Below are positions 1 through 64,000 of a DNA stretch of 64,000 bases, one piece after another. The notes beneath the pieces were generated by a model that was given only the letters and a program-made list of their open reading frames with translations, had not been told where the DNA came from and did not search any database. The stretch's first letter is position 1, and every line of letters starts with the position of its first letter. The position numbers and the translations under genes are program-made. Source of the DNA: Phycisphaeraceae bacterium (GTDB lineage Bacteria > Planctomycetota > Phycisphaerae > Phycisphaerales > SM1A02); the NCBI GenBank assembly GCA_015709595.1, contig CP054178.1, positions 1,553,205 to 1,617,204 on the forward strand, read 5' to 3'.

Positions 1-1825
1 CGCGGCGCTCGTAGGAGCCGTCGATGAAGTTGTTCGCGTCGCCGTCGGCCGCGCTGCCGAGAATGTTGAGATCTCTGGCCGTGGTGCCGCTCACCGATTC
101 GACCTTGATCGCCAGCGCGCCGGAGGCGCTGGTGCTTTCGATCAGCAGGCCGTCGCCGGTGTCGTTGACGCGGGCGGTGATCGCCAGCCCGCGCGAGTTG
201 ATCTCGTCGATGACGTCCTGCAGGGTGACGGAGTCGGCGTCGATATCGACCGTGGCGGTGGCGCCTTCGGCGTCCTGGATGCGGAACGATCCCTTGGCGA
301 TGCCCCGACCGTAGTTCAGTTCGCTCAGCCGCGTCGAACCCGCCACGTACTGATGCTGCAGGTTCGTGCCCCGCACTGCGGTGCTGGCTACGCCTGACCC
401 GCCCGTGGACAGACCCAGGGCGGCGGCGGCGTCGCCCGTGATGATGAGATTGCCCGACCCGCCCGAAGTGTCTTTGGCCAGCAGGCCGCTGCCCGCGTCG
501 TTGTACGTCAGTTCGATGTCCACTCCCGCGCCGGACGCCGCGGCGTTGATCGCGCTTACCAGGTCCGCGAACGACTCATAGGCGTCCAGTCCGTTCACGG
601 TGACGTTGGCGCCCGAGCGGTCCTGCAGCGTGATCGACGCGGCCGACCCCAGCCCGGCGCCGCCGTTGAGGCGCGAGGTCAGCACGCTGTTGATGCCGGC
701 CAGGATGCGTCGGCCCGCGATGGTGTCCGACGCCACGCCCGCGTTCAGCAGTCCCAGGTCGCGGGCCGTGCGCTCCCCGTTCGTGCCCGCGCCGGACACG
801 ATGAACTGGCCCGCCTGCCCGGTGTTGTCGGCGAGCTGCAGCGACACGCCGTCGGCGGCGATCGACGCAGTCACCGCGCCGCCGGTGATCTCGTTGATGC
901 GGTCGATCACGCCCTGAATGGTGGTGACGGCGTTCTCGGTGCCGCTCCCGGTCGTCCGCTTGCCCAGCACGATATTGTGGACCGTTCCGGCGCGGTCAGT
1001 GATGCGGAAGTCCGTGGTGTTCAGGCCGCCGTTGATGAGTACGCCCGCGCCGTCATTGAGCGACGCCAGGGACGCGCCGCCGGCCAGTCGATTGATGATC
1101 GACCCGGTGATGGACGTTCCCCCGCCGTCATCGCCGGCGATGCCAAGGTCGGTGGCGGTGAAGTAGCCGGAGGCGTCGGCGATGGTGAGCGTCCCCCCGC
1201 CGCCGGAGAGGTCGGCGATGGTCAGCCGGTCGCCCGAGACCGATGCTCGCACGCGCACGCCGGCGGCGCCGTTGATGGCGTCGAGCACGTCGCCGACGTC
1301 GCCCGCCCTGGACAGGTCGATGGTGGCGGACGCACCGCTCTTGTCGGTGATGACGATCTTGCCGCGGCGCACGCCCTCGCCCCCGTTGAGCGAGGCAAGC
1401 TGGGTGGTTGCGGCCAGTTGCCCGCGCCCGAACTCGAAGGTGAGATCGGTCAGCCCCAGAGCCGTGGAGTCGCGGTCCGCGAACCCGCGTGAAAGCTGCT
1501 GGCTGGTGGAGACGAGCCGATCGACGAGGAAGGTATACGTTCCGGGCTGCGCCCCGGCGCGGGCGGCTCCGCTGAGCACGGACTCGCTCGACGATGCGGC
1601 GCGGGCGGACTGAAAGATGGAGTCTGTTCGCAGGCGCGTGGCGGCGCGGCTCATGTTCAGCAGCCGCGCGTTGATATCCAGCATGGCGGTCTGCTGCTGC
1701 TGCAGCGAGGCGATGCGTTGCTGAATGGACGCCTTGCCCCGTCCTTCGATGGCCAGCAGGCGCTCGATCAGCGTGGCGGTGTCGATGCCGCTGATAAGTC
1801 CCACGCCGGATGAGATCGAGCCCAT
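1..1825 (-). CDS. fliD: Flagellar filament cap protein FliD (hook-associated protein 2), partial; 3-prime end lies outside the window
   Basis: Absent from the ORF track because it runs off the edge. My reverse-complement translation from 1825 gives MGSISSGVGLISGIDTATLIERLLAIEGRGKASIQQRIASLQQQQTAMLDINARLL..., a typical FliD N-terminus. Further in it reads ...ITARVNDTGDGLLIES.... AAGGA lies about 6 nt upstream of the ATG. Confidence 0.75.
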   Translation of the reverse strand, partial: MGSISSGVGLISGIDTATLIERLLAIEGRGKASIQQRIASLQQQQTAMLDINARLLNMSRAATRLRTDSIFQSARAASSSESVLSGAARAGAQPGTYTFLVDRLVSTSQQLSRGFADRDSTALGLTDLTFEFGRGQLAATTQLASLNGGEGVRRGKIVITDKSGASATIDLSRAGDVGDVLDAINGAAGVRVRASVSGDRLTIADLSGGGGTLTIADASGYFTATDLGIAGDDGGGTSITGSIINRLAGGASLASLNDGAGVLINGGLNTTDFRITDRAGTVHNIVLGKRTTGSGTENAVTTIQGVIDRINEITGGAVTASIAADGVSLQLADNTGQAGQFIVSGAGTNGERTARDLGLLNAGVASDTIAGRRILAGINSVLTSRLNGGAGLGSAASITLQDRSGANVTVNGLDAYESFADLVSAINAAASGAGVDIELTYNDAGSGLLAKDTSGGSGNLIITGDAAAALGLSTGGSGVASTAVRGTNLQHQYVAGSTRLSELNYGRGIAKGSFRIQDAEGATATVDIDADSVTLQDVIDEINSRGLAITARVNDTGDGLLIESTSASGALAIKVESVSGTTARDLNILGSAADGDANNFIDGSYERR

Positions 1826-1843
1826 GTCTGATCCTTGCGGTGG

Positions 1844-2107
1844 TTACGACGATCCGCGCCCGCGCGGCGCACGACCGGCGCGTGCGGCGCTCCAGCGGGG
1901 CGAGAGGGCGCCCGTTCGACGGAGCATCAGCACATCCGATGCCCATCCCGTCAGGACGCGCTGATACATCCGCCGCGCCTCGCGCAGCACGGGATCGTTC
2001 ACGTCGTACATCGGCAGGAACGCGCCGATTCCTTGTGCATCAGCGTCCTCACGGTGCGGCGGAGAAGACGAGGCGGAGACGGCTGGCGGCGTGGGGGACG
2101 GCGTCAT
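1844..2107 (-). CDS. Hypothetical protein (87 aa) immediately upstream of fliD
   Basis: ORF ends 18 nt before the fliD start on the same strand. Third-codon positions look GC-rich. No recognisable motif, and the Arg-rich tail looks poor. Confidence 0.3.
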   Translation of the reverse strand: MTPSPTPPAVSASSSPPHREDADAQGIGAFLPMYDVNDPVLREARRMYQRVLTGWASDVLMLRRTGALSPRWSAARAGRAPRGRGSS

Positions 2108-2221
2108 GTCCGACTTATCGGCGCGTGCAGGGCATGACTTTGCGCCAAGGTCGGCAAAAAACGAACAGTCCCGCCCGGAACGGGACGGGACTGCTCATGT
2201 TCGACTCGGATGACAAGCCGG

Positions 2222-2719
2222 TCAGCGGGCGGTGTACACGCCCCGCTTCACGCGACGGAAGAGGTCGCTGTTCTTCTTGGAGATGAGCTGCTGATTGGCC
2301 ATGACGCGCAGATTGGGGCTGTCCGAGGCGTACCCGGCGGCCTTGATGGCCTCCACGGCCTCGGTGACCGACATGCTCTTGCCCTGGAGAATCTTGTGAA
2401 GCGTCATGGCGAGACTGCCTTCGCGCCGTCGTCCCCCGCGACCCCCGCCGCCCTTGCGGCGCCCGCCGCGCCGCCTGGGTGCTGCCGCGGCCGGCGCCGC
2501 CGCGAACGAGTCGCCCGTCAGCACCGACAGTTCCGCCTCCACCGACGCCAGCTGCGCCGCCAGCGCGTCGCGATGCTTCTGCAGCATCGACACCGATGAA
2601 GCGCGCCGCTTCAGTTCGGCCTGCAGAGCGAAGGTGGGGATTGCGGACAGCTTGCTGCGTCGGCCTCGCCGCTTGGGCACGCCGCCGGGCACGTTTGAAC
2701 GTTTCTTCGCCATGAACAC
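2222..2719 (-). CDS. Basic hypothetical protein with HARE-HTH-like C-terminal domain
   Basis: 165 aa with a Lys/Arg-rich N-terminus and Gly/Arg linker. The C-terminus MTLHKILQGKSMSVTEAVEAIKAAGY...FRRVKRGVYTAR resembles HARE-HTH winged-helix ends. Co-directional and downstream of parB. Confidence 0.5.
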   Translation of the reverse strand: MFMAKKRSNVPGGVPKRRGRRSKLSAIPTFALQAELKRRASSVSMLQKHRDALAAQLASVEAELSVLTGDSFAAAPAAAAPRRRGGRRKGGGGRGGRRREGSLAMTLHKILQGKSMSVTEAVEAIKAAGYASDSPNLRVMANQQLISKKNSDLFRRVKRGVYTAR

Positions 2720-3091
2720 GGTCCTTCAAAATGGGTGTACGCAGGTCGTTGCTCGGGACGCCGCCCGATCGGCCCGCCGGGGAACTCGTAAGATGATAGT
2801 GGTGCGCAGGGGTTGCGCCAAATCAGTTGATTCACGCACGTCGAGACATGCTCCGCCAAGGGCCTCATTCGACCGGCGTCGTCCGCGCCGGCGTCGTTGC
2901 AAGGAAGGCGTGACGCATGACTTCCAGGACGCGCGGGGGCGATAACGCGATGCGGCGCTGATCGGGGCGTTGTTGTGCTGAGACGAGGCCCGTCGTCCGC
3001 AACCGCAGCACGGCGAGGTTTCCTCATCGCTTCGTCACCCGACGCCGCTCGCATCGCCCCAACGGACAGGAACAGAACCAGGCCGTCGGTC

Positions 3092-4210
3092 TCATTCTCC
3101 ACCGTCAAATCCGAGGCGCTGCATCAGCCCGTCGAACTCGTCCAGAGAGTAGAAGTCGATGATGAGCTTGCCGCGCCCCTTGCGCCGACTGGGCTGAATG
3201 CGGACGCGCGTACCCAGGTGACGGCTGAGCCGCGCTTCCAGGTCCGCCAGGTGACGATTGGTCGTCGCGGCGGGCTTGACCGGGTCGTGCGTCGCCGGCG
3301 GCGTCGACACCGCGAGGTGCTGAACGACTTGCCGCTCCGTCTCGCGTACCGACCACCCATGCCGAACCGCCAGCCGGGCCACGCGGGCGCGGACGTCGGG
3401 TTGCTCGATGCCCAGCAGCGCCTTGGCATGACCCATCATCAGGGTTCCCGCGCGCAGCGCGTCGCGGCAAAAATCGTCTAACTCATTGAGACGAAGAAAG
3501 TTAGAAACACTTGACCGATCCAACCCCACGCGCTCGGCGATCTCCGCGTGCGTGAGCCCGAAGGTGTCGGCCAGGGCTCGAAACGCCTCCGCCTTCTCCA
3601 GCGGGTTCAGATCCTCGCGCTGCAGGTTCTCGATGAGCGCCCACTCCGCCGCGACTTGGTCATCCACGTCGCGCACCACCGCCGGAATGGTCGCCAGACC
3701 AGCGCGACCGGCGGCGCGCCAGCGACGTTCACCCGCGATCAGCGTGTACCGTCCACCTCGTTCGGGTCGCACCACGATGGGCTGCATCACGCCCGCCGAT
3801 CGAATCGACGATGCGAGGGCCTCCAGCGCCGACTCATCAAAGTGCTGCCTCGGCTGACTCGGATTGGGAACGATGCACCCCAGCGGCAGATACGCAATGC
3901 GGGCCTCATCGGTCGCCGGCTGGAGCCCGCCTTCACGGGGCGTGAATGAAGGTGCATCGCCCAACGCCGATCTGGCTGGATCCGTCTGAACGGCGTTGCC
4001 GGATGACTCGGAACCGATGTCTCCGGTCTGCGGATCAGGCATCGCGACGGGATCGAGCCGCCTGGACGGTTCGCCTTCCCCGACGGGGCGTTTCACCTCG
4101 ATCGTTCGGCCGTCATCGCCGGTGCGATCAATCGGGACGGGTGTTGACATCAGTGATCCGAGTCCCCTGCCGAGGCGTCGTCGCTTGGCCAGTTGCACCG
4201 GGTCGGTCAT
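3092..4210 (-). CDS. parB: Chromosome partitioning protein ParB
   Basis: ParB/Spo0J boxes are present: IVPNPSQPRQHFDESALEALASSIRSAGVMQPIVVRP, YTLIAGERRWRAA, and HTH LTHAEIAERVGLDRSSVSNFLRL. Start placed at MTDPVQL (4210, AAGGA upstream); the track ORF extends to 4288. Confidence 0.9.
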   Translation of the reverse strand: MTDPVQLAKRRRLGRGLGSLMSTPVPIDRTGDDGRTIEVKRPVGEGEPSRRLDPVAMPDPQTGDIGSESSGNAVQTDPARSALGDAPSFTPREGGLQPATDEARIAYLPLGCIVPNPSQPRQHFDESALEALASSIRSAGVMQPIVVRPERGGRYTLIAGERRWRAAGRAGLATIPAVVRDVDDQVAAEWALIENLQREDLNPLEKAEAFRALADTFGLTHAEIAERVGLDRSSVSNFLRLNELDDFCRDALRAGTLMMGHAKALLGIEQPDVRARVARLAVRHGWSVRETERQVVQHLAVSTPPATHDPVKPAATTNRHLADLEARLSRHLGTRVRIQPSRRKGRGKLIIDFYSLDEFDGLMQRLGFDGGE

Positions 4211-4266
4211 GGTCGATCCTTTCGATCGTGCGGCGGAATGGGCCGGATGATATCGGTCCATCAGGA

Positions 4267-4282
4267 GGTTCCACGTGGAACT
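4267..4282. promoter_or_regulatory. parS-like site GGTTCCACGTGGAACT (14-bp perfect palindrome core)
   Basis: Matches the canonical parS consensus TGTTNCACGTGAAACA at most positions. Lies 57 nt upstream of the proposed parB start. Confidence 0.75.
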
Positions 4283-4472
4283 TTCCACATGTCCAATCGT
4301 CTGGCGTTCCTGAAGCGGCTGCGGAACGGATCAATCGCCGCCCGACCATCGGCCCGGACCAACGGGCAGCACTTCGTGTTCGGTAGGTTCGACCATCCGC
4401 GCGCTGCCCGCGTTCGGCGATGCCCTGGGCGCATCCATGAGCAACGAAGGGGCTCGTGATGATGGTTCACGG

Positions 4473-4488
4473 TGTTCCACGTGGAACA
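4473..4488. promoter_or_regulatory. parS site TGTTCCACGTGGAACA (16-bp perfect palindrome)
   Basis: Perfect palindrome that differs from the Bacillus-type parS TGTTCCACGTGAAACA only at the position needed to make it fully symmetric. Intergenic, between parB and a histidine kinase gene. Confidence 0.8.
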
Positions 4489-4597
4489 CGCGTGAGTGAC
4501 CTCAGGACCTTTCCCGGCGGGAAATGGGGTCGTTCGATGATTCTCCCGCGCCAGTAACGTCCTATAACCATTCAACGTCCGATCTGGCGCTCGCGGG

Positions 4598-5518
4598 ATG
4601 AACTCATCATCCGTTGAATCCCGACCGATACACGTGTCACCGATTCGCCGAATCCAGTCCGTGCGGTGCGCCACTGCCATGTGCGACGAGACATCCATCA
4701 TCACGCCCGAAGCGATCGTGGATCGCATCGAGACGTTGCAGCGCGAGGTGGATCGTCTCAATCGCGAGCTGGACGAATCGTCGCGTCTGGCGACGCTGGG
4801 GCTGCTCGCCGCCACCATCGCTCACGAGTTGCGCAATCTGCTGACGCCGGTGCTGGGATACGCCCAGCTGGCGCGCTCGCGCCCGGATGATGCGAATCTC
4901 TGTCTGCGCGCGTTGGAGAAGACCATTCACGGGGTGGAGAGCGCCTCGCGGGTGCTGGAATCGACGCTGGAGTTCGGCGCGTCTCGTGAGCCGGATGGTC
5001 CGGTGGAATGCGACGTGCGCGTCACGGCCGAGGCCGCTCTGTCCCTGCTGGCGAGCGACATCAGCAAGAGCGGGGTGACGGTGACGCTCGATCTGCCCGC
5101 CGGTCTGACCGTGGCGATGGGGGGGGTGCAACTGCAGCAGGTGCTGCTCAACCTGCTGCTCAACGCGCTGCGCGCCCACCGCGACGGCGCGGCGGCGAAC
5201 GCCAGGCGTGGATCTCGCTGGATCCGCATCGCCGGAAACCCCGCCGCCGACAACCGGGTCGAAGTGCGCGTCATCGACAACGGCCCCGGCATTTCCGACG
5301 GGATGATCGAACGCCTGTTCCAGCCGTTCGCACGCGGCGCGTCGGACCATGATGGAAGGGTGACCGAAGGCGGCGCTGGCCTTGGGTTGCACATCTGCCG
5401 GCGCCTGGTGGAGGAGCGGGGGGGCTCGATCCGCGCCGCGCCCACGCATGGCGGGGGGGCGACGTTCGCCATGACGCTCCCGGCGGGGGCGCGGGGGCGC
5501 CTGCGGCGGGCCGGATGA
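4598..5518 (+). CDS. Sensor histidine kinase (HisKA + HATPase_c)
   Basis: H-box ATIAHELRNLLTPVLGYAQLA, N-box LLLNALRAH, G-boxes VIDNGPGI and GGAGLGLHICRRLVEERGG. The start is uncertain. Confidence 0.8.
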   Translation: MNSSSVESRPIHVSPIRRIQSVRCATAMCDETSIITPEAIVDRIETLQREVDRLNRELDESSRLATLGLLAATIAHELRNLLTPVLGYAQLARSRPDDANLCLRALEKTIHGVESASRVLESTLEFGASREPDGPVECDVRVTAEAALSLLASDISKSGVTVTLDLPAGLTVAMGGVQLQQVLLNLLLNALRAHRDGAAANARRGSRWIRIAGNPAADNRVEVRVIDNGPGISDGMIERLFQPFARGASDHDGRVTEGGAGLGLHICRRLVEERGGSIRAAPTHGGGATFAMTLPAGARGRLRRAG

Positions 5519-5672
5519 ATCAACAGTCAACCCCGATCGTCGATGGACGGCGCGCCCGGAATTCCGCATAATGAATGAACGGTCGGTGCGTGCTGCGGGG
5601 CGCGTGCCTCTTCCGGACTCGACGGCCGGACTGTGATCGCGTCAGCCCGCGGACGCGCCGGAGGCACGGCCG

Positions 5673-7073
5673 ATGACGAATCAGCGACCATCTCTCGGTC
5701 CACCGCCTGCCGCGTCGTGGTGGCCGCCGCGAGCGCGTTACGCGGCGCTGCTGGTCGCCCTCGGCTACTTCGCGGTGGCGGTGATCTGGATCCTGGTGTC
5801 GGACCAGATCGTCGGCATGATGACGAACGATCCGGCGCGGGTGACGATCATTCAGATGTACAAGGGCTGGGCGTTCGTCAGCGCCACGGCGCTGCTGCTC
5901 GGGTTCATTCTGTGGCGCTGGGCGGGACGGATGGAGCGTGAGTTCGAGGCGCGCCTCGAGGCGGAGCGCGTGCATCGTTCCCTGGTTGAACACGCGCCGG
6001 TGGGCATCTTCGTCTCCGTGGACGAGCGCATCGTCTACATCAACGAGGCGCTGGCGCAGACGCTCGGCGCCCCGAACCGCGCCGCGCTGCTGGGGCGGCC
6101 GTTCTGGAGCATCGTGCATCCGGACCGGCATGAGATCATCCGCGAACGCATGCGATCCATTCTTGACAGCGGGCGACCGACGAAGCCGCTCGAGCAAGAC
6201 ATCCTTCGGCTGGACGGATCGCTGGTGACGGTGGAGACGTCGGCCGTGCTGTGCGAGTTCGAGGGACGGACGGGGCTGCAGGTCATCGTGCGCGACATTT
6301 CCGAGCGCAAGCGCGCCGAGGATGAGATCCGTCGTCTCAACGCCTCGCTGGAGAAGCGGGTCGAGGAGCGGACCGCGGAGCTGCGGGCGGCCAACGAGGA
6401 GCTCGAGTCCTTTACGTACTCGGTGTCGCACGACCTGCGGGCGCCCCTGCGCGCCATGAGCGGGCTGTCGCGCGTGCTGCTGGACGATTACGCCGCGTCG
6501 CTCCCCGACGAGGCCCGTCGATACCTGTCGATGGTGTGCGACAACGCCTCGCAGATGGGCGCCCTGATCGACGACCTGCTGTCGCTGTCGCGGCTGGGGC
6601 GTCAGTCGATGACGATCGGCCCCGTCTCGATGACGGCGCTGGCCCGCGACGCCGCCGAAACGGTCTCGCGCGCCGAGCCCGTCCGCGACGTGGCCTTGAC
6701 CATCGCCGACATGCCCGGCGCGCGCGGCGACGGGGCGCTGCTGAAACAGGTGTATCTCAACCTGTTCTCCAATGCGTACAAGTACAGCCGTCCGCGCCGT
6801 CCGGCGCGAATCGAGGCGGGCTCGATGGATCGCGGCGGCGAGACGGTGTATTTTGTGCGCGACAACGGCGTGGGCTTCGACATGCGATATGTTGACAAGG
6901 TGTTCGGCGTCTTTCAGCGACTGCATCGCGCCGACGAGTTCGAGGGCACCGGCGTGGGGCTGGCGATCGTGCGCCGCATCGTCGAGCGGCACGGCGGCCG
7001 CGTGTGGATCGAGTCGGCGATCGATCAGGGAACCACGGTCTTCTTCACCATTCACGGAGAGCATCAGCCATGA
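5673..7073 (+). CDS. PAS-domain sensor histidine kinase with two N-terminal TM helices
   Basis: Coiled coil ERKRAEDEIRRLNASLEKRVEERTAELRAANEELESF is followed by H-box SVSHDLRAPLR, then GTGVGLAIVRRIVERHGGRVWIES. A PAS-like segment precedes these. Confidence 0.85.
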   Translation: MTNQRPSLGPPPAASWWPPRARYAALLVALGYFAVAVIWILVSDQIVGMMTNDPARVTIIQMYKGWAFVSATALLLGFILWRWAGRMEREFEARLEAERVHRSLVEHAPVGIFVSVDERIVYINEALAQTLGAPNRAALLGRPFWSIVHPDRHEIIRERMRSILDSGRPTKPLEQDILRLDGSLVTVETSAVLCEFEGRTGLQVIVRDISERKRAEDEIRRLNASLEKRVEERTAELRAANEELESFTYSVSHDLRAPLRAMSGLSRVLLDDYAASLPDEARRYLSMVCDNASQMGALIDDLLSLSRLGRQSMTIGPVSMTALARDAAETVSRAEPVRDVALTIADMPGARGDGALLKQVYLNLFSNAYKYSRPRRPARIEAGSMDRGGETVYFVRDNGVGFDMRYVDKVFGVFQRLHRADEFEGTGVGLAIVRRIVERHGGRVWIESAIDQGTTVFFTIHGEHQP

Positions 7074-7513
7074 ACCAGTCGGACGAGGTGGAAATCGTGC
7101 TGGTGGAGGACAATCCGTCCGACCTGGAGCTGACGCTTCACGCGCTGCGCAAGGGCCGGGTGACCAACCGCATCCAGGTGGCCCGCGACGGCGAGGAGGC
7201 GGTGACGATGCTGCTGAACGGGTCGAGCGGCCCGCCGCCTCACCTGCGGCTGGTGCTGCTCGACCTGAAACTGCCCAAGCTGAGCGGGCTGGAGGTGCTG
7301 GCCCGGATCAAGAGCGACGAGATCTCACGCCGGATTCCGGTGGTGGTGCTGACATCCTCGCGCGAGGACCGGGACATCGCCGAGGCCTATCGTCTCGGAG
7401 CCAACAGTTACATCGTCAAGCCGGTGGACTTCGAGCAGTTCACGCACGCGGTGTCGCAGGTGGGAATGTACTGGATGCTGATCAACCAGGCGCCGGTGCT
7501 GGCGCATCGGTGA
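7070..7513 (+). CDS. Single-domain response regulator (receiver)
   Basis: MNQSDEVEIVLVEDNPSDLEL...LVLLDLKLPKLSGLEVL...VVVLTSS...ANSYIVKP. The ATG overlaps the upstream kinase stop (ATGA at 7070-7073). Confidence 0.85.
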   Translation: MNQSDEVEIVLVEDNPSDLELTLHALRKGRVTNRIQVARDGEEAVTMLLNGSSGPPPHLRLVLLDLKLPKLSGLEVLARIKSDEISRRIPVVVLTSSREDRDIAEAYRLGANSYIVKPVDFEQFTHAVSQVGMYWMLINQAPVLAHR

Positions 7514-7537
7514 CCGATTCGCGGGGAGCGCGGGATC

Positions 7538-8587
7538 ATGACGAGTCAGCCGCTGCGCATCCTGATCGTGGAGGATCGCCCGGAGGACGAGGAGCTGGTG
7601 CTTCATGAACTGAAGCGCGAGGGTCTGCGCTTCGAACACCGGCGCGTGGATGACGAGAAGGGGTTCGGCGCGGCGCTGGATTGGGCTCCGCAGATCATCC
7701 TGGCCGACTACAACCTGCCGCAGTTCACGGCGCGGCGCGCCCTGGAGCTGCTGCGCCAACGGGGGGACGACATTCCCTTCATCGTCATCACCGGCAGCAT
7801 CAGCGAGGAAGTGGCGGTGGACATGATGAAGCGGGGGGCGGCGGACTATCTCATCAAGGACCGCCTGACCCGCCTGGGCGTCGCGGTGAAGCAGGCCCTG
7901 GAGCAGAAGCGCCTGCGCGACGCCCAGCGCGCCAACGTGGACGCCCTGCGCCGCATGGCTGAAATCGAACGGCTGCTGCGGCTGGAGCTCGATCACCGCG
8001 TGCGCAACAACCTGGCGTCGCTGCTTTCCCTGGTGGACATGACGCGCCGCACCACGCGCGACGTGGGCGCCTTCGCCGAGTCGATCGGGGGGCGCATCCG
8101 CGTCATGGCCGACGTGCACGGGCTGCTCTCCGCGGGTCGGTACAGCGCGCTGCCGGTCTCACGCGTCGTGGAGCTGGTGCGTCCTCCCGGGGCGGAGCGA
8201 TGCGTGAGCGTGACCGGCGATGACCCGCTCGTTCCCACCTCGCAGGTGGCGTCGCTGGCGATCGTGCTCCACGAGTGCTTCACCAACGCGCAGAAGCATG
8301 GCGCGTTGAGCACCCAGGACGGGGGCATCGACATCGCCTGCCGCCTTGCGGAGGACGACAAGGGACATGCCATGCTGCGCCTGCGCTGGACGGAGCGGGG
8401 GGGGCCGGCGCCCTCCACGCCCCACGAGCCGGGCAACGGCACGCAGCTGATCGCGGGGGTGGTGCGCTCCGACCTGCGGGGCGAGATCCGGTTCCGCTGG
8501 CCGCCGCAGGGGGCGGATCATGAACTGTCGTTTCCGCTGGCGGCGGAGTCCGCCGCGGCGCCGACCGCCTCCGCCGCGGGCGAGTGA
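7538..8587 (+). CDS. Receiver domain fused to HisKA_2/HWE-type histidine kinase
   Basis: N-terminal REC (LRILIVEDRPEDEELV...ILADYNLPQF...FIVITGS...DYLIKD). This is followed by ELDHRVRNNLASLLSLV (HisKA_2 H-box) and an ATPase-like C-terminus. Confidence 0.8.
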   Translation: MTSQPLRILIVEDRPEDEELVLHELKREGLRFEHRRVDDEKGFGAALDWAPQIILADYNLPQFTARRALELLRQRGDDIPFIVITGSISEEVAVDMMKRGAADYLIKDRLTRLGVAVKQALEQKRLRDAQRANVDALRRMAEIERLLRLELDHRVRNNLASLLSLVDMTRRTTRDVGAFAESIGGRIRVMADVHGLLSAGRYSALPVSRVVELVRPPGAERCVSVTGDDPLVPTSQVASLAIVLHECFTNAQKHGALSTQDGGIDIACRLAEDDKGHAMLRLRWTERGGPAPSTPHEPGNGTQLIAGVVRSDLRGEIRFRWPPQGADHELSFPLAAESAAAPTASAAGE

Positions 8588-8669
8588 GGCGAAGCCCCGG
8601 TGCGCCGCGGACCTCACGGAGCGGGCGGCTTGCTCCGCGAGTCGCTCGGCTCGCGGCCTGATTGGTCGG

Positions 8670-9674
8670 TCACGCCGCCCGGGGAACGAGGTTGTCGAGG
8701 AACATCGCAGCACATCGGTCCCACGAACACTCCAGCGCCTGGGCGCGGCAGTCGCGTGGATCGAGCAGGAGGGCCTGCATGGCGGCGATGGCGATGTCCT
8801 CGTGCAGCACGCCGGTCACCCCGGGACGCACCACGTCGATGGGGCCGGTCACGGGGTACGCCGCCACCGGCAGGCCGCACGCCATGGCTTCGAGCATGAC
8901 CACGCCGAAGGTGTCGGTGCGCGACGGGAAGACGAAGACATCACCCGCGGCCATGTGACGGGCCAGATCGTCGCCGGTCTGGAAGCCGGTGAAGACGACA
9001 TGAGGATGGCGCGGCCGGAGTGAGGCCATGGCCGGACCGTCGCCGATGACGACCTTCGTGCCGGGCAGATCGGCGTGCAGGAAGGCCTCGATGTTCTTCT
9101 CCCGCGCCACGCGACCGCAGAAGAGAAAGATGGGGCGCGGGCGGTGGTAGAGGTTCTTCTCCGCGGCAGGTCGGAAGCGCTCGGTGTCCACGCCTCGCGT
9201 CCAGACCACCGCGTTGGTGAAGCCGCGGCTCCGCAACTCGCGCTGCACGCTGGGCGTGGGCACCAGCATGCGGGTCGCGGCGTTGTGGAACCGCCGCAGC
9301 ACCGCGTACGACCAGCGCGTCGGGATGCGGAAATACTGCCGCCCGTACTGGGCGTACTGCGTGTGGTAGGACGTGGTGAAGCGCCAGCGCCGCCTCAGAC
9401 AGAACCGACGGGCGGCGAAGCCCAGCGTGCCTTCCGTGGCGATGTGGATGGCGTCGGGAGCGAAATCGGTCAGTTGCTGCTTGAGACGTCGCGCCGGTGC
9501 AATCGCCAGGCGGATCTCGGGATACCTGGGCAGCGGAAAGGTCCGAAACTGACCCGGATGAACAATGAGCAGTTCGTGACCCTGTTGCCGGAGAAGGGTC
9601 GTCACCTGCTCCAGCGTGGTGACGACGCCGTTGATCTGGGGTTTCCACGCATCGGTGATGAGGGCGATTCGCAT
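8670..9674 (-). CDS. Glycosyltransferase, GT4/GT1 family
   Basis: MRIALITDAWKPQINGVVTTL... N-terminus and a C-terminal GDVFVFPSRTDTFGVVMLEAMACGLPVAA (E-x7-E type motif). Confidence 0.8.
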   Translation of the reverse strand: MRIALITDAWKPQINGVVTTLEQVTTLLRQQGHELLIVHPGQFRTFPLPRYPEIRLAIAPARRLKQQLTDFAPDAIHIATEGTLGFAARRFCLRRRWRFTTSYHTQYAQYGRQYFRIPTRWSYAVLRRFHNAATRMLVPTPSVQRELRSRGFTNAVVWTRGVDTERFRPAAEKNLYHRPRPIFLFCGRVAREKNIEAFLHADLPGTKVVIGDGPAMASLRPRHPHVVFTGFQTGDDLARHMAAGDVFVFPSRTDTFGVVMLEAMACGLPVAAYPVTGPIDVVRPGVTGVLHEDIAIAAMQALLLDPRDCRAQALECSWDRCAAMFLDNLVPRAA

Positions 9675-9793
9675 GGGGGCTCCGGGTGGTCAGGCGGGTT
9701 TCTCCGCCATGGATCATGATCGGGGGCTGTGACGGGTCGGTTCGGGCTTCATGGGCGCGGCGTTGGGACTGTGAAAAAAGTTGATGTCGGGGC

Positions 9794-9821
9794 TTGACAG
9801 GTCCGGCGAGTATGTTAGGAT
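9794..9821 (+). promoter_or_regulatory. Candidate sigma70-type promoter TTGACA-N16-TAGGAT
   Basis: Perfect -35 hexamer at 9794-9799 and a 4/6 -10 match at 9816-9821, in an AT-richer divergent intergenic region. GGAG lies 9 nt before the ATG at 9847. Confidence 0.3.
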
Positions 9822-9846
9822 ACACTAACTCATACGGAGAACCACC

Positions 9847-10542
9847 ATGCGACTTTCAACCGAGCACGGCCAGATGATGCGGATGTCAGCGATCGACCTG
9901 GGCGCCCCGATCGGCGGCGGCGTCGGGGGGCAGGCCCTTCGGGCGGACCAGTCGGGGCTGGAGGCGTCCTTCGCCTTGCTGGAGGAGGTGACGGCGGGCC
10001 GGGCCGGCAATCCGGAGGCCGGGAATCCGGGGGCGGATGGCGGGCTGGATATCCGCGGGGCGGGTCACGGCATGCTCAACGCGGGTCGCGTGGTGTCGCG
10101 CTCGCGCATCGCCTGGCGACACGTCGTCGTCAAGGCGCTGTCGAAGCTGCCGGGCACACGATTCAAGAGCGCACTGACCCGGCGGCTCCTGGGGGTGCGC
10201 ATGGGGCGCGATGTGGGTTTGGCCTACGGCGTGTTCCTTGACCCGTACGACCCGTCGATGATCTCGTTCGGCGACAACGTGCTGGTGGGGTTCGACAGCG
10301 CCATCTTCGTCCACATGTTCACCCTCACCCGTCAGCGCCTCCGCCCGGTGACCATCGGCAGCAACGTGATGATCGGGGCGAAGTGCCTCATCGCCCCCGG
10401 CGTGACCATCGGCGACGGGGCCTCCATCGCCCCCGGCACGGTGGTGTCGCGCGATGTGCCCGCCGGCGCCATGGGGATGGGCAACCCGATGGTCATCCGC
10501 CGCCGAGGAGAGCGAGGTCAGTCCACCGATGAGCACGGATGA
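9847..10542 (+). CDS. Left-handed beta-helix (hexapeptide repeat) acyltransferase
   Basis: C-terminal half IGSNVMIGAKCLIAPGVTIGDGASIAPGTVVSRDVPAGAMGMGNP is hexapeptide-repeat like. The true start may be internal. Confidence 0.65.
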   Translation: MRLSTEHGQMMRMSAIDLGAPIGGGVGGQALRADQSGLEASFALLEEVTAGRAGNPEAGNPGADGGLDIRGAGHGMLNAGRVVSRSRIAWRHVVVKALSKLPGTRFKSALTRRLLGVRMGRDVGLAYGVFLDPYDPSMISFGDNVLVGFDSAIFVHMFTLTRQRLRPVTIGSNVMIGAKCLIAPGVTIGDGASIAPGTVVSRDVPAGAMGMGNPMVIRRRGERGQSTDEHG

Positions 10543-10727
10543 CGGGGGGAAGGAGACAGGAGAGAGGGGACGGAATCCGGTGGATCGGCTTGCCGGACGA
10601 GTTCATGGCTCGAAGCCCGCCGCGACGATTCTCAGCGCCCAGACACGACAGCGGTGGAGTTCGAAGCATCGGTCCACCAGGTCGGGATTCCCGGACCCAG
10701 CACCCGGTACCCGGTACCCGCGACACC

Positions 10728-10937
10728 ATGAGACGTATTTCTTTCTGGCTCATCGCCATGCTCCACGTGACCATCATCGCCTTCTGCGCGGTCGGGTTTC
10801 TCGCCACGTTCGAGCCCGGCGATTCGGGCAACATGTGGGCGTGGCGGATCGGTTACGGCGTTGTCGGGTCGGGTTCGCTGGCGGCGATCATCGCGTTGCT
10901 CCTGCCCCGGCTCCGTGTTCGGCCGAAGCGGCGGTGA
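10728..10937 (+). CDS. Small two-TM membrane protein (69 aa), hypothetical
   Basis: MRRISFWLIAMLHVTIIAFCAVGFLATF...GVVGSGSLAAIIALLLPRL shows two clear hydrophobic helices. The upstream part of the track ORF looks non-coding. Confidence 0.35.
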   Translation: MRRISFWLIAMLHVTIIAFCAVGFLATFEPGDSGNMWAWRIGYGVVGSGSLAAIIALLLPRLRVRPKRR

Positions 10938-11155
10938 GTCGTTCCGCGAACCGTCGGCGACGGATGTGATACGATGGGAGGCGTCAGCCATGCGATGCCG
11001 CCCCTGGAGAACGGGCGGGACGACGCCGGTTCTCAAGCGTGACTTCGCAGTGGAGGCCCTGACGACACGGGCCGCCCAGACGTGCCGGGCGGCTCTGGCG
11101 CCGTACGGACGTTGCGAGACGGGCGAGTGCGGGTTGCATCGCACGCGAGGGACGC

Positions 11156-13987
11156 ATGAACAGTGACAGGTCCGACCACAGCCAACCCACCGCCGATCTG
11201 CCGTCATCGCCCGCTGGCGACGTAACGGCGGACATGCCGCCTCCCGCCGCGGCGCCGGTGCGCGAGGGGCCGGGCAGCCGCATCGGACCGTACCGGATTC
11301 TCAGTCAGATCGGCGAGGGGGGGTTCGGCGTGGTGTTCCTGGCGGAGCAGGAGCGCCCGGTGGCGCGTCGGGTGGCGCTCAAGATCATCAAGCTGGGGAT
11401 GGACACCCGGCAGGTGGTGGCCCGCTTCGAGCAGGAGCGCCAGGCCCTGGCGCTGATGGACCACCCCAACATCGCCAAGGTGTTCGACGCCGGCGCCACG
11501 GAGTCGGGCCGACCCTACTTCGTGATGGAGTTCTGCCCCGGCGAACCGATCGACGCGTACTGCGACCGCAACCGGCTCACCATCGAGCAGCGTCTGGACC
11601 TGTTCATCCAGGTGTGCGAGGCGGTGCAGCACGCCCACACCAAGGCCATCATCCACCGCGACATCAAGCCATCGAACATCCTCGTGGCCTCGCGCGACGG
11701 GCGTCTGACGGCCAAGGTGATCGACTTCGGCGTGGCCAAGGCCACGGTCAGCAAGCTCACCGAGAAGACGCTCTTCACCGAGCACCGGCAGTTCATCGGC
11801 ACGCCCGAGTACATGAGCCCGGAGCAGGCCGAGGGAAGCCAGGACATCGACACGCGCACCGATGTGTACTCCCTGGGTGTGCTGCTCTACGAGCTGCTCA
11901 CGGGCACCACGCCCTTCAGCGGGCGCGAGCTGCGTTCGGCCGGCTTCGCCGAGATTCTGCGCATCATCCGCGAGGTGGAGCCGCCCCGTCCCAGCACGCG
12001 GCTCAGTTCGAACACCGCGACGCTGGCCACGGTCGCCTCGCAGCGGCAGGCGGAGCCGACCCGCATCGGCTCGATCGTGCGGGGCGAGCTGGACTGGATC
12101 GTGATGACCGCGATGGAGAAGGATCGGGCCCGCCGCTACGACACCGCCAGCGCGCTGGCGCAGGACGTGCGCCGATACCTGGCGGGCGACGCGGTGCAGG
12201 CGGTGCCGCCCAGCCGGTCGTATCAGTTCCGCAAGTTCGTCCGCCGAAACCGGGTGATGGCGGGGGCCGTGAGCGCGGTGGCGGTCGCGCTGCTGCTGGG
12301 GGCGGGCGCGTTCGCCTGGCAGGCGCAGGTGGCACGCGAACAGCGTGACAAGGCCGTCGAAGCGCAGGCCTCGGCAGATCGCCAGCGCGATCGGGCCGTG
12401 CTCGCCGAGGCCGAGGCCAAGCAGCGCGCCGATGAACTGCAGCTCGTGGCCGACTTCCAGGCCGACATGCTGGCGCAGGTGGACCCCACCGAGGCCGGTC
12501 GGATGCTCTCCGCCGATGTGGCGGCGCGGCTTGCGGAGTCGCTGCGGAAGGCCGGTGCGGACGATGGCGCACGGGACGCCGCGATGCAGGCGTTCACGTC
12601 GCAGTGGGCCAACATCAACGCCACCGACGCCGCGCGCACGCTGATCGACGGCGTCATACTCAAGCCCGCGGCGGCGGCGATCACGGCCCGGTTCGCGGAT
12701 CAGCCCGCGGTCGCCGCCCGTCTTCAGCAGGCGCTGGCGGAGCGGTATCACGGGTTCGGCATGTACGTCGAGGCCACGGCCCTGCTTCAGGCCGCGCTCG
12801 ACACGCGCCGTCGCGTGCTGGGCGAGGATCATCCCGACACGCTGGAATCGCTCAACACGCTGGGGACGCTTCACCACGTCAGCGGGCGGTTGGCGGAAGC
12901 CGAGGCGGTCTACCGGGATTCGCTGGAGCGGTATCGGCGCGTGCAGGGCCCGGATCACCCGGACACCATCACCGCGGTCGGAAAGCTGGGCGCGCTCCTG
13001 TGGGAGATGGGCAAGCCCGAGGCGGCCGAGCAGTATCTGCGCGATGCGCTGGCCGGACATCGCCGCGTGCTGGGTGAGGAGCATCCCGAAACACTGCTCT
13101 CCATCAACAACATGGGCTTCGTGCTGCAGCAGCAGGGCAAGTTCGATGAGGCGGAGGCGCATTACCGCGAGGCGCTGGAGAAGTACCGCCGCGTGCTCGG
13201 GCCGGAACATCCGAACACGCTGGTGGCGCTGAACAACGTGGGCTATCTCCTTCAGGCGCAGAACAAGCTGGCCGAGGCGGAGCCGTTCTGGCGCGAGACG
13301 CTGGAGATCCGACGCCGCACGCTGGGCGAGGCCCACCCCGACACGCTCAACTCCATCAACAACATGGGGTACCTGCTGCAGATGCAGGGGAAGAACGATG
13401 AGGCGGAGCCCTACTGGCGCGAGGCGCTGGACGTGCGCCGACGCACGCTCGGGCCTGAGCATCCCGACACGCTGTGGTCGATGAACAACCTGGGCGGGCT
13501 GCTGGTGGTGATGGGGCGCCTGGATGAAGCCGATCCGCTGCTGGTCGAAGCGCTGAGCAAGCGTCGTGCGACGCTGGGTGAGGGGCACCCCAACACGTTG
13601 ATGTCCGCCATCAACCTGGGCGGGCTGCGGGTGACGCAGCGGCGCTTCGCCGAGGCCCTGGCGGTCCTGGAGCCGATCGAGCCGCGGGCGCGCGACGTCT
13701 TCACAGGAGGCAATGCGCGGCGGCTGGTGTCGGTGCTGCTGTATCTCGGCAAGGCCCGCGCCGGGCTTGCCTCGGACAGCGCCGGCTATCAGGCCGCCGA
13801 AACCCGGCTGCTCGAGGCCCAGCAGTTGCTCGAATCGGCCCCCGGGGCGTCATTGCGGGACCGGCAGGAGTGCGCGAAGGCGCTGAGCGATCTCTACGAG
13901 TCGTGGCACGCGGCTGATCCCGGACAGGGGCATGACGCCAAGGCGGCGTCATGGCGCGACCGCTCCGGCGTCGAACAGGCACGGTGA
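11156..13987 (+). CDS. Ser/Thr protein kinase with TM segment and C-terminal TPR (TPR_12-like) repeats
   Basis: Hanks motifs GEGGFGVVF, VALKII, HRDIKPSNIL, DFGVAK and GTPEYMSPEQ. Repeated ...HPDTL.S.NNLG.LL...G...EAE..YR.AL units follow. Confidence 0.9.
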   Translation: MNSDRSDHSQPTADLPSSPAGDVTADMPPPAAAPVREGPGSRIGPYRILSQIGEGGFGVVFLAEQERPVARRVALKIIKLGMDTRQVVARFEQERQALALMDHPNIAKVFDAGATESGRPYFVMEFCPGEPIDAYCDRNRLTIEQRLDLFIQVCEAVQHAHTKAIIHRDIKPSNILVASRDGRLTAKVIDFGVAKATVSKLTEKTLFTEHRQFIGTPEYMSPEQAEGSQDIDTRTDVYSLGVLLYELLTGTTPFSGRELRSAGFAEILRIIREVEPPRPSTRLSSNTATLATVASQRQAEPTRIGSIVRGELDWIVMTAMEKDRARRYDTASALAQDVRRYLAGDAVQAVPPSRSYQFRKFVRRNRVMAGAVSAVAVALLLGAGAFAWQAQVAREQRDKAVEAQASADRQRDRAVLAEAEAKQRADELQLVADFQADMLAQVDPTEAGRMLSADVAARLAESLRKAGADDGARDAAMQAFTSQWANINATDAARTLIDGVILKPAAAAITARFADQPAVAARLQQALAERYHGFGMYVEATALLQAALDTRRRVLGEDHPDTLESLNTLGTLHHVSGRLAEAEAVYRDSLERYRRVQGPDHPDTITAVGKLGALLWEMGKPEAAEQYLRDALAGHRRVLGEEHPETLLSINNMGFVLQQQGKFDEAEAHYREALEKYRRVLGPEHPNTLVALNNVGYLLQAQNKLAEAEPFWRETLEIRRRTLGEAHPDTLNSINNMGYLLQMQGKNDEAEPYWREALDVRRRTLGPEHPDTLWSMNNLGGLLVVMGRLDEADPLLVEALSKRRATLGEGHPNTLMSAINLGGLRVTQRRFAEALAVLEPIEPRARDVFTGGNARRLVSVLLYLGKARAGLASDSAGYQAAETRLLEAQQLLESAPGASLRDRQECAKALSDLYESWHAADPGQGHDAKAASWRDRSGVEQAR

Positions 13988-14044
13988 ATCACCGTCAGTC
14001 AGCCGATCGACGATCTCACATACCCGGCAGCCGATAGACGTTTC

Positions 14045-15187
14045 TCACTTCCCTCCGCTCCAACGGTAGCGGGAGAGCGTGGTTCCCGCCATGGAACTGT
14101 TGGCCGCGATGATCTGGCGCAGCGTCTGCTCGTTGAGTTCCGCCGGGTGGCCCTGCCAGCGGACGACCCAGTCGGCGCTGAGGACGAGGGCGTGCGGCCA
14201 GGCGTTGCCGTTCACGGCCTTCATGGTGCGGGTGGCGGGGTCGCTGGCGACGCTGAACTTGATCGACGCCGGGGCGATGTTGTACTTCGTCAGCCCGTCG
14301 CGGAAGGCCTGCGGCGTCTCGTTGGTGATGGCGATGATCTCCAGTGAGCCGCGGAATTTCTCCTGCAACTGGCTCATGTGCGGGAAGGACGCGCGGCAGG
14401 GGGGGCACCACGTGGCCGAGAAGTCGATGATCACCACCTTGCCCGTGAGGTCTGGTTGCGCGCTCACCCACGTCTCGGCGAACAGGGCTGGTCCCTTCTT
14501 GCCCTGGACGTTGGCGGCGCTCAGTCGCCCAGTGTTGTGAGGGGGCCACTCGATGTCGGACGTGTCCTTCAACTCCGGCGCCGGGCGCGGCTCGCCCTTC
14601 TTCTCCGGGTCGAATGCTTCATCAATCAACCCCTTCACCGCCTCGCGCAGGCCGTTGGGGTTCAGCCCGGCGTAACGGATGATGCCATGCCTGTCGATCA
14701 CCACGTTGGCGGGCTTCCGGAAGAAACCGAACTCGTCGCAGAACTTGCCCTCGCGGTCGAGGATGATCGGCATGGTCATTTCGCGCTGCTTGAGGAACTT
14801 CTCCGCGGCATCCGCGCCGTCAGGCGTATGCAGCCCGATGACCACCACCTGCTCGCCGAAGGGTTTGAGCACGTTCTCCGCCCGCTCGATGGCGGCTCGG
14901 CCGGGGCTGTCCTTCGTCGTCCACGACTGCACCACGACCACCTTGCCTCGAAGGCCTTCCCACGACAGGGGCTTGTCGGTTTCCTTCCACTCCAGCCCGG
15001 TGGGCATCTCAGGCGCGGCGTAGCCGATGTTTTCATCGAGCAGACTCCGATCCAGATTGTCCATTTTCTCCAGCCACCGCGGATTCACTTCGGACTTCTT
15101 GTCGTCCTGCGCGAACGGCGCCGCGGCCAGACAAGACGCGACCAGTGCGGCGGGCAGCAGCGACAGAACCGGGATTCGTGAGGTCAT
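14045..15187 (-). CDS. Secreted TlpA/redoxin-like thiol:disulfide oxidoreductase (tandem thioredoxin folds)
   Basis: Signal peptide MTSRIPVLSLLPAALVASCLAAAP. The second domain has DFSATWCPPCRASFPHM (CxxC); the first domain lacks the cysteines. Confidence 0.8.
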   Translation of the reverse strand: MTSRIPVLSLLPAALVASCLAAAPFAQDDKKSEVNPRWLEKMDNLDRSLLDENIGYAAPEMPTGLEWKETDKPLSWEGLRGKVVVVQSWTTKDSPGRAAIERAENVLKPFGEQVVVIGLHTPDGADAAEKFLKQREMTMPIILDREGKFCDEFGFFRKPANVVIDRHGIIRYAGLNPNGLREAVKGLIDEAFDPEKKGEPRPAPELKDTSDIEWPPHNTGRLSAANVQGKKGPALFAETWVSAQPDLTGKVVIIDFSATWCPPCRASFPHMSQLQEKFRGSLEIIAITNETPQAFRDGLTKYNIAPASIKFSVASDPATRTMKAVNGNAWPHALVLSADWVVRWQGHPAELNEQTLRQIIAANSSMAGTTLSRYRWSGGK

Positions 15188-15449
15188 GGAGTGAGTTCCC
15201 GTGGTGAGCAGCGGGGAATGAAAGGAACGAAGTGGTGGGGGAGTGGAGGACGCGAGGGCGTGGGCGCGAACACGCGGAACCGGGAGACGCGGATCGAATC
15301 GAGCAGCCGGACGGAGCGAACAAGACGATCAAAGTCCCAAACGGATGAGAACAGAGGCCGGGTGACTCGGTGATCCGCGTCTCCTGATCCCGCGCGGTTG
15401 CCGCCATGAATGCGAACAGGCGGGGCGTGCGGCAGGCAAACCATTGTGA

Positions 15450-17261
<1,812 letters not shown>

Positions 17262-17285
17262 GAAAACGCCGCATCGCAACGACTG

Positions 17286-17323
17286 CAAGGCCCGCGTCCA
17301 CGGACGCGGGCCTTGTGTTTCTT
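17286..17323 (+). terminator. Rho-independent terminator after atpD
   Basis: 13-bp perfect stem CAAGGCCCGCGTC / GACGCGGGCCTTG with a 4-nt loop, followed by TGTTTCTT. Confidence 0.7.
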
Positions 17324-17435
17324 CGGAACGGTTGACGGGGCCATGCTCCGACTCGTGCTTGATCGTGATGATTGAACTTCGAAGTATCCCCGTCACCGCG
17401 CGCCGATGCTGCATGAGTTTCATGACGGGCGCCCA

Positions 17436-18392
17436 TCACCGAACCAGGTTCGCGTAGTAATCCACCTGGGCGGGACGGGTCCAGTAGTCGCTGTGATGGT
17501 GCGCGTGCAGGTCGGGGTTCAGAATGGTCGTGGAGCGCGGGCTGAAGTCGTGCAGCTGGAACGAGAAGCTGTTGCCGGGCGCGGGCAGGATCTCGGCCAC
17601 GCGGCGGGTCATCGACTTGAGCGGGTCCATCGACTCCGGGCCGGAGAAGCCCAGCGCCCGGTCCATCTCGCTGATGAGGAACGCCGAGCCCAGCACCTCA
17701 TCGCCGCGCGACGCCACCATGTGCAGCGACCCCATGCCGAACGGCGCATCGGGAAAGTGGTATTCGTCCTGACGATCCGGTCGCTCGAACACGTCGTTCT
17801 CCACCGCCGGAGCCAGCAGCACGACGTTGTCGAATCGCGTGACGGTGCGGCGGCTGTAGCGCCGTTCGCCCAGAATGGCCGCCGCCCGAAGCCCCACGTG
17901 CGCCCCGAGCGAATGGGTGAACAGCGTCACGCGCGTCGCTCCGTGCGTTTCGACCGCGTCGCGCACCAGCCGGTACAGGGCCACGCCCGCTTCCTGCGCG
18001 AATCTCTGCCCGTCGCTGAACCACAGCGGGCCCACGTCGCCCGGCCAGGTGAAGGTGAGGTAGGCGTAGTCGTCCAGGTTGTGCCCGTCCGCCTGGAGCG
18101 ACGCCTGCAGCTTGCCGAAGAAGTCCGCCCCCGAGCCGAGCGACTCCCGCTCCGTCACGTTGTATCCGTGGACGAAGAGAACCACGTGTTTGCCGGCGGC
18201 ATGGCCGAGGTGGCGTGATCCCGCGAAGCGAGGCACGGCATGAATGGCGAAATCCGGCTGCGACAGCGAGCGCGAGCCCTGCGGACCCCGCGCCCCGGCG
18301 ATGATCATGGGTCTGGGCAGCCCGCTCGAGGCGGCGTCGGCCTTCTGGTCGGATGGCATGACGGTGGGATTGCGGCGTTTGGCGGCGCCCAT
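17436..18392 (-). CDS. Alpha/beta hydrolase, DUF900-like
   Basis: VVLFVHGYNV...TLFTHSLGAHV (GxSxG-like nucleophile elbow). Start placed at MGAAKRR with AAGGAG 6 nt upstream. Confidence 0.55.
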   Translation of the reverse strand: MGAAKRRNPTVMPSDQKADAASSGLPRPMIIAGARGPQGSRSLSQPDFAIHAVPRFAGSRHLGHAAGKHVVLFVHGYNVTERESLGSGADFFGKLQASLQADGHNLDDYAYLTFTWPGDVGPLWFSDGQRFAQEAGVALYRLVRDAVETHGATRVTLFTHSLGAHVGLRAAAILGERRYSRRTVTRFDNVVLLAPAVENDVFERPDRQDEYHFPDAPFGMGSLHMVASRGDEVLGSAFLISEMDRALGFSGPESMDPLKSMTRRVAEILPAPGNSFSFQLHDFSPRSTTILNPDLHAHHHSDYWTRPAQVDYYANLVR

Positions 18393-18589
18393 GAGATGCT
18401 CCTTGTCGGTTCGGGTGCGGACGGGTGGGGGGACGGGACGACGGTCTCCCCTCCATAGAGGCGTACGCCGACCCGTCGATGTGACAGGAACATGCGAATT
18501 TTTTGAGACATGTCGCCGAGCCGCGGAGATCATCGCCCGGCGGAACGCCCGCCGCGAGGGGGCCTTCGGGGTACACTCACCCTCGCACC

Positions 18590-19324
18590 ATGGCTCTCCT
18601 CACCGCCAGACAGCTTGTGAAGTCCTATTCCGGCCGCCGGGTGGTGGACCGGGTGTCGCTTGAGGTCGATGCGGGCGAAATCGTGGGATTGCTGGGGCGC
18701 AACGGCGCGGGCAAGACCACCACCTTCCGCATGACCATCGGCATGATCACGCCCGAGGCCGGGCAGGTCATGTTCCAGGGCCAGGATGTCACCGTCTGGC
18801 CCATGTACAGGCACGCCCTGGCGGGGATGGGCTACCTTTCGCAGGAGCCCAGCGTCTTCCAGCGGCTGACCGTGGAGCAGAACCTGCTGGCCATCCTGGA
18901 GATTCAGGGCGTACCCCGAGCCGAGCGTCGGCGACGGGCCGCCTCGCTCATGGAGCAGTTCACCCTCACGCACAAGGCGGGCGACCTGGCCCGCACCTGC
19001 TCGGGAGGCGAGCGGCGACGACTGGAGATCGCCCGCGCCCTGATCGCCAAGCCGCGCCTCATCCTGCTCGATGAGCCGTTCGCCGCGGTCGATCCCCACA
19101 CCGTCGAGGAACTTCAGGAAGAGGTGGTGAAGCTGCGCGACGACGGCATCGCCATCCTCGTCACCGACCACAACGTGCAGCAGACGCTCAAGATCTGCGA
19201 CAGGGCCTACATCATCCACGAGGGCACGAACCTGGTGGACGGCACGCCCCGCGAGATCATCAACAACCAGGAGGTGCGCGAAGCGTACCTGGCCAGCACG
19301 TTCCGCGGCGACGAGTTTGATTGA
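18590..19324 (+). CDS. lptB: LPS export ABC transporter ATP-binding protein LptB
   Basis: MALLTARQLVKSYSGRRVV..., Walker A GRNGAGKTT, YLSQEPSVFQRLTV, signature CSGGERRRLEIARAL, Walker B ILLDEPF. Confidence 0.85.
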   Translation: MALLTARQLVKSYSGRRVVDRVSLEVDAGEIVGLLGRNGAGKTTTFRMTIGMITPEAGQVMFQGQDVTVWPMYRHALAGMGYLSQEPSVFQRLTVEQNLLAILEIQGVPRAERRRRAASLMEQFTLTHKAGDLARTCSGGERRRLEIARALIAKPRLILLDEPFAAVDPHTVEELQEEVVKLRDDGIAILVTDHNVQQTLKICDRAYIIHEGTNLVDGTPREIINNQEVREAYLASTFRGDEFD

Positions 19325-19411
19325 CAGGGAAGGGTGGCGCGGGCGGGGACGCCTACCCCACCGATCAGGGGACGCCCGCACCATTGACATCGCTTCACGG
19401 GTTCTCTCAGG

Positions 19412-20143
19412 ATGCGGCGTGGCGTCGCAGACGCGCCCCAATGCTCCGGGTACGCTGATGGCGTGCCTGGAGTGTCCGAATCATCCCGCCCCGTGATCCT
19501 CTGCCCCGTGGAGTTCGAGCGACAGCGCCTGCTCGCCGCCGGGCTGGGCGACCGGGCGGAGATCATCTGCACCGGCCCCGGCGCGGGGCGCGTCGTCCAC
19601 TGGTCGGAGACGAAAGGCCCCTTCGCCACGCGCGTCATCCTGGCGGGGCTGGCCGGGGCGCTGCGCGACATCAGCCGCCCGGGCGAGGCCTACCTTGTCG
19701 GCACGGTGATCAGCCATGACGGGCGCCAGTTCAACGCCGAGCCGGAGCTGCGATCAGAGGGACTGGACGGGCGGCATCACCGCCGGGCCGTGGTCGCCTC
19801 AGTCCCCCGCGTGGTGACCAGCGCCCACGAGAAGCGCATTCTCGCCGACAAGACCGGCGCGGACCTGGTGGACCTCGAGTCCGGCGTGTTCGCGCAGGCG
19901 GGCGCGATTCTCGGCTGGCGCTGGTCGATCGTACGCGGCGTGAGCGACGGCTGCGATGTCAGCATGCCGCGCGACATCGAGCAGTGGGTCGGACCGGACG
20001 GCCGCACGCGAGCGATGCGGGCCTCGTGGTCGATGGTGACGCATCCGTGGCGGATTCCGGGAGTTTTCGACCTTCGCCGCAACGCGCGGCGGGCGATGGA
20101 CCAGGTGGCGGAAATCATCCGCGAGATGCTGGAGGCGGGATGA
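19412..20143 (+). CDS. Nucleoside phosphorylase/nucleosidase superfamily (PNP_UDP_1-like) protein
   Basis: ILAGLAGAL and ADLVDLESGVFAQAG resemble the G-x-A-G-x-L and (M)E-x-AA motifs of MTA/futalosine/HpnG-type nucleosidases. The assignment is weak. Confidence 0.45.
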   Translation: MRRGVADAPQCSGYADGVPGVSESSRPVILCPVEFERQRLLAAGLGDRAEIICTGPGAGRVVHWSETKGPFATRVILAGLAGALRDISRPGEAYLVGTVISHDGRQFNAEPELRSEGLDGRHHRRAVVASVPRVVTSAHEKRILADKTGADLVDLESGVFAQAGAILGWRWSIVRGVSDGCDVSMPRDIEQWVGPDGRTRAMRASWSMVTHPWRIPGVFDLRRNARRAMDQVAEIIREMLEAG

Positions 20144-20775
20144 GCGACGCCTCGCCCATCCTGGTCTTCGGCGGCACGTTCGACCCCCCCCACAGGGCGC
20201 ACGTGGAGCTGCCGCGGCTGGTCGCGCGGCAGTTGGGTTGCCGCCGCATCATCTACGTTCCGGCGGCGATCAATCCGCTCAAGCAGGGTGGTCCGTCGCC
20301 CACGTCCGCGGCGCACCGGCTGGCGATGCTGCGGCTGGCGCTGCGCGACGTGCCGGAGGCGGAGATATCGACCGTTGAAATCGACCGTCCCCCGCCCTCG
20401 TACACCGTGGACACGCTGCGGGAACTGCGGCGTCAGGTCGGTCCCGACGCGAAACTGCTCCTGCTCATCGGGGCGGACGCGGCGGCGTCGTTCCACCGCT
20501 GGCGCGACCCGGCGGGCATCGAGTCGCTCGCCGAGCCGGTGGTGATGCTCCGTCCGCCGTGGACGCGGGAATCGTTCATCGAGCACATTCGGCGCGAGCA
20601 GGGCGAGGCGGCGGCGATGAAGTGGGCGACTCGGATCATTGAGACGCCGCAACTGGACGTGAGCGCAACGAATCTGCGCGCCGGCGCGGCGCATGGGACG
20701 ATTGCGGCGGATGAGGTGGACCCGCGCGTCCTGACGTACATCCGGGAGCATGGGTTGTATTGCAGCAAGCCATGA
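20140..20775 (+). CDS. nadD: Nicotinate-nucleotide adenylyltransferase
   Basis: ILVFGGTFDPPHRAHVEL (HxGH-type motif), PSYTVDTLREL, and SATNLR near the C-terminus. The ATG overlaps the upstream stop (ATGA at 20140-20143). Confidence 0.85.
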   Translation: MSDASPILVFGGTFDPPHRAHVELPRLVARQLGCRRIIYVPAAINPLKQGGPSPTSAAHRLAMLRLALRDVPEAEISTVEIDRPPPSYTVDTLRELRRQVGPDAKLLLLIGADAAASFHRWRDPAGIESLAEPVVMLRPPWTRESFIEHIRREQGEAAAMKWATRIIETPQLDVSATNLRAGAAHGTIAADEVDPRVLTYIREHGLYCSKP

Positions 20776-20843
20776 CGCTGGTGCACCTCTCTCGGTCATC
20801 GTCGGCTCGTTTCCCCAGCCCGCCCGTCTACCATTGTCGTTCA

Positions 20844-22739
20844 ATGCCCGCTTCCGCCGCGACAACCCGCGATTCCTCGACGAAACGGCCTGACGACGCC
20901 GGGGGCGTGTCGCGCGTGGCCTTCGTCTCGCTGGGGTGCCCCAAGAACCTCGTCGATAGCGAGAAGATGCTGGGCACGCTCGCCGAGGCGGGCCTGACGC
21001 TGGTGAGCGAGCAGGACAGCCCCGACGCCATCGTCATCAACACGTGCGGCTTCCTCGAAGCGTCCAAGGAGGAGTCGCTGGGCGTCATCCGCGACGCCAT
21101 CGCACGCAAGGAGCGGGGCGAACTCAAGCGCGTCGTTGTGGCCGGCTGCCTCGTGCAGCGCCACCGCGCCAGGATGCTCGACTGGGCGCCGGGCATCGAC
21201 GCCATGATCGGCGTCTTCGACAGGGATCACGTGGTGGAGGCGGTGGCGGGAGCGGCTGTCGGCCGTCAGCCGTCAGCCGTCAGCCAGGTGGTGGGCCTCG
21301 AAGACTCGGCCCATCCTACCGCCTCAGCGGTCAGCACCGACAACCGACAGCCGACAACCGACAACCACTCAGCACTCAGCACTCAGCACCCAGCACTCCC
21401 ACCCTACTGGATCGCCGCCAACGCGCTGGTCGCGGCGAAGGAGCGCGGCATCAACACGGTCGGGCTGACCGTCAACGGCGCGGACGGCAAGGGCGTGGGG
21501 TACTTCGAGGATGACTCACGACGATTCCGGCTCACGCCGCGCCACTGGGCGTACCTGCGCGTGAGCGAAGGATGCAACCAGCGCTGCGCCTTCTGCACGA
21601 TTCCATCGATCCGCGGCAAGATGCGCAGCAAGCCGATGGACCGCATCATCGCCGAGGCCCGCGCGCTCATGCAGGACGGCGCGTTCGAGATCAACCTGAT
21701 CGGGCAGGACACGACGAGCTACGGGTACGACATCTACGGGAAGGACGCGGGGCCGCCGGCCGTCAGTCCGCAGTCCTCTCCTCTCGCCCACTCCGGCGAC
21801 CTCATCGGCCTGCTGACCGCGCTCAACGACGTGGCGAGCGACTTCGGCGGAGCTTCCGGGGGGTGGATGCGGCTGATGTACGTCTACCCCACGTACTTCA
21901 CCGACGCCATGATCGACGCCATCGCCCGGCTGCCCAACATCGTCAAGTACATCGACATCCCGCTGCAGCACATGTCCGACCCGATGCTGCGCGCCATGCG
22001 CCGCAACATCACCGCGCGGCAGCAGATCGACCTGCTAAACAAACTGCGCGAGCGCATTCCGGGGCTGGCCATCCGCACCACGTTCATCACCGGCTTCCCC
22101 GGCGAGACGGAGGAGGACCATCGCCAGCTCGTCGATTTCATCGGCGAGTTCCAGTTCGACATGCTCGGCGTCTTCAGGTACTCGCGCGAGGACGGCACGC
22201 CCGCCGGCACGATGGACCTCGACCCCGCCCTGCACGTGCCCGACGAGGTGAAGGCCGAGCGAGAGCGCGAAATCATGCTCACGCAGCAGACCATCGCCTT
22301 CGAGAACATGGCGTATCTGGCGGAAGAGCGATGCCAGTTCGACGTGCTGATTGACGGACCGGCGCTGGGCGAGGCGTCGTCCGAGCCGATCGAACCGCGT
22401 CGCTCTCACACCGAGCCGCGATCCCGCCACAGTGAGCCGCGACCGTCAGGAAGCGGTGACTCCTTCGCACCATCGAACCAACCGCTCCCTCACGGTCGCG
22501 GCTCGCTGGAAGGTGCCGAGCACTCGACACGCGAGTCGGGCCAGCTGCACCACCACGTCGGCCGGGCGTACTTCCAGGCGCCGCAGATCGATTCGGTGAC
22601 GCACGTTCAGAGCATTCGTCCGCTTTCACCCGGCGAACTCGTCCGATGCACCATCGTCGATTCGCGGGGCTACGACCTCGTCGCCCGCCCGACGGAAGAC
22701 CTGGAGCGGCGCACCTCGCTGCCCCTGCTGAGGCGTTGA
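20844..22739 (+). CDS. rimO: Ribosomal protein S12 methylthiotransferase RimO, carrying two repeat-derived insertions
   Basis: VAFVSLGCPKNLVDSEKM...INTCGF (MTTase N-domain), radical-SAM CNQRCAFCTIP, and a TRAM-like end GRAYFQAPQIDSV...GELVRCTIV...YDL. Confidence 0.9.
   Translation: MPASAATTRDSSTKRPDDAGGVSRVAFVSLGCPKNLVDSEKMLGTLAEAGLTLVSEQDSPDAIVINTCGFLEASKEESLGVIRDAIARKERGELKRVVVAGCLVQRHRARMLDWAPGIDAMIGVFDRDHVVEAVAGAAVGRQPSAVSQVVGLEDSAHPTASAVSTDNRQPTTDNHSALSTQHPALPPYWIAANALVAAKERGINTVGLTVNGADGKGVGYFEDDSRRFRLTPRHWAYLRVSEGCNQRCAFCTIPSIRGKMRSKPMDRIIAEARALMQDGAFEINLIGQDTTSYGYDIYGKDAGPPAVSPQSSPLAHSGDLIGLLTALNDVASDFGGASGGWMRLMYVYPTYFTDAMIDAIARLPNIVKYIDIPLQHMSDPMLRAMRRNITARQQIDLLNKLRERIPGLAIRTTFITGFPGETEEDHRQLVDFIGEFQFDMLGVFRYSREDGTPAGTMDLDPALHVPDEVKAEREREIMLTQQTIAFENMAYLAEERCQFDVLIDGPALGEASSEPIEPRRSHTEPRSRHSEPRPSGSGDSFAPSNQPLPHGRGSLEGAEHSTRESGQLHHHVGRAYFQAPQIDSVTHVQSIRPLSPGELVRCTIVDSRGYDLVARPTEDLERRTSLPLLRR
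21263..21393. repeat. Three heptanucleotide tandem arrays inside rimO: (CCGTCAG)x3, (CCGACAR)x4, (CACYCAG)x4
   Basis: Read directly: 21263-21283, 21337-21364 and 21366-21393. They translate as SAVSRQPSAVSQ ... TDNRQPTTDNH ... SALSTQHPAL. Confidence 0.85.
22434..22504. repeat. Inverted pair of REP-A elements inside rimO (24-nt arms, 22/24 complementary, 23-nt spacer)
   Basis: GAGCCGCGACCGTCAGGAAGCGGT (22434-22457) faces ACCGCTCCCTCACGGTCGCGGCTC (22481-22504). The same 23-mer recurs elsewhere in the window. Confidence 0.85.
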
Positions 22740-22847
22740 TGCGGGAACGGACTTGCCGAGGAGGTGGCGAATGAGGACAATTAGTTGTCGGCGCCCGGTG
22801 ATCGGCCCGTGAAACCCGGCACATCGAACTTTCTCCGGAGCATCCCC

Positions 22848-23513
22848 ATGCGTTCCACCACCATCATGCTGACCGCGTGTCTGCTTTCCCCCGTCGCGCT
22901 GGTTCCGGCGGGATGCGAGAGCCAGCCGCAGGCGCAGCCCGCCGCCCTGGGCGGACCTCTCTACTTCGATCCAACGGAGAAGTACGAACTGGGCGAGTGG
23001 TGGAGCAACGGCGAGCTGCTGCTGCGCATGCGGCGCAACGCCGCGTACGAACTCTACGCCGAGAACAACCGGTACCGCACGCCCGTCGAGCGCGGGCGGT
23101 GGACGCAGCGCAACTACGCCGCCCTGGAGTTCGAGCCGTATGAGCGGGCGGGTTCCCCCGTCGAGCGCGTGATCATCGACAAGGTCGGTCCCGGCGAATA
23201 CGTGCTGCTGCTGCGCAACCTCAAGCCCTTCGCGAGCATCGCCAGCCCGCCCAATGTGCTGGAGGATCAACTGCTCGGCCAGTGGGTGAGCGACGAGCAC
23301 GCCATCATGCTGCGCACGGACGGCAGCTACCGATACGACCGTCGCGGCAGCATTCCCGCGGGCCAGGCGGCGCTGGCCGGTCACGAGGGTGCGTGGGAAG
23401 TGCGCGGCGACACGCTGACGCTGCAACCCGCCGCCGCGGGACTGACGCCGCTGACCTTCAAGGTGGTGACGCAGGACAACGTGCTCACGCCGCAGGGAAT
23501 GAGACGGCCGTGA
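22848..23513 (+). CDS. Lipoprotein, hypothetical
   Basis: MRSTTIMLTACLLSPVALVPAGC is a lipobox-type signal peptide. The rest has no recognisable family. Confidence 0.55.
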   Translation: MRSTTIMLTACLLSPVALVPAGCESQPQAQPAALGGPLYFDPTEKYELGEWWSNGELLLRMRRNAAYELYAENNRYRTPVERGRWTQRNYAALEFEPYERAGSPVERVIIDKVGPGEYVLLLRNLKPFASIASPPNVLEDQLLGQWVSDEHAIMLRTDGSYRYDRRGSIPAGQAALAGHEGAWEVRGDTLTLQPAAAGLTPLTFKVVTQDNVLTPQGMRRP

Positions 23514-23550
23514 GGACGGCGCGGGTGGCGCGGGCGCCACGCCTGCGATC

Positions 23551-24087
23551 GTGGCGAGGCGCCTCCCGGGGTTGACCAGGCGCGTCCCCGCCGAACAGGA
23601 GACGCCTGTGCCCCGCTGGATGTGGTTCAATCACGTGCCCGAAGGCATCGACCTGTCGCCCGACCAGGTGGCGCGGGTGAAGCGGCTGGTGCGCGACATG
23701 GGGCCGGGGCGGAAGCGGTACTCCAACATGTCCCGCCGCATGGTGGTGCGTCTCGTGCCGGGGATGCTGGCCATCACCGGGCTGTTTCTGTGGTGGATGC
23801 TGTGGTTCGTGGGGTCGATTCCGCCTGGCGGCACGGCGGCGGCGCTGCTGGTGGCGGGCATCCTGGGCTACAACCTGCTGCTGTGGGTGGTGATCGCATG
23901 GTCGATCAACCGGGCGGTGGCCCCGCTGGTGTGGCGGGCGCTCAACCGCATCGGCATCCGCGTGTGCGAGGGGTGCGGGTACATCCTGCAGAACCTGCCC
24001 GAGGCGACCCCGCGCTGCCCGGAATGCGGTGAAGGGTGGGAGCCGCCCCCTGGGCCGGATGCGCCGCTCACGATGCAGAGTCCTTGA
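23551..24087 (+). CDS. Membrane protein with C-terminal zinc-ribbon (CxxC...CxxC)
   Basis: Two or three hydrophobic helices, then CEGCGYILQNLPEATPRCPECG. Confidence 0.5.
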   Translation: MARRLPGLTRRVPAEQETPVPRWMWFNHVPEGIDLSPDQVARVKRLVRDMGPGRKRYSNMSRRMVVRLVPGMLAITGLFLWWMLWFVGSIPPGGTAAALLVAGILGYNLLLWVVIAWSINRAVAPLVWRALNRIGIRVCEGCGYILQNLPEATPRCPECGEGWEPPPGPDAPLTMQSP

Positions 24088-24204
24088 CGTCAGGACACGC
24101 GCCGGGGTGTTGTTCATGCGGCGGACCGGTCGCCCGGGAGCCGGCCGCGGACAGCCGACCCGATCGCGGGACTTGGGCAGGCCCCCCGCTAGAATGGCGG
24201 TCCC

Positions 24205-26013
24205 GTGCCTATCCGCAACTTTTCCATCATCGCCCACATCGACCACGGCAAGAGCACGCTCGCCGATCGCCTGCTGCAGGCCACCCACGCCGTCTCCGAG
24301 CGCGAGGCCAAGGAGCAGCTGCTCGACGACATGGACCTGGAGCGTGAGCGAGGCATCACCATCAAGGCCTCGGCGGTCACCGTCCATCATCAATACAAGG
24401 GTGAGGACTACGAACTCAACTTCATCGACACGCCCGGCCACGTGGACTTCACGTACGAGGTATCGCGGGCGCTGACCGCGTGCGAGGGCGCGCTGCTGGT
24501 GGTCGATTCCACCCAGGGCGTCGAGGCCCAGACCGTCGCCAACGCCTACCTGGCCATCAACAACAACCTCGAGCTCATCCCGGTCGTCAACAAGATCGAC
24601 CTGCCTCACGCCCGGCCCGAGGAGGTGGCGCTGGAGATCGAGCACGTGCTGGGGCTTTCGGCGGAGTCCTGCATCTTCTGCTCCGCCAAGACGGGCGAGG
24701 GCATCGAGGAGCTGCTCAACGCCATCTGCGAGCGTCTTCCCCCGCCGCGCCCGCCCGAGATGGACCGCACCCGCGCGCTCATCTTCGACAGTCACTACGA
24801 CGATTACCGCGGCGTCATCGTCTACTTCCGTCTGTTCGACGGCTCGCTGAAGGTGGGCGATCGCATCCGCATGATGGGGACGGGCCGGTGCTTCACCATC
24901 AGCGAACTGGGGCGCTACACGCCGCACCCGATCAAGGTGAAGGAGCTGGGGCCGGCGCAGGTCGGCTACATGGTCGCCGCCATCCGCACGCTCGAGGACG
25001 TGCGTGTGGGCGACACCATCACGCTCGACGCCAACCCCGCGCCGGCTCCGCTGCCCGGCTACGAAGAGCCCAAGCAGATGGTGTTCTGCGATTTCTACCC
25101 GGCCACGAGCGGCGTGGAGACCGGCAAGAAGGGCGACTACGAGACGCTGCGCGAGGCCATCAACAAGCTGCACCTCAACGACGCCTCTTTCACCTTCGAG
25201 CCCACGCATTCCGACGCGCTGGGCTTCGGCTTCCGCTGCGGGTTCCTCGGCCTGCTCCACATGGACATCATCCAGGAGCGCCTGGAGCGCGAGGGCGGCG
25301 TGGAGATCGTGCAGACCGCGCCCACCGTGTCGTACCAGGTGGCGCTCAACGGCGGCGAGGTCATCGAGATTCACAATCCCGCCGATCTGCCCGACCCTTC
25401 CAAGGTCATGGAGATCCGCGAGCCGATCGTCAAGGTCGAGATCATCTGCCCCAGCGAGAACATCGGCGACCTGATGAAGCTCTGCGACTCGCGCCGCGGG
25501 GTCTTCAAGGGCCAGAAGTTCGTCTCCGAGACGCGCGTCATCCTCGACTACGAACTGCCGCTCGCCGAGATCATCTACGACTTCTACGACAAGCTCAAGT
25601 CCATCACCCGCGGCTACGGCACGATGGATTACGAAGTGGTGCGATACCAGCCGGACCGGCTGGCCAAGGTGGACATCCTGGTCAACGGCACGCCGGTGGA
25701 GGCCCTGTCCCTCATCTGCCACCGCGATAACGCCGAGTTCCGCAGCCGCCACATCCTCACCAAGCTCAAGCAGCAGATCGACCGACACCAGTTCGAGATT
25801 CCGCTCCAGGCGGCCATCGGCGGCAAGGTCATCGCCCGCGAGACCATCAAGGCCGTGCGCAAGAACGTCACCGCCAAGTGCTACGGCGGCGACGTGAGCC
25901 GCAAGCGCAAACTGCTCGAAAAGCAGAAGGAAGGCAAGAAGCGCATGAAGTCGGTGGGGTCGGTCAATATCCCGCAGGAGGCCTTCCTGGCGGTGCTGGA
26001 CCAGGGGGAGTAG
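24205..26013 (+). CDS. lepA: Elongation factor 4 (LepA)
   Basis: [35 protein letters not shown] and the conserved LepA C-terminus ...[25 protein letters not shown]. Confidence 0.97.
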
Positions 26014-26028
26014 GCGCTGCCGCCTGTT

Positions 26029-26059
26029 TCTCCCTCTGGGAGAGGGCTGGGGTGAGGGT
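26029..26059. repeat. REP-B element (TCTCCCTCTGGGAGAGGGCTGGGGTGAGGGT)
   Basis: Short hairpin CCCTCT/AGAGGG followed by a GGGGTGAGGG box, 16 nt after the lepA stop. Related copies lie at 28810 and 43381. Confidence 0.7.
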
Positions 26060-26180
26060 CTCTGCAGTGTTCAGTCGTGGAACGCAGGGCTCCCCGATGG
26101 TGTCCTTCCGGTACATAGAATCGTCTCACACCCGCCGCGGGCACGCCACGTCGGTACGCCCCGGCGACAAGGAAACCGCC

Positions 26181-26909
26181 ATGCGCTCCCGTGAACGCCT
26201 CGTCCTGCTCACCCTGCTCGGTCTGACGGTGGGCGTCAACCTGTTCACCCTGCTCGGTCGCACCGGCAGCCCCGCGGTCGCCTCCAACGGGGGCTTCCGG
26301 CTGGATGACCTGGGGCCCGCTGATCGCCTTCTCCTGCGGGGCGAGCGGGAACTCGCCGTGCGCAACGCCGACGGCCGCATGGCGTGGTCGGACAACGAGC
26401 ACGGCCGGGCGTACTCGATGGCCTTCGTCGATGTCAACGACGTGCTGGTGAAGCTCATGGAGACCGACGGGTACAAGAACGACCGCGAGAAACTCACCGA
26501 GACGGTGCAGGCCGAGGAAAAGGAGTGGCTGGCCAAGCGCGATGCGCTGCAGGGCAAGTACGGAAACATCACGCCCGATGACCCGCGCATGGAGCAGGCC
26601 CGCGCCGAGTTCGGCGCCTGGCAGGCGGGCGTGCAGCAGTGGCAGCAGGACGCCCAGAACCGCGTCAACACCATGGCCATCGAGCAGCTCAAGAAGGCCT
26701 ACGCCGAAATCGTCACCGCCGTGGACGTGGTCGCCGACAAGCGCGGCATCGATATCGTCTTCCGCTTCACGCCGGGCGATGAGCCGCTGACCGAAGGCAT
26801 CAGTGGGCAGACGATGCTCGACATCCGGCTCCGCCCGGTGGTCCGCGCTCCCAAGGGGCTGGACATCACGGTCGATGTGCTGGAGGAAATGTCACTGCCG
26901 GTGGAGTGA
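26181..26909 (+). CDS. Periplasmic OmpH/Skp-like protein, hypothetical
   Basis: Signal/anchor MRSRERLVLLTLLGLTVGVNLF. The long helical middle (EKLTETVQAEEKEWLAKRDALQGKY...QQWQQDAQNRVNTMAIEQLKKAY) and the end ADKRGIDIVF resemble Skp-family proteins. Confidence 0.45.
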   Translation: MRSRERLVLLTLLGLTVGVNLFTLLGRTGSPAVASNGGFRLDDLGPADRLLLRGERELAVRNADGRMAWSDNEHGRAYSMAFVDVNDVLVKLMETDGYKNDREKLTETVQAEEKEWLAKRDALQGKYGNITPDDPRMEQARAEFGAWQAGVQQWQQDAQNRVNTMAIEQLKKAYAEIVTAVDVVADKRGIDIVFRFTPGDEPLTEGISGQTMLDIRLRPVVRAPKGLDITVDVLEEMSLPVE

Positions 26910-26959
26910 TGGGTTCAATCCTTTCAGTCCACCGACGAACTTGGATGAAGCGGGATCAT

Positions 26960-27023
26960 CCGGGTGGCGCAGGCGCGAGCGCCACAGGCGTCCGTGGCCA
27001 AGGCGTCCCACCTGTGATCCTTC
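26960..27023. repeat. REP-C element, long variant, upstream of glbO
   Basis: CCGGGTGGCGCAGGCG...GGCGTCCCACCTGTGATCCTTC shares both ends with the copy at 27585-27617. Confidence 0.65.
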
Positions 27024-27087
27024 CTGTACGCTCAGCTTCACTCCGCGCCGTCGTCGCCACGTGTCTCGAACCTCATTCACTTCATCG

Positions 27088-27543
27088 GTGCTCATCCGTG
27101 GACCACTCCTGAATCAAGCCGTGGACCTGACGCAACCCCAGCCCCAGTCGAGTCACCCCTTCAGCGCGACGAACACGCCGTTCGACTCGCTTGGCGGCAT
27201 CGACCGCGTGCGCAACCTGGTGGACACGTTCTACGACCACATGGACCGCGACCCCGCCTTCGCGGGCATTCGCGCCCTGCACAAGCCCGACCTGAGCGAA
27301 GCCCGCGACAAACTCTTCATGTTTCTGTGCGGCTGGATGGGCGGGCCGCAACTCTACGTGGAGCGCTTCGGCCACCCGCGCCTGCGGGCGCGCCACGCGC
27401 CGTTCCCCATCGGCGAATCGGAACGCGACCAGTGGCTGGCGTGCATGGCGAAGGCCATGAATGACTGCCGCGTCGAGGGCCCGCTGCGCGCGTTCCTGGA
27501 TGCCCGCTTCGGCCACGTGGCGGAGTTCATGCGGAATCGGTGA
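27088..27543 (+). CDS. glbO: Group II truncated hemoglobin (GlbO-like)
   Basis: FDSLGGIDRVRNLVDTFYDHM...FMFLCGWMGGPQLY...GHPRLRARHAPFPIGESERDQWLACM is classic trHbO sequence. There is no in-frame ATG near the N-terminus, so GTG at 27088 or 27121 is assumed. Confidence 0.75.
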   Translation: MLIRGPLLNQAVDLTQPQPQSSHPFSATNTPFDSLGGIDRVRNLVDTFYDHMDRDPAFAGIRALHKPDLSEARDKLFMFLCGWMGGPQLYVERFGHPRLRARHAPFPIGESERDQWLACMAKAMNDCRVEGPLRAFLDARFGHVAEFMRNR

Positions 27544-27584
27544 ATGGTTGCTGCTTCGGTGGCACACGCGAACATTCCGCCACT

Positions 27585-27617
27585 CCGGTGGCGCAGGCGT
27601 CCCGCCTGCGATCCTTC
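27585..27617. repeat. REP-C element (CCGGTGGCGCAGGCGTCCCGCCTGCGATCCTTC) downstream of glbO
   Basis: Contains the hairpin GCAGGCG-TCC-CGCCTGC. Same orientation as the 26960 copy. Confidence 0.7.
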
Positions 27618-27993
27618 TCGTTCACTTGGCCGCGTCACCAGCACCGGCTACCCTCACCGCGTCGCCATTCCCTCAACCAGGAGGTGCGTGTATGTCCGCC
27701 ATCACCCTTGTCACCGTCGGCCCCCGTCGCCGCGACGCTCGGGCTTGATGCGCACGCACGCCTTGGCTTGGCTCTGACCCCCCGGAACTTCGGAGACTCC
27801 GAAGCCGGGAACTTCAGGGCAGCGCAGAAGAACTCCGTGACGCACCACCCGCGCCGCACGCACCCGATTCGGGCGCGTGCCGCATGTCGTGCGACGCGTG
27901 GGCCGAACGCTCACACCGTTCACCCCCCCACGTCCGCCCACGCAATGCTGCCGCGCGCTCTCGCGGCGCCCGGCACGCACGGAGCCACACGCC

Positions 27994-29124
27994 ATGCACG
28001 GCGATTCCACGTTTCACGAAGCCCTCTCCGACCTGTTCGACGGGGGCTGGATCGATGAGGTGCTGTACGAAGTCAGGAGCGGCAAGGAGGCGACGGTCTT
28101 CTGCTGCCGCGCCGGCGCTCGATCACTGGAGCGCCTTTCGGAGTTCTCGACGCCCCATTCCACCGCCCCTCGGCTCTCAGCCGACATCCTCCTCGCCGCC
28201 AAGGTCTACCGCGACCTTGAATCCCGCCGCTTCAAGAACGACGCCATCTACCAGACCGGCCGCGTCCACCTCGCCCGCGAGGGCCGCGTCAAACGCGCGG
28301 CGGACAACAAGTCGCACTTCGGCCGCCAGGTGCAGTACGGCATGTGGATCGAGCACGAGTGGGAAACGCTGAGGGTGCTGCACGAGGCCGGGCTGCCCGT
28401 GCCCGCCCCCATCGCGCGGGGCGAGCGGGCCATCCTGATGACCTACTTGGGCGACGCCGACGGCCCCGCGCCGGCCCTGGCCGAGATCGACCTGCCCCGC
28501 GACCAGGCGTGGGACACCTTTGACCACCTGCTCGACGCCGTGTTCGCCATGCTCTCGCTCGACCGCGTGCACGGCGACCTGTCGGCGTACAACATCCTGT
28601 GGTGGCCCACCGGAGGAGCGGAGAGTGCGAAGGGCGCGGGGGGTGCCGGGGAGCGCGGACGTGCCGTCCGCGCGGGTGAGGTGGACCCAAGGAGCGAGCG
28701 CGGACGTTCCGTTCGCGCGGGTGAGGTGGACCCAAGGAGCGAGCGCGGACGTTCCGTCCGCGCGGGTGAGGTAGGCGCCGGGAAAACCAAGGCGGGAATC
28801 TCTGAACAACTCCCTCTCCCACCGGGAGAGGGTCGGGGTGAGGGCGTTCCTCGGCCGGAAACGACGCTCATGAGGCATTCTATCGATGCACGGCAGGATT
28901 GTTCGGAGGTCCCATTGGCGCACCGGGCGACGATCATCGACTTCCCGCAGGCGATCGACCCGCGGCTCAACCCCGCCGCCCGCACGCTGCTGGCCCGGGA
29001 TGTCGCCAACCTCTGCCGCTGGGCGGCGAAGCAGGGCGTACCCGCCGCCGCCTGCGACGGCGCCGCGGCGGAGCGGATCACACGGACGATGTGGGGGCGG
29101 TTTCGGGTGGGGGAGGTGGGGTAG
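27994..29124 (+). CDS. RIO1-type atypical protein kinase with a repeat-derived insertion in the catalytic core
   Basis: EVRSGKEATVFCC, LAAKVYR, catalytic HGDLSAYNILWW and metal-binding IIDFPQAID. About 95 aa of repeat-encoded sequence lies between the last two motifs. Confidence 0.8.
   Translation: MHGDSTFHEALSDLFDGGWIDEVLYEVRSGKEATVFCCRAGARSLERLSEFSTPHSTAPRLSADILLAAKVYRDLESRRFKNDAIYQTGRVHLAREGRVKRAADNKSHFGRQVQYGMWIEHEWETLRVLHEAGLPVPAPIARGERAILMTYLGDADGPAPALAEIDLPRDQAWDTFDHLLDAVFAMLSLDRVHGDLSAYNILWWPTGGAESAKGAGGAGERGRAVRAGEVDPRSERGRSVRAGEVDPRSERGRSVRAGEVGAGKTKAGISEQLPLPPGEGRGEGVPRPETTLMRHSIDARQDCSEVPLAHRATIIDFPQAIDPRLNPAARTLLARDVANLCRWAAKQGVPAAACDGAAAERITRTMWGRFRVGEVG
28651..28772. repeat. 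45-bp tandem repeat x2.7, each unit holding a 9-bp-stem hairpin (GCGCGGACG-TTC-CGTCCGCGC)
   Basis: Units at 28651-28695, 28696-28740 and 28741-28772. In frame they give ERGRAVRAGEVDPRS x3 inside the RIO kinase ORF. Confidence 0.9.
28810..28846. repeat. REP-B element (CTCCCTCTCCCACCGGGAGAGGGTCGGGGTGAGGGCG) inside the RIO kinase ORF
   Basis: 9-bp perfect stem CCCTCTCCC / GGGAGAGGG with loop ACC. Translates as LPLPPGEGRGEGV. Confidence 0.8.
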
Positions 29125-29701
29125 GGTGACGCGAACTCGTGACACAGACGGGTTATGCTACGAGCGGGTCAGCCCGCGACCTCGTCGCGGCGCTCGGCGG
29201 GCGACATGGCTTCGGGATCGTCGTGATCGAGGCGCAACGACATCGCGGACTCCTTTCCGGAGCGTGGATAGGCGACCGTCCGTGGTCGGTCGATCGTGCT
29301 CGGGTTCGTTGCGGCTGTTAACCGCAGCCGCCTACTGGATACCTACGCGATGGCGAGGCGGAGTTGCGGAGCAGCAGATCAGTGCCAGCGCAGAAACTGA
29401 TCGGCAGGGGGCGGAACTGTGGTGACATTCAGATGCGAATCTAGCAGTGGGAGCAGCACCGATGGTGCTGATGCGAACTGCCAACCGTTCGGGATTGGTG
29501 CCAGAGTGAAGGATGGTCACTACTCCGCGATCCTCCCGACGGCCACGGGCCTCAAGACAACCACCTCACATGTCAGGCGAGATCCCGATCACTGGTGCGA
29601 CTGTAGCCGCACACCAGAGGCGACGAAGCGACAGCGCGCTCGCGAGCCGCATGCGGCATCGCAAACAGCGATCGCGGATCAGTAGCGAACGAGGGCCACG
29701 A

Positions 29702-29902
29702 TCAGTCTTGGCGTGTGAGCACCTTAGCTGCGATCTTGGTGCCTTCGACCGCTCCCTTGGCGGTCTCCTTCGCCACATCACCGGTTACCTTCCCCACCTG
29801 GTAACCGACCTTCGCGCCTTCGATGGTCCCTTTGAGCACGAACTTCCCCACCATGCCAGCCACCGAACCAGATGCATCCAGTAAATCACCAATGAGTCCC
29901 AT
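29702..29902 (-). CDS. Small Gly/Lys/Val-rich protein (66 aa), hypothetical
   Basis: MGLIGDLLDASGSVAGMVGKFVLKGTIEGAKVGYQVGKVTGDVAKETAKGAVEGTK... AGGAGG sits 8 nt upstream of the ATG. Non-Arg composition in a lower-GC patch. GKVTGD is faintly CsbD-like. Confidence 0.5.
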   Translation of the reverse strand: MGLIGDLLDASGSVAGMVGKFVLKGTIEGAKVGYQVGKVTGDVAKETAKGAVEGTKIAAKVLTRQD

Positions 29903-30480
29903 CGCCGAGGCCTCCTAAAGTGAGAATGCGGAGTGACAACTGCAGGAGGGTAGGATCAGACTGACCGAAGTTCCATGTACGCACCGGGGTGCCCAAGGGC
30001 CTTCTGCCCCCCAACTACGGGCTGCGATTTCCTCGATCTGAAAGGCCACCGAGAGCAACCCTGCTGTTAAATTCGCGGGGGTTGTCAACCAGAGAGCGCG
30101 AGAGTTCGAGAGGGTTGCGCTCGGTAGCCCGAGAGGAACCGTGGGGGTTGCGCTCGGACCCCGAGATTCGGTTTCGGAATCGAGAGCGCGGCCGTTCCCG
30201 GCCGATCGTCGGAAACCCTCGCGGTGACGGCACTTTGGCGCGATCTCGGCCGAGGCGTCCTCTCAGCTCAATCCGTCAACCAGCGGGTCGCCGTACTTCC
30301 GCGATTATGGGCAAACTCCCCAAGACAGTCTCGAACCCGCCACCCACAGGTGAACAGCCATGATCCGTGTTGGTGGCCCCTGCCCCAGATCATGCGGCCA
30401 TTCTGGTGGTGGTTCGCTTCATGTCAACTTGTCCTCTCACAGAATGTGGACAACCAGTGAACAACTCGCCCTCAGGCCTC

Positions 30481-32352
30481 TCACGAACCCCCCGCCACCG
30501 CCTTCCCCTCGCTCTCCGCCAGATCCTCCGTCTCGCCGCTGGCGTCGCCGCCGGGGGCGGTGGGGATGACCGGGGCCACCTTGGCGGCCTCGCGGTGGAG
30601 GGATTCCACGGACGGCGCGACCTCGATGCCCGTCGCGCTCGCTCCCGTTCGCTCTCCACCACGACTGGCACCCACCCCCGCTCCCTCACGGTCGCGGCTC
30701 GCTTTCAGGCCTGGGCTCGCTTCCCGCTCGTGGCTCGCTTCGCCATCGAGTATCGACGCAGGCACACTCCCACCCGCCGGCCCAACCGCTCCCTCACGGT
30801 CGCGGCTCACTTCTTGGTCGCGGCTCGCTTCCGGACCTGGGCTCGCGTGCGCTTGCACGAACTCCGCTCCCTCACGGTCGCGGCTCGCTTTCAGGCCTGG
30901 GCTCGCTTCCCGCTCGGGGCTCGCTTCGCCAGCTCCCTTCCGCTCCACCAGATTGATCCGCCGCCACGGTCCGCGCTCGAAGCGCCAGGCCATGGTCAGC
31001 CCGAACAGAATGATGTACACGCTCGCGCCGATCCACGGGCCCACGCTGGTCCACTGGGGCACGTACTCCACCAGCAGCCAGCCGCCCAGCACGATGAAGA
31101 CCCACGAGTAGATCATGGTCATCACGCCGGGCCACACGGTGTCGCCCGCGCCGCGCAGGGCGCCGGAGTACACCACGCCCAGGGCGTCGGCGGTCTGGAA
31201 GATCGCGGCGCAGATCATCAGCCGCGCGCCGATGGCGATGATCTCCTGGCGCATCTCGGGCGTCACGTTCTGACCACTGGCGAACACCGCCACCAGCGGT
31301 TCGCGGAAGAAGTACATCGCCACCGCGCAGATCGTCATGTAGATCATCGACACCGACAGCCCAAGCCGGGCCCGATGGGCGGCGGTGTCCGGCTGGCCCG
31401 CCCCGATGTAGCGGCCGACCAGCGAACTCACGGCCACGGAGAACCCCACTGCGGGCATGAACGACAGGTGCATGTAGCCCAGCACCGCCCAGCCGGCGGT
31501 CATGTGGTTTTCGCCGAAGCGGCCCACGAGCACGCTCATGAAGATGAGCCAGCAGATGATCTCGTTGCCGAACTGCACCGCCGCGGGCCAGCCGATGCGC
31601 AGCAGGTCGCGCATGGGCGCCCAGCGGGGCCTCCAGGCGGTGCGGCTCCTGAGGGTCTTGTTCAGCCCCGGGCCGAGGAAGATGGCGCAGGGAATCAGCA
31701 GTTCGCAGGTGGTGCCGATGATGGTGCCGATCGCGGCGCCGTACACGCCCATCGCGGGAATGCCCAAGGGCTCCACGCCGAAGATGAACACGAAGTTCGC
31801 ACCCACGTTGACCAGGTTGCCGACGATGGCGGCGACGGTGATCACCTTGGGCCGATGCAGCCCGAAGAAGAAGTGGTGCATGGCGCGGCCCACCAGCAGC
31901 AGCACGCCGCCAACCAGCAGAATCTGCGCGTAGCCGGTCTCCAGGCGCACCAACTCATCGGAGTGACCCATCCAACTGAACACCAGCGGCGAGAGAGCCG
32001 CCATCGGCAGCAGGATCAGCGCCCACATGGCGATGCTCAGCCACACGCCCGCCCAGGCGTACTGGGGGCCTTTCTCCGGCTGCCCCGCGCCCAGGTTCTG
32101 CGACACGTAGGTGTTGATGACCGTGAGCACGCCCAGCCCGAAGGCCATGGGGGTGAAGGTCCAGATGCCGCCGTTGCCCTGCGCGGCGACCTCCAGCGCG
32201 CCCACCTGGGCCACCATGAGCTTGTCGATGAACTGCATGACCGTGTAGCTGGTCATGGTCAGCACCGTGGGCCACGCGATCGCCCACACCTCGCCCAGGG
32301 GCGAACGTGGCGGCGTGAAACCATCCTGCGATGTCGGTGCTGGCGCAGTCAT
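30481..32352 (-). CDS. MATE family efflux transporter with repeat-derived C-terminal extension
   Basis: WPTVLTMTSYTVMQFIDKLMVAQVG..., 12 hydrophobic segments and YSGALRGAGDT. Start set at MTAPAP (32352), because the track N-terminal extension overlaps der. The last 150 aa or so are encoded by REP-A copies. Confidence 0.85.
   Translation of the reverse strand: MTAPAPTSQDGFTPPRSPLGEVWAIAWPTVLTMTSYTVMQFIDKLMVAQVGALEVAAQGNGGIWTFTPMAFGLGVLTVINTYVSQNLGAGQPEKGPQYAWAGVWLSIAMWALILLPMAALSPLVFSWMGHSDELVRLETGYAQILLVGGVLLLVGRAMHHFFFGLHRPKVITVAAIVGNLVNVGANFVFIFGVEPLGIPAMGVYGAAIGTIIGTTCELLIPCAIFLGPGLNKTLRSRTAWRPRWAPMRDLLRIGWPAAVQFGNEIICWLIFMSVLVGRFGENHMTAGWAVLGYMHLSFMPAVGFSVAVSSLVGRYIGAGQPDTAAHRARLGLSVSMIYMTICAVAMYFFREPLVAVFASGQNVTPEMRQEIIAIGARLMICAAIFQTADALGVVYSGALRGAGDTVWPGVMTMIYSWVFIVLGGWLLVEYVPQWTSVGPWIGASVYIILFGLTMAWRFERGPWRRINLVERKGAGEASPEREASPGLKASRDREGAEFVQAHASPGPEASRDQEVSRDREGAVGPAGGSVPASILDGEASHEREASPGLKASRDREGAGVGASRGGERTGASATGIEVAPSVESLHREAAKVAPVIPTAPGGDASGETEDLAESEGKAVAGGS
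30678..30931. repeat. Cluster of three REP-A copies (30678, 30786, 30864); first and third are extended 68-nt near-identical units 186 bp apart
   Basis: CCGCTCCCTCACGGTCGCGGCTC was read three times. Copies 1 and 3 continue identically through GCTTTCAGGCCTGGGCTCGCTTCCCGCTCG. Confidence 0.9.
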
Positions 32353-32641
32353 GCAAGAACCGGGGTTGTGGGGTGATGAAGGGGTGAGTGTAGCCCCCCG
32401 GACGGGTTGGTCGAGGGGCGGTCTATCGGGGGACGCTCCGGCAGTTGAGGATGAAGCCGCGGCGGCGCGGGGGCCCCGCCATCCCATCCGGCAATGGCCC
32501 GGCAGTGGCCGGGAAACCACGAGTCGCCGCGCGGCAGGCGGCCAGGACGTGTCGCCAAAGAGCGGAAATGGCGACACGTTGTTCGCATGTGTCGCTGTGG
32601 ACGACCGGTGGCTTGTCGCCCCCCGCCTATCATCCCCGTTC

Positions 32642-34123
32642 ATGCCCCTGCCCCAGGTTGCCATCGTCGGCCGGCCGAATGTCGGCAAGTCCAGTCTGCT
32701 CAATGCCTTGAGCGGGCGGCGCGTGTCGATCGTCGATCCCACGCCGGGCGTCACGCGCGACCGGGTCTCCTCCATCATCGAACTCAGCGCCCCCGCCGAG
32801 ACGCCGCGAGGCACCCCGGGCCGGTGGGTCGAGCTCATCGACACGGGCGGGTACGGGGTCTACACCGCCGAGGGCAAGCGGTTTGATGATGTGGGTGTGG
32901 ACCTGTCGGCCCTGACGCCCGGGATTGAACAGCAGATTCGTTTCGCGGTGGAGAAGGCGTCGCTGGTGCTCTTCATCATCGACGCCCAGACCGGGTTGAC
33001 GCCGCTGGATGAGACGGTCGCCGGTCTGCTCCGCAAGGGGGGGCATGCCGACAAGGTGCAACTGGTCGCCAACAAGGTGGATGATGAATCGTGGGAGTCG
33101 CACGCGGCGGAGGCCGCCTCGCTGGGGCTGGGCGAGCCGCTGGGCGTCTCCGCCACCACGCGATACGGTCTGCGGCGGCTTTCCGAGCGGGTGTACGAAC
33201 GACTGGGGGGCGTCAAGGCGGCTCGCAAGGACGCGGAGCCGGACAAATCCGAACTCACGTTCGCCATCGTGGGCAAGCGCAACGCGGGCAAGAGCACGCT
33301 CATCAACGCCTTGGCGGGCGAGGAGCGGGTGATCGTGTCCGAGATCGCCGGCACCACGCGCGACTCGATCGACGTGCGCTTCGAGATCGAGGGGCATACC
33401 CTGGTCGCCATCGACACCGCCGGGCTGCGCAAGCGCAAGAGCATTCACGAGGACGTGGAGTACTACTCGCTGCGCCGGGCCCTGGCGGCCATCCGGCGGG
33501 CGGACGTGTGTGTGCTGCTGATCGACGCCACCGAGCCGGTGTCGCAGGTGGACAAGAAGCTCTCGCAGGAGCTGCAGGAGCAGTTCAAGCCCACGGTCAT
33601 CGTGGTGAACAAGTGGGATCTGGCGGCGAAGAAGGGGCTGAAGCCGGAGGACTACGCCGAGTACCTGACCGCCGAGCTGCGCGGGCTGGACTACGCGCCG
33701 GTGGCCTTCATCAGCGCCAGGTCGGGCGAGGGCGTACGCGATCTGGTGGCCATGACCATCAACCTGCACCAGCAGGCGTGCCACCGCGAGAGTACGTCGA
33801 ACCTGAACGAGGCGATCCGCGGCATCATGGCGGAGCGCGGACCTTCGTCACGGTTGGGTACGCAGGCGCGGGTGTATTACATCAGCCAGGTGGCCACGAA
33901 CCCGCCGACGATCGTGCTGATGGTCAACGATCCGAAACTCTTCGAGGGGCAGTACGAGCGATATCTGCTCAACCGCCTGCGCGAGGAGCTGCCCTTCAGC
34001 GAAGTGCCGATCCGGCTCTTTTTCCGCCCCCGCAAGCGCATGGAACTGGGCGCGATGAAGCACCGCGGGCGTCGCCGCGAACAGACCACGGAGTTCGGCG
34101 AAGAGGTCGGCGACGAGTCGTGA
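32642..34123 (+). CDS. der: Ribosome-associated GTPase Der (EngA)
   Basis: Two GTPase domains, VAIVGRPNVGKSSLLN and FAIVGKRNAGKSTLIN, plus a KH-like C-terminus. Start at MPLPQVAIVG. Confidence 0.95.
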   Translation: MPLPQVAIVGRPNVGKSSLLNALSGRRVSIVDPTPGVTRDRVSSIIELSAPAETPRGTPGRWVELIDTGGYGVYTAEGKRFDDVGVDLSALTPGIEQQIRFAVEKASLVLFIIDAQTGLTPLDETVAGLLRKGGHADKVQLVANKVDDESWESHAAEAASLGLGEPLGVSATTRYGLRRLSERVYERLGGVKAARKDAEPDKSELTFAIVGKRNAGKSTLINALAGEERVIVSEIAGTTRDSIDVRFEIEGHTLVAIDTAGLRKRKSIHEDVEYYSLRRALAAIRRADVCVLLIDATEPVSQVDKKLSQELQEQFKPTVIVVNKWDLAAKKGLKPEDYAEYLTAELRGLDYAPVAFISARSGEGVRDLVAMTINLHQQACHRESTSNLNEAIRGIMAERGPSSRLGTQARVYYISQVATNPPTIVLMVNDPKLFEGQYERYLLNRLREELPFSEVPIRLFFRPRKRMELGAMKHRGRRREQTTEFGEEVGDES

Positions 34124-34219
34124 CGCATTCCGGTTGTCAGTCGTCAGAATCCGGAACTCCATACACCCCAGTCCTCTGCTCTCGTTCCCCGTTCCCCCGT
34201 CCCCTTTCTCCCATGAGTC

Positions 34220-35581
34220 ATGTCCGTTCCCACCGACCTCGACTACGCGCTGGATGATCACGGGACGGAGCGCCCCATCGCCGAGATCGCGCGGTCGTTC
34301 ACGCTCGATCCGCGTATTCCTGCGCTCGTGCCGGGGTTCGATGCGCCGTTCTTCCAGGCGGGGCTGGCGGGATATTCCGACGGGGCGATGCGCCTGATCG
34401 CCCGGCGGCATGGCTGCCCCTTCTGCGTCACCGAGGCGCTGCTCGATCAGACGCTCATCAACGGCGGCAAGGGGCGCACGCGCGAGGATCCCGACCTGCT
34501 GGCCGAGGAGTGCGGCACCGGCGATCCGGACGAGAACATTCCCGGCTCGGCGCGCGGGCTGGTGGATCATCCCATCGCCGGGCAGATCATGGGCACGTTT
34601 CCCGATCAGATGGCCCGCGGGTCGCTGCTGCTGGTGGGCATGGGGCACGACGTGATTGATGTGAACCTGGCCTGCCCGGTGAAGAAGATTCGCCGCCGGT
34701 CACGAGGTGGGCACTTCCTCATGGACCCGGTCGGCGCGATAGAAGTTCTGCGAGCCGTGCGCCAGGCGGTTCCGTCGCATGTGCCCTGCACCGTGAAACT
34801 CCGCCGCGCGTGGGACGACACGCCGGAGATGGCGCGCCACTTCGAGCGCATCTTCGAGGCGGCGTACGAGCTGGGCTATGCGTGGGCGACCGTGCATTGC
34901 CGCACTGTGGTGCAGAAGTATCATGGGCCGGGTCGCTGGTCATTTCTGCGCGACCTGACGCGACGCTACCCCGATCGGCTGATCTTCGGCTCGGGCGACG
35001 TGTGGCGCGTGGAGGACATCTTCGCCATGCTGGACCTGACGGGTGTGCATGCCGTGAGCGTGGCCCGCGGGTGCATCGGCAATCCGTGGATCTTCCGCCA
35101 GGCGCGGGAGTTGATGTCCGGAATGAGGATGGCAGGCGGGACGCCCGCCCCACTGACGCCCACCCCGCCGATGTCCGCCACACCGACGCGCGAAGTGAGC
35201 CGCGACCGTCAGGGGGCGTATGACCCACACGAAGTGAGCCGCGACCGTCAGGGAGCGGATGACCCACACGAAATGAACCGTGACCATGAGGGGGCGTATG
35301 ACCCACACGAAGTGAGCCGCGACCGTCAGGGAGCGGATGACCCGTTCACTCCGACGCCGCCCACCATAGACGAGCAGCGCCAGGCCCTGCTGGAGCACTT
35401 TGACCTCGCCGTCGCCTTGCACGGCGAGCGATCCGCCTCGCAGCAGATGCGGAAGTTCGGCATCAAGTTCAGCCGCCATCACCCGCGGGGCGAACAGGTG
35501 AAGGCGGAGTTCATCCGCTGCAAGACCGTCGCCGACTGGCGCGCCGTGGTGGAGCGGTGGTACGCAAATCTTTCGGAGTGA
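34220..35581 (+). CDS. tRNA-dihydrouridine synthase (Dus family) with a 39-bp tandem repeat insertion
   Basis: LAGYSDGAMRLIARRHG, AGQIMG, IDVNLACPVKKI and TVKLR are Dus TIM-barrel motifs. The insertion lies between the barrel and the helical domain. Confidence 0.85.
   Translation: MSVPTDLDYALDDHGTERPIAEIARSFTLDPRIPALVPGFDAPFFQAGLAGYSDGAMRLIARRHGCPFCVTEALLDQTLINGGKGRTREDPDLLAEECGTGDPDENIPGSARGLVDHPIAGQIMGTFPDQMARGSLLLVGMGHDVIDVNLACPVKKIRRRSRGGHFLMDPVGAIEVLRAVRQAVPSHVPCTVKLRRAWDDTPEMARHFERIFEAAYELGYAWATVHCRTVVQKYHGPGRWSFLRDLTRRYPDRLIFGSGDVWRVEDIFAMLDLTGVHAVSVARGCIGNPWIFRQARELMSGMRMAGGTPAPLTPTPPMSATPTREVSRDRQGAYDPHEVSRDRQGADDPHEMNRDHEGAYDPHEVSRDRQGADDPFTPTPPTIDEQRQALLEHFDLAVALHGERSASQQMRKFGIKFSRHHPRGEQVKAEFIRCKTVADWRAVVERWYANLSE
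35192..35345. repeat. 39-bp tandem repeat x4 built on REP-A in reverse orientation (GAAGTGAGCCGCGACCGTCAGGGRGCGKATGACCCACAC)
   Basis: Units start at 35192, 35231, 35270 and 35309. They translate as EVSRDRQGAYDPH / EVSRDRQGADDPH / EMNRDHEGAYDPH / EVSRDRQGADDP. Confidence 0.9.
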
Positions 35582-35829
35582 GGCGTGCGGCAGCCCTCTT
35601 TCCGTGAGGCGTCTGGTCCACGATGGACACGGATGAATGGGATCGGCGGGGCCGATGGCGAAAGCCGGGACCGCGGCGTCAGCACTGGTCCGCTGGACCA
35701 GTCCGTGCGGGGGATCACTTTTTCCCACGAGTTTGTCACACTCTGGGGTCGGCGAACGCCCATATCTGGAGAGGGGCGCGATGGGCTGAAGCCGCCGGGG
35801 CGCTCACCCGCGGCACGTTTCTCAACCCC

Positions 35830-36672
35830 ATGATCGATCCGACGGGACCGAACGGCATGGTGGACCTGGGAGTCAAGATCGACCTCAATGACCTCGTTGC
35901 CGCGGCGTCAGAGCCCGGTGGAGAACTCCTTCCGTTTCTGTCGCCCGAAGCGCCGCCTCCGATACCTGACGCGGTCGTTGAAGCACGTCAGCGCATCATC
36001 GTCGCTCTTGTGCGGTACAACGAGCAGTTGGAGCACGTGCTGCCTGGCATCGTTTACCGCAGTCTGGATGCCAAGCAGTCGCTGCGCTCCGCGTCATTTC
36101 GTGGGGATTCCGCCGCGGCCGCACGCCACCATTCGGAACGGGTGCGGCTGCGGCGGGTGCTTTTTGACCTGAATGAAACGGCGGCACAGGAGATCGCCAT
36201 CGCCGTTCGGGAGATCGACAACGACAGCGCCGTCAGGTGGCTGCGCCGAGTCGATCAGGCCCACTTCCCGGAGACCATGCGCACCACCACCGTTGACATG
36301 ATGCAAACGTGGCTGACGGGGCGCGATCTTGATGAGACGACAAGGGTGAGGGTTCAAGCGGCGTACCGGTCGTTTGTACCGGTCCGCGACGCCATCTGGC
36401 GAACGGCCAAGCCACTGGTTCTGCGGATGCACGACGAAGTGTCGATGTACGTCGCCGGATCGGAGAATAATGATGTCTTTGAGAGGCTTGATGAGGTCGA
36501 TGCGGCCATGGCACAAGCGTGCGCCACAGCTCATGCTTCCGTCATCACGCTGCTGCCGCCGGAGGAGCAGACGGCGTATCGAAGTGCCTTATCGCGGCTT
36601 GAAGGTCAGCCGGGACCGGCCTTCGACATCCGAGAAGCACTGAGGCGCCGCCGCGATTCCTCTCTCCAGTGA
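35830..36672 (+). CDS. Hypothetical alpha-helical protein
   Basis: 280-aa ORF from MIDPTGPNG. No family recognised. Segments such as DLDETTRVRVQAAYRSF and LLPPEEQTAYRSAL echo the helical domain of the 37077-38741 protein. Confidence 0.45.
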   Translation: MIDPTGPNGMVDLGVKIDLNDLVAAASEPGGELLPFLSPEAPPPIPDAVVEARQRIIVALVRYNEQLEHVLPGIVYRSLDAKQSLRSASFRGDSAAAARHHSERVRLRRVLFDLNETAAQEIAIAVREIDNDSAVRWLRRVDQAHFPETMRTTTVDMMQTWLTGRDLDETTRVRVQAAYRSFVPVRDAIWRTAKPLVLRMHDEVSMYVAGSENNDVFERLDEVDAAMAQACATAHASVITLLPPEEQTAYRSALSRLEGQPGPAFDIREALRRRRDSSLQ

Positions 36673-36902
36673 GGGCGCGCTCACGATCATAACGAGGTCG
36701 GTGCGTTGCGTTGGGATTCCCCTCTCAACCCCAGCACGGGCGAGTAGCGTGGACACGCCGCTTTGGGCTTGGTCCCGCGCCCGTTTCGCTCGTGCGGGGC
36801 AACCACCGGCAACGCAGGGCCGTGGCCCATGCCACCCGAGGCGCTTCGACTGGACGGATACCTTTCGATGAGCGCGGCAGCGAACCCCCTTCTGCCAAAG
36901 AC

Positions 36903-36924
36903 AACGCCCGCATTCGCGGGCGTT
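36903..36924 (-). terminator. Hairpin AACGCCCGC-ATTC-GCGGGCGTT, likely the original terminator of the epimerase gene
   Basis: 9-bp perfect stem. On the minus strand it is followed by GTCTTTGG, and it lies 45 nt downstream of the displaced stop codon copy at 36969-36971. Confidence 0.4.
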
Positions 36925-36968
36925 GACGTGAATCAAGTGTCATGTGCCGGCACGACAGAGGCGCGAAT

Positions 36969-37018
36969 TCACCACCCCTTCCGCCCCCGCCCCTTCGCCG
37001 CGCTCGTCGCCCGCGCGG
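36969..37018. repeat. Direct repeat, left copy (displaced duplicate of the last 16 codons plus stop of the epimerase gene)
   Basis: 47/50 identical to 40410-40459. On the minus strand it reads TARATSAAKGRGRKGW-stop, versus AARATSGAKGRGRKGR-stop at the real gene end. Confidence 0.85.
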
Positions 37019-37076
37019 TGGACAGTTTCCTCACGCGCATGCATTTCCGCAGCGCTCGCCTTGACTGTTGCACCGA

Positions 37077-38741
37077 TCACTTCAACGGTGCCGGCAACGG
37101 GTACTGCTCCTGTTGGCTCTGAGTCAGACTCCGAAATGCGAGCTCGCACGTCGCATTGATTTCACGTCGTCGCTGCACCATCAGATCATCCATCCTCCGC
37201 TGGGAGGCATCCATTCGGTTCATCTTCGCCGCCGGGTCGCGAACCGACAGCATGGCTTCCACGCGGTCGTCGCTGGCGTTGGTGATCGCCAGGTGAAGTT
37301 GCTTCACGGTGTGGACATGATTCTGCCTCAACGTCTCAAGGGCCGCACGCTGGTCATCGTTGATGGACACCTCGTTCAACAGCAGGTCAAGGTACCTGAG
37401 CGCGTGATCGGCCTGGTGCTGAAGCCACAGCGTGCGGCGGCCATCATATCGCTCGCGCAGCGCCTGGGCATCATCGGCCGATAGCATCTCCGTGATCATG
37501 AGGAGGTAGTTTCGATTGAGCACGCGAATTCGCTGGTGGTGTTCATATTGTTCTTTGATTCGACGGTCCCACTCTCCGGCGCCGCCGTGCAGCCCCTGCA
37601 CCCAGACACTGCTGCCATCCGTCCGCGAGTGCTCGGCGATGCGTTTCCATTGATGGCGCATCTCTCCGACCATCCATGCTCGACGGGCCAGGAGCGCCTC
37701 GTTGAGCAGCCGTTCGTACTCGTTGACCAGGATCACGAACTGGTCAGGATCACGACTCTGTTGTGGAGTGATCTTCAGTACTTCGAGAAGATCAAGCACA
37801 TCGATCCGTTCCTCACTCAGGATCCCAGCCGGGACAAGGTTGCGTCGAGTGTTCCACTGCCGCCACCGCCTCCAACCATCCTGCTGATCGTCACGCATGA
37901 CCGCCATGAGGGCCTCGATCGCCGCCCCGTTGCGCGCCTCCTGTTGCTCGGCGCACTCCGAGATGAATCGCTGCCATTCGAGGTTGCCGACATGGTACTC
38001 GAGAGAACCGTGCCGTTCATTCTCAAATCGGTTCTTGATGGCCTGCTCGTTCGTTCGCTGTGACTGGACCCACTCGCGGAAACCCGACTCGAAGTCGCGA
38101 TAGATTGCGTCGACCAAGGATTGCTGCTCCGGATCAAGGTCCGCGATGATGATGAGGCGGTCCAAGGCAGCCCGGGAAACCTCCATGCTCCAGGGGCGCT
38201 CGTCCGGCATCGCCCATTGACCCCGAGCGGATGAAGCGACCAGAACCGGTGCGATCAGGATCGTCAGATGACAGCTGAGTTTTGCGGATGATCCGAGAGG
38301 GATGGTCGCGTGTGTCGTCGATCGGGCGCACCAGAGAAGGGCGCCAATGAGAAGAAGATTCCGGAGCACGCCCGCTCCGGGACTGCCGGTCGCCCACCAT
38401 TGGTCGAGTGCACCGAAACACCCACATTCAGCGGACGGGTTCGTGATCCAGATCGCGACAAGATACACGGTGAATCCAGCAATCAAGACGGCGCTGGCGT
38501 ACAGTGCGTTCACGACTTGACGTCCGACAAGCAGACGGACACCGAGCCCGATCTCGATGCCGGATATCGCGAGGATTGTGAATCCAGCAAGGGATCGGCT
38601 GACGCCAACTCCGACGAGCGCCAGAATGCCATCGCCAGGATCGATGGCCTTCAGTAACCCAGCGATACCGATCAGCGCCCCTGCCAGCATGGCGACGAGA
38701 CGCTTGCCCAACGGAAGCGGCATACTGGGGGTTCTCATCAT
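37077..38741 (-). CDS. MauE/DoxX-like membrane domain fused to a long helical domain with LTXXQ-like repeats
   Basis: Four N-terminal TM helices and the motif SAECGCFG typical of MauE-family proteins. About 390 aa of helical sequence follow, with LDPEQQ, ITPQQS, LSADDAQAL and INDDQRAAL, which are CpxP/Spy-like LTXXQ motifs. Confidence 0.6.
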   Translation of the reverse strand: MMRTPSMPLPLGKRLVAMLAGALIGIAGLLKAIDPGDGILALVGVGVSRSLAGFTILAISGIEIGLGVRLLVGRQVVNALYASAVLIAGFTVYLVAIWITNPSAECGCFGALDQWWATGSPGAGVLRNLLLIGALLWCARSTTHATIPLGSSAKLSCHLTILIAPVLVASSARGQWAMPDERPWSMEVSRAALDRLIIIADLDPEQQSLVDAIYRDFESGFREWVQSQRTNEQAIKNRFENERHGSLEYHVGNLEWQRFISECAEQQEARNGAAIEALMAVMRDDQQDGWRRWRQWNTRRNLVPAGILSEERIDVLDLLEVLKITPQQSRDPDQFVILVNEYERLLNEALLARRAWMVGEMRHQWKRIAEHSRTDGSSVWVQGLHGGAGEWDRRIKEQYEHHQRIRVLNRNYLLMITEMLSADDAQALRERYDGRRTLWLQHQADHALRYLDLLLNEVSINDDQRAALETLRQNHVHTVKQLHLAITNASDDRVEAMLSVRDPAAKMNRMDASQRRMDDLMVQRRREINATCELAFRSLTQSQQEQYPLPAPLK

Positions 38742-38763
38742 GCATTGACCCCTGTACGGGCAA

Positions 38764-39090
38764 TCACTGGCACGTGGTGCCGGTCAGATAGGCGCCCTCG
38801 CAGTACTCGTAGGCGATCCAATCGCTCTCCGCAGCGTACGTGCCGGATGAACAGCCGAACCACTTCACGAAGACCCAAACACGGGTTCCGGTGCCGTAGC
38901 ACTGCGTCTTGCCCTGACCAACGGCGGGGACGCACTTCAGCATGTTGACCCGTCCGCGCACGCACATGGGTCCGCTCGTGCTATCGGGGCATGTGATGGG
39001 GTCACAGTCGGCTGTGCCGCACACGTAGTCGAAGACGGCCTGATAGCAGCCGAGCGGCCCGCCGCCTCCGGGATCCTGAGCGGCCAGCAT
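38764..39090 (-). CDS. Small cysteine-rich protein (108 aa, 10 Cys)
   Basis: C at positions spread through ...GCYQAVFDYVCGTADCDPITCPDSTSGPMCVRG...KCVP...QCYG...FGCSS...EYCEG...TTCQ. The in-frame sequence upstream of the ATG encodes a signal-peptide-like ARIILVAFTIAAAGMLAA but has no start codon. Confidence 0.5.
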   Translation of the reverse strand: MLAAQDPGGGGPLGCYQAVFDYVCGTADCDPITCPDSTSGPMCVRGRVNMLKCVPAVGQGKTQCYGTGTRVWVFVKWFGCSSGTYAAESDWIAYEYCEGAYLTGTTCQ

Positions 39091-40205
39091 GCCTGCGGCG
39101 GCAATCGTGAAAGCGACGAGGATGATTCTTGCGTGAGTACTCGTCGTCCAGTCTCCTGCTTTTGGGGTCGATTCGGAGCTCCTGTGCCCAGAAAAGTGAA
39201 CCAGGCGATCAATGCCGTCAGTCCAAGACGTACCAGCAGGGCTGTTGAATCGAAGGCATTGCGATCGATGGCTGGCGCGTCATCTTCCCGTTGAAAGCGT
39301 ACTGTTTCCGTAGAACTCGACCAATCGCCCTGTCCGGTCAGGTCGTAGTAGGTCAGTGGCTGATCGGGTCGGAAGGCAACGAAGATCCGCGGAACGTCCT
39401 GTGGCGTTGCCGGAAGGCGAAAGTCATCCGAAGCAATGCCGCGAAACCGGATCCGAATCAACCATGTATTGCCGATCCTCAGGTTCTTGCGGATGAGCAT
39501 CCACTCGCCTTCTGATCCGTCCGGCTGGGCGTGTACTTGCCACAATGAAATGTCGGCGTTGTTCTGCGCGTCCCGAGCGGCCGCGATCGCCCTGATGTGC
39601 CGGTATCCGGCCGGCGCCTCTGGGAGTGGCTCGATGGGGACCAAGTCTCCGTAGGTCTTCGCGAATGCCTTCACTGGATCGCAGGTGAAATCGAACACAG
39701 TTTCCGCTGTTCGGAGACCGCCAACATTCGGAGCGCTGTATGGCGATCGTTCAATCTCCATGCGATCCCATCCGTTGCCGAACCATGCCAGTTCGCGGCA
39801 ACGTCCGATGAATTGCGTGCCGATCGGAAAGTCATGGCGGTCCGACCTGGGTCGATGAAACCACTCCCACTTCGACAGCGAAGGATGCGATCGGAAGTTG
39901 ACGTATTGGAACGAAACGCCGGCTTCGCCACCCCAGATCAGTCCGTCGAACAGAAACCCGCCGTGTTGTGGCTCAGTGGTGGACTGCAAGTCCGGAGAAG
40001 GTCGCATCGTCGAAAACAGGATATCATCTGCAACGGAGTCGATACGCCGCGCGAATCCGTAGACCTCGAATGCCCGTTCAGACTTGAGATTTGTCGGTGG
40101 TGACTCGACCGGTGGTGTTGTCGGCTGCTGCCAAGACAACGAAACCAGCAGAGCCATCAGTGCGGTGAAAGACCAAGTCGACGTCATGCGCCACCCCGAG
40201 AGCAT
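38937..40205 (-). CDS. Secreted hypothetical protein with C-terminal TM helix; the 3-prime 150 nt are probably not genuine coding in this frame
   Basis: Signal peptide MTSTWSFTALMALLVSLSW, a Trp/Phe-rich beta-looking body, and TM LGLTALIAWFTFLGTG. The tail QESSSSLSRLPPQACWPLRIPEAAGRS... overlaps the Cys-rich ORF and looks out of frame. Confidence 0.55.
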   Translation of the reverse strand: MLSGWRMTSTWSFTALMALLVSLSWQQPTTPPVESPPTNLKSERAFEVYGFARRIDSVADDILFSTMRPSPDLQSTTEPQHGGFLFDGLIWGGEAGVSFQYVNFRSHPSLSKWEWFHRPRSDRHDFPIGTQFIGRCRELAWFGNGWDRMEIERSPYSAPNVGGLRTAETVFDFTCDPVKAFAKTYGDLVPIEPLPEAPAGYRHIRAIAAARDAQNNADISLWQVHAQPDGSEGEWMLIRKNLRIGNTWLIRIRFRGIASDDFRLPATPQDVPRIFVAFRPDQPLTYYDLTGQGDWSSSTETVRFQREDDAPAIDRNAFDSTALLVRLGLTALIAWFTFLGTGAPNRPQKQETGRRVLTQESSSSLSRLPPQACWPLRIPEAAGRSAAIRPSSTTCAAQPTVTPSHAPIARADPCACADGSTC

Positions 40206-40409
40206 GCATTTCGGAGGGTTTCCGAAGACAATGCCACGATAACGCTGCAGAACGTCGTGTCAAGCGGGAATTGGGTGACCCCCCCCGAGGCGAGCATGGA
40301 AGTCACTTTCCAACAACGGGTTGTGGCTGATCGAACTTTCTGCGTCTTTTTGCGATTGCTCAACTTCCGGAGATCATCAGCAGCTCGGCGCGTCCTCCTC
40401 AACGGCCCC

Positions 40410-40459
40410 TCACCGCCCCTTCCGCCCGCGCCCCTTCGCCCCGCTCGTCGCCCGCGCGG
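40410..40459. repeat. Direct repeat, right copy (actual 3-prime end of the epimerase gene)
   Basis: See 36969-37018; 47/50 identity. Confidence 0.85.
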
Positions 40460-41636
40460 CCGCCTTCTTCTTCCCGCCGCCTTTGGCTGACGCCGGCTTG
40501 GCCGCCGTCGGCCGCGGGCCGTACCCGGCGGGGATGCCCTGCTTCCACGTGTCGAGTTTGCGGCTCTCGGCGATGTAGCCGTCGCCGGGGATCGGCTTGG
40601 ACCCGTGGGTGAACGCGCTCACCTGGCTCTTGTGGGCCGTGCGGGCGGTGTACTTGGCGGTGAACTCGTCATGAATCCAGCGATAGGTTTTCTCCATGCC
40701 CACGCGCAAGGATGTGTCCGGCTCCCAGTTCAGATACGACTTGATCTTGGTGTTGTCGGAGTTGCGGCCCGCCACGCCGCGCGGCGCATCGAGCTTGTAG
40801 TGGCGCTCAAGCGTGATGCCCGCGATCTCCTCCGCGATATCCACCAGCTGGTTGATGGTCACCAGTTCCGACGAGCCGAGGTTGATGGGTTCGAGGATGT
40901 CCGAGTTGGTGATGAGGTTGATGCCCTTCACGCAGTCGTCGATGTACATGAACGAGCGGGTCTGCGTGCCGTCGCCCCAGATCTCGATGTCGTGCTTGCC
41001 GGAGATCTTGGCGGCGATGACCTTGCGGCAGATGGCGGCGGGGGCCTTCTCGCGCCCGCCCTCCCACGTGCCGTTGGGGCCGTAGACGTTGTGGAAGCGG
41101 GCGACGCGCGTGGCGATGCCGAAATCCTCGCGGAAGTGGCGGCACATGCGCTCGGAGAAGAGCTTCTCCCAGCCGTAGCCGTCCTCCGGCAGGGCGGGGT
41201 AGGCGTCGGCTTCCTTGAGCGCGGTGACGTGAGGGTCCTTCTGCTTGTCGGCGTTGTACACGCAGGCGGAGGAGGAGTAGAAGAAGCGCTTCACGCCCGC
41301 CTCCTGCGCCGCCAGCAGCATGTGGGTGTTCACCAGCACGCTGAGCATGCACAGGGCCTTGTTGTTCTCGATGAAGCCCATGCCGCCCATGTCGGCGGCG
41401 AGCTGGTAAACCGTGGTGGCGCCGCGGCAGAGCTTGCGGCAGACCTTGAAGTCGCGGCAGTCGCCCCGCAGGGGGCCGGCGTAGTTCTCCACGTCGGGGA
41501 AGACCTGATACCACTCGTCCAAGGGCTTGATGTCCGCGGCGCGGATGGTCTTCACGCCCTGCTGGCGGAAGTAGTTGACCAGATGCCCGCCGATGAACCC
41601 GCCGGCTCCGGCGATGACGACGACTTGATTCCTCAT
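40410..41636 (-). CDS. GDP-mannose 3,5-epimerase-like NAD-dependent epimerase with Lys/Arg/Gly-rich C-terminal tail
   Basis: VIAGAGGFIGGHL, QLAADMGGMGFI, FFYSSSACVY, YGWEKL and RFHNVYGPNGTWEGGREKAPAAICRK closely follow the plant/bacterial GME pattern. The tail is ...KGGGKKKAAARATSGAKGRGRKGR. Confidence 0.85.
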   Translation of the reverse strand: MRNQVVVIAGAGGFIGGHLVNYFRQQGVKTIRAADIKPLDEWYQVFPDVENYAGPLRGDCRDFKVCRKLCRGATTVYQLAADMGGMGFIENNKALCMLSVLVNTHMLLAAQEAGVKRFFYSSSACVYNADKQKDPHVTALKEADAYPALPEDGYGWEKLFSERMCRHFREDFGIATRVARFHNVYGPNGTWEGGREKAPAAICRKVIAAKISGKHDIEIWGDGTQTRSFMYIDDCVKGINLITNSDILEPINLGSSELVTINQLVDIAEEIAGITLERHYKLDAPRGVAGRNSDNTKIKSYLNWEPDTSLRVGMEKTYRWIHDEFTAKYTARTAHKSQVSAFTHGSKPIPGDGYIAESRKLDTWKQGIPAGYGPRPTAAKPASAKGGGKKKAAARATSGAKGRGRKGR

Positions 41637-42000
41637 GACCTCTCCTGAATGCGGCCGCGGAATAGGGACTTCGGACGCCCTGAATCGGGCGCGGGCCGCC
41701 CGACCCGGCTGATCGCCCGTGCGGGGGCGATGGATGGCTCAAGGGCGGAGCGGACCCGCTGTGCTTCTACGAAATCGGTCCGGCACGGGTTCTGATTCAA
41801 TGCCGATGCGCCGGTTCCGCCCACCATCGTGCGATCGGGCCTCACTTCTCGGAACCGGCGACACAACCGCGAGGCCGAATCGAGCGACCCGTCGGCGGTC
41901 GAGTGCGGCGGAGGCGCGTCCTGCCGATCATGGTGATCCGCTGGCCCTTGTCGGGGCCGCCTTGTACCATCGGACAGACCTCAGGGGCACCCACCTCACC

Positions 42001-43344
42001 ATGCGCATCACCATCATCGGCACCGGGTACGTCGGCCTCGTCTCGGGGGCCTGCTTCGCCAGCACAGGCAACGAGGTTCTCTGTCTGGACCTGGATGAGG
42101 GCAAGATCGCCCGGCTCAACCGGGGCGAATCGCCCATCTACGAGCCGGGGCTGAGCGACCTGATCCAGCGCAACGCCAGGGCGGGGCGTCTGAAGTTCAC
42201 CACCGACAAGGACGCCGCCTACCGCCACGGCGAGGCGGTGTTCATCTGCGTGGGCACGCCGTCCGGACCGGACGGCTCGGCGGACCTGCGCTATGTGCTG
42301 CAGGCGGCGGAGGACATCGCCGCCGCGCTCGAGCAATACGGCCGCGAGGGCAAGCCCCGGCTGGTGGTGGTCAAGTCCACGGTTCCGGTGGGCACCACGC
42401 ACCGCGTGCGCGACGCCATCGCCAGGCGAACCACCGCGCCGTTCCTCATCGCCAACAACCCGGAGTTCCTCAAGGAAGGCGCCGCCATTCAGGATTTCAT
42501 GAAGCCCGACCGCGTGATCGTGGGCGCGGACGACCCCGCCGCGGGTGAACTCATGCGATCCCTGCACGAGCCCTTCGTGCGTCAGGGCAACCCGATCCTG
42601 GTGATGGACATTCGGTCGTCCGAGATGGTGAAGTACGCCAGCAATGCGATCCTGGCGGCCCGCATCAGTTTCATCAACGAGATCGCCACGCTCTGCGAGC
42701 ACTACGGAGCGGACGTGAAGTCGGTGCGCGAGGGCATGTGCGCCGATCAGCGCATCGGCAAGCACTTCCTCTACCCCGGGCTGGGCTACGGCGGCTCGTG
42801 CTTCCCCAAGGACACCCTGGCCGTCGTGGGCATGGGCCGGGCGGTGGGCTTCGAGTGCCGCCTCAACCAGGCGGTGCATGAGGTCAACCAGGGACAGCGC
42901 GAGCACTTCTGGTCGAAGGTGGTGGCGCATTTCGGCGGGAATCTTCGTGGCAGGACGCTGGCCTTCTGGGGCATCGCCTTCAAGCCGGAGACGGATGACA
43001 TCCGCGAGGCGCCGTCGCTCACGCTCATCGAGCGGGCGCTGGATGCCGGCGCCCAGGTACGGGCGTTCGACCCCGTGGCGGTGGAATCGCTGAAGCGCGA
43101 GTTCCCGCGCAGCGCGGACGTGACGACCACCGACACCATGTACGCCGCGCTGGAAGGGGCGGACGCGCTCATCATCTGCACCGAGTGGTCGGACTTCCGC
43201 CAGCCGGACTTCGAGCGCATCGCCCGCACGCTGAAGGAGAAGACGGTGTTCGACGGGCGCAACATCTGGCAGCGCCAGAAGATGGCCGAACTGGGCTTCA
43301 GTTACTACGCGGTGGGCCGCCCGGCGGTGAACGGGCGGGCGTAA
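42001..43344 (+). CDS. ugd: UDP-glucose 6-dehydrogenase
   Basis: MRITIIGTGYVGLVSGACFA, NPEFLKEGAAIQDF and GLGYGGSCFPKD (catalytic Cys). The track ORF start at 41719 is an extension. Confidence 0.9.
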   Translation: MRITIIGTGYVGLVSGACFASTGNEVLCLDLDEGKIARLNRGESPIYEPGLSDLIQRNARAGRLKFTTDKDAAYRHGEAVFICVGTPSGPDGSADLRYVLQAAEDIAAALEQYGREGKPRLVVVKSTVPVGTTHRVRDAIARRTTAPFLIANNPEFLKEGAAIQDFMKPDRVIVGADDPAAGELMRSLHEPFVRQGNPILVMDIRSSEMVKYASNAILAARISFINEIATLCEHYGADVKSVREGMCADQRIGKHFLYPGLGYGGSCFPKDTLAVVGMGRAVGFECRLNQAVHEVNQGQREHFWSKVVAHFGGNLRGRTLAFWGIAFKPETDDIREAPSLTLIERALDAGAQVRAFDPVAVESLKREFPRSADVTTTDTMYAALEGADALIICTEWSDFRQPDFERIARTLKEKTVFDGRNIWQRQKMAELGFSYYAVGRPAVNGRA

Positions 43345-43380
43345 GGCGGACCGAACGTGCCGAGCGCTCCTTCTCCGACA

Positions 43381-43415
43381 CCCTCTCCCTCTGGAAGAGG
43401 GTTGGGGTGAAGGTG
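43381..43415. repeat. REP-B element, degenerate copy (CCCTCTCCCTCTGGAAGAGGGTTGGGGTGAAGGTG)
   Basis: Sits between convergent ugd and dedA-like genes. Same box order as the copies at 26029 and 28810. Confidence 0.6.
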
Positions 43416-43417
43416 TC

Positions 43418-44245
43418 CTACGCGCTGACCTGCGGCTTGGCCCGGCCGCGCGGCTTGCGGAAGCGCTTGAGCCACCGCGCCTTCGAGCGGGGCACGCGCC
43501 GCGGCGTGCCCCGGCTGCTCACCCACCAGTTGAGCAGGAACGCCCCGATCAGCAGCACCGCGATCAGCCCGATGAGGGCCATGATCAGCGTCAGCCCCTT
43601 GGCGCTGCCCACGATGTGGTGCGACACCATCCATCCGAACCCCAGTTGCAGCCCCACCGTCACGAACAGCAGCGTGCCGTTGGCCAGCAGGAACTTCCAC
43701 GGCGACAGGTGCATCAGCCCCGCGACGATCATCGTGCTGGTGCGGCTGCCGGGCACGAAGCGCGCGGTCACGATCAGCCACGCCCCGCGCTCCTCGATCT
43801 GGTGCTTCGCCTGCAGCAGACGCCGCGGATGGGCCAGCCGCTTGAACCAGCGCTTGTGCAGCAGCGGCGTGCCGTAGCGATAGCAGATCACGTACCACAT
43901 GCCGTCGGAGATGAGCGCCCCCAGCCAGGCGCAGAAGTACGTGCTCAGCCACGGCAGGTGCCCCTGCCCGATCAGAAACCCCGCGGGGATGATGATCACA
44001 TCCTCCCCCATCAGCGGCATCACCAGCAGAAAGAGCACGGCGAAGGGGCCGTAGGTCTCCACCGCCTGCAGGATGCGCGGGTCGATGATGAAGCCGTCAC
44101 CGTTGGCCGCCGCTTCCGCCCCGTTGCCACCGGCCAGGCCCGCTCCGGTCAGCCCGCCCAGAAGGGCGAAGAGCAGGCCGAACAGCGCGATGAACGCTGC
44201 GGCGGTCAGCGTGGTGCGGAGCAAAGCCAGAGGGTTCCCGGTCAC
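43418..44245 (-). CDS. DedA/VTT (SNARE-associated) family membrane protein
   Basis: GEDVIIIPAGFLIG...YRYG...ERGAWLIVTARFVPGSRTSTMIVAGL matches the DedA core. Confidence 0.8.
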   Translation of the reverse strand: MTGNPLALLRTTLTAAAFIALFGLLFALLGGLTGAGLAGGNGAEAAANGDGFIIDPRILQAVETYGPFAVLFLLVMPLMGEDVIIIPAGFLIGQGHLPWLSTYFCAWLGALISDGMWYVICYRYGTPLLHKRWFKRLAHPRRLLQAKHQIEERGAWLIVTARFVPGSRTSTMIVAGLMHLSPWKFLLANGTLLFVTVGLQLGFGWMVSHHIVGSAKGLTLIMALIGLIAVLLIGAFLLNWWVSSRGTPRRVPRSKARWLKRFRKPRGRAKPQVSA

Positions 44246-44290
44246 TTCGGATAGTGTATCGGTCGGCGACGAATCGGGAACCCCCAGTCC

Positions 44291-45490
44291 GTGTCAAGAT
44301 CGCGCATCATCCTGGCGCCGGACACCTTCAAGGGCACGCTTTCAGCCCCGGAAGTCGCCGCGGCGATGGAGCGGGGCGTTCGCCGCGCCCTGATGGAGGG
44401 CGCCGGTCGGTTCGTCGATCGCACCGTGGACCCCGCGGCGGATTCCCAGGTCGTGCCCCTGCCCATCGGCGACGGGGGCGAGGGCACGCTGGACATCCTG
44501 CTGCGCGGCGCCGCGGCGCGCGGGGATGGCTCGGCGGCAACCCACCATCGGCGCGTCACCGGCCCGCTCGGGCAGCTGGTCGAGGCGACGTGGGCCGTGC
44601 TGCCCGACGGCCGGGCGTACATCGAGTTGGCTCAGACCGCGGGGTTGACCCTTACCCCCCAGTCCGCCCGCGACCCGATGCGGGCAACCACCTACGGCGT
44701 GGGTGAACTGATCCTCGCCGCGATTGGCGCGGGTTGCCGCCGCCTCATCGTCGGCGTGGGAGGCAGCGCGACCGTGGATGGCGGAACCGGCCTCGCCCAA
44801 GCCCTCGGATTCCGCTTCATCGACCGTGCCGGACGCTTGATCGACCAGCCGATGTGCGGCGGGCGTCTGCTGGACATCACCCGCATCGAACCGCCGCGCT
44901 CACCACTGCCCGATATCACCATCGAGGTCGCCTGCGACGTAACCAACCCGCTCCTTGGCCCGCATGGGGCGGCGCGGGTCTATGGGCCGCAGAAGGGCGC
45001 GACCGCCGAGCAGGTGGAGCAACTGGAACGGGGGCTGGCCCACCTGGCGTCGATCGCGGGCGGCGACCCGGCGGCGAAACACGCCGGGGCGGCGGGAGGC
45101 ACGGCGTACGGGCTGGCGACCTTCCTGAACGCGACGCTGCGGTCCGGCATCGACCTGGTCCTCGACCTGCTGCGATTCGATGAGCACGCCGCGTCGGCCC
45201 GGCTGGTTCTTACCGGCGAAGGGCGGCTGGACGGCCAGTCCCGCTTCGGCAAGGCGGCGCTGGGCGTGGCCGCCAGAGCGGGCCGGCACGGTGTTCCGAC
45301 CATCGCAATCGTCGGCTCGCTCGGGCCGGGGTGGGAGGAGTGCGTGGATGCTGATCCGCATCGCGGGCGACTGGTCGATGTCATCTCACTCGCGGAACGA
45401 TTCAGCGAGCGCGAGGCGCTGACCAATACAGCCGCGCTGATCGAACGCGCCGCGGCGGAGGCGATGTGCGGGTACGTCGATCGAAGTTGA
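44291..45490 (+). CDS. glxK: Glycerate kinase
   Basis: IILAPDTFKGTLSAPEVAAAM, PIGDGGEGTLD, VGVGGSATVDGGTGLAQALG and LVLTGEGRLDGQS. GTG start. Confidence 0.85.
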   Translation: MSRSRIILAPDTFKGTLSAPEVAAAMERGVRRALMEGAGRFVDRTVDPAADSQVVPLPIGDGGEGTLDILLRGAAARGDGSAATHHRRVTGPLGQLVEATWAVLPDGRAYIELAQTAGLTLTPQSARDPMRATTYGVGELILAAIGAGCRRLIVGVGGSATVDGGTGLAQALGFRFIDRAGRLIDQPMCGGRLLDITRIEPPRSPLPDITIEVACDVTNPLLGPHGAARVYGPQKGATAEQVEQLERGLAHLASIAGGDPAAKHAGAAGGTAYGLATFLNATLRSGIDLVLDLLRFDEHAASARLVLTGEGRLDGQSRFGKAALGVAARAGRHGVPTIAIVGSLGPGWEECVDADPHRGRLVDVISLAERFSEREALTNTAALIERAAAEAMCGYVDRS

Positions 45491-45516
45491 CGCCCAAGGG
45501 TGCGGGAGCGCACGCA

Positions 45517-45596
45517 GTGTGCCACGGCCGTCCGAAGGGTGTGCCACGGTCGTCCGAAGGGTGTGCCACGGTCGTCCGAAGGGTGTGCCACGGCCG
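45517..45596. repeat. 22-bp tandem repeat x3.6 (GTGTGCCACGGYCGTCCGAAGG)
   Basis: Units at 45517, 45539, 45561 and 45583 (partial), in the convergent intergenic region after glxK. Confidence 0.9.
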
Positions 45597-45808
45597 TGTC
45601 GGCCGTGCGGGCACGCGGCCAATGTGCGCCGAAGGAAGCGTGGAGTCCCAGAGGTGATGCGCCGCGACGGGGTTCCCGCAGTGTCGTACGCCTCCGGCCG
45701 CTCGCACGGCTGAGACAGCCGTGGCACATGGTGGCGATCGCACCGCGGAACCTCTCCGGATTCTCTCGACGCCCTCCATGACGGGACCGACGCCGGTCTC
45801 CGCGACCC

Positions 45809-47284
45809 CTACAAAACCACTTCCTCCCCCGCGCGCACGGCCCGGGGCAGGTCGGCGGCGGGCAGTTCCTCGGCCGACAGAGCCGTCAGCGGGCTGATCT
45901 CGATGGTGGCATTGACCCGACCCGCGGCGTCGCGCGGGATGGCCACGCCCCGCTTCTCCAGCCAGCGGGCGTTGCGCTCCGACTGAATCGCGCGGCTGGA
46001 GCGGGCGGAATCCACCCCCTCGGCGTTCTTGATCGGCGCGAACTCCTCGATGCGGTCGGTCTCGTACACGATCGACGATTCGGCCAGCGGAATGGCGTCG
46101 AAGACGAAGGCCTCCAGCTTCACCGCGTTGGGCTTCTCGGGGTTCACGGCCTGGCCCGTGACGGGGTCCACGTGCGGCACCTTCTTGTCCGCCCGGTGCC
46201 AGGGGAGAGCGAACCGGCCCTTCTTCGTGAGGCGATCGACGAACGCCACCGACATGAGGTGAATGGCGATCGACCCGGCCAGGAAGCGCAGCTGCCCGGC
46301 GGCGTCGGTCTGCCGCGCCAGGTCGGCGGGCAGATCGGAGTACTCGATGACCATCGTCTTGCCCCCGGACGTGCAGAACACGCCGACCTTTTCATCCGGG
46401 CTCACCTTGGGCAGCATTTTGCTGGACATCTCGGCGGAGGAATCCGGCGCGGCGGCGTGCAGCCCGAGAAAGAGCGGATCGACGATGCGCACCAGCGGGT
46501 TATCCACCTGGAAGTAGGAGATGTGCTCGATGCCTCGCGCGGCCATGTCCTCGATGGCGCCGCTGTCGCGCAAGGCGCGCAGCGACCCGCCGTGCCCATC
46601 CGGGTTGACGGCCAGCTCGTGCCTCGATGCCAGCAGCATCCGCCCGGTGGCGGCGTCGAAGGAAGGCATCACCCCCTGCGGGAACATGAAGATGTCGCGG
46701 CGCTGAAGCCCGAAGTTGTTGTTGTCGGCGAAGAACGCGCGGGTGGCGGCGTCGTTGATCGGGCTGGTCATGATGTACCAGGGGATCGTGACGCCGTACT
46801 TCCGCTGGTTGGCGAGAATCTGCTCGGCGAAGATCCGGAAGAGCGGCTTGCCGGTGACGGCCGACGCGGGAAAGGTGCCCTTGGGGCCGTTCCACCCCAG
46901 CCGCGTGCCCTGCCCGCCCGCGACGGTGAATGCCGCGACCTTGCCCTGGCGGACGATCCCCTCGCCGACGGCGGCGTACTGCGCCGCGTCATACGAGCGT
47001 GCGGGAGAGGACGGATTGTTGGGGTAGTACGACGCGGGCGAGAGGTCCGGCGGGATGGGCGTCTCGGGACGCCTGAGCACGTAGTCGGCGATGAGACGGT
47101 CGATCTCATCGAGATCGAGCGCCTCGATCTGGTCGAGCAACTGCTCACGCTCGTGCGGAGCAATGCGGTCGGCGAAGGCCAGCAGGTGCTCCTGCCCGTG
47201 GGCGGCGAGCGACTGGCGAACCATCGAGAGTCGATCCGAGAGTCGATCAGTCATGGCGAGAAGCGTACCTGTCCCGTTCTTCAA
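45809..47284 (-). CDS. UDP-sugar / UDP-N-acetylglucosamine pyrophosphorylase (UDPGP, UAP1-like)
   Basis: FTVAGGQGTRLGWNGPKG, WYIMTS, PDGHGG and YFQVDNPL are UDPGP family motifs. The start abuts the phoU stop. Confidence 0.8.
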   Translation of the reverse strand: MKNGTGTLLAMTDRLSDRLSMVRQSLAAHGQEHLLAFADRIAPHEREQLLDQIEALDLDEIDRLIADYVLRRPETPIPPDLSPASYYPNNPSSPARSYDAAQYAAVGEGIVRQGKVAAFTVAGGQGTRLGWNGPKGTFPASAVTGKPLFRIFAEQILANQRKYGVTIPWYIMTSPINDAATRAFFADNNNFGLQRRDIFMFPQGVMPSFDAATGRMLLASRHELAVNPDGHGGSLRALRDSGAIEDMAARGIEHISYFQVDNPLVRIVDPLFLGLHAAAPDSSAEMSSKMLPKVSPDEKVGVFCTSGGKTMVIEYSDLPADLARQTDAAGQLRFLAGSIAIHLMSVAFVDRLTKKGRFALPWHRADKKVPHVDPVTGQAVNPEKPNAVKLEAFVFDAIPLAESSIVYETDRIEEFAPIKNAEGVDSARSSRAIQSERNARWLEKRGVAIPRDAAGRVNATIEISPLTALSAEELPAADLPRAVRAGEEVVL

Positions 47285-47968
47285 TCACAGCAGTTCCGGA
47301 TTCTCCGGATCGGTCCAGCCGCTGGCGAGGTGGCGGACGATGCGTCCCGTCTCCAGGTAGATCACCTGCTCGCAGATGTTGGTGCAGTGATCCGCGGCCC
47401 GTTCGATCGACTTGGTGACGGCGTGGAGCCGGAAGGCGAAGTCAACGGGAAACGTGCCCGCCGCCACGCGCTTCTGGGCGTCGAGAAGAATCTCCCGCTT
47501 GAAGCGGTCCACGGTGTCGTCGAACTCGAGCACCGACTCGGCGGTGCGCACGTCGCGCGAGGCCAGGGCTCGGTTGGTGTCGCGGATCATGCCCACGACG
47601 CTGTTGGCCATCACGCGGAAGGTGGGGGGGATGGGCACGTTGCTGCCGTCGCCTTGCTTGACCGCCTCGGCGACGTTCACGGCGCAGTCGGCGATGCGCT
47701 CCAGCTCGTTGTTCACCTTCACGATGGTGAGGACCGAGCGGATGTTGTACTCGTCCGTCTCGCCCATGCCCAGCAGGGGGATGCAGGCCCGCTCGATCTC
47801 CACGTCCGCACGGTCGATGACGCGGTCGCCCTCGATGACCTGCTCGGCCTTGGCGACATCGTTGTCGAAGAAGCACTCCACGCCCCGCAGGAAAAGCTCC
47901 TGCACGCGCTGGGCCTGCACGACGATGTCGTTCTTCAGCCGGGCCAGATTGCGTTGAAAATCGCTCAC
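47285..47968 (-). CDS. phoU: Phosphate signalling regulator PhoU
   Basis: Two PhoU repeats: VNNELERIADCAVNVAE and VTKSIERAADHCTNICE. Start set at GTG (VSDFQRNL); the longer track ORF adds an implausible N-terminus. Confidence 0.85.
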   Translation of the reverse strand: MSDFQRNLARLKNDIVVQAQRVQELFLRGVECFFDNDVAKAEQVIEGDRVIDRADVEIERACIPLLGMGETDEYNIRSVLTIVKVNNELERIADCAVNVAEAVKQGDGSNVPIPPTFRVMANSVVGMIRDTNRALASRDVRTAESVLEFDDTVDRFKREILLDAQKRVAAGTFPVDFAFRLHAVTKSIERAADHCTNICEQVIYLETGRIVRHLASGWTDPENPELL

Positions 47969-48171
47969 GAACGGTTCATCCTTGCGCCGGCCGCGCGCCA
48001 CGATTGCGGTCGATGGGTGAGGATAGCCGGGAGAGGCCGGTTCGGAAGGGGCGTTCGGCTCCCGGCTCTCAGCGAAATGCAACGGGAGGCACGGAGACAC
48101 GGAGGTGAGAGGTCAGAGGTCAGAATGCTCCGCTGAATCGTGTCGGAGCGGATGATTGCAACGTCGAACCA

Positions 48172-48253
48172 ACCACTCCCTGACGGTCGTGGCTCGAAGA
48201 CTCGGCTTCTTGCTGATGGCCTCTTGCTGACGGCTGATAGCTGACGGCTGATG
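48172..48253. repeat. REP-A copy (48172-48194) followed by heptamer array (GCTGAYR)x4 at 48226-48253
   Basis: CCACTCCCTGACGGTCGTGGCTC, then GCTGACG GCTGATA GCTGACG GCTGATG. The heptamer is the reverse complement of the CGTCAGC array inside rimO. Confidence 0.8.
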
Positions 48254-48299
48254 GCGGCTCTCCCCGCCATCTTGTGAAGCCGCCGCGCGCCTCCTACTG

Positions 48300-49127
48300 T
48301 TGCGCGGTTCCCGGGAGTTTTCAGCCGTGATCGACACCGCCAGCGAGCCGCTCATCGAACTCGGCGTCAACATTGACCACGTCGCCACCGTGCGACAGGC
48401 GCGTCGGACGTACGAGCCCGACCCCGTGTGGGCGGCGGTGGAAGCCCATCTGGGCGGGGCGGACGGCATCACCGTCCACCTGCGCGAGGATCGGCGTCAC
48501 ATCCACGATGACGACGTGCGGCGGCTGGCGGAACTCGTCCACATCAAGCTCAACCTGGAGATGGCCGCGACGCAGGAGATGGTGGACTTCGCCTGCGCCA
48601 TCAAGCCGCAGCTCGCCATGCTGGTGCCAGAGAGCCGGCAGGAAGTGACCACCGAAGGCGGGCTGGACGTGGCGGGCCAGCAGCCGCGGATGAAGGACGT
48701 GGTCGCCCGGCTCGAGCAGCACGGCATCATCGTGAGCGCGTTCATCGACGCCGACGCCCGGCAGGTGGAGGCGGCGCGGGCGTGCGGCTTCCGCGTGTGC
48801 GAGATCCACACCGGCCCCTACGCCAACACCTTCTGGCGACAGGGACGCGACCCCGAAAGCCCCGCCGTCCAGGCCGAGCTGCGCAAGGTGCGCGAGGCGG
48901 GGGAACTCATCCGACAGGCGGGTCTGCGATTCAACGCCGGGCACGGGCTGAACTACTACAACGTCCAGCCGATCGCGGCGCTTCCGGGAGTGCGCGAACT
49001 GCATATCGGCCACTCCATCGTCAGCCGCGCGGTCATCGTGGGCATGCGGCAGGCGGTGGCGGAGATGAAACGGCTGATGCGAGAGGCGGCGACGGCGTCG
49101 CTGCGGGCGCGGCTTCTGACCGGATGA
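48300..49127 (+). CDS. pdxJ: Pyridoxine 5-phosphate synthase
   Basis: [39 protein letters not shown]-like CEIHTGPYA and NAGHGLNY. The start is TTG 48300 or GTG 48327. Confidence 0.9.
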
Positions 49128-49280
49128 CGGAGGACAGGTCCACGGATGAACACGGATGAACAGGGATGGTCAAAGACGAAGAGAATCGGCGGCTTCGACG
49201 GCGTACTTTCGTCCGTTGGTTCAAATGACGGAACGCATGTGCCGCCAGATCGACCTGCGATTGCGAGTCGCATGGGATCG

Positions 49281-49346
49281 ACCGCTCCCTCACGGTCGCG
49301 GCTCATTTCGGCTGGACATCCAAACGCTCCCTGACGGTCGCGGCAC
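49281..49346. repeat. Two REP-A copies in direct orientation (49281-49304, 49324-49346)
   Basis: ACCGCTCCCTCACGGTCGCGGCTC and ACGCTCCCTGACGGTCGCGGCAC, in the pdxJ-dapA intergenic region. Confidence 0.85.
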
Positions 49347-49487
49347 GTCGGATCCGAATCAGCCCGTCGGCGCATCATCTTCCACTGAACCATCCTCTCC
49401 ATCCGTGTGCATCAGTGGACTCTCTTCTCCTCTGCCTCTGTGCTCCCTACGGCTCCGTGGTGAATCATTCTCGACCAGGACACTCCC

Positions 49488-50399
49488 ATGATTGACTTCC
49501 GCGGCGCGTTCACGGCCATCGTCACTCCCTTCTCCGCCGACGGGCGATTCATCGACTTCGACCGGCTGGAAGCCAACATTCGTCACCAGGCCGAGGGCGG
49601 CGTGCGTGGCGTCGTCCCGTGCGGCACCACGGGCGAGTCGCCCACGCTCTCGGATGACGAACAGCGGGCCGTCATCGAGAAGGCCGTCGAGGTCGGCAGG
49701 CCGCTGGGGCTGATGATCGTGGCTGGCGCGGGATCGAACAACACCGCCCACGCCATCGAGATGCACCGCTTCGCCAAGCAGGCCGGGGCGGACGCCTCGC
49801 TCCAGGTCAACCCGTACTACAACAAGCCCTCGCAGGAGGGTCTGTACCGGCACTTCATGGCCATCGCCGATTCCGCCGCGCTGCCGATCATGCTCTACAA
49901 CATCCCGGGCCGCACCGGCGTGGCGCTCAACCCGGACACGGTGGCGCGGCTGTCGAAGCATCCCAACATCCGCGCGGTGAAGGAAGCCACCGGCTCGATG
50001 GACTCAGCCAGCGAGATCATCGAGAAGTCCACCAACATGCAGCTGCTCTCGGGCGACGACTCGATGACCCTGCCCTTCGCCAGCGTGGGAGGCGTGGGCG
50101 TGGTGTCGGTGGTGTCGAACATCCTGCCGGACAAGGTGAGCGCGCTCTGCGCCGCGTTCAACGCCCCCGGCGGAGGCGACTGGAAGAAGGCCCGCTCGCT
50201 GCACTACGAACTGTTCGCCGTCAGCCGCGGGCTGCTCTCGCTGGACACGAACCCGATTCCGATCAAGACCGCCATGAAGATTCTGGGCCGCGACACCGGC
50301 GCGCTGCGCCTGCCCATGTGCCCGCCGGGCGAGGCGGTGGCGGCGAGGATCCGGGCCCTGCTGGAATCCGCGGGGATTCGTGAGCAGCAGGCGGCCTGA
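49488..50399 (+). CDS. dapA: 4-hydroxy-tetrahydrodipicolinate synthase
   Basis: GAFTAIVTPF, VPCGTTGESPTLS, NPYYNKPSQEGLY, YNIPGRTG and VKEATG (Schiff-base Lys). Confidence 0.93.
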   Translation: MIDFRGAFTAIVTPFSADGRFIDFDRLEANIRHQAEGGVRGVVPCGTTGESPTLSDDEQRAVIEKAVEVGRPLGLMIVAGAGSNNTAHAIEMHRFAKQAGADASLQVNPYYNKPSQEGLYRHFMAIADSAALPIMLYNIPGRTGVALNPDTVARLSKHPNIRAVKEATGSMDSASEIIEKSTNMQLLSGDDSMTLPFASVGGVGVVSVVSNILPDKVSALCAAFNAPGGGDWKKARSLHYELFAVSRGLLSLDTNPIPIKTAMKILGRDTGALRLPMCPPGEAVAARIRALLESAGIREQQAA

Positions 50400-50436
50400 G
50401 CGGCGACGCGAGCGTGTTCCCGCAGGGATCAGGCGA

Positions 50437-53157
50437 TTACTCCGCCGTCAACTCCACCCAGTCGAAGTACGACTCGAAGGTGAACGCAAACACCGGTACG
50501 ACCACGATGTGCCGCACCTGCAGTTCGATCGCGCCGTCGCTTCGCACGTACTTCGTCGCGTCGAGCCCCGTGACGGTGTGAATGGCCTCGGTGCTGCCGA
50601 TGGCGTACTGGCTGATCGTCTCCAACTGCGTGGTGTTCCAGTTGCGCAGTCGCAGCCGCGCCGTGCCGGTGGTCTGGTTGATGCGAGACTCGACCGCAAG
50701 GTCGAGCGTCGTGGGGCTGGGCCGATCGGTCGTCGCCAGCACCGTCATCTCCAGCGAGTGGAGGTCGGTGAAGGTGGCGCCATAACCGGAGCGCGTGCGC
50801 AGCACGATGTCGTCCGACTCGCGCAGCGAACCAACATCGCCCGCCAGAACCTGCCCGCGCGTCACGGCGATGCCCGTCAGGTCCGCCGGCAGCAGCACGT
50901 CCGCCAGGTAGATGCCCCGCCCGTGCGTCACGGCCATCAGCGTGGCGTTGTCCTTCCAGATCAGTTCCTCCACCGGCACGGTGCCTGGGCCGTCGGTCAC
51001 CACGTTCCACGTCGCGCCGTCATTGCGTGAGGTGAAGACGCCGATGTCCGTGCCCACGTAGATCCAGCCGGGCCTGGTGCGGTGGATGTTCAGCGCGCTC
51101 GCGGGGGCCGACGGCAGCGCGGTCAGGCCCGAGCCGGTGATGCGCGTCCACGTCTGGCCCGCGTTGTCGGTGCGCCACACGTTGTCCGGCTCCCAGCCCA
51201 TCACCGCCACATACACGCGGCTGTGGTTGGTGCGGTCGATGACGATGCGCGACACCCAGCGGTCGGGCAGCCCCGGGCTGTTGCCATCCACGCGCGTCCA
51301 CGCGGGGCTGGTGGCCGTGCCGTTGGTGGTGAACCACACCTCGCCGTTGTTGTGTCCGACCCAGATGATGTCGGAGTTACCCTCGGCGACCGCGATCGTC
51401 GAGATGTTGCGCGGATCGTTGCCCGCAAAGTGGGCCTGGTCCGGCGCCTTCGGCGCATCGGGATCCTCGGGACCGATGGAATCCTTGATCGAGGCCCACG
51501 AAGGCGTGGCCGCCTTCACGTTGTTGCTGCGCCAGAGACGCCGCCCGGCGACCAGCATGCGGTTGGGGTTGTTGGGGTCGAGCATGAAGTAGGGGATGAA
51601 GTTGACCGCCGTGGTGCCCGCGTCGGTGATGCCCTGGTAGATGTAGCTGGCGCTGCCGCCCGCGTTGGTGCTGCGGAAGATGCGGGCGTACTGCACCTCG
51701 CCATAGAAGTAGTTGGGGTCGGTGGGGTCGGCGGCGGAGTACCCGCCGTCGCCGCCGAACAGCGAGTTCCACGCCTGCGGATCGCCGGTGAAGCGCAGCG
51801 TGCCGTTGTCCTGCGTGCCGCCGACCACGCGCCCGGTCGTGGGGTTGATGCCCGCGCCGTAGAACTGCGTGATGCCCAGGTTGTTGTTGAGCGCGGTGAC
51901 GGCGGTGCCGTACACGTCGGTGGTGCGGTAGAGGCCGCCGTCCGTGGCGAAGTAGACCGTCCGATTGGTTGTTCCATTGAAGCCCGGATGATGAACGATG
52001 TTGTGCATGTCGGCGTGGGCGCTGTTGAAGCGCTGGGCGAACGTCACACCACCATCGGATGAGCGGTAGAGCCAGACGCCGCCGAGGATGAGGAAGTCCG
52101 GATTGGTGGGGTCAACCCAGATGGTGTTGTTGTACGAGGCGTAGGTGGAGATGCCGCTACCGCTGGTTCGCAGGGCGTAGGTCTGCCCGCCGTCGATGGA
52201 GCGCCAGACGCGGATGCGGTCGCCGTCCTCGCTCACCGCGGCGTAGACGACGCTCGGATTGCCCGGGGCGTAGCAGAGTTCCTGCCGGTGTCCGCCCGCG
52301 CCGGTGGCCTGCTGCCAGGATTGTCCGCCGTCGGTGGAGAACCACGGGCCGTCCTCGGCGTGGTGGCCTCCCGCCACGGCTCTGTTGCCGTCGGTGGGGT
52401 GGTAGCGCACATCCAGCGCGTTGAACGTACTCGTCTGCGTCCACGTCTCGCCGCCGTCGGTGGATCGCCACACGCCGCTGCCGCACGCGGCGAGCATGAT
52501 GTCCGGGTCCGCCGGGCTGAAGGCGAGCCGGTTGACCCAGTAGAAGTCCTCGTTGGCGGTGGAAGGAATCTGCTGCCACGTGGCGCCGCCGTCGATGGAC
52601 CTGAAGATGCCCGCTCCGCGCACGGCGGCGGTATTGCTGGAGCCGCCCACCGTTTCGAAGAATCCTTCGCCGGTGCCGACGAAGAGCACATCCGGGTTCG
52701 TCGGGTGGATCACCATGCACCCGACGGCCAGCGAGGCCATGAAGTCATCCATGGGCTGCCAGAGTCCGCCGCCGTTGGTGGTCTTCCACACGCCTCCGCT
52801 GGCGGCGCCGACCCACATGATGTTGGGATCGTTGGGGTGGAAGATGACGGGCCGAATTCGCCCGCCGATGTTGCCGGGTCCGATCCAGGTCCATCGCTCG
52901 GGGTCGATGCCGCCGCCCAGCCCGCGGTTGAGCACCATCGAATCGCGGTGAAGTTTGGCGTTCCACAGGGCGTTGGGCGGGATCGTGCCGTCCTCGCTCA
53001 GGCGCGCCTGCCAGCGCTGGATCGCCGCGGCGATGGGTGAGTCGGGCCTCTCATCGCCCTCCCGGGCGACGTGCGGCGCGGCGCAGCCGGTGACCGCCAA
53101 GGCGCTGCTGACCAGGCCCAGCCAGGTCCGTCGGTGGGTGTGATGGCGAGTGTTCAT
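50437..53157 (-). CDS. Secreted BNR/Asp-box repeat beta-propeller protein (sortilin/GH74-like), lipoprotein signal
   Basis: At least seven SxDxGxTW-type boxes are present, including SIDGGATWQQ, STDGGETWTQ, STDGGQSWQQ, SIDGGQTY, SSDGGVTF, TDNAGQTWTR and RNDGATWN. Start at MNTRHH... (LAVTGC lipobox), with GGAGGA upstream. Confidence 0.8.
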   Translation of the reverse strand: MNTRHHTHRRTWLGLVSSALAVTGCAAPHVAREGDERPDSPIAAAIQRWQARLSEDGTIPPNALWNAKLHRDSMVLNRGLGGGIDPERWTWIGPGNIGGRIRPVIFHPNDPNIMWVGAASGGVWKTTNGGGLWQPMDDFMASLAVGCMVIHPTNPDVLFVGTGEGFFETVGGSSNTAAVRGAGIFRSIDGGATWQQIPSTANEDFYWVNRLAFSPADPDIMLAACGSGVWRSTDGGETWTQTSTFNALDVRYHPTDGNRAVAGGHHAEDGPWFSTDGGQSWQQATGAGGHRQELCYAPGNPSVVYAAVSEDGDRIRVWRSIDGGQTYALRTSGSGISTYASYNNTIWVDPTNPDFLILGGVWLYRSSDGGVTFAQRFNSAHADMHNIVHHPGFNGTTNRTVYFATDGGLYRTTDVYGTAVTALNNNLGITQFYGAGINPTTGRVVGGTQDNGTLRFTGDPQAWNSLFGGDGGYSAADPTDPNYFYGEVQYARIFRSTNAGGSASYIYQGITDAGTTAVNFIPYFMLDPNNPNRMLVAGRRLWRSNNVKAATPSWASIKDSIGPEDPDAPKAPDQAHFAGNDPRNISTIAVAEGNSDIIWVGHNNGEVWFTTNGTATSPAWTRVDGNSPGLPDRWVSRIVIDRTNHSRVYVAVMGWEPDNVWRTDNAGQTWTRITGSGLTALPSAPASALNIHRTRPGWIYVGTDIGVFTSRNDGATWNVVTDGPGTVPVEELIWKDNATLMAVTHGRGIYLADVLLPADLTGIAVTRGQVLAGDVGSLRESDDIVLRTRSGYGATFTDLHSLEMTVLATTDRPSPTTLDLAVESRINQTTGTARLRLRNWNTTQLETISQYAIGSTEAIHTVTGLDATKYVRSDGAIELQVRHIVVVPVFAFTFESYFDWVELTAE

Positions 53158-53297
53158 CCCCGTTTCCTCCGCGCGTGCGAGCCGCCCGCCGGTTCGGGTC
53201 GGCGCGGCGCATGGTACCGCGCGGGGGGTTCCTTCCAATGGTCATTTCATGCGAATCGCGCCGCCTTGAGACTCACGCCCGCGCCGTAGAATCGCCC

Positions 53298-54347
53298 ATG
53301 CCCAGCATGAATGCCGTCGTCGTGTCGAGGCAGGGGAAGCCCGTGGCGCCCAACGTGGCGTACGTGACCGACTTTCCCGCGCCCGAGCCGGGGCCGGGCG
53401 AAGCCCTGATCCGCACCGAGGCCAGCGCGCTCAACCACCTGGACCTGTGGGTGGGCCACGGGTTGCCGGGGCTTGATCTCACGTACCCGCGCATCGGCGG
53501 GTCGGATGGCGCGGGCATCGTGGAGCGCGTGGGGCCGGGGGTGGACCAGGCGTGGGTCGGGAAGCGCGTGCTGCTCAACGCCGCCAAGCCGCAGGTCGAG
53601 AAGCCGCTTCCGGGGCGAACCCCCGCGCCGCCCGACATCGTGATGATCGGCGAGCACGAGAACGGGGCGCATGCGCAGTTCTTCGTCGCCCCCGTCGCCA
53701 ATCTGCTCGACGTGGGCGACGCCGACCCGGCGCAGGCGGCGGCGATCGGGCTGACCCACCTGACCGCCTGGCGCATGCTGCGCACCCGCGCGGGGCTGAA
53801 GCCCGGCATGACCGTGCTCATCACCGGCATCGGGGGCGGGGTGGCGCTGGCGGCGCTCAACATCTGCCGCCATTTCGGCTGCACCACCATCGTCACCAGC
53901 CGCCACCCGTGGAAACTCGACAAGGCGAAGGCGCTGGGCGCGACGCACGGCGTCCTGGACGCTGGCGCCCCCGGCGGCGACTGGTCGCGCGAGGTGCGCA
54001 CGCTCACCGGCAAGCGGGGCGTCGATATCTGCGTCGATTCCATCGGCAAGGCGGTGCACCTGGCGGGCGTGAAGTCGCTGGCGCGCGGCGGCGTCTACGT
54101 CACGTGCGGCTGCACCACCGGGGCGGATGCCATCACCGACCTGGCGCGGGTGTTCTGGAATCAACTCTCGATCGTCGGCTCCACGATGGGCGACATGCAG
54201 GAATTCCGCGAGGTCGTCGCGATGTTCCGCGCCGGGTCGATCACGCCCGTCATCGAGCACGTCTTCGCGCCCACCGAGGCGCGCCGGGCGTACGAAACCC
54301 TCGAAAAGGGCGAGCAGTTCGGCAAGATCGTCTTCCGCTGGTCGTAG
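53298..54347 (+). CDS. Zinc-type alcohol dehydrogenase / quinone oxidoreductase (MDR family)
   Basis: EALIRTEASALNHLDLW, GSDGAGIV, and the Rossmann motif VLITGIGGGVALAAL. Confidence 0.8.
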   Translation: MPSMNAVVVSRQGKPVAPNVAYVTDFPAPEPGPGEALIRTEASALNHLDLWVGHGLPGLDLTYPRIGGSDGAGIVERVGPGVDQAWVGKRVLLNAAKPQVEKPLPGRTPAPPDIVMIGEHENGAHAQFFVAPVANLLDVGDADPAQAAAIGLTHLTAWRMLRTRAGLKPGMTVLITGIGGGVALAALNICRHFGCTTIVTSRHPWKLDKAKALGATHGVLDAGAPGGDWSREVRTLTGKRGVDICVDSIGKAVHLAGVKSLARGGVYVTCGCTTGADAITDLARVFWNQLSIVGSTMGDMQEFREVVAMFRAGSITPVIEHVFAPTEARRAYETLEKGEQFGKIVFRWS

Positions 54348-54356
54348 GCGCGGCCA

Positions 54357-55304
54357 TCACCCCGCGGGATACTGCGGGCGCTGACCTTCAAGCACCGCCA
54401 GTACGTCCTTCACCACCCATGACATGTTGGTCATGGCGGTCTCGGTGCGGCCGGCCAGATGCGGGTAGAGGTTGGCGTTCTTCAGCCCCAGCAGCGGGTA
54501 GCCCGGTTCGATCGGCTCCGGCTCATGCACGTCGATCATGGCCTGTGCGTGCGGATTGCGCTTGAGAAACGTCGCCAAGGCGGACGCATCCACCACCATG
54601 CCCCGGCTGGTGTTGATGAACAGCGCATCCCGCTTCATGCGGTTGATGAGGTCGGCGTTGACGAAGCCCTTGTTGGACGGGCGGCTGTCGATGTGGATCG
54701 AAACGATGTCGCTCTTCTCAAACAGCTGCGGCGCCACCACCATCTGAGCCCCGTGACGCTGGTTGAGCGGAATGTTGGCGATGTCGTGGTAGAGCACCTG
54801 GCAGCCGATAGCGCCCGCCACCTGCGCCACGCGCTTGCCGATGCGCCCCAGCCCGAGGATGCCGAGCGTCAGGTCGCTGATCTGGCGTCGTCCGAAGGTC
54901 TCCTGACGCAGCTTCTCCCACGCCTTCCTGTCGAGCGGTTCGGAGACGGTGACGCGCGGACGCAGGGCGTCGCAGATGAGCGCCAGCACGTACTCCACCA
55001 CGGCCTGGGTGTTGGAGTCCGGCGCATAGACCACCTTGACGCCCTTGGCGCGGCAGGCGGGCAGGTCGATGTTCTCCAGGCCGATGCCGGCCCGCCCGAT
55101 GACGCGAAGGCGCGGGGCCTTGTCGAGCAGCGGCCTGTTCACCTGCGTGTAGGTGCGCACGATCAGACCGTCGGCGGTGGCGAGCGCCGCGTCGAACTTC
55201 GGGTCGTCATGCGGCACCACGACGAGATTGGCGCGTGAAGCCAGCCACCTGGCGGGCTCGGACGACAGGTGCTCGCTCTGGATGATCTTGAAGCGCTCGC
55301 TCAC
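54357..55304 (-). CDS. D-isomer specific 2-hydroxyacid dehydrogenase (phosphoglycerate dehydrogenase-like)
   Basis: LTLGILGLGRIGKRVA (NAD fold), SIHIDSRPSNKG, and INTSRG...D catalytic region. GTG start chosen at VSERFKI. Confidence 0.8.
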   Translation of the reverse strand: MSERFKIIQSEHLSSEPARWLASRANLVVVPHDDPKFDAALATADGLIVRTYTQVNRPLLDKAPRLRVIGRAGIGLENIDLPACRAKGVKVVYAPDSNTQAVVEYVLALICDALRPRVTVSEPLDRKAWEKLRQETFGRRQISDLTLGILGLGRIGKRVAQVAGAIGCQVLYHDIANIPLNQRHGAQMVVAPQLFEKSDIVSIHIDSRPSNKGFVNADLINRMKRDALFINTSRGMVVDASALATFLKRNPHAQAMIDVHEPEPIEPGYPLLGLKNANLYPHLAGRTETAMTNMSWVVKDVLAVLEGQRPQYPAG

Positions 55305-55564
55305 GATGATGCTGCCTGGTTCCGGTGTCGCACGCGGCGCCTCGCACGGGGGACGGCGTGAATCAGTTGGATAGCCGTTCGGCGCGCTCCGGTCAAGCGC
55401 GGATGATGATTCACGCTCATCCACAAGGCATCGACACGTTGCATCGCGGCGCGTTGACACGACGCCGTGCGCCGATACATTGGCCGTGTGACCTGAGTGC
55501 CGCGGACGACGCGGGGGGCGTCCGATCAACGATCATCCGAACCACCAGCCATGAGGAGTGTCGC

Positions 55565-55834
55565 ATGAACAAGGGCGAGTTGATTGAGGCCGTCGCCGCC
55601 GAACTGGGCGAATCCAAGGCGCAGGCGTCGCGGGCCGTGGAGGCGATCATCAAGGCCATCTCCACCGGCGTGAAGAAGGACGACGCGGTGACCATTGTCG
55701 GCTTCGGCACGTTTCAGAAGAAGACGCGGGCCGCGCGCACGGGGCGCAACCCGGCCACCGGCGAGCCGATGAAGATCAAGGCCACCAAGACGGTGGGGTT
55801 CAAGCCCAGCCCGTCGCTCAAGAGCTCGCTCTGA
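55565..55834 (+). CDS. hup: Nucleoid protein HU
   Basis: MNKGELIEAVAAELGESKAQASRAVEAIIKAI...IVGFGTFQKKTRAARTGRNPATGEPMKI. Confidence 0.9.
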   Translation: MNKGELIEAVAAELGESKAQASRAVEAIIKAISTGVKKDDAVTIVGFGTFQKKTRAARTGRNPATGEPMKIKATKTVGFKPSPSLKSSL

Positions 55835-55921
55835 CGCGCCCGCCGCGTCGTTCATTGCATCCAGCCATGTCACGGGGGTCGATCCGACGGATCGGCCCCC
55901 GGTTCTGTTTCGGAGGATGCC

Positions 55922-56263
55922 ATGCACACGCTTGTTCATCTGGTGCTTCCCGAGGAGCCGGGACCGGAGCACATCCGTGACGGCTGCTATCACCCACCCG
56001 GCGCCGGAGCGGACGCCCTGACCCTCTGCGCCGCCAGCGTCGATCAGGTGTTCGAGATCGCCGCCCATCGCTTCACGCACCACCCCTCGCTGGTGGTCTG
56101 GTCGATCGACGCGGATCGGCTGAGCCGGCCCGTGGTGATGCGTCCGCTGGCTGACCGTCCGGCGGAGGTGCGGCCGCATCTGCAGGGCGCGATCGAACTG
56201 AGCGCGGTGGTGGACCGGCGTCACATCGTCCGACGCGCCGGACGGTGGCGCTGGGAGACCTGA
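55922..56263 (+). CDS. DUF952-like protein
   Basis: 113 aa. ...LVVWSIDADRL...RPHLQGAIELSAVV resembles the DUF952 ...FPHLYGPL...AV end. Confidence 0.5.
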   Translation: MHTLVHLVLPEEPGPEHIRDGCYHPPGAGADALTLCAASVDQVFEIAAHRFTHHPSLVVWSIDADRLSRPVVMRPLADRPAEVRPHLQGAIELSAVVDRRHIVRRAGRWRWET

Positions 56264-56287
56264 CCGGCTCAGTCGTGGTAGCGCGCG

Positions 56288-56839
56288 TCAACCGATGGGA
56301 AACGTCCGCACCTCCACGTGCTCCGCGCCGTCGGGCCTGAGCACGCTGCGCATGAGGCGCACCTGGTCCACGTGGAACGGCTCGATGGCGCGGCCCGGGC
56401 CGACGTCGCTCAACCGCGATGGCGAACGGAAGCGGCAGAGCGTGAAGTGGGGCAGGAATCGTTCCACGTCACGGTCGCGCACGTTGCGGGCCAGCCGGTG
56501 GGCCAGCCGGCGGTGAATCTCCATCAGGTCGGGCGGCGCGTCCGTCTCGCAGGCGATCAGCCGAGCCGGACCCTGCTGGGGCAGGGCGATCAGCCGCCGC
56601 GGCGCGAGCGTGAAGGGCTTGAGCCCCGCCACGCTGCGTTCGATGGATTCCAGCACGCTGTCCATCTCCGCCGCGGGCGTGTCGCCGAGAAACAGCGCCG
56701 TCAGGTGAATCTGCTCCATCGGCGTCTCGCGGTGAGCCGGCAGCGTGAGCTTGCGCAGGGCGTTGCGCATCGAGCGGGCCGCGTCGGGAGGCGGGTAGAC
56801 CGCCACGAACAGACGCTGGTTGGCGATGGGACGCGACAT
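56288..56839 (-). CDS. thpR: RNA 2',3'-cyclic phosphodiesterase (2H family, ThpR/LigT)
   Basis: Two HxT motifs, IHLTALFLG and PHFTLCRF, at the expected spacing. Start at MSRPIANQRLFVAV. Confidence 0.75.
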   Translation of the reverse strand: MSRPIANQRLFVAVYPPPDAARSMRNALRKLTLPAHRETPMEQIHLTALFLGDTPAAEMDSVLESIERSVAGLKPFTLAPRRLIALPQQGPARLIACETDAPPDLMEIHRRLAHRLARNVRDRDVERFLPHFTLCRFRSPSRLSDVGPGRAIEPFHVDQVRLMRSVLRPDGAEHVEVRTFPIG

Positions 56840-56847
56840 GGTGGACG

Positions 56848-58819
<1,972 letters not shown>

Positions 58820-58914
58820 GCGACATGTGCGATGGGTGCTATCGCGAGACGCTATGATCGGTGGCTCTCAGCGGTTGAACAATCGGCGGACTTCTAGAAG
58901 CGGCTGGAATCACG

Positions 58915-60075
58915 ATGGACAACGGGTCGTCGAAACCATCGCGGATCGGGCGCCTGGTGCTCGAGAACTGGCGAAATTTCCGCCAGGTTGACGCTCAGTT
59001 GCAGCGGCGCACGTTTCTCGTTGGTCCGAACGCGTCGGGGAAGTCGAATCTGCTCGACGCGTTGCGGTTTCTACGACACCTCGTTCGCGTCGGCGGCGGG
59101 TTTCAGGATGCACTGGCGAGTCGCGGTGGCGTATCGAGACTTCGTTGCCTGGCGGCTCGCCGGCACCCGGATATCCGTATTCACGTGGGCATTCTCGGCG
59201 ACGACGGCACCGAAGCGTGGACCTACGAGTTGGCCTTCGGACAGGACAATTTGCGACGGGGCAAGATCCAGCGGGAGCGCATTACACGGCATGGGACGGT
59301 GATTCTCGATCGCCCCGACAGCGATGATCAGGCCGATCCGGAGCGCCTGACGCAAACCCGCATCGAACAGGTGCAGGCCAATCAGGAGTTTCGTGAGATC
59401 GCCGCGTTCTTCGGTTCCATTCAATACCGGCATCTTGTGCCTCAACTGGTGCGCGAGCCGGACCGCTCCGTCGGACGGCGGGATGATCCGTTCGGCGGTG
59501 ATTTCCTCGAGCAGATCGCAGCAACAAGTTCGAAAACGCGAGATTCCCGACTTCGCCGTATCGGACAGGCGCTACGCATCGCGGTTCCTCAACTCAAGGA
59601 ACTCGAACTGACGCGCGACTCACGGGGTGTGCCACACCTCCGCGGCAAGTACGAACACTGGAGGCCGAAGGGCTCCTGGCAGTTCGAGGAGGATTTCTCA
59701 GATGGGACGCTCCGCCTGCTCGGGCTTCTGTGGTCGATTCTCGACAGAAGCGGCCCGCTGCTCTTGGAGGAACCTGAACTGTCCCTACACTCCGGCATCG
59801 TTCGACTGTTGCCACAGTTGTTCGCACGAGTGCAGAAACGCTCCGGTCGCCAAATCGTCATCAGCACACATTCACCTGAGCTGTTTCAGGACAGTGGCGT
59901 CGGACTCGATGAAGTGCTGCTGCTCACACCGAGCTCAGAAGGCACACAGGTTCGAAACGCGACGGAAGTTCGTGACATTGGTGAACTGCTAGCCGGTGGT
60001 GTTTCCCTGGCCGATGCCATCATGCCCCATACGAGGCCGCGTGGGGTCGAGCAACTGACTCTCTGGGATGGCTGA
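58915..60075 (+). CDS. ABC/SMC-like AAA ATPase (AAA_15/AAA_21 type, OLD/AriA/AbiLi-like)
   Basis: Walker A GPNASGKS (aa 37-44), signature-like FSDGTLRLL (aa 261-269), Walker B LLLEEPE (aa 282-288), H-loop STHS (aa 317-320). Confidence 0.8.
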   Translation: MDNGSSKPSRIGRLVLENWRNFRQVDAQLQRRTFLVGPNASGKSNLLDALRFLRHLVRVGGGFQDALASRGGVSRLRCLAARRHPDIRIHVGILGDDGTEAWTYELAFGQDNLRRGKIQRERITRHGTVILDRPDSDDQADPERLTQTRIEQVQANQEFREIAAFFGSIQYRHLVPQLVREPDRSVGRRDDPFGGDFLEQIAATSSKTRDSRLRRIGQALRIAVPQLKELELTRDSRGVPHLRGKYEHWRPKGSWQFEEDFSDGTLRLLGLLWSILDRSGPLLLEEPELSLHSGIVRLLPQLFARVQKRSGRQIVISTHSPELFQDSGVGLDEVLLLTPSSEGTQVRNATEVRDIGELLAGGVSLADAIMPHTRPRGVEQLTLWDG

Positions 60076-60703
60076 CCGATCCAGCCCCATCCCGACCATC
60101 TCCATCGTCGTCGAAGGCGACGCCGACGAGGCCGTGGCGCGTCGGCTTGTGGAGCACGTCGGGGGCATGTCGGGCACCGTGTACGGTCGATCCGGCAAGG
60201 CGAAGGTCCTCTCATCCGTGCATGGGTACACCAATGCTGCCCAACGCAGTCCCTGGTTTGTGCTGATCGACCTTGATCGCGATGCGGAGTGTGCACCAAC
60301 CCTTCGAGCCGCCTGTCTGCCGCGGGTCTCGAAGTGGCTGTGTTTCCGGATTGCCGTTCGAGAGATCGAAAGTTGGCTTCTGGCGGATCGCCAGTCGCTG
60401 GCACGATTCCTTGGGGTTCGAGAGCGTGCCATACCGCGCGATCCAGACAACGACCCTGATCCAAAGGCGACCGTCGTGAACCTGGCCCGTCAATCGTCGC
60501 ATCGGGGGATACGGGAAGACCTCGTGCCAACCGAGCGATCGGGTCGCCGCGTCGGCATCGCCTACACCTCCCGCATGATTGAGTTTGCCCGACAGCATTG
60601 GGACATCGAAAGGGCGACGGCAAGCTCACCGAGTCTCGAGTCGGCCGTCGCCTGTCTCGCAGACCTGGTCAAGCGGTATGCTGCCGAAGGGCACCTGTCC
60701 TGA
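60068..60703 (+). CDS. Toprim-like, DUF4276-type protein, translationally coupled to the upstream ATPase
   Basis: VVEGDADE (aa 14-21), LIDLDRD (aa 66-72) and REIESWLLAD (aa 98-107). The ATG at 60068 overlaps the ATPase stop (60073-60075). Confidence 0.65.
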   Translation: MADRSSPIPTISIVVEGDADEAVARRLVEHVGGMSGTVYGRSGKAKVLSSVHGYTNAAQRSPWFVLIDLDRDAECAPTLRAACLPRVSKWLCFRIAVREIESWLLADRQSLARFLGVRERAIPRDPDNDPDPKATVVNLARQSSHRGIREDLVPTERSGRRVGIAYTSRMIEFARQHWDIERATASSPSLESAVACLADLVKRYAAEGHLS

Positions 60704-60869
60704 GTCATCCGGAGCGCACTTCCTGCGCCCCGCTCATCCCGCACAACGATACCACACCGCCCCCCCAACCCTTCAGTCCCCCCCCGTTTGCGCCGATGAA
60801 CCAGACGATGGCCGGGCCCCGTCCGCCCGCGCCCTCGGATGGATCAGAACGGACCGGAGGCGGGTTGCG

Positions 60870-61655
60870 ATGGATAAATCCAGTCTCATCGGCGTCATCG
60901 TCGGCCTCGCCTGCATGCTGGGCGTGGGTTGGCTCGCCTCGCATGGCAACTGGCTCATGTTCTGGTCGGAGAAGGGCGTCATCGCCGTGTTCGGCGGCAC
61001 CATCAGCGTCATCTTCATCGCCATGCCCATGGCGAAGATCAAGTGCGTGCCCGGCTACATCAAGCGCTTCATGTTCCAGAAGGGCCGCGAGCCGATCGAG
61101 GTGGTCCAGACCATGTCCTCGCTGGGCGAAAAGGCCCGGCGTGACGGCATCCTGGCCCTCGAAGCCGAGATCGAGAAACTGCAGGAGACCGATCCCTTCC
61201 TCGCCTCCGGCCTGCGCATGGCGGTGGACGGCGTCGATCCCGACGGCATCGAGGCCACCCTGCGCATGGAGATCATGGCCATGCAGGAGCGGCACAAGGC
61301 CGGCAAGAAGTTCTTCGACCTCGTCAAGCTCTACGCGCCCGGCTGGGGACTCGTGGCCACGCTCATCGGCCAGATCGGCATGTTCGGACACCTGGGAGGC
61401 GACATCGACGTGCTGGGCCACATGCTGGCGGTCGCCGTCGTCGCGACCATGTACGGCACCGTGCTGGCCAACGCCGTCGCGGGGCCGATCGGCGACAAAC
61501 TCGCGATCCGCTCGGCGGAGGAAATCCTCAATCGCGAGATGATGCTGCAGGGAATCCTCTCCATCCAGGCGGGCGACAACCCGCGCGTCACCCTCGACCG
61601 CATGACCGCGTTCATTCCGCGCAACGATCGGGCGAAACTCAAACTCGCGGCGTGA
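60870..61655 (+). CDS. motA: Flagellar stator protein MotA/PomA
   Basis: Four TM helices, a cytoplasmic loop with GILALE, and a C-terminal plug region YGTVLANAVAGPIGDKL. Start at MDKSSLIGVIVG. Confidence 0.85.
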   Translation: MDKSSLIGVIVGLACMLGVGWLASHGNWLMFWSEKGVIAVFGGTISVIFIAMPMAKIKCVPGYIKRFMFQKGREPIEVVQTMSSLGEKARRDGILALEAEIEKLQETDPFLASGLRMAVDGVDPDGIEATLRMEIMAMQERHKAGKKFFDLVKLYAPGWGLVATLIGQIGMFGHLGGDIDVLGHMLAVAVVATMYGTVLANAVAGPIGDKLAIRSAEEILNREMMLQGILSIQAGDNPRVTLDRMTAFIPRNDRAKLKLAA

Positions 61656-61713
61656 ACAGGGCGGGCATTCAGCACGCAATGATCCGGCGCCCGCCGCTCA
61701 CTTCTGACTTCCC

Positions 61714-62553
61714 ATGGCCGATGCACACGACCAATCCGGCGAGCATGGCAAGAAGCACGCCCACAAGCGGGGCGGGCACGGCCACGGTCACGGCGGAGGC
61801 GGGCACGAAGAAGGTCACGAAGGCGCGCCCGAGTGGCTCATCTCCTTCGCCGACATGGTAATGCTGATGATGGGCTTCTTCGTCATCCTCTTCGCGCTCA
61901 ACGTCAACCCCACCGGACGCACCCCCGGCGGGATGAGCGAGGAGACCGACGAGCGCGGCTCCGGGCAGAAGGACGAGCACATGCTCGACCTGGTGCTCTC
62001 CATCCGCGAGGCCTTCAACAATCCCGTCTCGCCATCCTCCACCGATCCGAAGGATCAGCGACTCATCAAGCGCATGCTCGAGAAGGCCGGCAAGGCCGAC
62101 GTGAATGATCCCGGCGTCAGCGGGCAGGATGACCGCGTGCAGTCGATCCGCCCCAGCGACTACTACTCGTTCAGCGGGTCCGTGCCGTTCGCCGACGCCT
62201 CGTCGGAGCTGTCCGGCGAAGGGGCCCGCGTCTCCGCGGAAATCGCGAAGAAGATCAAGGGGCTTTCCCTCATCGTCGAGGTGCGCGGACACGCCAGCGC
62301 CGCCGAATCACGACGCGGACCGGAGGAGGCGCTTCGCCTCGCCTCGGAGCGCGCTCTGGCCGTGGCGCGCGAACTGGCACGGCAGGGCGTTGACTGGTGG
62401 CAGATGCGACTGGTCATCGCCGGCGACAACGACCGGCTGGAATCCTTCCCCCGCGACGCCGATGGCGATCGACGCAACGCCCGTGTGGACGTGGTCGTGA
62501 CCAACGAGGTCATGCCCAACAAGACGCCTGGCGGCGAGACCTCGCGTCGCTGA
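61714..62553 (+). CDS. motB: Flagellar stator protein MotB (OmpA-like C-terminus), with His/Gly-rich N-terminus
   Basis: WLISFADMVMLMMGFFVILFAL (conserved Asp in the TM) and an OmpA-like end VRGHAS...ERALAVAREL...GDRRNARVDVVV. Confidence 0.85.
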   Translation: MADAHDQSGEHGKKHAHKRGGHGHGHGGGGHEEGHEGAPEWLISFADMVMLMMGFFVILFALNVNPTGRTPGGMSEETDERGSGQKDEHMLDLVLSIREAFNNPVSPSSTDPKDQRLIKRMLEKAGKADVNDPGVSGQDDRVQSIRPSDYYSFSGSVPFADASSELSGEGARVSAEIAKKIKGLSLIVEVRGHASAAESRRGPEEALRLASERALAVARELARQGVDWWQMRLVIAGDNDRLESFPRDADGDRRNARVDVVVTNEVMPNKTPGGETSRR

Positions 62554-62736
62554 AGCGATCTGACCAACTGCTCCATCTTCTCCATTTTCTCCAGCCCTGT
62601 CATTCAGGGTGATTTCCGTTGCATCCGCGCGGTACGGTGGTACAGTGCCAGCGGCTTGGAACGGGACGGCGGCGGTTCGCGCCTTGGCTCGTGGAAGGCG
62701 CCGTCTGTCTCCCCAGATCGAGGGAAGGAGAAGATC

Positions 62737-64000
62737 ATGACGGCCTCAGCCCGCCGCCGGTGGTTGGTGACACCCGCCATCGCCTTGTTCCTGGCGCTGC
62801 CGACCCTGGCGGACGATCAGCGCGGCAACGTGGGGTACCTCGACCTGATCGCGCGGCTCGGCTCCGGCAACGAACCGACCGGCGCGGGGGTTCGCGTGGG
62901 GCATGTCGAGGCCCCGCAGGCCGGCAGCTACGCCCCCAACACCGCCGACAATCACCTGCTGGGCAAGACCTTCAACTTCCGCAGCGGGGCGTCGGGTGCG
63001 TCCAGTCACGCCAACACGGTCGCCCGCCACATGTACGGCACCAGCTGGAGCGCCGCGCCGGGCGTGGATGTCATCGACCTCTACGAAGCCAATCACTGGA
63101 TTCAGAGCGGGTTCCTCAACTTCGGCGGCGGCCCGCCCCTGACCGCCGAGGCCTCCCTCTTCAACTGCAGCTGGATCGGAACCACCCAGAACAACGCGCT
63201 GGACAACGAGATTCTGCGTCGCGCCGACTTCGCCGTCCACACGCAGCACCTGATTATGTGCGTGGGCGTCAGCAACGGCGCCGGGGCGTTCATCAACGCC
63301 GATCAGCTCATGAGCCACGCCTACAACCACGTCACCGTGGGGCGCAGCGACGGCGAGCACCATGCCGGCGGGACTCGATCCACGCTCGACGGCCCCGGGC
63401 GCATGAAGCCGGACATCGTCGTGCCCGAGAACACCACCAGCTGGGCCACGGGCGTCGTCTCGGGCGTGGTGGCCTCGCTCATCGAAACCGCCCGCGAGTG
63501 GCCGGGCCTGGACAACAACTCCAACGCCCGGCGCAGCGAAACCATCAAGGCCGCGCTTCTCGCCGGGGCCAGGCATCGCGCCGCCTGGACCAACAACCCC
63601 GGCTCCGGCGCCAACCGGGGCGTCACCGCCACCCCTTACGATCCCGTCTTCGGCGTCGATGAGGCCAACATCGACCGCAGTCACATGATTCTCACCGGCC
63701 TGGAGCAGGACGGCGCCACCACGGTTCCCCTCAGCGGAAGCGCCGCGCCCGCCGGATGGGATCTCTTCACCATCAACGCCGGGCAGAGCCGCTACTACCG
63801 CTTCGAGTTCCTCGGCGACAAGCCGGAGTTCTCCGTGCTGCTCACGTGGCATCGCCGCGTGTCCGCCAACTTCGGGTCGTTCTCGATGCCCAACCTGGAT
63901 CTCGAACTGTTCGCCGTGACCAGCGGCGGGTCGCTCATCTCCCTGCGGGGCGATCCGGGCATTCCCGTGTTCGGGAGCGGCAACATCGCCTCGATCAGCG
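62737..64000 (+). CDS. Secreted subtilisin-fold (S8-like) peptidase, partial; 3-prime end lies outside the window
   Basis: Absent from the track because it runs off the edge. My translation gives MTASARRRWLVTPAIALFLALPTLADD..., a His box SSHANTVARHMYG and a Ser box TSWATGVVSGVVASL. AAGGAG lies 6 nt upstream. The Asp box is unclear (VRVGHVEAP). Confidence 0.6.
   Translation, partial: MTASARRRWLVTPAIALFLALPTLADDQRGNVGYLDLIARLGSGNEPTGAGVRVGHVEAPQAGSYAPNTADNHLLGKTFNFRSGASGASSHANTVARHMYGTSWSAAPGVDVIDLYEANHWIQSGFLNFGGGPPLTAEASLFNCSWIGTTQNNALDNEILRRADFAVHTQHLIMCVGVSNGAGAFINADQLMSHAYNHVTVGRSDGEHHAGGTRSTLDGPGRMKPDIVVPENTTSWATGVVSGVVASLIETAREWPGLDNNSNARRSETIKAALLAGARHRAAWTNNPGSGANRGVTATPYDPVFGVDEANIDRSHMILTGLEQDGATTVPLSGSAAPAGWDLFTINAGQSRYYRFEFLGDKPEFSVLLTWHRRVSANFGSFSMPNLDLELFAVTSGGSLISLRGDPGIPVFGSGNIASIS

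Follow-up and report, generated by a model that had tools for sequence, protein, structure and literature searches.

Several published systems join an ABC ATPase to a TOPRIM protein, Mad3-Mad4 being listed among them, and both DUF4276 and Mad4 have been classed as Toprim in a published analysis. The mechanisms of two such systems, PARIS and OLD, have been described in the literature. [quoted passage not shown] 2024, bioRxiv 10.1101/2024.01.29.577857). Published phage tests of HEC-01 conflict: one homologue, distinct from the pair studied here, gave no protection in E. coli against any phage tried (Payne et al., bioRxiv 10.1101/2024.01.29.577857), and another, stand-alone HEC-01 was reported, without mechanistic detail, to protect E. 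coli B against one or more of T7, T5 and T4. A catalogue drawn from comparative genomics also includes TOPRIM-linked OLD-ABC dyads, read there as back-up suicidal effectors of BREX or BREX-related systems (PMC12839542).

Here we describe a HEC-01-type gene pair, ORF1 and ORF2, that forms an insertion between enolase and motA/motB in a Phycisphaeraceae genome. The window, meaning the whole stretch of DNA analysed, is 64,000 nucleotides long, and the features of the locus are collected in Table 1. An initial annotation of this DNA had pointed to two co-directional reading frames overlapping by 8 nt between eno and motA; all of its coordinates are correct, and the domains found in the two flanking genes confirm their identity. 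By profile comparison, the pair is a member of the catalogued candidate anti-phage system HEC-01. It is real and probably functional, with a putative role in defence, but it is not new.

Table 1. Genes, junctions and conserved motifs of the eno-motA locus, in window coordinates.
Feature	Position	Strand	Details
Enolase (eno)	57521-58819		Enolase_N/C domains
Spacer, eno stop to ORF1 start	58820..58914	+	95 nt
ORF1 (HEC-01A), SMC/Rad50/OLD-class ABC ATPase	58915..60075	+	ATG start, 386 aa
Walker A / P-loop GPNASGKS (G37-S44, K43)	59023..59046	+	35 homologues
ABC signature-like FSDGTLRLL (F261-L269)	59695..59721	+	35 homologues
Walker B and next residues LLLEEPE (L282-E288)	59758..59778	+	35 homologues
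H-loop STHS (S317-S320)	59863..59874	+	35 homologues
ORF1/ORF2 overlap ATGGCTGA	60068..60075	+	8 nt; ORF2 ATG at 60068, ORF1 TGA 60073-60075
ORF2 (HEC-01B), divergent DUF4276-family protein	60068..60703	+	ATG start, 211 aa
Toprim motif-1-like VVEGDADE (residues 14-21), C-terminal end of predicted β1	60107..60130	+	E16 at 60113-60115
D68-L69-D70 (DxD-like; LIDLDRD = 66-72), C-terminal end of predicted β3	60269..60277	+	
E101-S-W103 ('E-x-W'; EIESWLLAD = 99-107), after predicted β4	60368..60376	+	
MotA_ExbB gene	60870-61655		followed by MotB

Both proteins match their HEC-01 models over the full length. Residues 10-382 of ORF1 align to positions 2-379 of the 382 in the PADLOC HEC-01A profile PDLC04180 (E=4.5e-156, 517.8 bits), and residues 11-204 of ORF2 to positions 6-201 of the 204 in the HEC-01B profile PDLC04194 (E=1e-64, 216 bits). 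HEC-01 spans many subfamilies, and at least 10 A models and at least 20 B models were matched by the two proteins. Because the matches are full-length and ORF1 evolves under constraint (dN/dS 0.08, see below), the two frames are not chance products of GC-rich DNA. The initial annotation had proposed the pair as a candidate uncharacterised and novel module, while allowing that a clean assignment to a known type would leave it real but not novel. That proviso largely applies, since PADLOC assigns the pair cleanly to HEC-01 and the pairing is already published: DUF4276 also accompanies an ATPase in Mad3-Mad4, and homologues of HEC-01 have been challenged with phage.

ORF1 is an ABC-type ATPase of the SMC/Rad50/OLD class. 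It scores well above the Pfam thresholds for AAA_21 (132.5 bits, threshold 27) and AAA_15 (56 bits, threshold 32.1), and its AF2 model (pLDDT 82, pTM 0.84) yielded 409 Foldseek matches in the PDB at E<=1e-3, among which PtuA, Rad50 and SMC heads rank highest (E 6e-13 to 1e-11, probability 1.0). The four ORF1 motifs on which the initial annotation had based the same classification are all present, and every catalytic ATPase motif is kept in the family. Across 35 homologues, G37, P38, N39, A40, G42, K43 and S44 of Walker A are invariant, as are Q147 of the Q-loop, F261, S262, D263, T265, L266, R267 and L268 of the signature, L283, E285, E286, P287 and E288 of Walker B, and S317, T318 and H319 of the H-loop; S41 and G264 are conserved in at least 90%. 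Beyond HEC-01A, ORF1 matched the AbiLi model (3e-24) and showed local sequence matches to AriA, GajA and OLD structures. Its match to the 'AriA' model PDLC02980 (residues 33-323, profile span 2-302 of 304) is generic, because residues and profile span equal those of Pfam AAA_21. A search of NCBIfam with ORF1 returned MAD3, RecF and Rad50 only, all below threshold, and PHROGs returned only families of unknown function. Public gene calls skip ORF1, which raised the suspicion that it is disrupted in other assemblies; the DNA is 100% identical there, and the suspicion was dismissed.

On sequence grounds, ORF2 belongs to a divergent DUF4276 subfamily. Of its close relatives, 38 of 40 match DUF4276, the family proposed for ORF2 in the initial annotation (best E 1.8e-9), whereas ORF2 itself reaches 19.3 bits against PF14103 (E=1.4e-3), below the gathering threshold of 30.2 bits. 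NCBIfam and PHROGs gave no family for it. The AF2 model (pLDDT 91.8, pTM 0.88) predicts an N-terminal α/β domain (approximately residues 10-105) followed by a helical C-terminal domain (approximately 108-206). The order along the chain of the former, β1-α-β2-α-β3-α-β4-α, is Toprim-like (β1 10-15, α1 18-30, β3 63-68), with E16, D68xD70 and E101 placed at strand ends. The three ORF2 motifs named in the initial annotation are present as given, and their acidic E / DxD / E set is conserved. Among 40 homologues, E16 and G17 are conserved in at least 90%, and invariant with canonical DUF4276 proteins added; D68 is invariant; D70 is Asp in most and Asn in 5; and E101 and W103 are conserved in at least 90%, E101 being invariant with the canonical proteins.

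The description of ORF2 as Toprim-style gains from the predicted position of E16 and D68xD70, but is not independently confirmed by the fold searches. Foldseek of the model against the PDB found nothing at E<=1e-3, only generic Rossmann-like folds, and the best Toprim, RNase M5 (6tg6), ranked 36th (E=0.79, probability 0.60, TM 0.41). The best structural match, in BFVD, was a RloB-like protein (E=1.3e-2, probability 0.99, TM 0.43). At the sequence level, OLD-like_TOPRIM weakly matched residues 13-35 (E=0.16), and a profile of the 40 homologues found no match among PDB sequences at E<=10. Alignments of the ORF2 profile by hhalign with P2 Old and with a small OLD/GajA Toprim alignment fell in the expected register and were not significant, because the profiles are too shallow (Neff ~2.4). 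We therefore call ORF2 Toprim-like on the strength of its predicted model, the fold searches having given no independent proof of a Toprim.

The junction between the two genes is operonic or translationally coupled, and the orthologue on contig L026 has an identical 8-nt overlap. That the genes are conserved as neighbours is borne out by 13 of the 14 loci with upstream DNA, in which an ATPase homologue lies directly upstream of the ORF2 relative; where the ATPase frame is uninterrupted, which is so in 10 relatives, the genes overlap by as much as 4 nt or lie no more than 22 nt apart. Nearly every relative has the two genes as neighbours that are co-transcribed or coupled. Premature stops, a deletion or frameshifts mark the copies in L006, L008, L009, L010 and L012.

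The spacer between eno and ORF1 presumably carries the expression signals of the pair. It has the same length in the orthologous contig L026, and the 168 nt 5' of ORF1 (the eno 3' end plus the spacer) are 82% identical to that contig. Neither a sigma-70-like promoter nor an intrinsic terminator turned up around the spacer; no Rfam family was found at the spacer or around the pair, and no tRNA gene near the pair.

The pair looks horizontally acquired, since its GC3 deviates from that of its surroundings and a PA14 gene occupies its slot in the syntenic relative L025. The lower GC content noticed in the initial annotation is real: at 0.617, the pair lies below the window mean of 0.668 and at the 4.7th percentile of same-size windows. 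The contrast with the neighbouring genes is much larger at third codon positions, where the two genes have values of 0.669 and 0.693 and all 11 neighbours lie between 0.82 and 0.94. No direct or inverted repeats flank the pair beyond short matches at chance level, and alignment of the spacer downstream of eno with L025 gave no clear insertion boundary. ORF1 has a dN/dS of 0.08 (dS 0.62) against an 86%-identical orthologue at the same genomic position, a ratio indicating that the pair is under strong purifying selection.

The subfamily to which the pair belongs is widespread and environmental, with about 2,600 clusters at 50% identity, a patchy spread over phyla and pseudogenised copies among its members. 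It is found in none of 50,697 phage records and in one of 72,556 plasmid records. Environmental metagenomes contain HEC-01 in abundance. A defence-gene vicinity, which the initial annotation had suggested as a test in other genomes, was found for some relatives but not for this copy. L018 lies within a Hma locus beside two more ATPase-DUF4276 pairs; L019 is accompanied by PIN, NYN and PhdYeFM and a type IIG restriction-modification gene; and the surroundings of L020 include a type I restriction-modification system and HipA. At the eno-motA locus, PADLOC matched none of the neighbouring genes, which are housekeeping genes, and the locus is outside any defence island; the relative L017 is likewise a stand-alone pair in a housekeeping context.

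We consider it reasonably probable that the pair is a horizontally acquired, chromosomally fixed two-gene conflict system of HEC-01 type, in which an ABC ATPase is combined with a DUF4276-family Toprim-like nuclease. By analogy with PARIS AriA/AriB and P2 OLD, an oligomer of the ATPase would keep the nuclease inactive and sense infection. The Toprim active site would then be released or opened by a trigger of phage origin acting in concert with ATP binding or hydrolysis, and the nuclease might cut host or phage nucleic acid, either tRNA, the target of PARIS and OLD, or DNA, the target of Gabija. Such cleavage would lead to abortive infection and halt phage propagation. The helical C-terminal half of ORF2, with its conserved K133, R141, R149, R160, R169 and R192, may supply a substrate-binding surface. 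Several observations run counter to this explanation, namely the position of the locus outside defence islands, the non-protective homologue tested by Payne et al., the lack of independent support for a Toprim from the fold searches, and the Asn found in place of D70 in 5 of 40 homologues.

A more specific proposal, which we offer only tentatively and hold to be rather unlikely, is that this HEC-01 subfamily is a mechanistically distinct OLD-like branch, in which a minimal 200-aa DUF4276 Toprim is gated by a compact 386-aa ABC ATPase that acts on its conserved helical C-terminal domain, with a trigger and a substrate unlike those of PARIS, OLD and Gabija. If true, this would account for the disagreement between the HEC-01 tests in E. 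coli.

Three other explanations are improbable. The pair could be an auxiliary or 'back-up' effector that needs a larger system, related to Hma/BREX or to restriction-modification, in which case the eno-motA copy would be an idle orphan. The HEC-01 family was, after all, defined by its embedding in Hma, as seen again in L018; TOPRIM-linked OLD-ABC dyads have been taken for effectors in reserve behind BREX or systems related to it (PMC12839542); and the pair that Payne et al. tested in isolation was not protective. An idle orphan, however, fits poorly with a copy retained at the same locus at a dN/dS of 0.08 and a dS of 0.62 with all its motifs intact, with other stand-alone relatives in housekeeping contexts such as L017, or with the stand-alone HEC-01 reported to be protective. 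A solitary copy maintained by selection argues for autonomous action rather than a purely accessory role beside Hma or BREX-like systems.

We also give little credence to a selfish addiction cassette of toxin-antitoxin type, with the nuclease as toxin, the ATPase as its restraint and loss of the pair harmful, so that there would be no dedicated anti-phage role. The Pfam text for AAA_21 ('putative AbiEii toxin, Type IV TA system'), the solitary insertion among core genes, the one negative phage test and the frequent decay of relatives (L006, L008, L009, L010 and L012) would all suit it. Addiction modules thrive in mobile elements, however, from which this family is nearly absent by the phage and plasmid counts given above; relatives L018-L020 are embedded in defence systems, and one phage-protection test was positive. 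A housekeeping role of the pair in DNA repair or maintenance is very improbable: RecF is an ABC ATPase and RecR a Toprim protein, a combination that the pair recalls, and the ORF1 N-terminus weakly matches RecF and Rad50/SMC models while its predicted structure resembles Rad50 and SMC heads, but the RecF score is 33 bits against a cut-off of 172, the codon composition is foreign, the slot is taken in L025 by a different gene, the pair being absent, the family is patchy across phyla with pseudogenised copies, and relatives lie in defence loci.

Among known systems, the conflict-system explanation finds its most likely functional analogy in PARIS, with a sensor ATPase and a released nuclease. 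PARIS, of OLD-like class 4, likewise consists of two genes, for an ABC ATPase and a separate Toprim-type effector, and ORF1 shares its AAA_15/AAA_21 domains. AriB, however, is a 35-kDa DUF4435 Toprim tRNase, whereas ORF2 is a DUF4276-type protein of ~200 aa; AriA has ~464 aa against the 386 of ORF1; and PARIS is often borne by phages or satellites, unlike the present family, which is absent from phage records. The pair is not PARIS, as the initial annotation had recognised, because ORF2 has no DUF4435/AriB match in Pfam or PADLOC.

P2 Old, a class 1 OLD protein, and GajA also unite a Toprim nuclease with an ABC ATPase from the broad family to which ORF1 belongs, and the motif-1 context is alike (LLVEG.. 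in OLD/GajA, VVEGD.. in ORF2). Both domains are there fused in one protein of ~580 aa, to which Gabija adds the GajB helicase; assignment to class 1 OLD or Gabija was rejected, with two separate ORFs and no helicase nearby. Among solved structures, PtuA of Septu and of the retron-associated PtuA-PtuB comes closest to the ORF1 model (E ~6e-13, probability 1.0), but its partner is the HNH nuclease PtuB; Septu was rejected, ORF2 having no HNH match in Pfam or PADLOC. RloA/RloB and AbiLi/AbiLii are further pairs in which a small protein of the Toprim superfamily accompanies an AAA_21-type ATPase. ORF1 matches AbiLi, and the top structural match of ORF2, a modest one (E=1.3e-2), is RloB-like; AbiL membership was rejected, and no sequence-level RloB or AbiLii match was found for ORF2 in Pfam or PADLOC. 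In MADS, the methylation-associated defence system, the ABC ATPase Mad3 adjoins the DUF4276 Toprim protein Mad4, and PADLOC gave weak matches of ORF1 to mad3 (5.1e-18) and of ORF2 to mad4 (2e-3). This system was rejected as well, with ORF1 at 68 bits against the MAD3 equivalog cut-off of 420 and no methyltransferase or other mad genes within 10 kb.

As a discovery, then, the pair was already catalogued; its value is as a clean, intact and selection-maintained HEC-01 example from a Planctomycete. In view of the conflicting published phage tests, a well-behaved orthologue of this kind could be useful for biochemistry. It shares with HEC-01 the two families, their adjacency and common direction, and their order, the ABC ATPase (HEC-01A) preceding the small TOPRIM-like protein (HEC-01B), and its exact subfamily includes the Hma-embedded relative L018. 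Unlike Hma-embedded HEC-01, the copy described here is solitary, standing between core genes outside defence islands.

The pair formed by ORF1, an ABC ATPase gene, and ORF2, a small DUF4276-type gene, lies in a Phycisphaeraceae metagenome-assembled genome and is almost certainly an ABC + DUF4276 pair of the HEC-01 type. In PADLOC-DB, ORF1 matches HEC-01A (PDLC04180, E=4.5e-156) and ORF2 matches HEC-01B (PDLC04194, E=1e-64), both end to end, and the pair has all of the sequence-defined features of this candidate system. The initial annotation had presented it as a candidate uncharacterised defence module; it now has a name, and its novelty is lost. The belief that the DUF4276 pairing was undescribed is out of date, since HEC-01 (Payne et al. 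2024, bioRxiv 10.1101/2024.01.29.577857) and Mad3-Mad4 of the methylation-associated defence system (MADS), which has the same ATPase + DUF4276 pairing, were already known.

Features of the window and of related loci (L handles denote loci from other genomes)
Feature	Position	Strand	Remarks
LigT / 2',5'-RNA-ligase-like gene	56288-56839	-	2H phosphoesterase
Enolase	57521-58819		upstream of pair; public gene calls, same genome
ORF1	58915-60075	+	ATG start, 386 aa
Antisense ORF	~59071-59433	-	120 aa, within ORF1; public gene calls, same genome
ORF2	60068-60703	+	ATG start, 211 aa; HRU76_06770
ORF2-motA spacer	60704-60869		166 nt
MotA_ExbB	60870-61655		downstream of pair, with MotB/OmpA; public gene calls, same genome
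Decaying copy, L006	1349-3108
Decaying copy, L008	6802-8561
Decaying copy, L009	7469-8528
Decaying copy, L010	8001-8541
Decaying copy, L012	8001-8581
Hma / 'Type-1 BREX-related' locus, L018	5387-20606		pairs at 8853-10606, 14459-16302, 16684-18458
eno-motA slot, L025	3159-6789		312-aa PA14-domain gene in place of pair

Both reading frames and every motif described in the initial annotation are present in the window at the same coordinates and residue numbers, and the genes form a coupled operon in which the ORF2 ATG falls inside the end of ORF1 (8-nt overlap, ATGGCTGA). That the pair lies between eno and motA is confirmed by the genome's public gene calls. The reported drop in GC is real, if modest in bulk (0.617 vs 0.668, the 4.7th percentile of same-size windows), and striking at third codon positions, where the two genes have GC3 values of 0.669 and 0.693, compared with 0.82-0.94 for all eleven neighbouring genes. 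No adjacent defence genes occur at the window locus, and searches there for insertion scars, tRNA genes and RNA families found none. Long C-runs (CCCCCCCAACCC ... CCCCCCCC) occur in the ORF2-motA spacer, which matched no Rfam family and has no hairpin resembling a terminator. About 2 kb upstream of this putative (t)RNA/DNA nuclease pair is a LigT gene; the proximity looks coincidental, because LigT is also found in L025, a syntenic relative without the pair.

ORF1 is left out of the public gene calls for GCA_048500015.1 and for three Logan contigs of the same genome, although the DNA is 100% identical in these copies, and an antisense frame is called within it. A collection of 15 billion proteins has no exact match to the ORF1 protein. 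The omission is probably due to its atypical GC3 (0.67 vs about 0.9), and annotation-based defence finders would consequently miss the pair.

The assignment of ORF1 to the SMC/ABC-like ATPases of the OLD, AriA and PtuA type holds up well. It carries GPNASGKS (with K43), FSDGTLRLL, LLLEEPE and STHS, scores 132.5 bits on Pfam AAA_21 (threshold 27) and also matches AAA_15. Across 35 homologues of about 65% identity, no variation is seen in the residues of Walker A, the Q-loop (Q147), the signature, Walker B/D-loop and the H-loop. Against the PDB, its AlphaFold model (pLDDT 82, pTM 0.84) gives 409 matches at E<=1e-3; PtuA, from Septu and from retron Eco7/Ec78/Ec83 systems, comes first, followed by Rad50 and SMC heads (top matches E 6e-13 to 1e-11, probability 1.0). 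In sequence, GajA, AriA, PtuA and an OLD nuclease are matched locally only. Motifs, Pfam and structure matches together make ORF1 an ABC ATPase of the SMC/Rad50/OLD class, and ORF1-like ATPases number more than 8,000 matches.

The description of ORF2 as Toprim-like and DUF4276-type stands at the level of the family, while ORF2 itself scores 19.3 bits on DUF4276, under the 30.2-bit threshold, and shows a weak OLD-like_TOPRIM match (residues 13-35, E=0.16). DUF4276 is matched by 38 of 40 homologues (best E 1.8e-9), and E16-G17 and E101 are invariant once two canonical DUF4276 proteins join the alignment, which makes ORF2 a divergent DUF4276 subfamily. Its motifs are intact: E16 (in VVEGDADE), E101 and W103 (in EIESWLLAD) are conserved in at least 90% of homologues, and in LIDLDRD D68 is invariant and D70 is replaced by Asn in 5 of 40. 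An exhaustive profile search recovered 2,663 representative clusters (50% identity, E<=1e-3); among the matches listed, nearly all are stand-alone proteins of about 200 aa.

The confident ORF2 model (pLDDT 91.8, pTM 0.88) has a β1(10-15)-α-β2(34-40)-α-β3(63-68)-α-β4(91-96)-α core and an all-helical C-terminal half, with E16 directly after β1, D68-x-D70 ending β3 and E101 after β4. This arrangement matches the classical Toprim layout (Aravind, Leipe and Koonin 1998), and as modelled ORF2 has both the motifs and the topology of a Toprim domain. The fold search itself was less conclusive: Foldseek found no PDB match at E<=1e-3, with the RNase M5 Toprim domain ranked 36th (E=0.79, probability 0.60), and a family profile matched no PDB sequence. 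A viral structure library gave one meaningful, full-length match, to an RloB-like protein (E=1.3e-2, probability 0.99); RloB is the other family recently assigned to Toprim. Alignment by hhalign with the Toprim segments of P2 Old and OLD/GajA placed E16 on the Toprim Glu and D68xD70 on the DCD of Old, without significance. Our own similarity tests being weak, the fold similarity rests partly on published analyses, in which DUF4276, with its conserved E and DxD, is explicitly put into the Toprim superfamily.

Adjacency, on which the proposed partnership had been staked, is well conserved. Sixteen related loci were inspected, 14 of them with DNA upstream of the ORF2 homologue, and an ORF1 homologue is directly upstream in 13 of these 14; where the ATPase frame is uninterrupted (10 loci), the two genes overlap by up to 4 nt or lie no more than 22 nt apart. 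In several genomes the pair appears to be in decay: the ATPase has the same nonsense codon (Tyr149 to TAA) in L006 and L008, both from Acidobacteriaceae, an internal deletion in L009 leaves half an ATPase joined to the Toprim gene, L010 retains a frameshifted Toprim gene alone, and the Toprim gene of L012 has two frameshifts. These genomes are metagenome-assembled, and assembly errors are a possible alternative.

Relatives are associated with defence genes; the surroundings of the intact ones vary. The Hma locus L018 (SNF2 helicase with NOV_C, DUF1156 methylase, DUF499 ATPase) contains three ATPase-DUF4276 pairs, the first belonging to the subfamily of the window pair; L019 is an island where PIN, NYN, PhdYeFM and DUF87 accompany a type IIG restriction-modification gene, and L020 has a type I restriction-modification system and HipA. 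L017 has housekeeping surroundings, as in the window.

The history of the locus can be read from two relatives. L025 (MotA 78% identical) keeps the order 2-Hacid_dh, HU, LigT, hypothetical gene, eno, slot, motA, motB and the same downstream 618-aa hypothetical gene, with one extra gene between it and motB, but a PA14-domain gene occupies its slot. The slot thus looks like a site where accessory genes vary, and this finding, combined with the foreign GC3, points to horizontal acquisition of the pair at this site. In the closer relative L026, ORF1 has 86% nucleotide identity, and the 95-nt spacer after eno, the overlap and the ORF2 start are all the same; ORF1 dN/dS is 0.08 at dS = 0.62. The pair has thus long been passed on vertically under purifying selection, with no defence genes next to it.

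We consider it fairly likely that the pair is an autonomous defence or conflict module acting broadly by sequestration and release. In PARIS, an AriA hexamer sequesters AriB until ATP-dependent trigger detection frees an AriB dimer, which cuts tRNA-Lys; in P2 OLD, the Toprim site opens for tRNA cleavage when the tetramer is destabilised. By analogy, the ORF1 ATPase would oligomerise, hold ORF2 inactive and sense an infection cue; release or opening would let ORF2, as a metal-dependent nuclease, cut tRNA or DNA, and this cleavage would lead to abortive infection. We are far less sure of the particular substrate and trigger. In the literature, TOPRIM-linked OLD-ABC dyads are catalogued both as conflict modules and, for BREX and BREX-related (Hma) systems, as 'back-up suicidal effectors'; that the pair is such a partner-dependent effector, orphaned in the window, is improbable, as purifying selection acts in the orphan context. 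A selfish addiction or toxin-antitoxin-like cassette is just as improbable, the family being near-absent from phage (0 of 50,697) and plasmid (1 of 72,556) records. A RecF/RecR-like repair pair is very unlikely, as the composition is foreign, the distribution patchy and the scores below threshold.

In the description by Payne et al., HEC-01 ('Hma-embedded candidate 01') combines an ABC ATPase with a TOPRIM protein that has a metal site similar to the one in B. pseudomallei OLD; their tested homologue protected E. coli from none of the phages tried. A study of cold-seep metagenomes published later reported that E. coli B was protected by one HEC-01 cluster against at least one of T7, T5 and T4, and other surveys still handle HEC-01 as an unvalidated candidate. 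An intact, selected, stand-alone copy is a reasonable object for studying its mechanism. PARIS, OLD, Mad3-Mad4, AbiL and RloAB resemble the pair in architecture, but it lacks the defining features of each. PARIS is ruled out by the lack of a DUF4435 AriB, MADS by the absence of other mad genes nearby and a score of 68 bits where the MAD3 cut-off is 420, OLD and Gabija by unfused domains and the absence of GajB, and Septu by the lack of an HNH PtuB. Judged by sequence, the pair is of an already known type, HEC-01, rather than a new system.
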